Positions 1 through 64,000 of a DNA stretch of 64,000 nt are shown one piece after another (the stretch's first letter is position 1; every line of letters begins with the position of its first letter). The stretch comes from Negaprion brevirostris. Lineage: Eukaryota. The notes under the pieces were generated by a model. It was not told the origin of the DNA. It worked only from the letters and a program-made list of their open reading frames with translations, and searched no databases. The DNA is taken from assembly GCA_030324005.1 (NCBI GenBank), contig JARDVH010000137.1, positions 24,296,202-24,360,201 of the forward strand, given 5' to 3'. Both the position numbers and the translations under genes were made by a program.

Positions 1-735
1 GACCACTGAATTAAGACTAACTGGCCTACAATTACCAGGGTCATTCCTATTTCCTTTCTTGAAAAGAGAAACAACATTTCCACTCTCTAGTCCTCTGGCA
101 CTATCCCTGTGGACAGTGAGGACCCAAAGATCAAAGCTAAAGGCTCCACAATCTCATCCCTTGCCCCCCAAAGTATCCTAGGATGTATCCCATTTGGTCC
201 AGGGAACTTATCCACCCTCAGGTTTTTCAAAATTGCTGATACATCTTCCCTCATCTACCTCTTCCATCCTATCAGCCTGTATCATGCACTCGTCCTCAAA
301 AACAAGGCCCCTCTCCTTAGTGAATACTGAAGAAAAACATTCATTCAACATCTCACCTATCTCTTTTGACTCCATGCACAAGTTCCCACCACTGGCCCTA
401 ACTTCACCCTGGTCATTCTTTTATTTCTCACATCAGAGTAAAACACCTTGGGATTTTCTTATATCCTACCTGCCAAGGACTTCTCATGACCCCTCCCTGC
501 TCTCCTAAGCCCTTTCTTTAACTCATTCCTAGCTACCTTATAACACTCAAGCGACCCAACTGAACCTTGTTTTTTCATCCTTACATACGCCTCCCTTTTC
601 CTCTTGACAAGACATTCAACCTCCTTTGTGAACCATCGTTCCCTCACTCGGCCATTTCCTCCCTGCCTGCCAGGGACATACCTATCAAGGACACACAGTA
701 CTTGTTCCTTGAAAAAGCTCCGCTTTTCATTTGTG
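1..735 (-). mobile_element. CR1-type LINE ORF2 fragment
   Basis: Minus strand gives ...PGNCRPVSLNSVV and ELKKGLRRAGRGHEKSLAGRI; homologous to the copies at 55060-55230 and 60516-61520. Confidence 0.85.
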
Positions 736-747
736 TAAACTTTTTGT

Positions 748-950
748 TTGACATTAGTGAACCAGACGGGTTTTTCCTGACAATCAGCAATGTTTCATGG
801 TCATCAGTAAATTTTAATTCTAGATATTTTTTATTGAATTCAAGTTCCACTATTTGCTGTGGGGGGGATTCGAATACTGGTCCCTAGAATATTAGCTGCG
901 TTTCTGGATGAATAGTTCAAGCAATAACACCACTAGGCCATCGCCTCCCT
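748..950 (-). mobile_element. tRNA-derived SINE, family C (5' part)
   Basis: B-box-like ttcgaat; shares gacattagtgaaccaga...caagttccac with 10415-10782 and 50098-50450. Confidence 0.75.
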
Positions 951-999
951 TAAATTTTCATTGCCAGTATTTTAGTGAAAAGCCCATTTTCTCATAAGC

Positions 1000-3650
1000 T
1001 TCTCAGAAAGAGTTGACACTGAGCTGGAGCTCTGTTTCTGAGTGAGCACGCTTACGCTGGAGATGGAGTTGGCCATTAAGACCCAGCGGAAACATTTGTG
1101 AGGACAGAGCCTGACGCGTAAGGCACTTAGTCTGAATAAGAGCAGAGCGTGGGAGAGCATCATTCGGAGGATCAATCCTGAATAAAAGCTCATCGGGCTG
1201 TGGACACGGTAAGGACCTGCAGTTTACTTATTTCTATGGCAAGAATAAGTGGTGATAATCTGGACAGAATGTTTAAATGTGGGATATATTGAAGATGATT
1301 GTATATCATCTAATTTTAGCGTTTTATCTGAAAAAAACTGAATATGGACAAATTTGTACATTTGTGTTCGAGTGCAAGGGGTTCACACTTTAACAATATT
1401 CCATTTGAATGAATTTGCTGGGGGCAGCCCTGCGTCCCATTCCTGGGGCAGATGAAATACCATTCACCAGACAAGATACCTGCCTGCTCCAGAAATCGCA
1501 TTCAGCCACGTGTGAGGTTAAACGTGAAACTGGGAAATGGAACTGCTGGCTGTAATTTGGCCACTTACCGGCAAACGTGGAGCTTTGAGTTCGAAAGTAG
1601 CGGGCCATCCTGAAGGGATGTTGGCGGTGATGGTGATGATAATGGGCCACAGCCGAAAGAAGAAACTCAACACAAACGTGTGCGCCAACAGCAAATGGCG
1701 ATGAGCTGGAGACAGAGGTCAACGGAAAATCTCGCCGCTGCTTACAACTACCCTCCTGTCCCAAAGTTGGCAAAACTCTTATGGATTTATCCAGTGGTCC
1801 AGTGGGGGGGGGGGGGGGTGTGTGGAACACGACGGTTGGTGAAAGACCCATTAACGTTGGACCGAGGCAGTGAGGAGGAAGCTGCCTGAAGCGTTCACTA
1901 GATTTCATCATGCCCATCCAGGCGTGTTCCTCCGGGGTGAATGAATTGTAAAAGCGTGTCTCGGCAAACTTTGAAAGTATCTATCCGGGCGGAAGCGAAA
2001 TCTTTTCAATGATATGGAGTGCCCCGGAAAAAAAATTACAAGAAGTAAAACTACTCCTGCTTATAATAAATACCTGTGCCCTGGAGAGCTTCAGGGAAGG
2101 GTTTGTAGAGATTCGGTTGAAAACCGGCTTGAGTTCCATTTAAAACAACTCGACCATTGTATTAAACTCCTGGCCTGTAGTTCCTCCCAGGCATCCATTA
2201 TCCTGTCCCCCAGTCAGGCCAAATAGAAACCCATTGCAAACATATTGTGTAGAGACGACGATGCTATTTGTAGCCGGGAAAAAAGGGGTTAATTTCATAT
2301 CGAATCCCCTGTATTCTCCCGGTAGAAATGAAACATCTTGCAAAAAAAGGGTTAAACCCTGGCCTTATCTGCTTAGTGGATTTAAAAAGAAAGGCTCAAT
2401 AATCAACTGGTTTCCTACAAATTGCTCAGGGGGAATGCGAGTGTGAGATGCAGCGTGTGTGTAAGACCACCCATTTATGGGTTTAATTTTGTTTTATTTG
2501 ATGTGAAAGCTCTCGGATTCGATTTCTCCGCTGATTAATGAACACTGCAGCTCCGCGGTGGGAGTGTGCGACCAACATTTGCAGGGCAAATAAAGAACCC
2601 CAGGGGCCATTTCCCAGCCTTTGTCATTGTGCATCACTCGCCCCGGGGGTCTCCCCACCCCCAAACTTTACATCCCTTTTGCTCGGATTGCCACTTACTG
2701 TCTCACCAGGATGGCTCACGAGTGTAAAGCCCTTCAGCGGCTCACTCTCAAGTCACGTCTCTCACGTCCTCCTGCAGTGGCGGTGATGTTTTTGTTCCCA
2801 CCTACTTCCTCCTTGCCCTCTCTTGATACCTAAAATGCCAGGGACACTGGACCGCATTTCACCAAACTCCACTTTCAAGACTGTGTGTAGGGAAGGCGAA
2901 ATAATTTTTTAAAACCACCCAGCTAAATTTTATTAATTCGACTGCACATTGTTGCAGCCACCCGGCCCATCGCAGACATACCTGGGCACAAGTGGGGAAT
3001 GGGGGAGGGGGAATGGTTTCAGAGGCATTTAAATGGACAAGGATTGGGGTGCTGCTGTGAGTGCCCGGTCCAAAGCTTCTCGATTTTAAAAAAAGGTGGA
3101 AATGAGCATCCCAGTGGCGACTCGCTGCCAAAACATACACCGACCTAGCGATAATCTGACTAGACTGGGTATTCATGCCGAAGAACTGTTTTAACATGCG
3201 AACAATAGGACTTTCAGATTTTAAGTTAGGCCAGTTGTAACACGATCAATTCTAAATGAGGAGAGGATTTATCGCAGTCAGGCCACATGTGTATCACGGG
3301 TCCCGATTGGCTGAAGGGTGATTCTCAACGTAAAACCAAGACAAATCTTTGTGGGTCGGCTGTGTAAACAGTCTCTTCCATTCAGCTGTGGATTTGCCTT
3401 GATCAACCGGCAATAATGGAGTACGTGTGCATTGTCTTGCCAGCAGTTGTAGGATGGTTCGGCTAACTTACATGCTTGACCTTGGTCTTGTCTTTCTATC
3501 TTCAGACCTGTTTTGTAAGCCGATACAAGGGGGATAACGCAGGACAGATTGTGTGCAGTTGAACAATGTTGGCGCACAATTTCCACTTCGGACACAAAGG
3601 GGGGGGGGGGGGGGGGGGGGGGTGAAGTGGGTGCAAATTGCATTTGAAAC
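1000..3650 (+). promoter_or_regulatory. Candidate SLC16A3 promoter / first-exon region, CpG-retaining, with RCGTG cluster
   Basis: Visibly more CpG than the flanks and no recognisable retroelements. RCGTG at 1047(-), 1147, 1507 (CACGTG), 1522, 1575, 1676, 1922, 1954, 2453, 2754(-), 2763(-), 3423. Donor-like ACG|gtaagg at 1208/1209. The ATG exon starts at a splice acceptor, so an upstream exon is required. Confidence 0.55.
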
Positions 3651-3933
3651 TGCACTGATCAGGTTATAGTTAAAACCTAAGAGTTTTTGCTGAAATTCGC
3701 TTGGATAATCATAAGCCTAAAATCTACTATGTACTAGTAATTGGCCTGCACAATAGAATACATTTTTATTTCTTGCTGAATTAAAAGTAAATCCTTGATG
3801 TATTTCAGGGTGCTAAATTGGTGCAGTTTATGAATACAGTAGGAAATGAGCTTATCATAAATAATGTGTCGATTCTCTTAGCTGTGATTAACCTGATTCA
3901 ACTGTAAATAAGCTAAACACTGAACTATTTAAC

Positions 3934-4875
3934 AAAGAGAACAAAGAACAATACAACACAGGAACAGGCGGTTTGGCCCACCAGCCTGCACTGACTGATA
4001 CGTGGGTTCTAACCCTCTGTTCGCCTCCCGTTCATGTGTCTATCAAGACTCACCTTGAATGTTGCTCATATGCCTGTTTCCACCACCTCCACTGGCAGTG
4101 CATTCCAGGCATCCACCACCATCTGAGTGAAATACTTTCCCCGCACATCTCCCCTAAACTTACCAGCTCTTAACTTAAATCTGCTCCCTCTTGTAGTTGA
4201 TCTTTCCATCATGGGAAGAAGCTCTGGCTATCCACCCTTTCAATAATAAAAAAATTCTCTTAATTTTGTAGACCTTACCAGGTTGCCCCTCAGCCACAGT
4301 CTTTCCAGGGAAAACAGTCCAAGTTTACAGAAGCCCTACAGTACAGAAGGACGCTATTCAACCCATCGAGTCTGTACTGACCGCAATCCCACCCAGGTTC
4401 TATTCCCGTAACTCCCCACATTTACCCTGCTAATCCTCTGATACTGGGGTCAATTTAGCATTGTCAATCAACCTAACCCACACAACTTTGGACTGTGGGG
4501 AGGAAACTGGAGCACCCAAAGGAAACATATGCAGATATGGGGAAAAAGTACAAACTCCACACAGACAGTGACCTGAGGCCAGAATTGAACCTGCGTCCCT
4601 GGCGCTGTGAAGTAGCAGTGTTAACCATTGCGCCACCATGCCACCTCTCCTCATACCTAAAACCCTCCATACCAGGCAACTCCCTGGTAAACCTTATTGC
4701 ACCCTCTCCAAAGCATCCAACTAGTAGTGTGGCGGGCAGAACTGCACGCAATATTCCAAATGTGGCCTTACTAAAGTTTTCTACAGCTGTAACAAAGCTT
4801 GCTGACTTCTATACTCAATGCCTTGGCCGATGAAGGCAGAGTGCTGTAGGCTTTCTTGACCACTCAATCTACCTG
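3934..4875 (-). mobile_element. CR1-type LINE 3' end, interrupted by a SINE at 4327-4645
   Basis: Tail aaagaacaaagaacaatacaacacaggaacagg; LINE sequence resumes after the SINE (ctcctcatacctaaaaccctccataccaggcaac). Confidence 0.75.
4327..4645 (-). mobile_element. HE1-like tRNA SINE, family A
   Basis: Reverse complement starts ggtggcatggtggcgcaatggttaacactgct, has B-box ggttcaattc and ends with a ctgtactgtagggcttct tail. Confidence 0.85.
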
Positions 4876-5374
4876 TAAATTGGTGCACACTTTTCAGTTT
4901 CTTGGGAAATTAACTTATTTAAGATGTAAGAAAAATTAAAATGTGCCTAATGATACCTTTGCACCCATGAAAACAAGCTCAACTTGAAGATGCTCCTTAG
5001 GCTGGAAACTTGCTATTCTCAACGTTCCATTGTGGGAACGTGGTGAGTTTTATGGACAGGGTTGACTTTGGGCATAATGATTCTTAAACCAGTGTTAAAG
5101 ATCTCAAAAACTGGATTCACCCCGAATGTCAATGACACATGATCTTCCCTGACCTTTTGCACTGTTTCAGCCACCTTAATCTGTATTTTGCTGTAAAAAA
5201 AATCAACGGAAATTCTACCCCGAGAAGACATCAAAACAGAAACAGGTTTAATAAACAAGTAGTTTACTAATGCCAGCTCAACCCAGCGATATTTCACTGT
5301 CTAGGATTACCAAAGTTTGTTCTACTTTGTTTCCTGATCTTGTCATTTTCCATTATCACTAATAAAGAAAATAT

Positions 5375-5712
5375 TGGCATTTATGTGGCACCTCTCCTGA
5401 CCTCAGAGCATCCCAAAGCACTTTATAGACCATAAAGTACTTTTAAATATAGTTACAGTTATAAAACACACAAACCAATTTCAACACATTCTTGTTCCAC
5501 CAATCTTAATTAATTAAATGACCAGATCAATTGTTTTTAGGCATTGGTTGAGATGTATATAGAAAAATCCCAAATTCTTATTGAAATAGTATTGTTAAGA
5601 TTATCACCTATTTGAGAGGACAGAATGGGTCTCAGTTTAATGTTTCATCTGAAAAACCACATCTTTAAGTAAGCATAGGAATCCCTCAGTACAGCAAAGT
5701 ATAAGCCTAGAC
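5375..5712 (-). mobile_element. Old DeuSINE-like element (SacSINE1/AmnSINE type)
   Basis: Decayed motifs catcccaaagcacttta, ttggttgag, gtttaatgtttcatctgaaa and ccctcagtac match the Deu-domain SINE consensus as I recall it; L2-like tail. Confidence 0.55.
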
Positions 5713-5785
5713 CTGACAAAGTGTTCCGAAACCTTGTGGTTTCAAATAAATCTGTTGGACTATAACCTGGTGTCATGTGAGCTCT
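5711..5785 (+). mobile_element. PLE terminal-repeat remnant
   Basis: cctgac..ccgaaac..caaataaatctgttggactataacctggtgt is homologous to 57514-57586 and 62451-62527. Confidence 0.6.
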
Positions 5786-5794
5786 CATCTTGTC

Positions 5795-6015
5795 TCTATA
5801 TCTGTAACCTCCCTCAACCCCAGAACCCTCCAAGATATCCACCCTCGAATTCCTTTTCCCTCAACTTTTCAGTTCTTCTTTAAGACACTCCTTAACCCTA
5901 CCCTTTTGACCAGACCTTTGGTGATCTATCCTCACATCCCTTACGTGGATTGACACTGCCCCTGTGTTGGGGTGTTTTATTATGTTAAAGGTGATACATA
6001 AATCCAAGTAATTGA
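5795..6015 (+). mobile_element. L2-type LINE 3' end
   Basis: tatctgtaacctcc...tttaagacactcctt...tttgacca...gttaaaggtgatacataaat; similar to 35690-36115 and 55960-56310. Confidence 0.55.
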
Positions 6016-6439
6016 TATTTAAGGTTCTCTGCCCTCTATCTGACTCTTGTTGGGACTGCAAGTGGCTATTTTCCTTAGTCACTGAACAATATATTTCCTT
6101 TATGCTTACAATAAGGCGAAGTTAAGTGTTATTAAATACTCTAAGTATTGATGGCATGTGTGATTGATCCTTCCAGTATCCAGCAGTTTAAAAATGTTTG
6201 TGAAATATGTTTAAGGGTCAATATATATTGGCTTTTCCATTATGTACTATTACATTTTTTAAGATAGTAGAACCTATGCTGCCTTTGATTTACCACAATG
6301 AGTATTAAAAAGAGAAAAATCAACCTAGGTTCATTCCTGATCACTGTTTAAAGACTTATACTAAAAGTGTATATATAGGTGGTGAAGTCAAAATTGGGTT
6401 CAGCTTACTTTGAACCTGCATTATTAGGCAACACATTAA

Positions 6440-6705
6440 AGTTAAAATTTATTTATTAGTCACAAGTAAAGCTTACATTAACACTGCAGTGAAGTTACTG
6501 TGCATCACATTCCGGTACCTGTTCAGGTCATTGCACCTAACTAGCATGTTTTTCAGACTGTGGGAAGAAACCTGAATACCCAGTGGAAACCCATACCCAT
6601 ACAGACACGGGCTAGGACGTGCAATCTCCACACAGACTGTGACCCAAGCCAGGAATCGAACCCCAGTCCTTGATGCTGTGAGGCAGCAGTGCTGACCACT
6701 GTGCA
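6440..6705 (-). mobile_element. tRNA SINE, family B (alternative tail)
   Basis: Same head as family A, but tail gtaacttcactgcagtgttaatgtaagc...tgactaataaataaa. Confidence 0.85.
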
Positions 6706-9078
6706 TTTTAGAACAAAGCTTTTCTTAAAGTAAACTTTGCTTTAAAAATATCCTGTGAGCAGAAACTTAGAGCAATTGAATTAATATAATTTGATTTAAT
6801 CACAAAAATAAGCATTCTAAACAGCTTGTCTAGTCCACAGTCTCTGAGTAATCCAACTCTGAATAATGCAAGATGACTTCTAAAAATATATAGAAACCAT
6901 TTGCTAGTCATATTGCTGTGCAGTAATCAGTTGAACAGTAAAGTAAAAATAAAATCTTGTCCAAATATTTTGAAAACGTCTGTTATTGTTCTTGTGCCTA
7001 AAAAGAAATCTTAATTTTAGAGCTTCCTTAAAGGCCCTTGAATTAACAGAATTAGCGAAAACTTGCAACAATGATCAATTTGATCAGGAAACATAGCCAG
7101 CTTTGTGGTTGGAACATCTTTTGCGATTCCATTTAGTTCAATAGATCATAGAACCTCAATTTGTGTGAAAATTCCACAATCTTTTGGTCTGCTTTTGCTG
7201 ATTTCAGGTGAGTTGCACCCAACAGGTCAGCACAACTGAGTGAAAGCTCCAAGCCTCAATGTTGAAATGCTTGTTGAATTGCGTAAGGTTTCTTCCAGCT
7301 CCAGCCCTATTTTCTTCATGGTGTCACTTTTCATTATGTGTACTGATTGTTAGCTCATTCCATGTTAACATATGATGAAATCAATGTTGAAATGCTGATC
7401 TTGTGGTCAGGCATTTCCAAGAGGGAGCAACATTCAGGCACAGCACTGGTTGGGGAATTGCCTCGGTTTTCTAACTAGTTAAATGACTAGATAGAAAATC
7501 AGGAGCTGTGGATCCATGTTTAACCAATCAGAACTGTGAATAAGCCTTGCCACTCACATCCAAGTACTTGATTGGAGAAGGAACTGAATAACATAATCTT
7601 CATATTTTATAGTTGGAAATAGTACAGACTATGTTACTCTGCTTTCCATAGCACTGATACATTAAGTGACTTGAGATAATGTCATAAACCATAAGAGCTA
7701 AAACTGAAGTGCTGTCGCAGCATTACTACCAGAAAATAGCACAGGCTGAGTATTTCTTTATAACAGCTACAGGATTCTCCCATTTAAAGTTAATTTGTTG
7801 GAAGCTATTCATTCTTAGATTTGAAAATTAGATCACTAACTTCCACACCTTTTGTCCAAGTGATTTTCAATAGTTTCCCTGAATGATTTTCACTCGACTT
7901 GACTAACTTTGATTTATTTCACTAAGGAAATAAAAATCTCATTTTACAAGCCACATGCTTGGATGAAGATGATGTTCAAAAGAACAATATTATAATTGTT
8001 ACAGCAAATTCTTGTAAAAGTGGAGATACCGTAGCAGTACCATTGAGGGTGTGGACTATTGCCAAAAGCATGAAGGGCCTTCAGTTACTTAAAACAAATA
8101 GAAAATTCAGAGGAGAATAAAGCTTTAAACCCTACTGGGGAGAATATTGTCCTCTTGACTATTGGAATGTGATCATTTTAATATGTCTACAGGCTCTGAG
8201 CAGGCCTTTTATCCATTACCAATTAGATAAAAAAAACTCAGAATTCAAAATCCCCCAGTCAAATTCAGCATATGATTGAAGCATTTGGGTTTTTCATCTT
8301 GCTGTACTTAATGCAATCACTTTGTGGTCAGCTGCTAATGTAACACACCCAACATGTGGCATGTCTTCCTGTATACGCACAGGACATGGGGTGATCTTGC
8401 TGCATGTTATGATATGGTGCAAAATGTTACATCAGTACAGTGACTAATAATTCAGCTTTTAGCTTCCATATTGTACAAAAGCATGGGTGCAGTGAAATTG
8501 AGAAATATCAGCACTTCAGATACTTTTAGGTATGCTTATATTTCTTTCTTAATTCTATTTTGTTTATGAGGATCTGTCTTAATAATGGCGCAGCAATACC
8601 ACGCTTGGTTAATGAGATGTGCAATGTTGATTTGTATCAGGTTAAGTGTGAGCTTAAACCAATCCATAGACAAATTAAACTGTACCATGTAAAATGTATT
8701 CATTAAAATGTCATCAGCTGCTCAAAGACCGGTGCACTCACACATTCTTTGTTAGAACCTGTATCTTATTAGAATCTGAGTTGAAGTTGCAATAATCCTA
8801 CAAAGGTTGCATTATCTAAACTGACATTATCCATACTTTTGATATGAACCTTCATGCTGCTCACAAATATTTTAAATTTTGATTACCCTCTATCTAATCC
8901 AACACTTAGTGCGTGAATAAGATGAAGACCATAAAAGTACTACACAAGGACTGCATTAAGTAAAGTCAGTGCTGTCTCGCACAAGTTCCTGTGTTTGCTG
9001 TCTGTGTTGGCTCCCAGTCTGGCAATGTCTTAAATTTAAAATTCTCATCTTCATGTTCAATTCTCCCCAGGATCACAT

Positions 9079-9359
9079 GGGCGGCATGGTGGCACAGTGG
9101 TTTGGATTGCTGCCTCACAGTGCTTGGGACCTGGGTTCGATTCCTAGCTTGGGTCACAGTCTGTGTGGAGATTACACATTTTCTCCACGTCTGCATGGGT
9201 TTCCTCTGGGTGCTCCAGTTTTCTTCCATGGTCTGTAGGACATGCTATTTAGTGCACTAACCTGAACAAGTGCCGGAATGTGGCAAGTAGGGGAATTTCA
9301 CACTAACTTCATTGCAGTGTTAATGTAAGCCTTACTTATGACTAATAAGTATACTTTAC
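9079..9359 (+). mobile_element. tRNA SINE, family B
   Basis: gggcggcatggtggcacagtgg...gggttcgattcc...aacttcattgcagtgttaatgtaagcc. Confidence 0.85.
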
Positions 9360-9360
9360 T

Positions 9361-10410
9361 TCCTCCGGTTTCCCTAGTCTGAGGTCTCTATGCACCTCTA
9401 TTTTTATCAATGCACCATTGGCAAAGGAAAATATTGGAGGAAGGTGGACAAGGAGAGAAGAAAATTAGAGTCAAGATAAGAAGAAATAAGTCCTGTAGGG
9501 CTGGAAGAGGTTATAACGATGGCCTGCGGCCTACCAGGGTGGTGCTGTTTATGGAGCTTGGAAGGGAGGTAGAAGTGAGCTGGATATGATTGAGGACTGT
9601 TAAGTGACACTTTAGGAAAAAATGGCTTGATGTTTGGTGGTGGGATTGTGGTTAAGGGAAGTAGAAAGAGGTGCCAGAGAGCAGCATTCAGTCTTCACAA
9701 AGTAGAAAGCTAATGGTTAACAGATTTAATGACAATATCAAGGTTGTTCCTGAGAGAACAGTTCACAGCAAATTCAGAGATGGATTAAAGTGTTAAGGAC
9801 AAAGTAGTGAAATTGAGAAGGCCAATTCATTCTGGCAATATGGTCGGCATGGTGGCACATTGGTTAGCAGTGCTGCCTCAGAACGCCAGGGACCCAGATT
9901 CAGTTCTGGGCTTGGGTCACTGTGTGGAGTTTGCACATTCTCCAGGTGCTCTAGTTTCCTCCTGTGGTCCAAAAATGTGTGCGTTAGGTTGATTGGCCAT
10001 GCTAATTTAACCCTAGTATTAGGGGGATTAGTTGGGTAAATATTAGGGGTTACGTGAATTGGGCCTGGATGGGATTTTGGTCAGTGCAGACTCAATGGGC
10101 TGAATGGCCTCCTTCTGCACTGTAGGAATTTTATTCTATGATTCCAATGAAAAGATCAAGAGACAGTGAGAGGCTAAACAGAGGAATGAAGTGGAATGAG
10201 AATTCAAAAGATGGGAGAAAGGAAGAAGCCTCATGGCCACAGAAGTGGACNNNNNNNNNNNNNNNNNNNNNNNNNNNNNNNNNNNNNNNNNNNNNNNNNN
10301 NNNNNGAATGTGAGGGGATGAAGCTGAGGCCTTTGTAATGGCCGAATCATTTGGATTAGAGAGCAGAATACCATAGGTTATAGTGAAAGCATTAGAATTT
10401 GGCAATGTTT
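9361..10410 (-). mobile_element. Penelope-like element ORF fragment (N-terminal/RT region), split by a SINE
   Basis: Minus translation AHFYLPSKLHKQHHPGRP..SSSPTGLISSYLDS resembles the PLE RT motif FYLLPKIHK..GRPIVS..PTELIS.YLD. KGLSFIP (aaaggcctcagcttcatcccc) lies near 10313-10334. Confidence 0.7.
9842..10143 (+). mobile_element. HE1-like tRNA SINE, family A
   Basis: ggcatggtggcacattggttagcagtgctgcctca head; tail gggctgaatggcctccttctgcactgtagg...ttctatgatt. Confidence 0.85.
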
Positions 10411-10414
10411 TTCT

Positions 10415-10782
10415 CTATTCATTCATGGGACATGGGCATCGCTGGCTGGCCAACATTTATTGCCCAACTCAGTTGCCCTTGAACTGAGTGGCTTTCTAGG
10501 CCATTTTAGAGGACAGTTGAAAGTCAACCACATTGCTGTGACTCTGGAGTCACATGTAGACCAGGCCAGGTAAGTACAGATTTCCTTCCCTAAAAGAACA
10601 TTAGTGAACCAGATGGGTTTTTATGATAATCGACAATGGTCATCAGTAGATTCTTAATTCCAGATATTCTTATTGAATTTAAAGCCTACCATCTGCTGTG
10701 GCAGGATTCAAACCTGGATCCCAAGAACATTAGCTGAGTTTCTGGATTAATAGTCTGGCAATAATATCATTAATACTACCCC
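10415..10782 (-). mobile_element. tRNA SINE, family C
   Basis: Near full-length; homologous to 11660-11985 (+) and 50098-50450 (-). Confidence 0.8.
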
Positions 10783-11659
10783 TGTTGGAAGGAGGGATGG
10801 GGTCAGAAGAAGGTCTGTGCACTGCCTTGGGATGCTATATTACATAAAAGGTGTTACATAAATACAACGTTATTGAAGAAGAAATAGGATCAACGGGGGA
10901 GTTGCTGCGCAAGAATTCTACATGCCCCCCCCCCATAAAGGAGAATCTAGCCTTATGCTCGTGGCAAATCAGAATACATCATAGTTATTCATTAGGTGTA
11001 GTCAAATAGTGACTGTTGTCTTGATGATGTTCAGTGAAGAATAATATCGCACAAACCTTAATCCTCTTATCAATGAATATTTCTATGTAAAATATATTCA
11101 AAAAAAGTGAAGTGCTTGTTAAGTGGTAGTGGAAAATATAAAAATGGTCGCTTGAGTTATGTGTTTGTAACATAGCAATCATCAGGTAGTCTGTTTTCTG
11201 ACTGGGTTATATCATCAGTGAGGCTCATTTTTCTATACTTGTAGCAATGTATAAAATCCCAAATGGTTTTTCATGCATGTTAAGATGACACAGGGTGCCT
11301 TGATTTGTATACAATGGACATACAAATCCCTTTACTCTGCTACAATTCCTAGCTTCTCATCACTGAGAAACTATTCTGATTCATTTTTCTGAAATCCAAG
11401 GTGGATGAACTCGAGCTGGAATTCTCTGCCCTCATTGTTGTGAACAGAGATTTGGACAAGTGCCAAATTCTCCATTCATGTTGGCAGCAGGGCTCGCAGG
11501 ACTGATAAATTCCGGCCATCATCTTCCATAACTTAACATATTCTGTCTCTTCATTTGTCATCCTTTCCTAATATCCACGCAAATATTAAAAAACAAAATG
11601 AAGGAGTTATTTAATACAAATTGAATATGACTAACTTAGGATGGTTCAGTAATCTGTGG

Positions 11660-11985
11660 GACATGGTGGAGTAATGATAATGTCACTGGACTTGTAATCT
11701 AGAGACCTGGTCTATGGATTCAAATACATGTATAAAAAGTGTATAAAGTCATAAAGACTATCATTAATTGTTGTAAAATTCCATCTGGTTCATTAATGCT
11801 CTTTAGGGAAGGAAATCCGTCATCCTTGCTTGGCCTACTTGTGACTCTGAACCCAAAACAATGTGATTGTTGGCTTTTAACTGTCTTCCAAAATGACTCA
11901 GAAAGCCCACTCATTTAAGGATAGTTCAGAATGGGCAACTGATGCTGACCTTGCTAGCAATGTCCACATCTCATGAAAGGATAAG
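11660..11985 (+). mobile_element. tRNA SINE, family C
   Basis: ggtggagtaatgataatgtcactggac...ccatctggttcattaatgctctttagggaagg...atgggcaac...tccacatctcatgaa. Confidence 0.75.
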
Positions 11986-13194
11986 GAAACAATTTCTTGA
12001 TTGCCAGTTTGAGCAAAATCCAGCACAATATTTTCCCATGTAAAGAAGTTATGGATTGGAAGAGTACAATGGAACAATTCTGTGATAGATGAGCATATAA
12101 TATAGTTGGTGTAGGAATCATTTGAGTGTGAATGAATACTGGTGATCATATCAAGATCCAAAAATTGGTACAATTAATTCTTTAGAAGATTATTTAACCA
12201 TTCAAAATCAGTCATATTGAATTTGTGTTAAAGAAGCCTTTCTTTTAAAAAAAAGGACAATACCATGATTTTTGCAAGAATAACTAGAACCATTTTGAAT
12301 TAATATTGAGGATGTGAGGTTGTGTTCCCCATTATTTGGAATGAACAACTTCTCCGGACACTTCAAATTTGCAACAGATTTGATTGCAACAGGATATTTG
12401 AAACTATGATCTTAAAGTGGCTAACACTTAACCTTCAGTTTGTTACTGGAGCTATCATTCTTTCTGCTGTTATTTTCTAACAATGCCAATGCACTTCAAG
12501 TAGCTGGTGGAGTCTTGCCAAGGCTTGACAGTCTGAATGTCACGCAAAGGTTAAATATTTTGAACATGTTTGTTACAGTTTCATTCAGCGCTTGTAGCTA
12601 TTGCTGTAGCCTGTAACTTAATCATCCTTTAAGGTCTCTTGAGAAATGTTCCATTTTCTATTTTTCAACCTTTTAAAGTGACCTTTTAACAGGTGTAAGA
12701 ATCATCACTGTGCCTGTCTGCTCACCAGACCCACTTGTCTTGTTAATTGCTTAGTAAACAAAATCTGTTCCTATTGACAGCAAAGTTTTGAAGTTTAAAG
12801 ATTCAAACATAAAATTTACATGGTGAAGATTAAAGAGAGAAAATTACTCAGAATTTTTAATGAAAGCTGAATATTCAAAACTGGTTATCTTCAAAACTGG
12901 AAAGTGATTATCTTTCTTGGCGCTATTCGTTATTGGAACTGGTTTGTTTGGAAGTATAGCATGTGACGCGTAAAGCTGGTGTCCCATTTCAAATGCTGAC
13001 TAACCGGTTTTGGATTTGTATTTCAGAATACCTACTTAAAGGTATTTTACAGTGAAGGCGGCAGATCGGTGGTGAGGTGGGAGTGAGGGGAGGAGGTGGC
13101 TCAGTTGGCTCTCTGCTGGGAAGGGGGAGGGAGGAGTGAACAATGAGGTGGGAACTGAAGCATTGGTTTCATAGAAACATGGGAATTAGGAGCA

Positions 13195-13329
13195 GAAGTA
13201 TAAGACACTGGTGAGGCTGAATTTAGAGTATTGTGTGCAGGTTTGGTCACCCAATTACAGGAAGGATATTAATAAGGTTGAAAGAGTGCAGAGAAGATTT
13301 ACAAGGATGTTGCCGGGACTTGAGAAACT
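13195..13329 (+). mobile_element. CR1 LINE ORF2 C-terminal fragment running into a gap
   Basis: LEYCVQVWSPNYRKDINKVERVQRRFTRMLPGL is a hallmark CR1 ORF2 motif. Confidence 0.9.
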
Positions 13330-14999
13330 NNNNNNNNNNNNNNNNNNNNNNNNNNNNNNNNNNNNNNNNNNNNNNNNNNNNNNNNNNNNNNNNNNNNNNN
13401 NNNNNNNNNNNNNNNNNNNNNNNNNNNNNNNNNNNNNNNNNNNNNNNNNNNNNNNNNNNNNNNNNNNNNNNNNNNNNNNNNNNNNNNNNNNNNNNNNNNN
13501 NNNNNNNNNNNNNNNNNNNNNNNNNNNNNNNNNNNNNNNNNNNNNNNNNNNNNNNNNNNNNNNNNNNNNNNNNNNNNNNNNNNNNNNNNNNNNNNNNNNN
13601 NNNNNNNNNNNNNNNNNNNNNNNNNNNNNNNNNNNNNNNNNNNNNNNNNNNNNNNNNNNNNNNNNNNNNNNNNNNNNNNNNNNNNNNNNNNNNNNNNNNN
13701 NNNNNNNNNNNNNNNNNNNNNNNNNNNNNNNNNNNNNNNNNNNNNNNNNNNNNNNNNNNNNNNNNNNNNNNNNNNNNNNNNNNNNNNNNNNNNNNNNNNN
13801 NNNNNNNNNNNNNNNNNNNNNNNNNNCTTTCTCATCTAGTTACAAATTAACTTTGACAGCATCTCAAATCCTATTACACATCTATATTAAGGAGTAAGGG
13901 ACAAGTAGAAATGCCAAGCAAACAACTGGAGCTACACCTCCACTGGGATAACCTAGTATTTTCAAACACACCCCTAATCACATGGTTTTTATTTTGGTTG
14001 AGCTATAAGATTTAGAAATCTGTCAGTGAGATTAAATTATTCTTTGGATGCAAACAGTTTTTGTTCAATTATCCTAACAACCACTCCCTAACATTAATTT
14101 TGTTGCAGCTGAAACTATTATTTTAAATGTATTATTGAATACCTGTTGTAGACAATGTCAGTGTATTGTGCAATCAGTATATCTTGACTCTACAACTGAA
14201 ACTCTTGAGTTAATGAACTCGTACAGCACTGCACCTGTTGATTCAAGATGTCAGGAAGTTTTAATGTTCCTTAAACATTAACCTACACATTTTGTTGATT
14301 GAGCAAGGACAGATAGATCAGGTTTTCTAACTACTGTTGCTGAAACCACAGTAGTGGAGGAAGGCTGTTAATATCCAGCATTAGAATAATTAGCATGATA
14401 AATAAGTTGCTATCAATCTCCGCTAAAACAATTGATTTAATAACCACATGGTTTTTAGTGTCCCATGGTATTGTAGTTAATCTTAACCAAACAATGTTCC
14501 TGGGCCTTAAACATTACTTTTTGCTAATTAAAAACATGTCGTATTAACTGGTACTATAAATTATTATTGCGAAGATCCATAATAAACCTAGTAAATAAAG
14601 CTTTATTTATTGGTACTGAAGAACTGACTTCCTCACTGCGTCAGAAAGTTACCTTCTGTTCCGATCAAACATACGAAGGGTAATATGTGTAAAAACAGAG
14701 AGATATGGTTTTATTCCCATTTGTCAGTTCCATGTGAGTTTCTGGTCTTAGCTGTGTTGCCATGAATGATGCTACAGGGAAACTTACTAGAAAAATGATC
14801 CCACTTTTATCATATTCTGGCTTATAAGTGAGGGAGATGGAACCCCTGGCAACAATAATCCCATCCACTATCTTGGTCAATCATGGGATGCAGAATTTAA
14901 CAATAGATTCTGAAAAACCATGATCCATATTTCTTTTCAGAAATGTAGGCATTGTGGATTCAGGAAGTTGTCATAGCTGCTTTTTGAATAGTAGTACCT

Positions 15000-15308
15000 G
15001 GAATTCCTACAGTGCCGAAGGAGGCCATTTGGCCTATTGAGCCAGCACCTACAACAATCCCACCCAGGTCCTATTTTCCCCCCCTCCCATCCCCGTAATC
15101 CCAAGTATTTTTCTTGCTTGTCACCCTGCCACTACAGGGCAATTTAACATGGCCAATCAACCTAACCTGCACATCTTTGCAGTGTGGAAGGAAGCCAGAC
15201 TAGCAGGAGGATACCCACACAGTCATGGGAATTTGACAGTGACCCAAGACTGGAATTGAACCCAGATCCCTGGCGCTGAGAGAGCAGTGCTAACCATAGG
15301 CCACCATG
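15000..15308 (-). mobile_element. HE1-like tRNA SINE, family A
   Basis: cctacagtgccgaaggaggccatttggcc...gaattgaaccc...gcagtgctaacca. Confidence 0.85.
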
Positions 15309-16054
15309 TTTCCTAATGACATTTCTGCTGTCAGATGCAACCTGAACATCAGTAGTGTGCAGGCACCTGCTGTTCATTAACCTATGGGTTTGGTTGAACC
15401 CTGTGATGGTGAGACTTCCTCCTGCTTAACTTTAAAAGTCTTTTACAAGATACTGTCATCTCCCTCTCAAGAAAGCTTGTGAGCAGACCAGTTCTCAGGG
15501 CTTTTACATCTCAACCATTTAAATGGATACATGCTTTAGGTGGAACCTGAAGTTTGTTGTAGGTGCAAGCTTCATTTAGTTTTTTTTCTTCATAGAGGGC
15601 CACACCATTTTACTGTGGGATTCATTGGTCTTTTTGTTTCAGATTGGCTGTGACAGAATATGGTGGACTGCTAACTGGGTATGTAATTTGTGGCCTGACC
15701 TTTGAGCCTGTGTCTCCCAGCACTCCTCACCACTCCCATCCCCTCACCCTAGCTGTTAACATTGCTATGCAACATCAGCCCAATTTGGGAAGTGCTGCAC
15801 ATGAATTTCTATCCACTGGGGACAGAAAGCCATGGAGACTGTGGGTAGATTTTCCAATCCCACCTGCCAGGGAAATTGTCATGGGCTGGAAAGGAAAATT
15901 TGGTGGACCATTTACAAAAGCATTGACCTCAGGCAGGAATTTGCAGTTTTGGGGCAGGCACAACTGGAAACACCCGCCCCCCGCCCCCCCATCCGCGTGT
16001 CTGTGATTTCCAGGTGAATGGCACTGGTTGGCAAGGCTGCATGCCAGGAGAACG

Positions 16055-16295
16055 CATAGGGTTTGTGGTGGGAGATATAGGAGGGATGTCCGAGGTAGAT
16101 TCTTTACTCAGAGAGTGGTTGGGGTGTGGAATAGACTGCCTGCTGAGATAGTGGAGTCGAACATTTTAGGAACCTTCATGTGGTTATTGGATAGGGACAT
16201 GGAGCACTCCAGAATTATAGATCTTGGGATTGGACATAGCTCGGCACAACATTGAGGGCGAAGGGCCTGTACTGTGCTGTAATGTTCTATGTTTC
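16055..16295 (+). mobile_element. CR1 LINE 3' end
   Basis: GGRYRRDVRGRFFTQRVVGVWNRLP motif; tail gggcctgtactgtgctgtaatgttctatg. Confidence 0.85.
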
Positions 16296-17994
16296 TCTGT
16301 AACATATGGAAAATCATCAAGTGTGTAACCATTTGTAAAATTTGTGATTTATTTTTCCATTTTTGTTAAGTAAAAAGCAGAGGTACCTGCTGGACCTACA
16401 TAAATCATCTGGATGCATCTTATTTTGGCATTCCATGATGTTTTGTATTCCAAAGTATCAGCAAGGCTTAAGCATCACAGAAACACCAATCCCATTACTA
16501 AAAATTGTACCAAGGAAGTTAACAACAGCATTGAATTTAGTCATAACTTAAAACCTCATACAGTTTACCTTCTGCATCACATAAACACACACAGATACAG
16601 ACATACACACACACAGTTGGCTTACATTAAGATTTAAATTGATAAAAGGTTGACAGTGGAAAGATCCATTGAACAAATTTACCTATAAATACATTGTGAC
16701 CATACACTCGTGCCTTTAAAAACATGCTTCTAGAAAGGAAAAGAAGTGTTCAGTATCTGACAGCTTGGCAGCATGAGCTACCTGTCACTCATGGGTCACA
16801 CTATATCTCCTTAGATTCTGCTAAGAATTTCACACTTGGAATACCCTATACCAGTAGGAGATGTCATGCTTTTTAAAGAATCATGTATTTTCAGGATGGA
16901 ATCTAGGACAACACTGTAGATTGTGCTGGACCCAAGTTCAAAACTGCATACAGTGAAGCTGGAGTTCAGAGTGGTGACAGGGATGACTTTACAATTATGT
17001 ATTACTTTTCATGCTGGCTTGCTTTTTCAAACTGCAACCCTGCAAAAGCTATATCATCATTTGGAAGTTTTAGTTCTCATCCAGTTTTCAATATTTTTCT
17101 TCTTTAGGACCTCCCTTTTTGCTCTTCAATGTAATCCTCATGATCTTGGAAATAGGTGGAATAATTGGGCAGTTTACAATGTGGAGGGCTGAGTGTAGTT
17201 GTATATTGGACAAAACATTTGAATTTTATAAGCAGTGTCAAATTTATTGGGGACTCATTCATGGCTGGTAAACAGAGCTCTGCTCATTTATATATGTTTG
17301 AATGTTTTCTCTCTTCAGAAAGTGCACAATATAACTTGGTCCACTTTTAAAAATAAGGCCAATACATCACTATTTGGTACTTATAGCCTAGTTCATTGTG
17401 TGCAAATAATGCTGTAGCAGATTCAGTATTGTTTCTAACTGTGCAGTAAAATGATTACTGGAGCACCTTTCTCCGAAGGAAGTCATGCCAATGAATTAAA
17501 TGCTGAAGAGTAATTACTGTTGTAATGTAAGTAAACTTCATTTACACAGCCTGGTTCAGCATGGAATTTACCTATCCAGGAGAATACGCTTACATGCATG
17601 TACTGCGCTTTCTTCCTCACTGTTGAATCTTAGGACCTGGGTGCATCCTTGAAATTGCACATGAAATTGGAACTGCAAAGAACTGAAAAATACATTTTAG
17701 CAAAGCCATTCCTGTCACCATCCTGAATTCCAGTTTTACACAATCCTGTTTTTAACTCTGGTTTGCAGTGTTTTATTCTGTACCCATTCTGCCAATATCA
17801 AGTTTACCCGAGTATCCTTCCGAAACAATTAGAATACGCCCAAATTTAAAATGGACATAAATCATTATAAATGTTTAGTCCAAGGAAGTGGCAAAGCCAC
17901 ACCGGTTCAAGAACCTGTATTTAGGGAAGCTCTTCAGTTATTAATACAACTTATCTTTTAACATTAAAAAGTATACTAAAAGCAACAGAAAATA

Positions 17995-19130
17995 CAGAGT
18001 AGAGCACAGCAAGAAATCGTTCAGCCCATTGTCTGCTTAGGCTTTAAGGACCTGTCCATTCTAATCCCATTTTCCAGCACTTGGTCTGTAGCCTTCTTTA
18101 CTATGGCTTTTCAAGTGTTCATTTAAATGTTGAGGGTTCCTGCCTCAACCACCTTTTTCAGGCAGTGATCTCCAGATTCCCACCACCCTCTGGGTGAAAA
18201 TGTTTTTCCTCAAATGCCCTCTGAACCTCTGCCCGTGATCATCAGTCTATACCCCTGATTATTGAAAGCTTCTTTTTATTTATGTCACTCATGATTTTGT
18301 ACACTTCAGTCAGGTGTTGCTAACTCCCTCCACACCCACCCAGGGAAAATACTAAAACAATCCCAATCATAGCTGAAGCTTTCCATAAATCCATAAGAAA
18401 TAGGAACAGGAGTAGGCCTTTGAGCCTGCTCCACCAATTAATAAGATTATGGCCAATCTNNNNNNNNNNNNNNNNNNNNNNNNNNNNNNNNNNNNNNNNN
18501 NNNNNNNNNNNNNNNNNNNNNNNNNNNNNNNNNNNNNNNNNNNNNNNNNNNNNNNNNNNNNNNNNNNNNNNNNNNNNNNNNNNNNNNNNNNNNNNNNNNN
18601 NNNNNNNNNNNNNNNNNNNNNNNNNNNNNNNNNNNNNNNNNNNNNNNNNNNNNNNNNNNNNNNNNNNNNNNNNNNNNNNNNNNNNNNNNNNNNNNNNNNN
18701 NNNNNNNNNNNNNNNNNNNNNNNNNNNNNNNNNNNNNNNNNNNNNNNNNNNNNNNNNNNNNNNNNNNNNNNNNNNNNNNNNNNNNNNNNNNNNNNNNNNN
18801 NNNNNNNNNNNNNNNNNNNNNNNNNNNNNNNNNNNNNNNNNNNNNNNNNNNNNNNNNNNNNNNNNNNNNNNNNNNNNNNNNNNNNNNNNNNNNNNNNNNN
18901 NNNNNNNNNNNNNNNNNNNNNNNNNNNNNNNNTGCCTCAGAAGGCTGTGGCAGCCAGGTCATTGAGTATCTTTAAGATAGAGATAGATAGGTTCTTGACT
19001 AATAAGAGATCAGGGGTTATAGGGAAAAGACAGGAGAATGGGAATGAGAAAAATATCAGCCATGATTGAATAGCTGAGCAGACTTGATTGGCCAAGTGGC
19101 CTAATTCTGCTCTTATGTCTTATGGTTTTA
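17995..19130. mobile_element. Cluster of CR1 LINE 3'-end fragments around a gap (both orientations)
   Basis: Minus-strand tails at about 18000 and 18390; plus-strand end PQKAVAARSLSIFKIEIDRFL with tail cttatgtcttatgg at 18932-19130. Confidence 0.7.
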
Positions 19131-19629
19131 TGGAAAGATACACTTGAGAGTTTGGGGTGTTGCCAGCTTTGTAGGCAGAGCTTCAGTTGGACAGGCGGTT
19201 TGAAGGACAGGTGCAAAAGATTGAGGAGATTATGTGCATAAATTGCTTCCAGTCTAAATCCTGCAATCTTTCAAGCCAGGTAATTGGTTTGTGCCCAGGT
19301 TAAGTGTGTCTCTTTCACAGATATGAAAACAAACTCTGGAACGAAATATTGCAATAGCCTCAGTGTGGCAACAAATAACGAATAATTGAGTAACTCTAGT
19401 TAAATTTAAAAGACATGGTAAGATATGAATTTGCACTTAAATCAGATTTTACTCCACTGGAGTTTATACTGTAATTTAAATGCTCTACAATGACGCTAAA
19501 GTTGCACAATAGCACCTGCTCTTTTATTTCAGGAAGTACATGTAATTGATATTTGTTACCTAAGTTCTATTTTATAAGTAGGGATGAAATAAAAGACTTA
19601 AATGTGTTCAAAAAATACGTTGCTGAGCA

Positions 19630-20065
19630 AAAAACATAGAAAATAGGTGCAGGAGTAGGCCATTTGGCTCTTCAAACTTGCACCACCTTTCAATATGATC
19701 ATGGCTGATCATGCACTTTCAGTATCTCACTCCTGCTTTCTCTCGATACCCCTTGACCCCCTTAGCTGCAAGGGTCATGTCCTGCTCCTTTTTTAACATA
19801 TCTAATGAACTGGCCCCAACAACTTCCTGTGGTAGAGAATGCCGTAGGTTCACAACTCTGAGTGAAGAAATTCTTCCTCAACTGAGTCCTGAATGGCTTA
19901 CCCCTTATTCTTAGACTGTGACTCCCAAGTTCTGGACTTCCCCAACATCAAGAAGATTCTTCCTGCATCTAGCCTGTCCAGTCCCATCAGGATTTCACAT
20001 GTTTTTATGAGACCCCCTCTCATTCTTCTAAGTTCCAGTGAGTACAAGCCCAGTCGATCCAGTCT
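19630..20065 (-). mobile_element. CR1 LINE 3' end
   Basis: aaacatagaaaataggtgcaggagtaggccatt tail followed by ORF2 C-terminal sequence. Confidence 0.85.
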
Positions 20066-20837
20066 CCAAAAGTTGAGTTCCCTGCTATTAATGTAAACTA
20101 GAATTGCTTGCTAAGTTTTATGTGTCCCTGTAAGTGGTATTGGATCATACCATATTTGTGAAGAAGCTGGCAAATCAATTTGATAGAGCAGTTTTGTCAT
20201 GGTTGTGATCATCTGTTTATTTTTTAGTTTAGTTGGTGATAGTTCAAATTTACCAAACATAACTGAAAATTTCCATGTTGCAAAACACCCAAAAGGCCAG
20301 TGTGAAATTTCTGCCAGTTGATACACTAAACGCCATCCTGAGTCCAACACTTCAACCACCCTAACATGCATGGTACAACAGTGCCATTTGCCCCAACTTC
20401 AGGGCTATTTAATTCAGTATAGCCTACCATTCATTAGTTACGCATAGTATTGTTAGGGTTATAGTGTAACCCGACATTGGTGCTTCATTTATAAAACCAT
20501 ATCTAAAGACTATTACAACTATTCCATGAAGTGTAGATAACTAATACATAAATTTAGTACTGTTCACAAAGCAGTGTGGAGTGTCTGTCAGAAATCTCCC
20601 TTGATAGACAAGAGGGGGCAGTTTTTAGCAAGTTATCAGTGACTAAGAATAGGAACCAGTTGCATCCCAATATAGATCTGACCCCTTGCTATTGTAGATA
20701 AGAATACATCTCTAACAACTCAAAGCACATGCCAGTACATTTGAGTTAAATCACTCCTCAAAACACATCTCAGTACCAGAAAAATTAGTATACCGTATAA
20801 ATAGGTGCAGCAATTTCCATGAGACAAGGGGTTATTT

Positions 20838-21150
20838 TCATAGAATAGAATCATTACAATGCAGAAAAATGCCATTCAGTCCATCGAGTCTGCACTAACC
20901 ACAATCCCACCCAGGCTTTATCCCCATAACCCCATGCATTTAGCCTAGCTAGTCCCCCTGACACTAAGGGGCAATTTAGCATGTCCAATCTATCTAATCT
21001 GCACATCTTTGGACTGCGGGACGAAACCAGAGCACTCGGAAAAAATCAGACATGGGGAGAATGTGCAAATGGCACACAGCCAATAATGCAAGCCAGAATC
21101 GAACCTGGGTCCCTGGCGCTGAGGCAGCAGTGCTAACCACTCTGTCACCC
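20838..21150 (-). mobile_element. HE1-like tRNA SINE, family A
   Basis: catagaatagaatc tail; gaatcgaacctgggtccctggcgctgaggcagcagtgctaaccac head. Confidence 0.88.
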
Positions 21151-21534
21151 CTAGGCTGGTTTCATGTACTGGTGCATTCAAGTTCCCTCCTAGCTGGAGA
21201 ATTATATTCCAGCCGTGTTTATATTCAGAAAAACTGTATGTTCCTCATCACTACTGAATCACAATGCCCCCTCATGCCAGGGTGAGGTGCAGTAAACTGC
21301 CCAACCTTCATACACCCCAAAAACGCACTCCCCTGAGAGGGGGATGATTCATCTGTGTTTGATTTGCGATTAGCGTACAGTGGCAAGTCATTCCGTTCCT
21401 TAAATGAGGATAGAAAACTGACAGCACTTAACCTAATTACTTGCTTGATTATCAGTATCTTTGACTTTTACTAGGAGATAAGTTGCACTTGTGAGAAATG
21501 ATCATAACCTTTATTACTCTCAGCATAGATTAAA

Positions 21535-21823
21535 AAAAGCAGGGAGGTTATGTTGGAACTATACAAAACTTTGGTTAGGTCAGGACTGAAATACTGTGTC
21601 ACCTCATTATAGAAAGAATGTGATTGCACTGGAGAGGGTGTAGAGGAGATTCACCAGGATGTTGCCTGGGATGGAGCATTTGAGCAATGAAGAGAGGCTG
21701 GATAGGCTTGGGCAGTTTTGTTTTTGAGGTTTAGAAGATTATGAAGGGTATATACAGGGTGTATAGGAAGCAGTTGTTCCACTTGATTGAAGGGTCAATA
21801 ACTAGGTGGCATAATTTTAAGGT
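21535..21823 (+). mobile_element. CR1 LINE ORF2 fragment
   Basis: gaactatacaaaactttggttagg...ctggagagggtgtagaggagattcaccaggatgttgcctggg, a decayed LERVQRRFTRMLPG. Confidence 0.8.
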
Positions 21824-23652
21824 NNNNNNNNNNAGACTCCACTGCCTGGGAGCGTAGTATGTACTGTACTGTATGATTATCTCTGTGACATGAGTGCACA
21901 TTTCCTTTTACTCGTTCTCAGTTAGAGAAACTATGTAGGAAGATAGAAGTTGCACTAAGAGAAATGATGGATTTATTGACATTGGAAGCTACTATATACA
22001 TATTATTTTCTTGTATTAAAAATTTTTGTACCTATAGCCAGTTTTATTACATCTTACTCGTACATAAAGCATGGATTCATTCATTATTTTAACTTTACTG
22101 AATAGTTTTCTCACAAATTAAACTTGACATTTTAAAATAAAAGCTTGTTTTCGAAGTTGGCAGCCACAACTGACAAGAGTCTAGCCTCAACAATTCACCA
22201 TGAGTGATACTTTTCGAATTACAGACATAAAAATGATCATATGTGAACTGAGATGCGCATTTACTGATGCTTGTGCATGAGCTTTCTTTTTATCTGAAGC
22301 AAATTATATATGGCCCCTCTTGCTGAATCCAAACCTCTTACAATTCAGAAAAGGTGAAATTTTTGGAAAATAGTTTTTTTTATGTTCATGTTGGAGAAGG
22401 TGGTTGATTTCCAGTGACAAAATCTGAAAAATACCCAAAATTAGTATAGAACCTGAAGTTGATTTATGCTTGAAAATTGCCCTATGAAGCAATACTTTCC
22501 AAAGTCCTACCGCAGACCCAGTTACAAATGTAATGACTCGAGCAGTAATGCAAAAGAGGGTTACTTGCTTTATATTCTTAACAAATGATGAGATGTAAAT
22601 GTCTCCACCTGGGATGCATCTCCCCTCATAGCTTTAAGCTTTTCCAACTGACTTTTGACATACAACAAGTGCAAATTTCTGAAAGGGTTTGGGAGAATTA
22701 AGTAACAATAAAGATTTTTTACACTGGCTGGTGAATTGGCAATAAGGGGATAAATACATGACTTGTTACTGAAGCATGTGAATTAGAAAACATAGTTTCA
22801 TGAAGTGATTACATTAATGTATGAAATACGGCAGATGAGTGATAATCAAAGTTCAGTTAATCACAATATTGAGAGAGGGAATAAAGGCAATAGGGTATTT
22901 GAGCCAACATGCATTCTTTTTTTTACTTTCATCATTTTAAATTCACATTTATAATAGAAAGAACCTCTATCAAGGTTGTAAAATGTGATATTTACATGGA
23001 CAGTTTCCATTATAAATGTATTCAGTGACTTATAATGGAAACATTTGATAGGCAGTGTGTGCAGATGTGTGATATATGTTTGATGTAAATATAGACAAAA
23101 TTAGTAATATGAGGAAGGGGGAAATTTCCTGTCATAACTGATGAGGTTTTTGTCCCTCACGCTTTGGGATTAAGTGCCCATGCCAATGAGAAAATAGGAG
23201 TGTTTCCTGCTGGTGATAGCAGCGTCTGTCAGGTGGGATTCACAGTGAAAAAGGCCATTAAGCTCATTTTGAGCAACCTGCTAGCCAGACCTGCTATTCA
23301 AAAAGGAAGTAGATATAGCTTTTAGAGATCAAGGGATATGGGGGTATCTCCTCCATTCTGGTCAGCCAATTTCTCCAGAAAGTCGTGAAAACCTCTACCA
23401 AAGTTAGTTCTAGAGTTGCACATGAGGATATTGCAATAAATGTCATCGATGCATCAGTATCAGTCTTTCCAGAATACCTGCACAACAGGAATAATTCCCA
23501 GCTTTGAACTGTGATCATTTATCTGGTATTGTGGAATTTTGACGGTTTTTTTAAAAAAAAGAAATCTTAGCTTGTGTGATAATTTTAAATGTGTTAATAT
23601 CCCTGCTAACTATGCCAAATTTAATTCTGCTTTTCAGGTCATAAGCTGAACC

Positions 23653-23875
23653 ATGGGAGTTGTAGTTACCGACGATGCACCACCAGGCGTAAAGGCCCCT
23701 GATGGAGGCTGGGCTTGGGCCATCCTAATTGGATGTTTTGTTATCACTGGATTCTCATATGCTTTTCCAAAAGCTGTGAGTGTCTTCTTCAAGGAATTGA
23801 TTAAAGAGTTTCACGTTGGGTACAGTGATACTGCTTGGATTTCTTCTATTCTGCTTGCCATGTTATACGGAACAG
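23653..23875 (+). CDS. SLC16A3: Monocarboxylate transporter 4 (MCT4), coding exon 1; spliced exon begins at 23638 with 15 nt of 5' UTR
   Basis: Translates [50 protein letters not shown]..., the SLC16 signature ([14 protein letters not shown]). Kozak gaaccATGG; acceptor ttctgcttttcag|23638; donor ACAG|gtaagc at 23876; 223 coding nt, phase 1. Confidence 0.96.
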
Positions 23876-24419
23876 GTAAGCATTTAGTGAATCGATAACG
23901 CTTGGCTAGTTTTTTTGTTTCCAGACTTCATTTTTGCATTACAAATTAATTTATATTTCTATTTGATTACTTTTGTCAATGTGCACAGACAGGCAGCTGG
24001 TCAGTTACTAGGTTCCACAATGCGCTTTTTTTTTTTGAAGAGCAGCATCCACAATGCTATCATGCTTTCCAATGGAGACACACCAGCGTCGGGATTTATG
24101 TAATCAGGTTTCTTTGCAGTGAAGCAAACATTCCATTTATAGCTCTAACATTTGATTTTACAGAATTTACTGATTTGTAACCAATGTCAAAATCCATTAA
24201 TTTATGTACTGTACAGTTGAACAGAATTATGTAATTTGCCCTGATGACACTAGTTCTGTTATTTGGGATTGGACCCACAGCATCCTTTTGCCCCTTTACT
24301 GCTGTGGCTGCTTATCATGTTGAGCCTTATAAAGTGTTTTGATAAGTAGGGGCTGATGAAAAATGACCTGGAACAAAAGCCATGGCCACCCTTGACTCAA
24401 GGCCCTGGCAGCCTTTGTA

Positions 24420-26210
24420 ATTCTTAAAAATTCCTTCATGGGCTGTGGGTGTTGCTGACAAGTCCAGCATTTGTTGCCCATCTCTAACTGCCCTTGAAAA
24501 GGTGTTGCTCAGCTGCCTTCTTGAATTGCTGCAGTCCATTTGGTGTAGGTGCAGTCACAGTGCTGTGAGGAAGGGAATTCCAGGATTTTGACCCAGCGAC
24601 AGTGAAGATACAGCGACACATTTACAAGTCAGGGTGGCACATGACTTAAAGGGGAAGTTGCAGGTGATGGTGTTCCCCTGTGTTTGCTGCCTTTGTCCTT
24701 CTAGGTCATAGAGGCTGTTTATTTGGAAGGTACTGTTGAATGAGCCATGGTGACTGTGTCTTGTAGACGGTACACACTGCTGCCATTGCATCAGTGGTGG
24801 AAGGAATAAATGTTAAAGGTGATGGATGGGATGCCGATCAAGTAGGCCACTCTGCCCTGGATGGTGTCGAACCTCTTGAATGTTGTTGAAGCTGCACTCA
24901 TCCAGGCAAGTGGAGAGTATTTGATCACTCCTGACTTGTGAAATTTAGATGGTAGGCAATCTTTGCAGAGTCAGCATGCGAGTTACATGCTGCAGAAATC
25001 CCAGCCTCTGATCTTCTCTCGTAGCCATAATTTTTATATGGCTGTTCCAGTTCATTTTCTGGTCAATAGTAACCCTTAGGATATTGATAGTGGGGGATTC
25101 AGCAATGATAATGTAATCGAATGTCAAGAGATGATGATTAGACCCTCTCTTGTTGGACATGGTTATTGTCTGGCATTTGTGTGGCATGAAAATTACTTGC
25201 CACTGATCAGTCCAAATGGTGCTGAATATTGTGCAATTATCTGCAAACATCTCCACTGCTGACCTTATGATAGAACTAAGATCATTGATGAAACAGCTGA
25301 AGATGGTTGGGCCCTGTGGAACTCTTAAAGAGATAATTGACCTTCAACAATCACAGCCTTTGTACCAGGTATAACTCCAACCTGCGGAGAGTTTTCCCCT
25401 TGATTTCCGTTGACTCAGTTTTGCTAAGGCTCCTTGATCTTACACTAGGTCAAATACTTTCCTCAGCTCTTGAATTCTACTCATTTGTTCATGTTTGGAC
25501 CAAGGCTGTAATGAACTGAGTGGCCCTGTGGAACCTAAACCAAGCATCTGAGAACAGGTTGTTGCTGAGTAAATGCTGCTTGATGACACTTTCCATCACT
25601 TTGCTGATCGAGAGTAGATCGGTGGGGTGGTAATTGGCTGAGCTGGAATGGTTCTGACCAATTCTCCACATTGCTGGGCAGATGCCAGTGTTGTAGTTGT
25701 ACTGGAACAGCTTGGCTAAGGGCACAGTTAATTCTGGAGCACAAATCTCCAGTATTATAGCTGGAAATTTTTTAAGACCCCATAGCCTTTGCAACGTCCA
25801 GTGCCTTAAGCCATTTCTTGGTATCACATGGAGTGAATCAGATTAGCATCTGTGATGCTGGGGATCTCGGAGCCAAAAAGAATCATCTTCTTGGCACTTC
25901 TGGCTGAAGGTAGCTGTACATCAGCCTTCCCTTTTTGACTGATGTGCTGGGCTCCCCTATTCTTGAAGATAGAGATATTTGTGGCACTTCCTCCTCCAAT
26001 TAGTTGTTTAATTGTCCAACACCGTTCACAACTGGATTTGGCAGGGCTGCAGACCTGATCTATTGGTTGTGAAATTGCTTAGTTCTGTTTATTTAAATGC
26101 TAAATGGGATAGAATGTGAATAGATCTAGCAACTCAAAACAGGGCAAGAATGAGATGTAATGGCCATCAGCAGCAGCAGAATTGTACTCAATCCAACCTG
26201 TAATCTTATG
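24420..26210 (-). mobile_element. CR1-group LINE (second family), about 1.8 kb 3' portion including RT, in SLC16A3 intron
   Basis: CAPELTVPLAKLFQYNYNTGICPAMW, MFADNCT (FADD motif), WQVIFMPHKCQ, INILRVTIDQKMNWNSHI; 3' tail shared with SINE family C. Confidence 0.85.
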
Positions 26211-26329
26211 GCAAGGCATATCTCCCACTCTACCATTCCCACTAAGCCAGGGGATCAATGCTGGTTCAATGAAGTGTGCAGGAGGACATGCCAGGAGCAG
26301 CACCACACACACACTTAAAAATAAGGTGT

Positions 26330-27950
26330 TAACCTAGTGAAGCTACAACACTGGATGACTTGCATATCAAATACCTTACACTATTTAATATGGTTTCGTT
26401 GCAAAGTTTAGCTTCCAGAGATTTCTCTAGCACTGAACTCACACTGACTGCCCTGTAGTCGCTGGCTTTATCCTTGCAGCCCTTTTTTTGAACAAGGGCG
26501 TAACATCTGCAATTCACCAGCCCTGCACCCTGTGTCTAAGGGAGACTGGAAGATTATCACTAGTGCCTCTGTAATTTTCACTTTCACTTCCCTCAGTGAA
26601 TATAACTCACCCAGCCCGTGTACTTTCTCAATTTTAAGTAAAAATAGCCTTTCTAGTACCTCCTTCTTCTCAGTTGTAAATTATTATGAGGTGGTACGGT
26701 TGGACAGTGGTTAGTATTGCTGCTTCACAACGTAGGGACCTGGGTTCAATTCCTCACTTGGGTCATTGTCTGTATAGAATTTGCACATTCTTCCCGTGTC
26801 TGCGTGGGTTTCCTCGGTGCTCAGGTGTCCTCCCACAGTCTAAAGATGTGCACATTAGGTGATTTGGCCATGCTAAATTCTCCTTCAGTGTACCTCTGCA
26901 GGTGTCGAAGTGTGGCAACTAGAGGATTTTCACAATAACTTCATTGTAGTGTTAATGTTGTGACTAATAAGTAAACTTTATTCAAGTGTACCAGTTACCT
27001 CTTCTCCCATTTTCATTTTTTGTAAAGACGTGCAAAGTACTCATTTAAAACTTTGCTATTTACCCAGCTTCCACCTGCAGGTGCACTTTTTTATCCCTAC
27101 TCTTTCTTTTACCATCCTTTTATTTATTTACATGCATACAGAAAACTGAGATTCACTTGTATGTTAGCTGCCAGTCTTTTCATGCTCTCTCCTTGCTTTT
27201 CTTATTAATCTTTTCATTTTCCTTCTGGTCCTTCTATATTCAGCCTGATTCTCCATTGTATTTTCTGCCTGACATCTGTCATACACGTACTTCTCCCTCT
27301 TCATCTTTACCACATTATTCTCGTCATCCGGGGCATTCTAGATTTCTTTGTCCNNNNNNNNNNNNNNNNNNNNNNNNNNNNNNNNNNNNNNNNNNNNNNN
27401 NNNNNNNNNNNNNNNNNNNNNNNNNNNNNNNNNNNNNNNNNNNNNNNNNCAACTCACTCGAGTCAGATACATGCTCATCCCATTGCATTTGGCTTTTCCC
27501 TAAGTAATTAGCCCTGCTCTGGATTGTTCCATGTCCATTTCCGATGCCGACCTAAACCAGATGATACAGTGGTTGTTGTCCCCTTCGTGTTCTCCCACTG
27601 ATATTTGGTCAACTCATTCCCCAGGACCAGATCCAGCAGTGCCTACCCTCTTGGACTGGAAACATACTGCTGCAGCAAATGTTCTTGAACACATTCCAGG
27701 AACTTTGCATTATTCCTATCCCAGTCTATATTTGTCCCTCACTATATTTCTTGCACCACTCTATCATTTCTTTGCAAATTTATTTCTCTACATCTCTTTC
27801 TCTAGTTTGTGGTCTATAAAGTACACCGCTCAATGTTATTGTATCTGTTTCATTTCTTACCTCTAACCAGAGAGATTCTGGCCTTGATCCCTTTGGAACA
27901 TCCTCTCCCTTTGGCACTGTAATGCCAGCTTTAAACAATACTGCCACTGC
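26330..27950 (-). mobile_element. Decayed CR1 LINE ORF2 fragment split by a SINE
   Basis: KKGCKDKASDYRAVSVSSVLEKSLE motif at 26400-26500; LINE-like sequence continues beyond 26990. Confidence 0.6.
26690..26980 (+). mobile_element. tRNA SINE, family B
   Basis: cagtggttagtattgctgcttcaca...gggttcaattcc...aacttcattgtagtgttaatg..tgactaataag. Confidence 0.85.
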
Positions 27951-28774
27951 TCCCACCTCCTTGTCTTCCTCAGCATACCTGCAAATTTTTTAAGTAACAC
28001 ACATCTATAAAGTGTTTAGAAAACAGCTGTACAATAACATGATTTCTCAAACCATTTTACTGTTTTTTAAAGTAACCACTGCTGTTGGCCTTTGAACTGT
28101 ATATCAGGGAGCTGTCCCTTCCCTTTGCATGCCTTTTGATAACCAACATTCAGCACTGACTGAGGGTTGAGTAATGAAGGTCAGCCATTTACATGTAAAG
28201 GAATAAAAGGTTTGTGTTAACCTAGACACTGTTGGTGTTNNNNNNNNNNNNNNNNNNNNNNNNNNNNNNNNNNNNNNNNNNNNNNNNNNNNNNNNNNNNN
28301 NNNNNNNNNNNNNNNNNNNNNNNNNNNNNNNNNNNNNNNNNNNNNNNNNNNNNNNNNNNNNNNNNNNNNNNNNNNNNNNNNNNNNNNNNNNNNNNNNNNN
28401 NNNNNNNNNNNNNNNNNNNNNNNNNNNNNNNNNNNNNNNNNNNNNNNNNNNNNNNNNNNNNNNNNNNNNNNNNNNNNNNNNNNNNNNNNNNNNNNNNNNN
28501 NNNNNNNNNNNNNNNNNNNNNNNNNNNNNNNNNNNNNNNNNNNNNNNNNNNNNNNNNNNNNNNNNNNNNNNNNNNNNNNNNNNNNNNNNNNNNNNNNNNN
28601 NNNNNNNNNNNNNNNNNNNNNNNNNNNNNNNNNNNNNNNNNNNNNNNNNNNNNNNNNNNNNNNNNNNNNNNNNNNNNNNNNNNNNNNNNNNNNNNNNNNN
28701 NNNNNNNNNNNNNNNNNNNNNNNNNNNNNNNNNNNNNNNNNNNNNNNNNNNNNNNNNNNNNNNNNNNNNNNNNN

Positions 28775-28938
28775 AAGTTGATCTTTCTCTACACCCTAGC
28801 TATGACTGTAACACTACATTCTGCACTCTCTCGTTTCCTTCTCTATGAACGATATGCTTTGTCAGTATAGCGCGCAAGAAACAATATTTTACACTCGAAA
28901 TTAATACATATGACAATAATAAATCAAATCCAAATCAA
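28775..28938 (+). mobile_element. Non-LTR element 3' end with (ATCAA)n-like tail, possibly Rex1/Babar type
   Basis: ...tgacaataataaatcaaatccaaatcaaa microsatellite tail right after a gap. Confidence 0.5.
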
Positions 28939-29844
28939 AGGCTCAGCTATGATGCTCTGATGGTCTCCAGTATGCTGCAACATGTATTTTCAAGATTTAG
29001 AAATAAATAAAGACTGTTTATGTAAGGTACTTTATGGTGGTTGATTTCCCCGAGCCAATCCTCAACAAGGAGACTTCATGCTCAATTGTAAGCAATAGAC
29101 TTTCTTTTTGTACATGTCTGATGCAACCATGATTTTGTAAAATTAAAACTCTCTACAACTCCTGCCCTTGAGGCATTTGTTCTAATTACATTGTGACAAT
29201 CAAAACACAAATGTCAATACCATTTCTGATCTAGGATACTTGTAATCAAAATTTCCTCACATGGAAGATTGCCCTTAGAATAGATTTGTTTTCCAGTGTA
29301 GTCACTAATGACTTCTGTGCAGTGATTTTCGGATAGCTTTATTAGATTTGCCACTTAATGCACCAGTGCAAATGTGTCCTGAATTTTTCTGAGTGATTTG
29401 TCCATTTAATTTGAGAAATAAGTAAAAGCTTCATTTTGATTCTCAGTTATTCCAGGGTGATTGTACTGTATTTCAGAACTCATTATATGCAGATTTGTTA
29501 TATCAGTCTTGTCAAATCCATTAGAAAATTTGAACAGTTTTTGGTTTCTTACAGCTCTTACAGATAAGCCAGTTAATAAGTTACATTTAACCCAATGCAT
29601 GTCTTCTCCATTGTTATCATCTTGGAATTAACGCAGGAAAGTTCCACTGTATTCCTCCCTTCACTGCCAGCAATGGTGTTTGCCGTGATGTTACTTCAAA
29701 TAATTCATAGATGTTCATCAGATATTATCATCTGGATTTATTTGTCTAATTGTGGAGGTTTAGGTTTCCTTTAAGGACAAACCTCCTCTTGTCTTGAAAT
29801 AGTTGTCAATTTACAGCAATGTATGAATGATGCATTCTGAACAC

Positions 29845-30260
29845 AAGGATATAAGAAAAATAAGTAGGCCATTCGGTCTATTAGTAAGATCTTGGCAGAT
29901 CTCTACCACAGTTCCACGTTCTGGCACTATCCCCCATTACTTCAATCCTCCTGTGATCAACAGATTTTTAGATACTGTGGTTGAACATCCATGGCTCAAT
30001 GGGGAAAAGAACTCCAGAGGTTCACAATCTTTTNNNNNNNNNNNNNNNNNNNNNNNNNNNNNNNNNNNNNNNNNNNNNNNNNNNNNNNNNNNNNNNNNNN
30101 NNNNNNNNNNNNNNNNNNNNNNNNNNNNNNNNNNNNNNCTTATTAACTTAAATTCTTCAGAATATAGGCCTCTCCTTGAAGGACAGCTTCCTCATCACAG
30201 GACTCAGTCTAGTTAACCTTTGTTGCACTCTAAGGCAAGTATATCTCTCCTGGTAAGGAT
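29845..30260 (-). mobile_element. CR1 LINE 3' remnant
   Basis: ataagaaaaataagtaggccattcgg tail; ccagaggttcacaa; gaatataggcc. Confidence 0.6.
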
Positions 30261-30569
30261 TCTAATTGAAGATTCTTCACTTGTGTGTTAACTTTTTCTC
30301 AAGATGGTGCTGGAGCATGGCAATTTCTTGCAAGCTGTGCCCAGCGTACCTTCTAATTCTATCTTTTACTTTCGTTCTATACTTCTAAAACTTCACTCTA
30401 TCCCTTTTAAACTCTCTAACAATGCTCTAATTCTTTCTCTACACCCTAGGTAAGGGTGGCCAGGACAAAAGAAAACATAGCACGCTGTTCAAAAGTCCAT
30501 TGACTTCAGCGGGACCGTAACATTCCACCAGCCTAAAATTCTGAGTCATCTTTCTTTCCATCTGTTAAA

Positions 30570-32200
30570 GCCAGAATTGTAATGTACTGCCTTGTACTGG
30601 CCTGAAGTGGGTCAGGAATTAATTTATAACTGAAATGGACTTTGCCAGTTTAACTCAGTCACAGCATTACTATCCTGCTTCTGATTTCCAGCCAGTAACA
30701 GAACACGCGAGTGGTAATATGCCTCATGTGCCCCAGGAAGAATTTCTAGTTAAAGGGACCACAGTTTGTTTCAGAATGGCTGAAGTGTACTTGGTCCCTG
30801 AGGCTTCAGCCTGAGGACAACCGGAAAGGCTGCCCCCTCCTCCAACCCGGGTCTCACACTCTTCCGTACCTGGAGGTTCTGCTGCCCAGGTCAGGAGGAA
30901 GGGGCTAGCCTTTCAAATCAAGTAGACATAGATGGAAAGTGGCTAAGGCATGAGCAGCAGGTGTGATTCCCCATACCTGCATACTATGCACCGAGAAGAT
31001 CCAGCACCTCAAAAGTGCGTGACAGATGAGTTCCATAGCACTGTCAGGCGAAATGCCCACCTTCTGAATTTTTTTCACCATTTTTCTCCACTATGCACTT
31101 TGCAACTCCACTCATTCTGCATTCTCCACCGATTCACATCACCATCTAAACAGTCAACATGCATTCTCACCCATAGCCTGTCATTCTCTCACATCCATTT
31201 CTTACAGCCCTCTTCCACAAGTTTCGTCCATCCCTCCTCCGAATAAATGATTTCTCAACCTTGTAAGAAAAGAGAGTGCACAACTCCAGGGAGAGGCAGA
31301 GAACTGGTATCGGGGTGGGGCGGGGGTGAAATGCCTCCATTGATAGACACCTTGATGAATACTGGTAATGCCTGCTAGCACCACTGAGAAGGAGATCTTA
31401 TTCCAGAAGGCTGCAGATATCAGCAGTGACCTGCAATGGGACTCTAAGCTTCCTGAAGTGCTGTTTACACATGTTGAGAGCGCTGGTGCTTTGCCTGTAG
31501 AGCTTATGTTGTGGGCCTTGCCTTCATCAAGCTGGATCTCTGGACCCATACCCACTGTTCTTTGGCGGGATACGTGGATGAGGAGGAGGCACCTGTTGGT
31601 GTTGTTCTTGCTGATACTGTTGGTATGAGTATTGCTGCGCCTTTTGTTCCTCATCAGAGGTTCAAGATGGAGCTGTGTTAGCTGCTCCCATGCTGCAGTG
31701 ATGGCTGACAGCAGAGAGTTACTGACCAAGGTGAGTGAAGTCCAAGACGAGGGAAGTGACTTCCAAAACGTTGGCACCCACCTGTAAAGGAGAGGAAGTA
31801 TACTCTCAAAAGTGCTCTGAGCCTCCGATTCTTGCCTGAACATGGCTGCAGCTTTTCAGTTTCACTATTTGAATACTATCCAACTTAAACTAACACTTCC
31901 CACTGTGCTCTCGCCTGGTTAATCCTCTAAAATTCTGCGTAGCATGGGAAACCTGTGCAATGGCAGTCAAAGCCAGAATGCTGAGCTAAATCCTGAGTTA
32001 GTTGTGGATTTTTAATGATTTACCTGACAGCTCCAGAGCTTTTCCCAGTTGCCTACAAACCCATCTTGGTTAAAGCCAGAAGTGAATAGGGTCATGTTGG
32101 ATTCCCAATCTCACACCACTCTTTTGGGAGTTTAACCTGATGTGCACACCCGAACCCATGCTCCATTATCCCCTGCCCCCACACCTGAACCCCAGAATTT
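30570..32200. mobile_element. Probable decayed DNA transposon (PIF/Harbinger-like)
   Basis: GC-richer block containing a 213-aa minus ORF remnant, unlike the retroelements of the window; family assignment is tentative. Confidence 0.3.
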
Positions 32201-33269
32201 ATTATTCTCTTCTTTATTTCTCTTTCTGTGACAGATTTGACATTGGATTCACCTACTCTAATTCCTTCTGAGCCTTTGTCAATCCTCCAATCTGATTTGC
32301 TAAGGAGATAACTTGATTAAGGCGATGATAACCTGCTTGGATGGCCTCTTTCCTGCCTTGTGCCATTAATATTTCAGAAACCTTTGCAGGATTGTGATGA
32401 AGCAGAAGGAGGCCATTTGACCCATCAGCTGGAATTCTACCACCCCACCCGCCATGGGTATTGGAACGGGTGAGGTGTAAACAACGGGAAGGTCCATTGT
32501 CCTTGGGTGGGATTTTCTGGTTGCAGGGCCCATCGTGTCTGCACCAGCTCTCCAAAATGAGTATAAGGATTCCATGCCATTTTCCTGTCTTTTCCCCATA
32601 CCCCTGTTGTGCAACATTTTAAAATTAAACATTGAAAGACTGGCTTAACTAATGTAGATTCAATTCTGAATCTTAAGATCACAAAGTTCAAAAGAAATCT
32701 GTGCATTGTAAAATCGTACCAAATTTTTATATGGTAAAAGTGACGCCATATAAAATAATGATGTTCATAGTTTTGCTGCTCTTGTATAGCTGAGATCAAC
32801 CCTTTCTGTCTTGTGTTGTCAATCATTTCCTGTCCTTTCTCACTCTATCAATGAATTTTCCTGTAATTTTTCTCTTAAGAGCTTCCAAATTCCAGAGCAC
32901 CTTCCTACTTTCCTACCATTTACAAGCTTCTTAAAGCTACAACTTAGCATTTATCATCACTACATCTTGACGTGTCCCTTTCATTGCTGGTGATACCCTA
33001 CACAGTTGCCCTTTGCCCTTTACTGAGGTTAATAGAGGGCCTTGTAACACAATAGTAGCCTACTGACCCAAGTGACTGCAAAGCCAAATATATCGCTTGC
33101 AGTCAAGAACTTAAGTTTATAACTTAGTAATATCAGATTCCAGAGCTTTGATTTGACTTGGGTTTTGCTGTGATGCCAGTCTTCTCTGCTGATTAAATGG
33201 AGTCTTTAGTAGTTCTTTGTTTTGCAATAGTCATCTGACCATTGTTTTTTCCTTCTGTGCTTCACTCAG

Positions 33270-33413
33270 GGCCTTTGTGCAGTGTTTTGGTGAATCGCTT
33301 TGGCTGTCGTCCTGTTATGATGGTGGGAGGCCTATTTGCATCAGCAGGAATGATACTCGCATCACTGTGCACCAGCATAATCCAAATCTATCTGACTGCT
33401 GGTGTTATCACTG
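33270..33413 (+). CDS. SLC16A3: MCT4 coding exon 2
   Basis: Acceptor ccttctgtgcttcactcag; encodes (G)[47 protein letters not shown](G); donor ACTG|gtaaga; 144 nt, keeps frame. Confidence 0.96.
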
Positions 33414-34881
33414 GTAAGAAACTCCAATAATTTTTAAAAAAGAAAAGTACGGGGGGATGCTGGAAATTTGAAATTAACTCAGTAGTCCCTCTTTCCTACT
33501 CTTTTGTCCTCGCCCTGCAATATATTTTGTTTTCAAGTTGTTGAAAATGTCTAATTCATAGTTCAGGTGATTTAGAATATGCCTTTTAGTTTTAGGAATT
33601 AAAGTTTAACTGGAAAGATTGTGGAAAATTTAAATTTAAAACTGATAAACACATGCAACTCCACACAAAAACTGAGTTGATGATAATTCAAAAAATGGTG
33701 CATGTTTATGGAAAGGCTGCATCATGTTGACTTTAAAGGTCAGAGTAGAAATATAAGAGTGATAGAACAGCAGGTAGAGAAACTTGAACAATGGATCTGT
33801 GGTCATTTTGGTAGAGACATATGATCAGCAATCATTTCAGTAAGGGCAGTCCAGACAGATTGTTTTTTTTTTGGGAGTTAGAGCTAAATTAGTTTAAAAT
33901 ACATTTCTTGCTTCAGATCAAAGAAGGAATTTTAAATGAGGAACAGGTAATGTAAAGGTCTATTTGAGGACACCCCTGGACATGCCAAATTGTCATGGAG
34001 ATGGGTAGAGCTTAGGGAGATCCTCTGGTTGCAATTATCTGAGTGTTTGCAGAAATGTTTTAATTGCAGCTGTGATTTTGGCTGTGGTGCAGCTTACTGA
34101 GTGAAGAAAGCCAAAGTAAATTGACAGTTAGTTAGGCCTGCACTATAGGCAGAGAAAGCTGACTTCATAATTTGCAACATGACATCCAGGTAGGGCTTAA
34201 TTGGATTTCAAGAAGGGGGAGAAAAGCAAGAAGATTGCTTAACTTAATGCGAGTGTAAAAATCTACAGTGATCCTCAGAGAGTTGGTGGAAAAAGAAAGT
34301 AACAAGCAGAGTTACTTAGATCCATTGAGAAGACAACCAGAACAAGGAACTCGGGCAACCTCAATCAACTAGTATTAAAACAAAGTGTCCTAATATGGAA
34401 AATAACAGACTGGTCAATTCCAAAGGACTATGGTTATTTATGGGTGGTCCCCAGTGAAGTAAATTACTTATGATCAATGTATCTTACAAGGAAAATACTT
34501 TAGAGGAGAATAAGGAGTACAACTTGAACAATAATGTTAAGTTAATAGTGCTTATTTTGTTCAAGTATTTTATATACATTTTGATTTATTTTTGCTTAAG
34601 CACTTTATTGGTTATTATGTGAATTTCTCTTTAAGTGTTAACAGTCCCTAATATGATTGTAACAAAATATGTCTTCAGTTCCCTTCTGAAAGTTATTATT
34701 GAATCTGTTTATACCACCTTTTCAGATAACATGTTCCAGATCATAACAATTTTCTGCATAATTAAACTTCTTGTCTCCACCTGACCATCTCTTGCCATTT
34801 ATCTTAAAGTTAGATGGAACAGCATACCCAATTTTCAGCTTCAACTTGAACGACATTGCCATTTATTTTTTTCAGAGTCAA

Positions 34882-34970
34882 AGGCAGCAGGGTGACACAG
34901 TGGTCAGCACTGCTGCCTCACAGCACCAGGGACCTGGGTTCAATTCCAGCCTTGGGTCACTGTCTATGTG
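34882..34970 (+). mobile_element. tRNA SINE head running into a gap
   Basis: ggcagcagggtgacacagtggtcagcactgctgcctcacagcaccagggacctgggttcaattcc. Confidence 0.85.
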
Positions 34971-35689
34971 NNNNNNNNNNNNNNNNNNNNNNNNNNNNNN
35001 NNNNNNNNNNNNNNNNNNNNNNNNNNNNNNNNNNNNNNNNNNNNNNNNNNNNNNNNNNNNNNNNNNNNNNNNNNNNNNNNNNNNNNNNNNNNNNNNNNNN
35101 NNNNNNNNNNNNNNNNNNNNNNNNNNNNNNNNNNNNNNNNNNNNNNNNNNNNNNNNNNNNNNNNNNNNNNNNNNNNNNNNNNNNNNNNNCCCCAAAATGT
35201 CAGATCAGGTTGTCTTTCCTAGAGTGTCAGCTCCAGGGGGCAATGCAAGGTTGGCATTGCCAAGTGGCAGGACCTGGAAGTGGGAGGTACTCCTGAAGGG
35301 GATGGGTCCTGAGGGGATCCTATGTTGGCATCTTTGTCTGGGGGAGTCACACTCGTGCCTGTGTGGTTGGAGGTGGGGGCGGGGACAGAGGGAGATGAGG
35401 GGGCTTCCTCTTTTCCATTGTGAAGGGATAGGGGCCTGTGTCAGAAATGCTTAGCTGGCTGGCGTATTTCCCGCGATGTATACATTTGCATTGAGCAGGG
35501 GAATCCCACTGGACAAGTGCTGCTGACACCAGCAGGAAACATTCCATCTATGACTGCCCACACCAACAGAAAATCTGATTTCGGTGAATCGCGGCCTTTA
35601 TCTTGGTTACATTTTGAAAGCATCTTGCATAAACTTGAGTTACTTTAAGATTCCTCTTCTGGTATCCTAACTTGCAGCAAGTCACTTTT

Positions 35690-36115
35690 GCCTATCACCC
35701 TTGTGCTCACTGACTTGCACTGGCCCAAAGTTTGTCATTGCCTCGATTTTAAAAGTCCCGCCCTTGTTTTCAAATCCCTCTACAAGTCACACCCCATGTC
35801 TGTAACCTCTTCCAGTCCTATAACTCGTTGAGATCTCTGCCCCCATGTAATCAGCCTCTTGCACATTCCTAATTCTAATCTCTTTACCATTGGTGGCTCT
35901 ATCTCCTGGTACCTGAACCCTGGAGTTCCCTCCAAAATTCTCTGTACCTCTCTCACCTCTTTAAGCCATACCTTAAAACTTACCTTTCTTCAATCTTTTT
36001 GTCATCTGTTTCAATATCTCATTATATTGGTTTGTGTCAAATTTTATTTAAAAATTCTCCCAGGGGGCCTTTTGGGACCCAAGCTTGGTGTAAAAATGTT
36101 ATTTCATTGAATTGT
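35690..36115 (+). mobile_element. L2-type LINE 3' end
   Basis: atcacccttgtgctcactgacttgcactgg (ITPVL.DLHW-like), cctcgattttaaaa, tctgtaacctcttccag. Confidence 0.65.
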
Positions 36116-36180
36116 AAACAATCCCTGCCCCTCCAAAAAAAACCTTAACTAAATGAATCACCATTTTGTTTTCACTGCAG

Positions 36181-36957
36181 GACTGGGCCTAGCCTTGAAC
36201 TTTCAACCATCTCTCATCATGTTAAACCGTTACTTTGACAAGCGTCGCCCATTAGCAAATGGCTTATCTGCAGCTGGGAGTCCTGTGTTCCTGTGTTGCC
36301 TCTCTCCATTGGGCCAGATCCTGTCCAAGGTCTATGGATGGCGAGGAGGCTTCCTCATTCTCGGAGGTCTCCTGCTGAACTGCTGTGCGTGTGCAGCATT
36401 GATGAGACCGCTTAAAGCAAGCCGCAAAGAACAAGAAAAAATAGATCAAGCAAAGAAAATGCAGAGCAAGAAGAAAACTAAGCTCCTGGATTTCTCAGTC
36501 TTTAAGGATCGGGGTTTTCTGATATACACAATTGCAGCTTCCATCATGGTCTTTGGTCTCTTTGTTCCACCTGTGTTCATAGTGAACTATGCAAAAGATA
36601 TAGGAGTGCCAGACACAGATGCTGCTTTCTTGTTGACTATCTTGGGTTTTGTGGATATTTTTGCCCGACCTCTTAGTGGTGTTATTGCTGGATTGAAGTT
36701 TGTCCGGCCTCGCTGTGTGTACCTTTTCAGCTTTGCTATGGTTTTTAATGGAATTACAGATCTAGGAGGCTCCTATGCTGCAGATTATGGTGGACTGACA
36801 GTGTTTTGCATTTTCTTTGGGATGTCCTATGGAATGGTGGGAGCGCTGCAGTTTGAAGTGTTGATGGCGATTGTTGGAACTGAAAAGTTCTCCAGCGCCA
36901 TTGGCCTTGTGTTGCTGGTGGAAGCCATGGCAGTCTTGGTTGGTCCTCCAGGTGCTG
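36181..36957 (+). CDS. SLC16A3: MCT4 coding exon 3
   Basis: Acceptor ttttgttttcactgcag; encodes (G)[28 protein letters not shown]...VDIFARP...[26 protein letters not shown]...GPPGA(G); donor GCTG|gtaagt; 777 nt. Confidence 0.97.
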
Positions 36958-37654
36958 GTAAGTATGTTTGCGCACGTCTGTGCATGCACATTTGTGTATC
37001 TTTATAGAAAGAGACTTGCTTCAGCCTTCTCTGCTGAATAAAAATAAGAATCAGAAATATTACAAAAGTCATTAATGCCAGAAATGCCAATATAACAGTT
37101 AACATTTGAAAGATTTAAGTTTTCACTAAAATTAATATGATCAGGAGTGGTGCCTACTTATTGCTTTGGCCAAAGTATGGAACCAAAAGAACAATAGATG
37201 GCACTTAGTATTACAGATGTGCTAATTACTTTTCTAGAGAAATAGCTGGGTAATATAACTATTGAGGCAGAAAAGTCAGCTCTTTCCATGCAATCCCTTT
37301 TCTCTCCTATTCCCATACCACCTCCCATCTTCACCTAATACCATTGAATTTCATTCAGTGGTCTCATTCCTAACTTCCTTCCCTAGGAGGGTTTGGACAC
37401 AATAGTTCATGAATTTTCTGTAACTGGCCATGTAGCAGGGAGAGAAGGGCATGATGGGGCCCTGGCTTAGCATGTTGTGGAATGAAGCCCTGTGCCTGTG
37501 TCTTGGGAATCACAGACAAAATGGGCCTTGACCCAGGATATTTTGACAAACTGTGAACAGAGTAATAAGATTTGGCCTGAAGTAATGCGATCCGCTCCCA
37601 GTGGCTGAGTGGTGAAAGAGAAATGTATTGATTTTTTCCTTTCTTGTTATACAG

Positions 37655-37926
37655 GGAAGCTGTTTGACACCACAAAGGTTTTCAAACACGTTTTCTATTT
37701 GGCTGGGTCTGAAGTAGTTCTGTCTGCCTGCGTGCTAGCTCTTGGGAACTTCTTTTGTTTACGTAAAAGTACTGAACAAACTGAGAAAGCGCAAAAGGAA
37801 AATGTGGAAGAGGGAGAGCAGAAAAAGGATTCAGAAGCTGCAGATTCCATTGAGGTGGATCAATTCTTAAAAGATGAGACAGGAAAGAACGGTGAAATTG
37901 TACCAACACCAGAAACAAGTGTATGA
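37655..37926 (+). CDS. SLC16A3: MCT4 terminal coding exon
   Basis: Acceptor ttttcctttcttgttatacag; encodes (G)KLFDTTKVFKHVFYLAGSEVVLS...KNGEIVPTPETSV*, matching the mammalian MCT4 C-terminus as I recall it (KNGEVVHTPETSV), which separates it from MCT1/2/3. Spliced total 1416 nt = 471 aa + stop. Confidence 0.95.
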
Positions 37927-37983
37927 AGGTCTCAACGGAGGAAGAAACAGAACATTTACAAAAGGTCAAGAGAAACAAGTTTG

Positions 37984-37993
37984 TATTTATTTA
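37984..37993 (+). promoter_or_regulatory. AU-rich element in proximal 3' UTR
   Basis: TATTTATTTA (two overlapping AUUUA) about 60 nt after the stop codon. Confidence 0.4.
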
Positions 37994-39480
37994 GAAATGT
38001 GAGGAATCTCCATGTATAATGGTAAGAGTAGTTTATTGTGCAGAATATTTTTGTGATTTTTTTTTGTTTAAATTGCTGCCTTGCATTTGTCATTCATGTG
38101 TGTCTTTCACAAAGGTTTTTTTTAAAAAAATAAGGGCATCTGTTGAAAGTCTAAGAGGTGCTTTTAAGAACATTCTGAAAAATCAAATCTACAGAATTGG
38201 CATTCCACAGAAGTGGAAAGTGATGCACATAACACTTTCAGCTAACAGCAGCATTGGTGATGATGATACGTCTGGCAGCTTATAACATTGGCCACAAATG
38301 ATGGCTTCCACATTTAATAGTGGATCAGCAAAGGTTAAATATTTTTTTAAAAGGAATCATATCGATTGACACCTGCCTCAGCTACAGCACTTAACAACAC
38401 TTGCACAGAAGATTTAACCCCCGTTGTCCAAATTTAATAACAATTAAGAAAAATAATGAGTATAAGACGAGACCAATGTTATTAAACCTGCTAGTTACTG
38501 GCATTGGCCTGTTGCCACTGAAGAACGTTCACAAATCTGATACCAGATGAGACTGATCCAAGACCAGATTTTTTTTTTTTACAATTCCAATGATATTTCT
38601 CCTACTGGATTAAAACTTTTTTTTTACTAAATTAGGAGTGTCTGACTAAATAATTGCTTTGAATGGATTCTTTGTGAGGCGTGTGAAAAAGCAGCCTTTC
38701 AAATGCTTCCTCCTGATAGTGACCTGCTGGATTGGATATTCAACAGAGGTGAGGAGGAGGGGACGGTGCAGTTCAGATCAGTGTATCACTTTTTTCCATA
38801 TACTGATGCTTGAAAACTCTGCAACACACTATCAGTAAAGGCAATTCGAATTTGATTGGGGGAAAAGACACAATAGGCAGTATAATCCATGCTTTCCACC
38901 AGTGATCACACAGACATTAATTTTATGATATCAACAAGAAAGAAGACTTTTGTTGTACTAGAGTATTTTTGGTTTCTACATAACTCCCAATAGAAATTTT
39001 ATATCTCATGATCACTAGTTATGCCTGCAACAGTTCAATATGACCAGCTTATCAGCAGCCAACTCTGAGATTGATTGGATCATCTTTGAATATGGAATCA
39101 AATAGACAAAACCCTAAATGATCCCTTTCAATCGGTTCATGATGAGTCTATAAAGGAGCAGCCCACCACCAGGTTCATTGGTCACAAAATACAGGAAATC
39201 TTTTAGGTTTTGCACACACTTCTTTATATATTGCAAACTTATTGGCCATTTTACAGACAGAATTGTGTATTGCCAAGAAAGTAACAAATGGATTGAAAAT
39301 ACAACTACTCGGGAGATTAAAAACAGTCTGAAAATTACGAAGAGGTACTTCAAAGGGAGCTGTTAATGCAGATATTTAGCAATAGATATTTTAAAAATAG
39401 CTTCAATATTCTCAAACCAGTGGAGATGTGCAGACTTGCTTTCAATGCATTTCATACTANNNNNNNNNNNNNNNNNNNNN

Positions 39481-39795
39481 ACTCCTAAATTGTGCATTGC
39501 TTGGAAAAAACGCTGTCAAAGCTTTTTGTCTTGCACTCATCAGGACAGTTTGCAAGAATACCAATAGTAAAGGGGAACAACAGTTTATTAGAAGAGGATT
39601 ATGATTGGTTGGCGAGTAGTCACTGGTAGAAGCATTGCCATGGAGAATTTGTGAGGGAACAGTTAACAGTTAAGCTTTTGTTCAAATTCAAACCAGGCAG
39701 ATTGACCTTGATTAAAGCATTGTCAAAGGGAATGAACCAGGGAATGCCTGTTAAACTAAGCTTTTATTTAGTTGAAAAAGGCACAATGTGTGGAC
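39481..39795 (-). mobile_element. PLE-like terminal fragment carrying a hammerhead motif
   Basis: Contains the hammerhead motif at 39513-39548 and an internal ~90-nt diverged duplication (gcattgccatggagaat..gttaagcttttgtt / gcattgtcaaagggaat..ctaagcttttattt). Confidence 0.45.
39513..39548 (-). ncRNA. Degenerate minimal type I hammerhead ribozyme motif
   Basis: Minus strand reads CUGUC-CUGAUGA-GU(GCAAG)AC-AAAA-AGCU-UU-GACAG: perfect 5-bp stem I and palindromic stem III, but the GAAA core reads AAAA. Confidence 0.55.
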
Positions 39796-42224
39796 CTGCT
39801 CCTTCAGTCTGCAAAGGACAGGGCCCTGTATGTGGAAATATATAGTTTTTTGCATGCATCAATCTGCTAACACCGTGAGTCTGACTGATAATCTGAAACT
39901 CGTTTTCAGTAGAATTCTTAGCCCAGTCAGAACAGCTAAGCAAGTGTTGTTCAATTGTGCATTTATATCTAATGTTGAACAGTATATTTTGAATTGTGCA
40001 AGTTTGGGCTGGTTGGGTATAGCCTATGTTTTGCCTGTTGCAAGCAGCCGAAGGAACATGCAATTTGATACTATCCATTAGTCATTGGGACACATGATCT
40101 GCATACCTAACATCACACAGGCACTGAATTACATTACTCATTTGTGTGATCAATGGAGCATCTTTCTAACTTCATAGCAATATCCTGTTAGTCAAGAATA
40201 GCAACAACATGAAATGGCTAGCTTCACCTGGTGTTCAAACTTTTGAGACATCTTACCCTTCCAGGGTAAGCTGAGATAGATTGAACACTTTTCCAATCCA
40301 AAAGTGGCGCGCTTGGGCCCATTCATGAGTTTTATGAGATACACAGTGGGCAATCATCAGTTCAGGGTAACCTTTAACCCTCTGGATAAATTGATGATTA
40401 GAACTTGCATTTTTCTATAAATTTGCCAATTTCATTGTTTGTTGCTGGTGGAGATCCTTCAAATGTGGCACAATGTAACAAAAAGAAATCTGCTTTGATC
40501 CTGTTTATAACTTAAATGCAGAAGAATATTTTTGATTTCCTTGCCGTTTAGATGTAATTGCATGAGCTGAAATATGACATACTAATTTTATTAAACTTGC
40601 TGTAATTCTAGTCCAGAAACCAAGGTTTTTGGGCCCTGATTTTAAAAAATCTCCTCAATGAACCTCTTTACATAGATTCCCATGATTAACTATTTTTGCA
40701 ACATGGATTTCCTCTTTCCCAATGTTAACTTGTGCCAAGTCAAGGGAATCTCTGAGTTTGCAGCAGCAGTAATGCCATCAAGCAGCCTAAGTGAACAATC
40801 ACATTGAGGAATTCACACAGATAGCAAATCAGGAAGCTAAATCTGCCAATCATACAGGTAGTAAATAAAGATTGGGACACACACATGGGATTAAAGTAAA
40901 AGCTGCACAACAAACTCTGGTTTCTAAAGAAATATTTTCCATTGGAATCTAACTGAATATTTATCATCATGTAAAAATGTGACATTGCAGAAATATAGAT
41001 TTTGAAACTTCAAATAATCCAATCTCTATATTTTTGCTATTTGACACATCATTACACCACAAGAACTCAATTGACATGCATTTTCACCTTAGCTGAATGC
41101 AAGACCAATGGGAACAAATTTCTGGCCATTAAACACCCTGCTTGAATTTCATTTCTATTAACTTTAATTTACTGATTTGCTAAGTTCCATTTTGCACCCA
41201 TGCTGAATTTAAATTTCACCCCAATGTACCTGTGTTCTTCCAGTCTATTACATTGTCAGTAATCTTCTTGCAGGCTTGCCTAAATGAGTGATGGGATACA
41301 ATAATGAAAGGTTGGAAAAATCTCATTTAAAAAATGGCTATGAAATCGTCATTTTGTCTGTGTTGGCTATAAGAGTGCCACAACAGAAACTGTTACTAAA
41401 TGACGTATATCCTTTGTTTGCTTAAAGTGCATCTTGACCAAAATTAAAAGGAGATTCTTAAGATCACTGAGGTGCAATCGTTTTATAAATAGAAAAGATA
41501 GATTTGATTTTGGATGATTCTTAATAGCTACCTCTAATGGAACAATGCATAAGGGTTAGATTTACAACTTACAGCAAAGAAACCACCTGATTTTGATTTC
41601 CATTGGTTTTGGGTTCCATAATGGTCACCTGATTTGCAATGTCAGATTATTGCCCAGGCAGTAAGTTGAAAACCTACTCCTTAGAGTGTCACTTACACGC
41701 TTTGAGGACTACCTAAACATTTTTGCACCAGGTTCTTGTAATACGAGGTATACATGTAGAATATCTGAGGCATCTAACCATCCCTTTTCTATAGGGACAT
41801 AGTGAAAACATTCCAGGAATTGAATTAATCAGTTTCTCCCCCAGCATTTACTCTCTTTGAATTATAACTTTTTTTACTCAAAAAAATCTGTGTAGTTTTT
41901 TTTTTGTCAATTCTACAGGATTTTGTTCAGTAGGTTGAAAATCCTATCCATTTCAAATTGGTTTTAGGCTATGCAAAAATAGGAATTGATAAATGTACTT
42001 GGGATTAATGCTAGGGGGGGGCTGAAGCATTAAATTCAATTTAGGTGGGGTTATAAAACAGGTATAAGCAGATTGGCTGCCTGTTGTATTGTCAGAAAGG
42101 GCCTGTGAGCAATTCACAGGGCCCAATTTGTGTCCCTTCCAAACCCAAATTTCATTCCCATTGTGTCTGTCGTCACATCCGGGCATTATAGCTTTAGTAT
42201 CGCACAAGCCGTAGGGAAGCCTTG

Positions 42225-42490
42225 GGTCTCAGTAGCCTTAGGGCACCCCTGCCTCCAAGCTAGAAGATCCAGGTTAAAGTCCCATTCCAAGACTTGTGAC
42301 CACGGAAGAAGCATTCATAACTTGGCCAGGCAGGGTGCTGCTAATCAACCTGCTAATCCTTCTAACATACTCATGACAGGAGCTAAGAGCAGGAGAGGTT
42401 CCTGGTCAGCCATGCTTGGTGCAAGCCATAACTACTTGAATCTCTCCAACAGAGAGAAATGCCTACGGGTCCTTGTGGACTGCGGCTAAC
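42225..42490 (+). mobile_element. tRNA-derived SINE, family D
   Basis: Homologous to 58598-58920 (ggtt.aa.tccca.t.ca.gact; aagag.ggaga.g.t.cctggtca.ccatgcttg). Confidence 0.6.
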
Positions 42491-44407
42491 TATGGATAGA
42501 CTGCACAAGCCATGGGCTGAATGCTTTAACGTATTCTGGTTCGAAGAGTCTTCTATTTATTAGTAGTTTTTATTATTATTATTTTCTGATAAGTACCAGT
42601 GCTCTCCGAAACAGATTTGCCCTCTGGGAGATTAGTTTTTGGAAAAACGAAACTTGTGATATCCTTTTCTGTGTATACATGTGTACAGTATAGTAGGACA
42701 AAATAGAAAAGTCTGTAAACCTTGAGCAGTTTTTGGCTGTTATTATTCTTTTCACAATTGCATTTCTTACATCAGAGGATTTTACAATCTCTGGTCCAAA
42801 AAGAAAGACTTCGTACAAAGTTTTAAGTGGTTGACAGGATGGGTGGGACACAGACTATTCTGACGCACATAATTCTGTCATACATTGCAAATCATTGTCC
42901 TTATAAGGAAAGTGGGAAGGAACTTCACCACAACGGAAGATTTGCACTTGAAGATATGACGGAGGCCATGTTTTCAGACAGGCAGAAACTGTGTGTTGTG
43001 GTACCGTGATAAATAGTGTGAAAAGTTGCCAATAATATGACATGAGTTGGCTGATCTCAGCCAAGCAGCAGTTAGCTCAAGTTATCCATGACGTATGGAA
43101 CGAGAAAGCCAGAAATTCCCTGTTGATCATTGTGCTTTAACCATTGCTGGGGAGCCATGCAAGTGATACCAGATCAGGATAGGATTAGACTCTGCATGTT
43201 GTCCTGTACAGCCTCAGAGCCTTTGACACTTCCTGGGATAATACATGAAAAATAGGTCCATGGTCCAATACCCCAGGAAAGCACAGCACATTCGAGATAG
43301 GAGAGAGAAAATGTGAAGGGGTGGTGGGACAATACTCTGGCATGGGAGGGGAGATTCCCACTGTTTTTTCCATGGCAGGTGTAAAAAAGAAATCTTTGCC
43401 CATTGCTTCTCAGTAACACAAGGGGCAAGAGTGTCACATTCATTCTGCTCACCCAAGACCAACTGTAAACACATTATGATAGGTTTTGTTTTTTTTTCTT
43501 GATGTCCTGTTCAAAGTAAGCTGTGCAAGTGTGGAAAAATGGAATCCACTTTTTAACATTTATACAGATGAGACAATGGAAAATATGTACATTTACAAAT
43601 TTACAAGCGCAGTCCTGTCCTCAAAGGGTTGAAGCAACACTATCAGTTTGAATGCTGGGAGTTTCATTACATTCGGACTATTTTTACGATGCAAGGTTTT
43701 ACCACATGTGTGTAATTGTTGTTAACACAGATACTGGCCTTCTTGATAACCTCAACAGTAAGGAGGTAACTAACCAAACATTTCAAATTTGCTATATGTC
43801 TGTAAACTCATTGAATCTGTATTACTGTATGTATTAATATCCAGTCTAACAGTGTCAAGTTCTGGCAGCGAATCTTTGCCACGTTCCAGCTGACAAATTT
43901 AAAGGAGGACCTGATTGCTGAAGGGTTTTATCATGTAAATATATTTCTGATAACTTTATGGTTAAACCTAAAGAGCAACTGAGCTGCCATTGCTTTGAGC
44001 CAGTGTCTGAGTCTCAATTAGACCAGAAGTATTCGTAATAGTGGGTTGTGACTTACTGTGTCAATATGATATTTCCAGCCCAGAGCCTTTGTGTGCTTAT
44101 TAACAAGAGAAACAAAGGAACAAAAATTGTAATATGGTACAAATTGAAGTGGATCGGTGCGCTTTGGTTTCTATGCACAAAAAATGAAAACAACTTCCTG
44201 AACTTACAGAATAAGTCTACATGCTCTTATTTAGTAAAAAATCACCCACGTAATAATTTTGCCTGAGTCTGATTGGATGAGAGCTGTGTCAAACCTAATG
44301 GTCCACACCATTTGTCCCAGGCTTAGATTCTCTCAACCGAATGATATGTCAGAACTAAGACTACTTCTTATAATCAAAAGACCTGGAATTTGTGAAATTA
44401 CTGTTCA

Positions 44408-44456
44408 TGTGTGTTTGTGTGTGTGTGTGTGTGCGTGTGTGTGTGCGCGTGTGTGT
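44408..44456. repeat. Imperfect (TG)n microsatellite
   Basis: tgtgtgtttgtgtgtgtgtgtgtgtgcgtgtgtgtgtgcgcgtgtgtgt. Confidence 0.95.
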
Positions 44457-45049
44457 ATAACCAAGAAATAGTGTCACTTTGTTCAGGAATTACGAATGTT
44501 TGCTTGACTATAAGTATTTTTGGAGGCCATACAAACAACATTGATGTCAGCACTGTTGTACTGAAAACCCACAGAGATCACAGCTTGCTCCAGATTGCAG
44601 CTTCATTTTATCCTGATTATTTCTGGTCTTTATTGGTTTTCACTGTTTTATCTGATTGTATGGACTTACTCTGTTACCTTTGCTGAAGTATTGCTATTTT
44701 TTGAAGTTTGAAGTGCTCGGAGTACTTTTTTTTGTAGTTACATATACATGGTAGATTTGTATAAAATATATAGAGAAACCTTGTCTTAGTGTTCTGTACT
44801 TTAAAGTAATTCTTTGACCATGGTGGGCATAATATTCTGATGCCCTACCATGGCAGAGCTTAAAATAAAGTGGGCATGGGTCAGGACCTTCAGCCTGCAG
44901 TCAAAGATGCCAGACTTGCAGTTTCATAGGTGAATTTGAGACTATGGTGCTAGTTTGAAAGTCTCATTTAAATACACACATTCATTTCAGGAACTTTCTA
45001 AAGGTTGGCAAATATATTGATGAAAGGAAATCTTTTATATGACTGTGCA

Positions 45050-45294
45050 AAATAGGAAAAGAAGGAGGCCATTCAGCCCCTCAAGCCTACTCTGCTATCC
45101 AATTAGATCACAGCTGCTCTGGTTTTGTTTTAGTTCCACATTCCCATCTACCTTTGATAGCCTTTGATTCCCTTACCTCCACAAGAATCTACCTCTGCCT
45201 TAAAAATATTCTATGGTCCCACTTTCACTGCCTTCTGAGACAAAGTTCCAAAGCCTCAAAACTCTCTTGAAAGAAAAAAACTTCTCCTCACCTC
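45050..45294 (-). mobile_element. CR1 LINE 3' remnant
   Basis: aaataggaaaagaaggaggccattcagcccctcaagcc tail. Confidence 0.7.
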
Positions 45295-45460
45295 AATAAA
45301 AGCGATGTTTATGTTTCTCAGATGTATCCTTACTGCGTTTTTCCTTGTGCACTAGCTTCTTTTGTTGGGAATTACGCCACCTTCTTATTTTCATTGCTAG
45401 TATTCTTGGTTCCAAGGCCAAGCACCATACAAAGATAGTGAATGGTGCTTGGCCTTGGAA

Positions 45461-45652
45461 AGTCCAAAGATATGCAGGTTAGGTTGATTGGCCATGCTTA
45501 AAAAAAAATTGCCCTTAGTGTCCTGGGATGCATAGGTTAGAGAGATTACTGGGTAAGTATGTAGGGATATGGGGTGGGGCCTGGGTGGGATTGTATTCAG
45601 TGCAGGCTCAATGGGCTGAACAGTCTGTTTCTGTACTGTGGGGATTCTATGC
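45461..45652 (+). mobile_element. 5'-truncated SINE, family A
   Basis: agtccaaagatatgcaggttaggttgattggccatgct...tactgtggggattctatg. Confidence 0.85.
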
Positions 45653-46644
45653 TTTTATGTTTCTAAAGTGCTGAGCATGACTATTCTTTGCCAAGGCTCT
45701 AGCTGGAACTAGAGAAGTGAGAGACCATTTCTCTCTCTCAGCAACACTTGCAGCATTCAATCTGCATCCATCACTTGTGCCTGGGACCTGCATTCACAGA
45801 TCTGCCAGAATGTATTTGGGCGCCAAAGGGGACCTGTTTTTCCTACTTCTGCTTTTACTATGTAGACTTGCTACATCAGAAGCTGTGAACAGCATCTGAA
45901 CTGTTCTGGTGAAAGAAATAAAACTTACTAAAATGAGAAGCTTTCATCCTTCCATCCCAGTCATTGCCCTGTCTGTAGTACGCACGTTCTAATTACATAT
46001 AATTGCAAAGTCCTTTGGCCTGTCAAAACTGTGGATTTATCTGCACATGTAGTCCCAATTTTGCGTTTCCTATGTCTCTTTATTCACCTTTTCCTTAAGC
46101 CACTTAACTTACTAAATGTTGACAGGCCCTCATCTTTAATCATTAATTCCAGTGCTGCATTCCACAGCCTGCTTCCCTGATCCCATCTGTCATATATATC
46201 CCCTCTCTCCATTTGAACCTTGATAATGTTTGGCTGCCATGTGTTGGCAGAAATAATGGGAGAAATTTTAACACGTGTGATTGGACTGCAGGGGAGAATA
46301 AATCGGGAGAAAAGCTCCAAGTGCATTGTTCTATGTTCTATGCATTGGGAAGCTGACTCCAGCCTGCTGACTTGGTGTCTTTACTGAGGTGGGACGTGAA
46401 GGCTGACATTTTAAACATGTAATTGAAGCTGGTTAACCTCTGATTTAACCTGCTTTGCAGGTGAAGCAAGTCAAGGACAGCTTCAGAGAAAAGGTAAGTG
46501 CATTGACAGCACAGGTTATGAGCCAGAGCTGCTTCCCCCACAATCACCTCAACCTCCCCATAATAGACCACCACATGGATGTCAGGTAAAGAACTGAAAA
46601 CCTCCTCCTCTCCAGCTGGGAACCAAGCTTGTCAGGCTAATGGA

Positions 46645-47872
46645 TGCAACATGGTGGTACAGTAATTAGCACTGCTGCTTCACAGTGCCAGGGACCTGGG
46701 TTCGATTCCAGCCTTGGGTGACTATGTGGAGTTTGCATGTTCTCCCTATGTCTGCTTGGGTTAGAAACTAGAAGCAGGAGTAAGCCATTTGGCCCTTCGA
46801 GCCTGCTCCACCAATCATTTTGGTCATGGCTGATCATCAAATTCAATATCNNNNNNNNNNCCTGATTTTCCCCCCCCCCCCCCCCTTTCTCCCTATATCC
46901 CTTGATCCCTTTAGCCCCAAGAGCTATATCTAATACCTTCTTGAAATCAGATAATATTCTGGCCTCAACTGCATTCTGTGGTAGTGAATTCCACACATTC
47001 ACCATCCTCTGGATGGAGCAATTTCTCTTCATTTCAGTTCTAAAAGGTTTGCCCCTTATCCTCAAACTATAACCCCTAGTTCTGGACTCCCCCACCATTG
47101 GAAACATTCTTTCTAATCCTACCTTGTCTAACCCTGTTGGAATTTTGTAAGTTTCTATAAGATTCCCTCTCACTCTTCTAAACTCCAGTGAATATAATCC
47201 TAATTGACTTAATCTGACCTCATATGACAGACCTGTCATTCCACAAATCTGCCTGGTAAACNNNNNNNNNNNNNNNNNNNNNNNNNNNNNNNNNNNNNNN
47301 NNNNNNNNNNNNNNNNNNNNNNNNNNNNNNNNNNNNNNNNNNNNNNNNNNNNNNNNNNNNNNNNNNNNNNNNNNNNNNNNNNNNNNNNNNNNNNNNNNNN
47401 NNNTATGAAGGCCAACATACCATTTGCCTTCTTTACTGCCTGCTGTATATGCATGCTTACTTTCAGTGACTGATGCACAAAGACACCAAGGTTTTGCTGA
47501 GTATCTACCTCTCTCACTTTACACCCATTCAAGTAATAATCTGTCTTCCTATTATGACCTCACATTTATCCACATTATATTGCATCTGCTATGCATATGC
47601 CCATGCACTCAACCTGTCGAAATCACACTGAAGCATCATTGCATCCTACTCCAGGTTTCCTCCCACAGTCCAAAGATGTGCAGGTTACGTGAATTGGCCA
47701 AGCTAAATTACCCCTTAGTGTCTAAAGATGTGTAGGTTGGGGGAATTGGCAGGATAAGTGTGTGGAGTTACACGGATATGTCAGGGGGTTTGCTGGGTAA
47801 GATACTCTGTTGGAGAGTCGGTGCAGACCTGATGGGCTGAATGTCCTCCTTCTACATTTAGTGATCCTATGA
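46645..47872 (+). mobile_element. SINE family A split by a CR1 insertion (5' half 46645-46762, 3' half about 47648-47872)
   Basis: Head ends at tctccctatgtctgcttgggtt and resumes at actccaggtttcctcccacagtccaaagatg. Confidence 0.8.
46763..47645 (-). mobile_element. CR1 LINE 3' ~0.9 kb inserted in a SINE
   Basis: LSYEVRLSQLGLYSLEFRRVRGNLIETYKI...RMVNVWNSLPQ and QQNLGVFVHQSLKVSMHIQQAVKKANGMLAFI. Confidence 0.92.
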
Positions 47873-50097
47873 TAGAGAAGCTTGCCAAAGGGTGAGGATG
47901 CATGTTGTAGAGTTAAATCTCCCAACACCTATGTAACCCACCCGTGTAAAAGTCCTGTGTGTATTCATGTCCTGCGGCCATTACTTTACAGGGAATTCTG
48001 TTTGCTCATAAATTCCTAGCCTGGATCTTTCTTTTACTTGCATGGCAGTTGATCTCATTGAGAAATCCTCTCAATTACAGGAAGGGGCTTTGGTCTGAAA
48101 GACTGACATTTGGTTGCTGGAATCCTCCCACTCCTCTGTGGCTGTGATTCTTCAGTACCACTGCAGTGAATGGAGTTTTGGTTGAGTGCCAAATTCTCTG
48201 TTCTCATTGGTAGCAGTGATGGGGTGAACAAGAATGAAAAATCCTGTCCGTTGTTCGAACTACCTCATTGCCAGCTGTGAGAAAAACTTGTCATCACACT
48301 TGGGCACAATGACGGAGCCTGTGTAAAATGGAAAAATGTTAATGCTCATCAACTCTTATGGACCAGGGGTTGTAGATTTAAAATTAGTTAAGCATCATCA
48401 AATGGAATTGTATTACCCACAAATCACTGGTGTGTCAATTCTAATTGACTTCTGCACTTTTGTGTTTGTATAACTTTACTCTAGNNNNNNNNNNTTCCCA
48501 GTTAAGGGTGGTTGCAGCTCTTTAAGACTTCCTGCATCAAAGCATCTTTCAATTCGCCAACAGTTCTCCTATGCTTAGAGCTAGAAATAGATTGCAAGGA
48601 TTTGATTCCAATGGTTTGGCTGCTGATCACTGAGCAGAGTCTTGTTGAAGCATCAGGGGTCTCAGTTTCCAACTGGAGAGCTGGCAAGAGACTCGTGGTG
48701 GCTCTTTTTGGGAAGGTCCGCTCAAGCCAATCAGACTTTTCCCTGGAATGAAGACCCTGGGAGGAAAATTCAAGAAAGATGGCATCATCCCCATTGCAGA
48801 GGACCTGGGCTACAGATCAGTAATGGGGGCTGGGAGTTCACAGGTTGGAGGTCACTAGGAGAGAGACGGGGTTCAGACACAAGGGCAGGAGAGTGGCTCT
48901 CAGTTTCCACACTTCCACCCCACCCACTTCCGCATGTCCATTCCCCTGATCAAGCACTGAGTACCTTTGCCTCCCAGACATGTTATGCAGCATACATAAT
49001 TTCACCAGTCTTGCATGCCACATGGCAACAGGCCTCCTTGCAGCTGGGTTAATACCAGGCAGGATGAGACCTTTAAATAATTATTAATTGGCCATTTAAG
49101 GGCTTCAATTGGTGGTGTGGCATGAAGGTAAAACTTGGGCTTTCAAGCCCAGAACTTAATTCTGGTGAAGCAGGAAGGTAGGAGTGGTTTTTGGGGGATG
49201 GGGGGATGGTTCCAATACACCATCAACTCACCTAATTACATGCCCTTCCTGCCTTCAAGCTTGCCATGGTGAGGTCAGAACATACCACCCAAAATATGTG
49301 AAGCAAACCTAACGCATATTTCCCATTACTGAAAAGTTCAACACTGTTATCACATCTCCAGTTGCCTTGTTTGCTGTGGTTTCATTGCAGTTCCCTGATT
49401 TGTGTTACTTTGACAGGCTCCTGCCTGAGTCGGGCAGCTGCATCAGCTATCTGAGGAAAAAGCTGTGTTAAAATGGCCTGTGGCAGCGATTGCATATTAA
49501 GTGTACCGCTTCTACTTTAATTCCTATTAAAGATCCCCCTATGGTTTATAAACCTTACATTTACACTCCTGTTTATGACTTGTCAATTCATTTCCTTTGC
49601 TGGTCTGGCCTCTCAACCAGAAGTGAATCAAGAAGATGGACTGAGCCTTCCATTGATGTATATATTTTACACATGCCCCATAGAATCCTCCTGGTATCCA
49701 ATAGATACAGAGGATATTTCATTCCCTGTGCATTACATGAGTGGTTTTATGATCAGAAATGAGCATAATGCGTTTGCAGGCGCATAAAAGAATAAGTACA
49801 TTGGCATGAATGAGCTAAACATTTCCAGCCAGCTGTTAATATTTTGAAATGATTTCCCTGTTNNNNNNNNNNNNNNNNCTTCCCTCAACCCCACTCCCCC
49901 TAATATTGCTAATATCGTGGATAATTTTCCAGCTCAAAGACTTGAGCAGGTGCCCTCCTTCCAAATCTGAGTGTGTGTGCCATTTGGAGTGCCTTCATCC
50001 TTTAGATTTCCCTGCTGACAAACACTTATTAAAACGTGTCCTCATTACCTATTAAGCCCGGGCAGACCAAAGTTATAATCGGTTTGTGCCCAGTGGC

Positions 50098-50450
50098 TTT
50101 TTTAAAATTTATTTGTGGAATGTGGGTGTCGCTGGCTGGCCAGCATTTATTACCCATCTCTAGTTGCCCTTGGAGGGTTGTTGAGAGTGAACCACATTGC
50201 TGTGGCTCTGGCATCAAATGTAGGCCAAACCAGGTAAGGATGGCAGATTTCCTTCCCTAAAGGACATTAGTGAACCAGATGGGTTTTTCCCACAATTGAC
50301 AATAGGTTTGATTCATAATTTAAGATGTTTAAAAAATTGAATTCAAGTTCCACCATCTGCCATGATAGGATTCAAACCTGGATCCCCAGAATATTAGTTG
50401 AGTTTCTGGATTAAGACTCTGGCGCTAATACCACTTGACCATTGCCTCCC
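50098..50450 (-). mobile_element. tRNA SINE, family C
   Basis: Full-length homolog of 10415-10782. Confidence 0.8.
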
Positions 50451-51654
50451 TGGCTTCAGTGAGGGTAAATCCTTTGGACAATCTTTACTGCTCAGTTTCC
50501 TTTGAAGGATTTTAAAGTTGACCTGTGTAACTTTCAAACCCTTGCCCTCAATGAAAATATTCTGATTACTGTTAGAACTCACAACTGTGGGCAGAACCTT
50601 CAATTTTAAGTGGTGGAACATTCTACAACTATTGATTTTGAGTCGCTGCAAAACAAGATTTGGATCATGTCAATCTAGAGTGAAAAGAGAACATGGAGCA
50701 ATGCAAGGGAGAGTCACCCTTGACCATGAAATACTAAAACCATAATCCATACTAAGAAGAAACCCCATCTTCCCCTACTAAATCACCATAGAAAATAGAC
50801 TCATTCCCTACCACCAGGCTGCCAGGAAATATGGAGGCAAGTCTTCTGCTAGATCCACAACACCAACTTGCATTTATGTGGTGCCTTTAATGTCATCAAA
50901 TGTCCCTTGGGACTTCAAAGGAACATTAGCAAAGAAAATTTGACACCAAGCCTTATAAGATGATATATGGACATGTAACCCAAAGCTTGGTCAAAGATGA
51001 TTCGATTTCATGAGGGGAGAGAGAGAGACAAAGAGGTTTTGAAAGGGAATTACAACTGAACCTGGGTGTATTTTCTTCCTCAAAAAATTAACAGGGCCAT
51101 CTTCTTCTCCATCAGTCGTGTGTCAACTAACCTAGGTACATTTCTCCTCCAGTGTCAGGGAACATGAAACTAAACGTATCCCATTAGACAGCAGGAAGGG
51201 TAGAATCAATTGATTCCGATATACAAAGAGGGAAGACTATTGTAACCTCCTTTATCTGACCACCCCAGAATATAATTAACCTCCTTCCACTAATATACAG
51301 AAAATCTGAATGGATCCAGATCGACAATCAACAAGTCTAACCCTCACCATGTGACCACCAGGAAACATTGGGATCATTCCCTTCTCTTGATAAGAGGGGA
51401 AAATGGAATCATCCTTTACATTGGCCTGCTTCTACATCCTAGGAATTCTATGGATGATAAAGGAACATTGTGGCTGCCAGAAAGTGTGGACTTATTCTCA
51501 GTTCGAGCACCAGGTAACACACACACTCACCCTCTTTACCAACCAACAGTTACACATTGTTTCCAGATAAATGTAAAATTCAGGGGCATTAGAAGGAAAG
51601 AAATTGATAAAATAAATAGATCATTAAGTTTAAAAGACAGATTGCCATCTTGAA

Positions 51655-52250
51655 AGTGGCATTGTCCAGAGGCAAAGTGTCAATGACCAGGGAACATTCT
51701 GACACTGCCCATACTGGGCATTGGGCAGTGCCATGGGGTTGGGGCCTAAGGGGGGCATGGCCTCTGGGGCAAGGTGGGGGGTGTCCCTCTGTCATTCTGC
51801 ACTGGGATCAGTGACAGAGGGAGGGAGGATAACAATCGGGGCTGACCAAGGGTGGCCGGTGTCAGCTTATGAGGGGTGGGAGGTGGAGGGGGTGTTGGAG
51901 CTGCTGGTGTGCAGGGAGGTTGGGAAATTGGGACAGCCAGAGGTGGGTGTGTGGTCGAGGTGAGCAGGGGAGGGGGCCAACAATCAGGATGGGAGAGGGG
52001 TGTGGTGAGGGGACCACACAGCTGGCCAATGATCAGGAAGCTGGCAGTGCGGGGCTAATGCATATGCACCGACCTCTACTCTGACGGATTGGCTCTTGCG
52101 CAGTGGCCCGCTCAGCACTCTGCTGCTGGCCTCTCCAGTGGAAATAGGCCCCGCCTACTGATTTTTCACATAATTCATGCTAGGGCACCCTGCAGTGCAC
52201 AGATTGTGGGAGATGCATTTTGAAAATCCTGCTGAAAATACCAGTGGGAT
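51655..52250. mobile_element. G-rich non-autonomous DNA-transposon-like remnant, resembling 35190-35600
   Basis: Shared ggcattgcc/ggcagtgcc repeats and G-rich core; terminal gaaaatcctgc / gaatcgcggcc motifs. Confidence 0.35.
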
Positions 52251-53194
52251 TTAGTCTAGTTATTAGGTGAATTCGACACTTAAAATTCCTTTGAGAGAAT
52301 CGCCTACTACATGTGTGTAAGGGGCTTAGATTGTTTTTGAACAGCTGCAGTCCCTGAAGTACACATATAACCAAAAGCAATTGAATTGTGCTGAAGTTCA
52401 GTGCTATTACAAATACTGAAAGACTACCCCAAAATGTTCCATGTGTATAGCTTCAGTAATGATCAGCGTTACACATATACAATTTGCCACATGCTTATTT
52501 TATGGATTAAACTGCATTAGTGAATAGATTACTGCAAAGACAAATCAGTGCTGTCAGCACAGTTGCTAATTCCTGATAATAACCCTACATTGCTACAATA
52601 GATTGAGTAGATTAATAGTAACTGAATTTCTAAGCCACAATATTGTCTCTGCATAAGGTCAGAATGAATACGTGAGTATTTATGGCTGGAATTTACTGTG
52701 CATTATTTAAATAACTTATTATGCACTCAGAAGTCTTATAACTAATGCCACCAAATAAAACTTAATAGATAATTAAATGACTTTGGTTGTTATACCCTGA
52801 TGTTAGCATTTAAATTGCCTGTCTCCACAAGTGTGTAAATATATGAATTTAATAGTTAAATTGTTCACAAGACTTAAATCTTACTGGGCATATTGCACAG
52901 AAGTTGGTATGAAAGATTGGGTACAGCACTAGAACAATAAAACTATAGCAGTGAGTCTTTGACAACAAAGACCACCACAGTTAACAGAAGCCCTAGTGCA
53001 CAGAGCAGTTGGCATCATCATATTCTTGCACTAGAGTGAGATCTCGACTGCGTAACAGTGACAAATACGAGTGCNNNNNNNNNNNNNNNNNNNNNNNNNN
53101 NNNNNNNNNNNNNNNNNNNNNNNNNNNNNNNNNNNNNNNNNNNNNNNNNNNNNNNNNNNNNNNNNNNNNNNNNNGCGTAACAGTGACAAATACG

Positions 53195-53745
53195 AGTGCT
53201 AGAGAAATTCCATCAGCAACACCTCCGACGCAGCCTGTGGATTCAATGGGATGACTGCCGAGCAGATGCTACTGTCCTTCCAGAAGCCAGCTCCACCAGC
53301 ATTCAGGCAAAGCACCAACAAAACTTCAATGGACTGGATTCTTTGTCCAGATGGCCAAAACACATTCCCTCCTCCCTGCCATAAGTTCCTGTTATCTCAA
53401 TCCTCAGCGTTCCAGTGTAGGACAAAGAAAATGCCACAACGACACTCGGAAGCTCCTTGAAGTGCTGTGGCATTGTCATTAATAATCAAGAGGAGCTTTC
53501 TATCAAACATTAAAAATGGTGACAATTTGTCCATCAAGCTTTGTGTCAAAATTCCTCAATGATGAGGCAGAGCAGCAGCAGAGAATGATAGAAAAGGAAG
53601 CAAGTCCTGTTCTCCGGATCCCACTGCTTTGAGGAATATCAAGTCCCATGTGGCTGAAGATCCGTGGACTGAGAGTTGGCCTATTCAGTCACACAAAACC
53701 CCTGGCAGAAACTCAACCATGAGTAGACTTCATCCTCTAATTGCA
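53195..53745 (+). mobile_element. RTE-clade LINE 3' remnant
   Basis: LEKFHQQHLRRSLWIQWDDCRADATVLPEASSTSI resembles the RTE motif LE.FHQRCLR.IL.I.W.D...N..VL..A...SI; downstream RVGLFSH. Confidence 0.7.
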
Positions 53746-53889
53746 GGACAGTCGATGTCTACGATGGAATGCTTTCTGGCTCTTTGAGTTCTGGGGCCTG
53801 AGTTTGAATCTGATCTATTCTGCCAGATGAAAGTCTCCTTGTTTCACATTCTTAATAGGCATGATTGATAATGGAAAAATAAACTTACG

Positions 53890-54058
53890 TTGCAGGACTA
53901 GGTTGATTGGCCATGCTAGATTGCTCCTTAGTGTCAGGGGGGTTAGCACGGTAAATATGGGAGGGGGGGTGGTTATGGGGCTTGAGTGGGATTGTTGTCG
54001 GTGGCTTGATGGGCTGATTGGTCGCCTTCTGCACTGTAGGGATTCTACGATTCTATGA
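53890..54058 (+). mobile_element. 5'-truncated SINE, family A
   Basis: aggttgattggccatgcta...ccttctgcactgtagggattctacgattctatga. Confidence 0.85.
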
Positions 54059-54499
54059 CTAAATTGGCAGTCTGACTGATGACAGCTTGGATAAAGAAAA
54101 GGTAGATTTGAGCATGTTCTTTGGGGTTTGGGACAAAGGCAAAGTGTAGGCGCAGAGTAGTGGAGGGAGCCTTTATGCTGCATCAGTTACATGTTCCAAC
54201 TCTAACATCTTTCATCTAGGTAAGCATCAAAATCAGCACACAGTATCATGTCCAAAGTTATACTTACTCATTATCAGCACCTAGTGGTGAGTTTGAACTT
54301 TGTTATGCTTTCAATATAGTTGCCATTGATGCTGTAATCTCCTTTGTAAATCTATGGACTGGAATTGCAGTCAGTTTATCAATGTTGGGGTTTGCAATGC
54401 ATTGACTCCATCACACCAATAAACTGAATCTGCATCCCCACTGTGTCTAACCCAGAAATCAAACAGTAGAATTAAAATTTAGTTTTATTAATTTTATTT

Positions 54500-54716
54500 T
54501 TGTTTTATTTATTAGTGTCGCAAGTAGGCTTACATTAACACTGCAATGAAGTTACTGTGAAATTCCCCTAGTTGCCACACTCTGGCACCTGTTCGGGTAC
54601 ACTGAGGGAGAATTTAGCATGGTTAATGCACTTAACCAGCATGTCTTTCGGACTGTGGGAGGAAACCGGAGCATCCAAAGGAAACCCACGCAAACATGGG
54701 GAGAATGTGCAGACCT
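54500..54716 (-). mobile_element. tRNA SINE, family B (3' part)
   Basis: attagtgtcgcaagtaggcttacattaacactgcaatgaagttactgtgaa. Confidence 0.85.
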
Positions 54717-54885
54717 GCATAAACAGTTTTATTACTATGGTTAATTAATTTTTTCTTATGAAAACCATGAAAATATGGTTCAATCTGAATTTCTGCTTGT
54801 TCATGGCAGGAAATATATAAAACAAAACAGAAATTGCACATTGGAGTGCAATTCTCCATGGATTGCACTAAATATTTCACCAATT

Positions 54886-55232
54886 TAAGAACATAAGAAC
54901 ATAAGAAATAGGAGCAGGAGTAGGCCATCTAGCCCCTCGAGCCTGCCCCGCCATTCAATNNNNNNNNNNNNNNNNNNNNNNNNNNNNNNNNNNNNNNNNN
55001 NNNNNNNNNNNNNNNNNNNNNNNNNNNNNNNNNNNNNNNNNNNNNNNNNNNNNNNNNNNCCTCGCTATTTCCTCCTTGATGACGGATTCTAACATTTTAC
55101 CTACAACAGACGTTAAACTAACTGGCCTATAATTCCTTGCCTTTTGCCTGCCACCCTTCTTAAACAACGGCGTAACATTGGCCATTTTCCAATCTTCCGG
55201 CACTTCCCTGGAATTCAGCGACGTTTGGAAAA
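54886..55232 (-). mobile_element. Young CR1 LINE, mostly hidden in a 100-N gap
   Basis: Tail aagaacataagaacataagaaataggagcagg on the left; PEDWKMANVTPLFKKGGRQKARNYRPVSLTSVVGKMLESVIKEEI on the right. Confidence 0.9.
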
Positions 55233-55959
55233 TTTAACAGTGAACGTTTAGTGAAAATTTCACTAGTAGTGATTATTAAGGGCTTTATATCACAAGAGTG
55301 AAAAATGGATCTTTTGATAATTATATAAAAACAAAGTCACATTTTCCTCCTAACCCCTCACTCCCCCAATGCACTGATACATCCTGCGACACAGCCCCCT
55401 GGATGTTGTCACACCTCCAAAGGCTGCTTCCCTGAAGGATATTCTTCATACATGAGTCTTGGCAGTAAAGAATGACAGAATATTCGGGTTTCCGAATGTC
55501 CTGGTTAACACTTATCCCTCAACCAACTCCACAAGAACAAAATATTGATCTGCTTTACTGCACTCCACACATGACTGCATTCCAGTGAATGGACCTCATT
55601 GACTTCAATGTGGATGTCCCAAGAACATAGGTGTTGTTTTACATGTAAGTTTTTCTCTTATAAAATTGTGCACATTATAAAACCACTTATAACATGTTCT
55701 ATCCTGTAACACATCCTGAGATTGGTATTGTTCTTGTCATTTCCCCTGAACTGTGTTGCGGCCCACATCACAGTCACTGGCTCTTTTTCCCAGTCTGCCC
55801 ATAAACATTACCACTTCATCAAAGTTTAACGTTTGTTTCCCAATGATGCTGTAAAACCTTCTTCAAAATTAGTTGTTTGTTTTCTCCCTGTTCTTCTTTG
55901 AAGTGTCCCTTCTGTGAGAATTTACTGGAATTCAAAAGAGATTTCCAGAGCAACACAAC

Positions 55960-56310
55960 AACAGTTTGCATTTTGTAGCCCCTTCAACACAATAAAGGTT
56001 ACAAGGTGGTTCACAGGAGTATTACCAGGTCAAATTTGAACCATAAAATCTTGAATCACAAAAAGGAACATTAGGACAGGCTGGCCAATGAGGTAGGTTT
56101 TCAGGAAGGCCTTTGAAGGAGGCGAGGGAGGTGGAGAGGTGGATAGGCCGAGGGAGGAAATGACAGAGCTGGTGATTTAGGCAACTAAAGGCATGGCCAC
56201 AAATGGTGGACAAAAGGAAGTTGGCAAGAGGCCAGAATTAGTGAAGAATAGAAATCGCACAATATTATAGAGTTGGAGGAGATTACAGAGATGGGATTGC
56301 CAAACCCTTG
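55960..56310 (-). mobile_element. L2-type LINE 3' end
   Basis: caacagtttgcatttt..gcc tail; ggagattacagagatggga. Confidence 0.6.
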
Positions 56311-56903
56311 GAGCAACACAGGAGCAGAAGTAGGCCATTCGGCCCATCAAGCCCATGCAACCACTCATTTAGATCATGGCTAAGCATCTACCTCAATACC
56401 ACTTTCTCGCACTGTCTCCATATCGCTTGATGTCATTAGTATCCAAAAAATCTATTCGGTTCTGTCTTAAACATTCATATTGATTGAACTTTCACAGCCT
56501 TCTGGGGTAGAAAATTCACCACCCTCTAGGTTTTGAACATATGGATTAGAATTGCAATATTTTTGCTGGGCCAGAAAGCTAGGATTGAATGTGGGTCAGT
56601 GCCCAAAGTGATGCAAACTCCCCCATTGTTTCTAACACAGGTGGGTGGATGACAGTTCTTGATGCTCCAGCAAAACTGGTAATCTTTATGTGTACAGAGT
56701 GAGGACATGGCAGTTACAGGGTTTTGCTTCAAAGGAGCTGTAAATATAACAATAATTAATTTATCTCATGCAGTTATTGATTCAGAAATAGATGGTCTAC
56801 ACTGAAATCTCAAAGCAAGTTAATAAAAGTGCATCTTTAAATGCACTTGTTTACCTAAACTATACCCCATATTAAATAATAAAGGACTCATCCTACTGTT
56901 TTC

Positions 56904-57018
56904 AAGGGTCATCCAGACTTGAAATGTTGGCTCTATTCTCTCCCCACAGATGCTGTCAGACGTTCTGAGATTTTCCAGCATTTTCTGCTCTTGTTTCAGA
57001 TTCCAGCATCCGCAATAT
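56904..57018 (+). mobile_element. PLE terminal-repeat remnant (second family); another copy at 57734-57835
   Basis: agggtcatccagacttgaaatgttggctctattctctccccacagatgctg...ttcagattccagcatccgca; stem II plus GAAA half of a hammerhead. Confidence 0.55.
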
Positions 57019-57358
57019 TCATGGAGAGTTTCCTCAGGCTTGTTCCCAATCCTTTGCTTTTGCTTTGCTGGCATGCATTTGATGGGCTGAATGGCATCTT
57101 TCTGCATTGCAATGACTCCACATGCAGCAGGAACCTCACTCATGCAAATATATTAGAGTTCTCAATTCTGGTTAGATTTATATTCCAGGAGATCTTCCAT
57201 GAAAGAAAGTATGTGTAGATACTTATTGGAGTTATTGGATTACTGCTTGCTGTCTTGGGGCTATAACGGAGCTCAGGTATCAGCGGATTCTCAAGCGTTT
57301 TCCAGCCAGTGAGGTACTTCTAGAAGTGTAGTCACTGTTATAATGTGGGAAATCATGA

Positions 57359-57586
57359 TATGGAGATGCCAGCGTTGGACTGGGGTAAACACAATAAGAA
57401 GATTTCTTACGTTCTTATGTTCTTAAGTCTCACAACACCAGGTTAAAGTCCAACAGGTTTATTTGCTAGTAAACACACAAGCTTTCGGGGTTTGCCCCTT
57501 CATCAGGTGAGCATCACCCCGAAAGCTACTGGATTTACTATCAAATAAACTGGTTGGGCTTTAACCTGGTGTTCTGAGACTTCTTA
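57359..57586. mobile_element. Inverted pair of PLE terminal repeats inserted in a DeuSINE-like element
   Basis: 57425-57490 is the approximate reverse complement of 57517-57582; both match 62451-62527. Confidence 0.75.
57476..57510 (-). ncRNA. Minimal type I hammerhead ribozyme motif (PLE-associated), intact core
   Basis: Minus strand reads UCAC-CUGAUGA-A-GGGG-CAAA-CCCC-GAAA-GC-UU-GUG: stem I CAC/GUG, CUGAUGA and GAAA cores, 4-bp stem II, palindromic AAGCUU at stem III, CUU cleavage triplet. Confidence 0.7.
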
Positions 57587-58597
57587 TTGTAAAGCAGTAA
57601 GTTTGGGCACAGCAAAATCCCACAAACAGCAATNNNNNNNNNNNNNNNNNNNNNNNNNNNNNNNNNNNNNNNNNNNNNNNNNNNNNNNNNNNNNNNNNNN
57701 NNNNNNNNNNNNNNNNNNNNNNNNNNNNNNNNNTGTTGGCTCTATTCTCTCCCCACAGATGCTGTCAATCCTGCTGAGATTTTCCAGCATCTTCTGTTTT
57801 TGTTGCTTCAGATTCCAGCATCCGCAGTCTTCTGCTTTTATCTGTCTGCCACCTATTCTGACAGTGTAGCAAGGATGTGGAATCTAGCACAATTCAAGCT
57901 ACGGACATTCTGGCAATAAGCATTCTACAGCCCAGAAAACCAAGCCACTTTGACACATATTATCTCATTTAAACTCTACAATGTGCTCAATATCATATTG
58001 GTAGTGTGTCTGCAGCCGGTTAACTCACCGTATCACAAGCTTTAAATTGATATTACAGTTCCTGACTGCTTGCTGCAAAACACTTGTTTTATCATAAATT
58101 GATAACTTTTATAAATATCACTATTCTGATCTTGAAGTCCTAGAAAATTGTAGAACAAAATGCCTTGAGGATGCCCGAACACTGAGTCAATTGAACAGGT
58201 ACATTTACAGTGCTTATTTGCTGGCTCAAAGCTTTCATCCTTTGCCATAAAGTCCAATAAAGTATCAGTGATTCCTCTGACTGCATACCAGACTGGTGCC
58301 ATCTTACCCTAATGCTTAGAAGGACAGGCACGTGTACTGGCCAACATGTTGAAATACCAATGGTAGAGTATAGCAGATAGTGATAGCTTTATCCTAAAGT
58401 CTAATGACATATTTCAGTTGGCAGATATAAAGCTTTGGACAGTTGGTCTTTGAACCCAATGACTACCTAGGCAATGGTTGGGCAGGCAGTTTCCTATTAA
58501 AGGGTAAGTTACTGCCTTTATTGGGTTCCTCTTTCATTCATATCTAATATAATAGTGGTTGCTGGCTCTCTGATCTCTCTATGAGTTGTTCCCTTGA

Positions 58598-58920
58598 GGG
58601 GGCACAATGGGTAGCGTTCCTGAGCCAGCAGTCTGGGTTCAAATCCCACTTCATGACTTAATAGCCATGGAAGAGATGTTCATACTGTGGCCAAACAATC
58701 TGTAAATCTTTTCAATATGCCTATGGCAGGCAGCAAGAGTGGGAGGGTCTCCTGGTCAACCATGCTTGTTGGGTGACCCTTAAGCTCCAGCCTGTGATGA
58801 CAGGTGAGTGACCTGTTCCAGGAGAAACTAGCTATGGAAACCGATGTAAGTGTGTGCTTCAACTGCCTCTTGGCACAGGAAGAGATTGATGATCTTCCTG
58901 CATCCCCAATATATTGAAAA
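58598..58920 (+). mobile_element. tRNA-derived SINE, family D
   Basis: gggcacaatgggtagc...gggttcaaatccc A/B boxes; homologous to 42225-42490. Confidence 0.6.
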
Positions 58921-60515
58921 AAGGATTTCATCATGTAGATTTCTTTCTAGTTGATTTCTACCATGAACTGTAGGCTACTGAATTCTTTACCACCCACAGT
59001 CTGTCTTTCCCTCATCCATTAATCTCCAGGCGTTTAAAAACTAAGCTTAATCACTACTTAGCCTATTTTACATTGTGAACTCTTCACCTATGTTTCTCAA
59101 TGAAAACAACATTAGAGCTTGAGCAATAAACATATAAGTATTAATGTGCATTGGGACCATTTGACAGCCATCCCACTAAAATGCTTTCTGTTAGAAGATG
59201 TAATAATGGTGCAGCATGGTTATTATTCACCCTTTGAATAGAATCTCCTCTTGTACAATTTTGTTCCACACTTGACCCTGTAGGAAAATATTTATTACTG
59301 CATGACCAAAATTCCTTCACCTGGCAGGAGGAGGGAATGGCCTTGACTAACTGTAGATTAAACTAGAAAGGATGGGGGGAGGGAATTGTGATGGGGAGAT
59401 TGGGACGGAGGAGGTTAGCTCCCAGGTAGGGGAGGACTGCAGGCAGTATGAGAGGGAGGTTAGACAGGGGGTGGAGANNNNNNNNNNNNNNNNNNNNNNN
59501 NNNNNNNNNNNNNNNNNNNNNNNNNNNNNNNNNNNNNNNNNNNNNNNNNNNNNNNNNNNNNNNNNNNNNNNNNNNNNGTGGGCCGAAGGGCCTGTTTGTG
59601 CTGTAGTGTTCTATGTTCTACGTTCTATTACAGGTGGTATCACTGCTAATGGATTTCACTACCAGTTGTCAAGAATAGCTTTAAAACCTGGACTTGCAGA
59701 GTCAATGCAACACAGAAGGCCAGTTAGTCCATCAAACCCATGCCAGTTTGCTGCAGAGCAACCTATTCAGTCCTATTTCTCCACTCTCTCCCATCCAGTT
59801 GTTTTCCTCCATTTCCTTACTCATCTCTGCCTCCACCATCCATGGAGCTTCCACAGCTTCCACAGCATTTCCACTCGCTGCATAAAAATGTTTTCCCCCA
59901 CATTCTCCCTTGTATCTCTTGCCCAAAACTTAAAATCTCTGTCCACAGGTCCTTGCACTATCAGTCAATGGGAACAGATTGCCTTTGTCTACCTTTTTTA
60001 ATCTGTTGTAATGTTGTGTGCCCTTTCTCAAATCTCCCTTCAATCTCCAAGGAGAGCAGTCCCAGGTTCTCCAACCTAAACTTGTAGCTAAAAATTTTTT
60101 TGAAGCGGTGACAAAGATAATTGATGAGGGAAGGGCTGTGGATGTACAAAGAACAAAGAAAATTGCAGCACAGGAACAGGTCCTTCAGTCCTCCAAGCCT
60201 GCACTAACTTTGCTGCCTGATTGAATTAAAACNNNNNNNNNNNNNNNNNNNNNNNNNNNNNNNNNNNNNNNNNNNNNNNNNNNNNNNNNNNNNNNNNNNN
60301 NNNNNNNNNNNNNNNNNNNNNNNNNNNNNNNNNNNNNNNNNNNNNNNNNNNNNNNNNNNNNNNNNNNNNNNNNNNNNNNNNNNNNNNNNNNNNNNNNNNN
60401 NNNNNNNNNNNNNNNNNNNNNNNNNNNNNNNNNNNNNNNNNNNNNNNNNNNNNNNNNNNNNNNNNNNNNNNNNNNNNNNNNNNNNNNNNNNNNNNNNNNN
60501 NNNNNNNNNNNNNNN

Positions 60516-61520
60516 CTCGATCAAGTTCATGTGACACAACCTCCCCTTCACAAAACCATGTTGCCTCTCACTAATCCATCCACTTATTTCCAAGTGGGAA
60601 TAAATCCTGTCTCAAAGAATCCTCTCCAATAATTTCCCTATCACTGATGTAAGGCTCACTGGCCTGTAATTACCTGGATTATTCTTGCTACCTTTCTTAA
60701 ACAAAGGAACAACATAGGCTATTCTCCAAACCTCTGGGACCTCCCCTGGAGCCAGTGAGGATATAAAGATTTCTCTCAAGGCCCCAGCAGTTTCCTCCCT
60801 TGCCTCTCTCAGTATTCTGGGGTATATCTCATCAGGCCTTGGAGACTTATCTACCTTAATGTTTCTCAAGAACCCCAATACCCTTGTGGGCGGCACAGTG
60901 GCACAGTGATTTACACGGCTGTCTCACAGCACCAGGGACCTGGGTTCGATTCCCAGCTTGGGTCACTGTCTGTGTGGAGTTTGCAACGTTCTCCCTGTGT
61001 CTGTGTGGGTTTGCTCTGGTTGCTCCGGTTTCCTCCTGAAGTTCAAAGATGTGAAGGTTAGATGTATTGCCCAAGCTAAATTGCCCCTTGGTGTTAGGGG
61101 AACTAGCTAGGGTACGTGCATGGAGTTGTGGGGGTGGGGCCTGGGTGGGATTGTGGTCAGTGCAGACTCGACAGGCCAAGTGGCCTCCATCTGCACTGTA
61201 GGATTCTATGATTCTACTTCCCCCTTTTCGATCTCAACGTGACTATCTACACACCCTTTCCCAGACTCATCATTCACAAAGTCCTTCTCTTTGGTGAATA
61301 CTGACGCAAAGTACTTAGTTAATATCTCGCCCATTTCCTTTGGTTCCACACATAGATTGTCCTTTATGGGCCAACCCTTTCCCTGGTTATCCTCTTGTTC
61401 TTTATATATGTATAAAAAGCCTTGGGATTTTCCTTAATCATGCTAGCCAATGTTCTTTCATGACCTCTTTTAGCCCTCCTTACTTAAGTTTCTTTCTACT
61501 TTCCTTGTACTCCACACTTG
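60516..61520 (-). mobile_element. CR1 LINE ORF2 fragment split by a SINE at 60888-61216
   Basis: IKVDKSPRPDEIYPRILREAREE...VVPLFKKGSKNNPGNYRPVSLTSVIGKLLERIL; QHGFVKGRLCHMNLIE. Confidence 0.9.
60888..61216 (+). mobile_element. HE1-like tRNA SINE, family A, full length
   Basis: gggcggcacagtggcacagtg...gggttcgattccc...ctgcactgtaggattctatgattcta. Confidence 0.9.
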
Positions 61521-61935
61521 CTTTGTGTGTTCACTGGAAAGACGAATGCTGAGAGGAGACCTGATAGAGGTCTACAAAATTATGAGAGGCGTAGACAGGG
61601 TAGGTAGTCAGAGGCTTTTTCCCAGGGTGGAAGTGTCAATTACAAGAGATCACAGGCTCAAGGTGAGAGGGGGAAGTTTAAGGGAGATGTGCGGGGAAAG
61701 TTTTTCACACAGAAAGTGGTGGGTACCAGGAACACGATGCCAGAGGAGGTGGTGTGTGCAGGCACATTAGCAACATTTGAGAGGCATCTGGATGGGTACA
61801 TGAATAGGGAAGGAATAGAGAGATATGGACCGAGTAAGGGCAGAATGTTTTTTTACTTTAGTTAGGGCACTATGTTTGACACAGGCTTCAAGAGTCAAAG
61901 CGTCTTTTCCTGAGCTGTATTTTCTTTGTTCTTTA
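61521..61935 (+). mobile_element. CR1 LINE 3' end
   Basis: SLERRMLRGDLIEVYKIMRGVDRV motif; tail ttctttgttcttt. Confidence 0.85.
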
Positions 61936-61949
61936 GTCTCCCCAGTGTA

Positions 61950-62527
61950 GCATGCCTTGGGACAGTACACTGGGGAGACCATGCAGATGCTACGACAATG
62001 GATGAATGAACACCGCTCGACAATCACCAGGCAAGACTTCTTGTTGCAGAACACTTCAGCGGTCATGGGCATTTGGCCTCTGATCTTCGGTAAGTGTTCT
62101 CCAAGGCAGCCATCACCACACACGACAGCGCAGAGTCGCTGAGCAGAGACTGATAGCCAAGTTCCGCACACATGATCTTGGGTTCATGTCACATTACCTG
62201 TAACCCGCATAATGATTTGCCTGGGCTTGCAAAATCGCACTAACTGTCCTGTCTGGAGACAATACACATCTCTTTAACCTGTGCTGAAAGCTCTCTCCNN
62301 NNNNNNNNNNNNNNNNNNNNNNNNNNNNNNNNNNNNNNNNNNNNNNNNNNNNNNNNNNNNNNNNNNNNNNNNNNNNNNNNNNNNNNNNNNNNNNNNNNNN
62401 NNNNNNNNNNNNNNNNNNNNNNNNNNNNNNNNNNNNNNNNNNNNNNNNNNAGTGCTCTGAAAGCTAGTGACTTTTGCTACCAAATAAACCTGTTGGACAT
62501 TAACCTGGTGTTGTGAGACTTCTTACT
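61950..62527 (+). mobile_element. Penelope-like element 3' end: GIY-YIG endonuclease remnant plus terminal repeat
   Basis: QYTGETMQMLRQWMNEHRSTITRQ (YIGET..LR.RM.EH), then RVAEQRLIAKFRTH and DLGFMSHY; terminal repeat with gaaagctagtga at 62460-62470. Confidence 0.8.
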
Positions 62528-62629
62528 GGTGAGTCTAGAACCAGGGGACACAGTCCCAGAACATGGCTCAGGCCATTTGGAACTGAGATGATGAGGAGTT
62601 TCTTCACTCAAAGGATCTTTGTAATTCTC

Positions 62630-62943
62630 TAGTTTAATTTAGTTCAGTTTATTTATTAGTGTCACAAGTCGGCTTACATTAACACCACAATGAAGTTACT
62701 GTGAAAATCCCTCAGTCGCCACACTCCGACGCCTGTTCGGGTACACTGAGGGAGAATTTGGTGTGGCCAATGCACCTAACCAGCACGTTTTTCAGACTGG
62801 AGGAGGAAACCAGACAGGGGAGGAAATCCATACAGACATAGGGAGAACATGCAGACTCCACACAGACTATGGCCCAAGCTGGTAATCGAACTCAGGTCTC
62901 TGGCGCTGTGAGGCAGCAGTGTTAACCACTGTGCTACCTGCCG
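62630..62943 (-). mobile_element. tRNA SINE, family B
   Basis: tttattagtgtcacaagtcggcttacattaacacc...aatcgaactcaggtctctggcgctgtgaggcagcagtg. Confidence 0.88.
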
Positions 62944-64000
62944 CTCTACCCCAAAGGGCTGTGGAAGCTCAATCACTCATCACATTCAAGACGGAAATTA
63001 ATCATTTCTGGAAACTAAAGACATCAAGGGCTATTGGGGATAGTGCAGGAACGTCGCATTAAGTTCAGCCATGATTTAATTGAATGGTGGAGCAGGCTCA
63101 TTGGATTGAATGGCCTACTCTTGTTTCAATGTTTCTCATAACTTCTCTGCTTTTGACAATATCTCAAATTTGAACCCTCAAATCCTTGCTTCTTTCTCTC
63201 CTAATATGTCCTGCCATCTTCAACGATCAACGTGACCTCTGTAAAAGATAAACACATCAATCCCTCATGAGATGTGACATTCCACGATTCTACCTTGAAG
63301 TGGAATATCTTGCTATTGGCCGTCACATTGCTTGGCCAAGAATTGGTTGCACCACCTTCACAAGATTGTCTGATTTCTTTCCCTGGGGCATTTGATCGAA
63401 TGACAGAAGCGTTTGATATTCCAATCCACCAGCCACAGTTGAAGATTTTATTCAATTCTTTGCCGGGAAGCAGAATGAGAGAAGTCACCACCTCTGTGCC
63501 TGTACAGCAATAATGCTGACATCCGAGAGAATTGCACAAACATGCTTGCTCAATTCCAATGACTCCCCAGATCTGAATCTGAGAGATATGCGTGGGGACC
63601 TCTCTGAGGAAATGAGTGGCAGAAATCAAGGGAAGGAAATGGAACATTTTGTTTACACGCAGAATAATAATAACCTATCAATAACTGGGTCAAATGTTGC
63701 CAGACTGCATGGTGCCTACTGGCCTAAACAGATGTCTATGTATGATTTCAAACTTTCAGATACAATATATAAATACACCATTGGGAAGAAGGTTGCTTCT
63801 GTAACTCCAGTTAATCAGAAGCCATTGTTTTGAGAAAGGCTGCAAACCAGCAGTTTAACATCAATCACATTTTTAAAATAATTGCCTGGATTTTGTGGTT
63901 GTAATTAATGATGGTGAAACTGCCAGCTTTCGGCATCATTACAATTATTGGCTAAACCATACCAAAAAATGACAGTGTTGTTTCCGGCAAGAACACCAGC

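What the first reader, a model, noticed from the sequence alone, without database searches (positions are those of the whole stretch)
57476..57510. Intact minimal hammerhead ribozyme in a Penelope terminal repeat
Seen (- strand RNA): UCAC CUGAUGA A GGGG CAAA CCCC GAAA GC UU GUG, with all core nucleotides, a GC stem II, a 3-bp stem I and a self-complementary AAGCUU in place of a stable stem III. Established: PLEs carry minimal type I hammerheads with palindromic stem III that are thought to cleave as dimers. The GIY-YIG-linked copy at 62451-62470 shows the same 3' half (GAAAGCUA-GUGA). Inference: a potentially catalytic RNA family dispersed through this shark genome; predicted cleavage 3' of 57479.
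Basis: partly seen in the sequence, partly recalled or inferred. Interest (0 to 1): 0.7.

Follow-up and report, generated by a model that had tools for sequence, protein, structure and literature searches.

The report
Trapped Penelope-transposon hammerhead stub
This is a real copy of the small self-cutting RNA motif already known from Penelope-type jumping genes, here in a short broken stub that is predicted to fold into a long hairpin and so is likely silent; the only fresh clue is that many such stubs in this genome, this one included, start just in front of the motif, which likely marks where the element's RNA begins.

Summary
The motif is real, exactly as read: complete core, 4-bp stem II, 3-bp stem I, palindromic AAGCUU, predicted cut 3' of 57479. 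It lies in the pLTR of a Penelope-like retroelement with a Neptune/Nematis-type linker (RT, CX4CxxC, GIY-YIG), a known kind (PMC4209133). The family is large (5,322 pattern matches, control 0) and stem II covaries. 'Intact' does not mean active. This copy is one arm of a fold-back stub, and in context its stems have predicted probability 0.0. It has no tandem partner and carries U17, a lineage trait (26 of 31; 39 of 47). Most sampled copies are decayed (7 of 47 pass strict criteria). I found no pile-up of copy starts at the cut site. Starts instead pile up about 6 nt before the core (48-fold over a same-sequence control) and are usually preceded by G. This fits copying of an uncut, capped RNA 5' end (inferred). 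The scan noted this kind 446 times before, on other DNA; the start-site idea came from those notes and I re-tested it here.

The parts
57473..57512 (-). Minimal type I hammerhead motif: stem I 5' strand 57512-57507, core 57506-57500, bulged A 57499, stem II 57498-57487, GAAA 57486-57483, GCU 57482-57480, U17 57479, stem I 3' strand 57478-57473; predicted cut between 57479 and 57478
   Evidence: Sequence; bare motif folds with stems at P 0.96-1.0
57353..57511 (-). Long arm of the insertion: pLTR stub that starts 5 nt before C3 (preceded by G at 57512) and runs through the hammerhead, the family tag and the full 3' tail
   Evidence: Start at -5; 3' end at position 95 of reference copy L057, the long mode; 96.6% identical to the nearest fetched copy
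57516..57590 (+). Short inverted arm: 3' half of a hammerhead (stem II 3' strand, GAAA, GCU, A17, decayed stem I strand) plus tag, without tail
   Evidence: Inverted repeat I1, 67 nt, 87%; ends at position 57 of the reference, the short mode; 93.3% to the nearest fetched copy
57402..57427 (.). 26-bp later insertion in the long arm: a short simple-repeat stub, with a 3-bp duplication
   Evidence: Gap in the alignment to L057; 25 bp match at 96% to window 54885-54909
57323..57352 (+). Left part of an older dispersed repeat that the insertion interrupts
   Evidence: 4 other loci with the same 25-mer run on into sequence like the right flank, clearest in L216
57591..57633 (+). Right part of the interrupted host repeat; no clear target-site duplication
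   Evidence: Comparison with the empty-site relatives
61950..62298 (+). Second copy: frameshifted GIY-YIG end and 3' UTR of the same element family
   Evidence: 80% DNA identity to L036; BLASTP E 4e-16 to L061; translations
62451..62529 (+). Second copy: 3' half of the hammerhead (A17) plus tag; 5' half in the gap 62299-62450
5715..5781 (+). Third, decayed pLTR fragment (G8 changed, stem II partly deleted)

Best explanation
The motif is a genuine minimal hammerhead sequence in the end repeat of a Penelope-like retroelement, and this copy is a decayed fold-back stub that is predicted to be locked in a long hairpin and likely does not cut. Shown: the family links RT, a CX4CxxC linker, a GIY-YIG end, 3' UTR, hammerhead, tag and tail; its lineages keep stem II by compensatory changes; this locus is two head-to-head stubs, one with the tail and one without. 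Inferred from published work on other PLEs: in the active element the motif would cut only weakly, as a dimer through the AGCU palindrome and/or with help from the element's protein. Inferred from junction counts here: the element's RNA likely starts at the first base of stem I; reverse transcription starts internally at one of two sites about 60 and 95 nt past the cut site and copies uncut RNA to its 5' end, which gives short stubs; priming on both target strands would give the inverted pair seen here. After insertion the copies decay without selection.
For: Element identity: L245 holds RT (RVT_1, 30.9 bits, cut-off 29.6), CX4CxxC linker, weak GIY-YIG (E 7.6e-4, below cut-off), then motif and tail; L036/L061 link this exact stem-II variant to the linker and GIY-YIG end. 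Structure: 56 motifs, 84.6% of cells paired vs 78.1% shuffled, 64 double changes vs 20.5, 0 of 500 shuffles; stem II pairs 2-4 swap G-C and A-U (9, 25, 19 cells). Silence of this copy: stem II P 0.98-1.0 alone, 0.0 with 76, 201 or 434 nt of context; 150-nt hairpin at -84.2 kcal/mol, z -11.75. Decay: 7 of 47 strictly intact, commonest changes G8A and G12A at CpG sites. Two 3' ends: 52 of 86 at 52-62 and 23 of 86 at 87-99, as expected from two RT start sites (PMC11167929, parts 1-2 of the text) and a tail at one end only (PMC8557442, passages). Start hot spot: 507 vs 15,068 read-through copies, against 5 vs 7,121 at a control ACTCAC site about 110 nt upstream, 48-fold; G before the start in 75 of 100 listed rows by eye, 22 of 30 by script vs 16 and 15 of 30 at the two positions before (Fisher p 0.04).
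Against: Nothing was assayed. Folding is an equilibrium prediction; a transcript that began at 57512, without the inverted arm, would form stem II (P 0.95) though stem I only weakly (0.14), and this arm does begin at the putative start. U17 is allowed by the NUH rule (PMC11014351, passage; PMC3138052, passages), and CUU was used with effect in a trans ribozyme screen (PMC6908138, passage); that U17 is the slowest H is recalled, and I found no paper to cite in 3 searches. Stem I shows little covariation. No tandem full-length element was recovered, so the hammerhead at the 5' end of an ORF-bearing RNA was not seen directly; no shared sequence follows the tail in 122 copies. The extra G also precedes starts at -8 (72 of 100 by eye), so terminal addition by the RT fits as well as a cap. 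The two arms differ by 13% and at position 17, so they may come from two templates.
Confidence: 0.8

Rival explanations
1. This copy is an active or activatable ribozyme: a transcript starting at its own 5' end folds the motif and cleaves as a trans dimer with one of the thousands of related copies.
For: Core complete; bare motif folds correctly; 6-bp intermolecular duplex through AAGCUU at -6.5 kcal/mol; published min-HHR dimers show low activity (PMC4209133, parts 1-2 of the text).
Against: Upstream pLTR is truncated here; read-through RNA on either strand forms the hairpin; the 6-bp duplex would pair A14 with U17, which should stay unpaired in the core (recalled); stem I has a private mismatch; the published monomer showed no cleavage (PMC4209133).
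Confidence: 0.12
2. The start hot spot at the 5' base of stem I is mechanical, not a transcription start: the cDNA end pairs with its own copy of the other stem I strand or with the second arm, and the RT adds a C.
For: Stem I strands are complementary over 6 bp in the main lineages; many listed junctions show microhomology with an antisense arm; an antisense arm lies within 300 nt upstream in 36 of 90 tag loci (36 of 58 after dropping gapped loci without a hit); G enrichment is not confined to -6.
Against: The same ACTCAC hexamer upstream is not a hot spot; stalling at the structure should give starts at the 3' side of stem I, which are not enriched; PLE promoters and start sites lie in the pLTR (PMC2377424, passages; PMC6765202, section 11 part 2).
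Confidence: 0.35
3. In the U17 lineages the motif is kept as a fold or promoter element rather than as a nuclease.
For: U17 in 39 of 47 tag-selected copies and 26 of 31 of this variant; no cut-site pile-up; ribozyme mutants did not affect insertion in vitro in the anole element (PMC11167929, part 2 of the text).
Against: Master lineages keep every core position and the AGCU palindrome, which fits selection for catalysis; A17 lineages also lack a cut-site pile-up here, so its absence does not single out U17.
Confidence: 0.2
4. A chance match or a domesticated host ribozyme.
For: The core pattern alone is near chance in the window.
Against: High-copy family with covariation; the copy is about 3.4% from its nearest fetched relative, sits inside another repeat and carries a later insertion; no sign of locus-specific constraint was found.
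Confidence: 0.02

Closest known systems
Minimal hammerheads (min-HHR) in pLTRs of metazoan Penelope-like elements, including fish Xena, Poseidon and Neptune (Cervera and De la Pena 2014, PMC4209133; parts 1-2 of 4 of the text read, 2 supplementary files searched, 1 not searchable)
   Same: Type I, no stem III, palindromic 15.2-16.2, extra base between A9 and G10.1, G10.1-C11.1 pair, many variable families, mostly single truncated copies, some pairs on opposite strands
   Different: Stem II is 4-5 bp here rather than 7-8 bp as in Schistosoma; large lineages carry U17 (triplet CUU); the parts read name no shark, nor do the two supplementary files searched
Complex EN+ PLE insertions with an inverted 5'-truncated copy and a 30-40-bp tail at one end (Craig et al. 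2021, PMC8557442; passages)
   Same: Head-to-head arms, tail on one arm only, CX2-5CxxC linker of Neptune/Nematis, two cysteines before the YIG motif
   Different: Here both arms are stubs under 160 bp with no ORF between them
Poseidon of Anolis carolinensis, PAc (Frangieh et al. 2024, PMC11167929; parts 1-2 of 4 of the text)
   Same: Two 3' end modes that bracket a tail; uncut RNA appears to be the insertion substrate; no ends at the cut site
   Different: PAc is Poseidon clade and its ORF starts inside the hammerhead; here the linker is Neptune/Nematis-type and the tail often ends at an ATG; activity untested here
Non-LTR retrozymes (bioRxiv 10.64898/2026.07.22.740005; part 1 of 5 and passages)
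   Same: Type I hammerhead, PLE-derived, reported in the one chondrichthyan sampled
   Different: Retrozymes are tandem units with at least two motifs; this locus is an inverted pair with one full motif

Membership tests
min-HHR of metazoan PLEs | Core C3-A9 and G12-A15.1, U16.1, H17 | tested here: met
   H17 = U
min-HHR of metazoan PLEs | Stem II with G10.1-C11.1 and an extra base after A9, covarying across families | tested here: met
   (bulge A in 45 of 47)
min-HHR of metazoan PLEs | Short stem I | tested here: met
   3 contiguous pairs here; up to 6 in the lineage; little covariation
min-HHR of metazoan PLEs | No stem III; palindromic 15.2-16.2 | tested here: met
   AGCU, extended to AAGCUU by U17
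min-HHR of metazoan PLEs | Located in the pLTR of an RT + GIY-YIG element | tested here: met
min-HHR of metazoan PLEs | Self-cleavage as a dimer or with protein | not testable with these tools
   Needs an assay; in context the fold is predicted not to form
Neptune/Nematis EN+ PLE | CX2-5CxxC linker between RT and C-terminal GIY-YIG | tested here: met
   CX4CxxC in L061, L233-L235, L240-L245; definition from PMC8557442 passages
Neptune/Nematis EN+ PLE | RT phylogeny separating Neptune from Nematis | not tested
Non-LTR retrozyme | At least two tandem units, each with a complete hammerhead | tested here: not met
   One full motif, inverted partial partner
Rfam hammerhead families | Match to a covariance model | tested here: not met
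   No hammerhead among 9 hits at E up to 10

The most novel reading that the evidence does not exclude
The genomic stubs record that this Penelope RNA starts at the first base of hammerhead stem I, so the ribozyme is placed to cut off the capped first 34 nt of its own transcript, a decapping switch between message and template; insertion uses the uncut form, and a lineage with thousands of copies succeeded with the cut tuned down by U17.
Probability: 0.3. Interest if true: 0.55.

Novelty: new member of a known kind. Interest (0 to 1): 0.22.

Why it matters
The locus itself matters little: it is one decayed stub of a described kind. What PLE hammerheads do in vivo is still open (PMC4209133, PMC11167929). 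The junction counts give a cheap prediction: a transcription start at the first base of stem I, uncut RNA as template, and natural U17 and A17 lineages to compare in one assay.

Tried and rejected
(1) Cut-site footprint: 333 copies of the tag group begin in the 10 positions around the cut. By-eye run lengths of the 100 listed rows were 32, 14, 33 and 14 for groups of 3, 2, 3 and 2 positions, with 7 deletion or variant rows dropped; chi-square p 0.28 against flat; a script on 30 of them was also flat. For a mainly A17 group (295 matches) the 100 listed rows by eye gave 3 starts at the cut, 17 one base before (14 with the templated A), 9, 9 and 7 further up, and 10 one base after; the other 45 rows start further down or are deletions. 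No spike at the cut; an excess of a few percent is not excluded. (2) U17 as private CpG decay: rejected, it is the lineage state. (3) Tandem copies at G000:C1:26224808 and 26224960: they flank an assembly gap, so probably an artefact. (4) Expression: no RNA holder listed. (5) Orthologous site: no listed contig of runs X7-X10 bridged the unique central junction; (X7, X9, X1, X2) showed flank contigs ending at 57352; no verdict. (6) Full-length tandem element: the 'long open frames' were N gaps. (7) Pfam gave no hit on L061, L243 or, in substance, L244. (8) One search used a mis-registered stem II and is superseded. (9) Lunse et al. 2016 (dimer cleavage) is not held; known only through the review PMC6765202. 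(10) Searches for a shark PLE hammerhead paper (1 irrelevant hit) and for a cap-derived G at PLE junctions (0; 7 listed, none on this by title or abstract start) found nothing, but most subscription journals are not searched. (11) No clear target-site duplication.

Full report
Observation. Stem I has three contiguous pairs, a U.U mismatch, and two more pairs. The bare core pattern is near chance in the window (11 vs mean 6.92) and Rfam has no hammerhead hit. The motif is real because of its family: 5,322 genome matches with 0 for the reversed control and 162 exact copies of this stem-II variant.

Anatomy. The motif is one arm of an inverted repeat (57425-57491 and 57516-57582, 87%). The long arm (57511-57353, minus) runs from 5 nt before C3 through a conserved tag to the end of a tail. 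The short arm (57516-57590, plus) holds only the 3' half of a hammerhead, with A17, and has no tail. The pair interrupts an older repeat without a clear target-site duplication. A 26-bp simple-repeat stub later landed in the long arm. Among tag-selected loci an antisense arm lies within 300 nt upstream in 36 of 90, or 36 of 58 after dropping gapped loci without a hit, so this layout is common. Inverted 5'-truncated copies and a tail at one end are described for PLEs (PMC8557442, passages).

Element. L036/L061 join this exact variant to a CX4CxxC linker and a GIY-YIG end. L245 has RT (RVT_1 above cut-off), linker, a weak GIY-YIG match, the motif and the tail in order. By the definition in PMC8557442 the linker is of Neptune/Nematis type; no tree was built. 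The window's second copy (61950-62529) is of this family, but its 5' half is in a gap and it has A17.

Structure across lineages. In 56 motifs (the window's plus 55 of the 64 parsed; I left out 8 from the pattern-selected set and one with a deletion), 84.6% of cells pair against 78.1% shuffled, with 64 double changes against 20.5, 0 of 500 shuffles, and the true register beats all slides. The signal is in stem II pairs 2-4 (G-C and A-U swaps). Caveats: 17 rows came from a pattern that fixed pairs 1-2, and related copies count many times. Stem I varies mostly on one side.

Decay. I sampled 90 loci by a tag downstream of the motif (7,706 genome matches), so the sample is not selected for the core. 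22 had a gap, 21 lacked the full span and 47 parsed as full span, 4 of which are by eye junctions inside the core. Seven of 47 pass strict criteria (full core, four stem II pairs, three stem I pairs). G8A and G12A occur 10 times each, both at CpG sites; position 7 is C in 32 of 47. Selection therefore acted on the master lineages, not on the inserted copies (inference). The focal copy passes the same criteria.

Is this copy active? Probably not. Alone, its stems form with probability 0.96-1.0; with 76, 201 or 434 nt of context both are 0.0, because the inverted arm pairs across the core (hairpin -84.2 kcal/mol). If RNA began at 57512, stem II would form (0.95) but stem I barely (0.14). No other full motif with the tag was found in the window. 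Position 17 is U in 26 of 31 copies of this variant and 39 of 47 in the tag sample, so it is a lineage trait. U is allowed by the NUH rule (PMC11014351, PMC3138052, PMC6908138, passages); most natural viroid-type hammerheads have GUC (PMC1636495, passages). That U17 is slowest and could pair with A14 in the AAGCUU duplex is recalled or inferred. Published min-HHRs do not cleave as monomers and cleave weakly as dimers (PMC4209133); the anole motif needs the element's protein (PMC11167929).

Where copies start and end. 3' ends are bimodal: 52 of 86 at 52-62 and 23 of 86 at 87-99 on reference L057 (4 gapped loci dropped). The two arms here end one in each mode, in line with the two internal RT start sites reported for PAc. 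I first tested whether 5' starts pile up at the cut. They do not, in either group (by-eye tallies of 100 listed rows each, details under Tried and rejected). This differs from earlier notes on other genomes (e1-9207248, e1-9162017), whose data I did not see. Prompted by notes e1-8159453 and e1-8024068, I then tested for starts in front of the motif. In 90 ungapped copies, 18 start 4-6 nt before C3, this one included, and 12 of the 18 are preceded by G (G count by eye). Genome-wide, starts at -6 with three purines before them number 507 against 15,068 read-through copies; at the same ACTCAC hexamer about 110 nt upstream the figures are 5 against 7,121, a 48-fold difference; starts at -8 number 149. 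G precedes the start in 75 of 100 rows at -6 and 72 of 100 at -8 (by eye), and in 22 of 30 by script against 16 and 15 of 30 at the two positions before. The -6 A fits an initiator consensus (recalled), but so does the control site.

Mechanism. Most likely the pLTR promoter starts RNA at the first base of stem I; the RT starts internally about 60 or 95 nt past the cut site, copies uncut RNA to its 5' end, and adds a C from the cap or by terminal transfer; priming on both target strands gives inverted stub pairs. All steps here are inferred from junction statistics and from other PLEs (PMC2377424 passages, PMC6765202 section 11 part 2, PMC11167929). The mechanical rival, pairing of the cDNA end through the complementary stem I strands, is not excluded.

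Verdict. This copy is likely silent. One supplementary file of PMC4209133 and the supplements of the 2026 preprint could not be seen and may list shark motifs. Interest 0.22.

Noticed in passing
window 57402-57427 and 54885-54960: A 26-bp simple-repeat stub with a 3-bp duplication sits inside the long arm; the same repeat begins a longer element at 54885 (its likeness to a LINE 3' end is recalled, not tested).
   Followed up: partly
window 57516-57590 vs 57425-57491: The two arms differ by 13% and at position 17 (A vs U), so they may have been copied from two different element RNAs.
   Followed up: partly
122 tail-bearing copies among fetched loci: The tail most often ends in ATCATG (28 of 122), an ATG with A at -3; nothing shared follows it. 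It may mark the ORF start of the next unit.
   Followed up: partly
L172, and rows: Some copies have lost the whole core by deletion between short direct matches, joining the two stem I strands.
   Followed up: no
L237 (G000:C73:64093000-64100500): A U17-lineage locus with three motifs, two head-to-head and one about 5.9 kb away on the same strand across a 4.5-kb gap; a candidate full-length element for long reads.
   Followed up: no
window 5715-5781: Third pLTR fragment with a decayed hammerhead.
   Followed up: partly
window and fetched loci: Assembly gaps fall very often in or beside these repeats (22 of 90 loci within 45 nt), so counts are lower bounds and long copies are under-sampled.
   Followed up: yes
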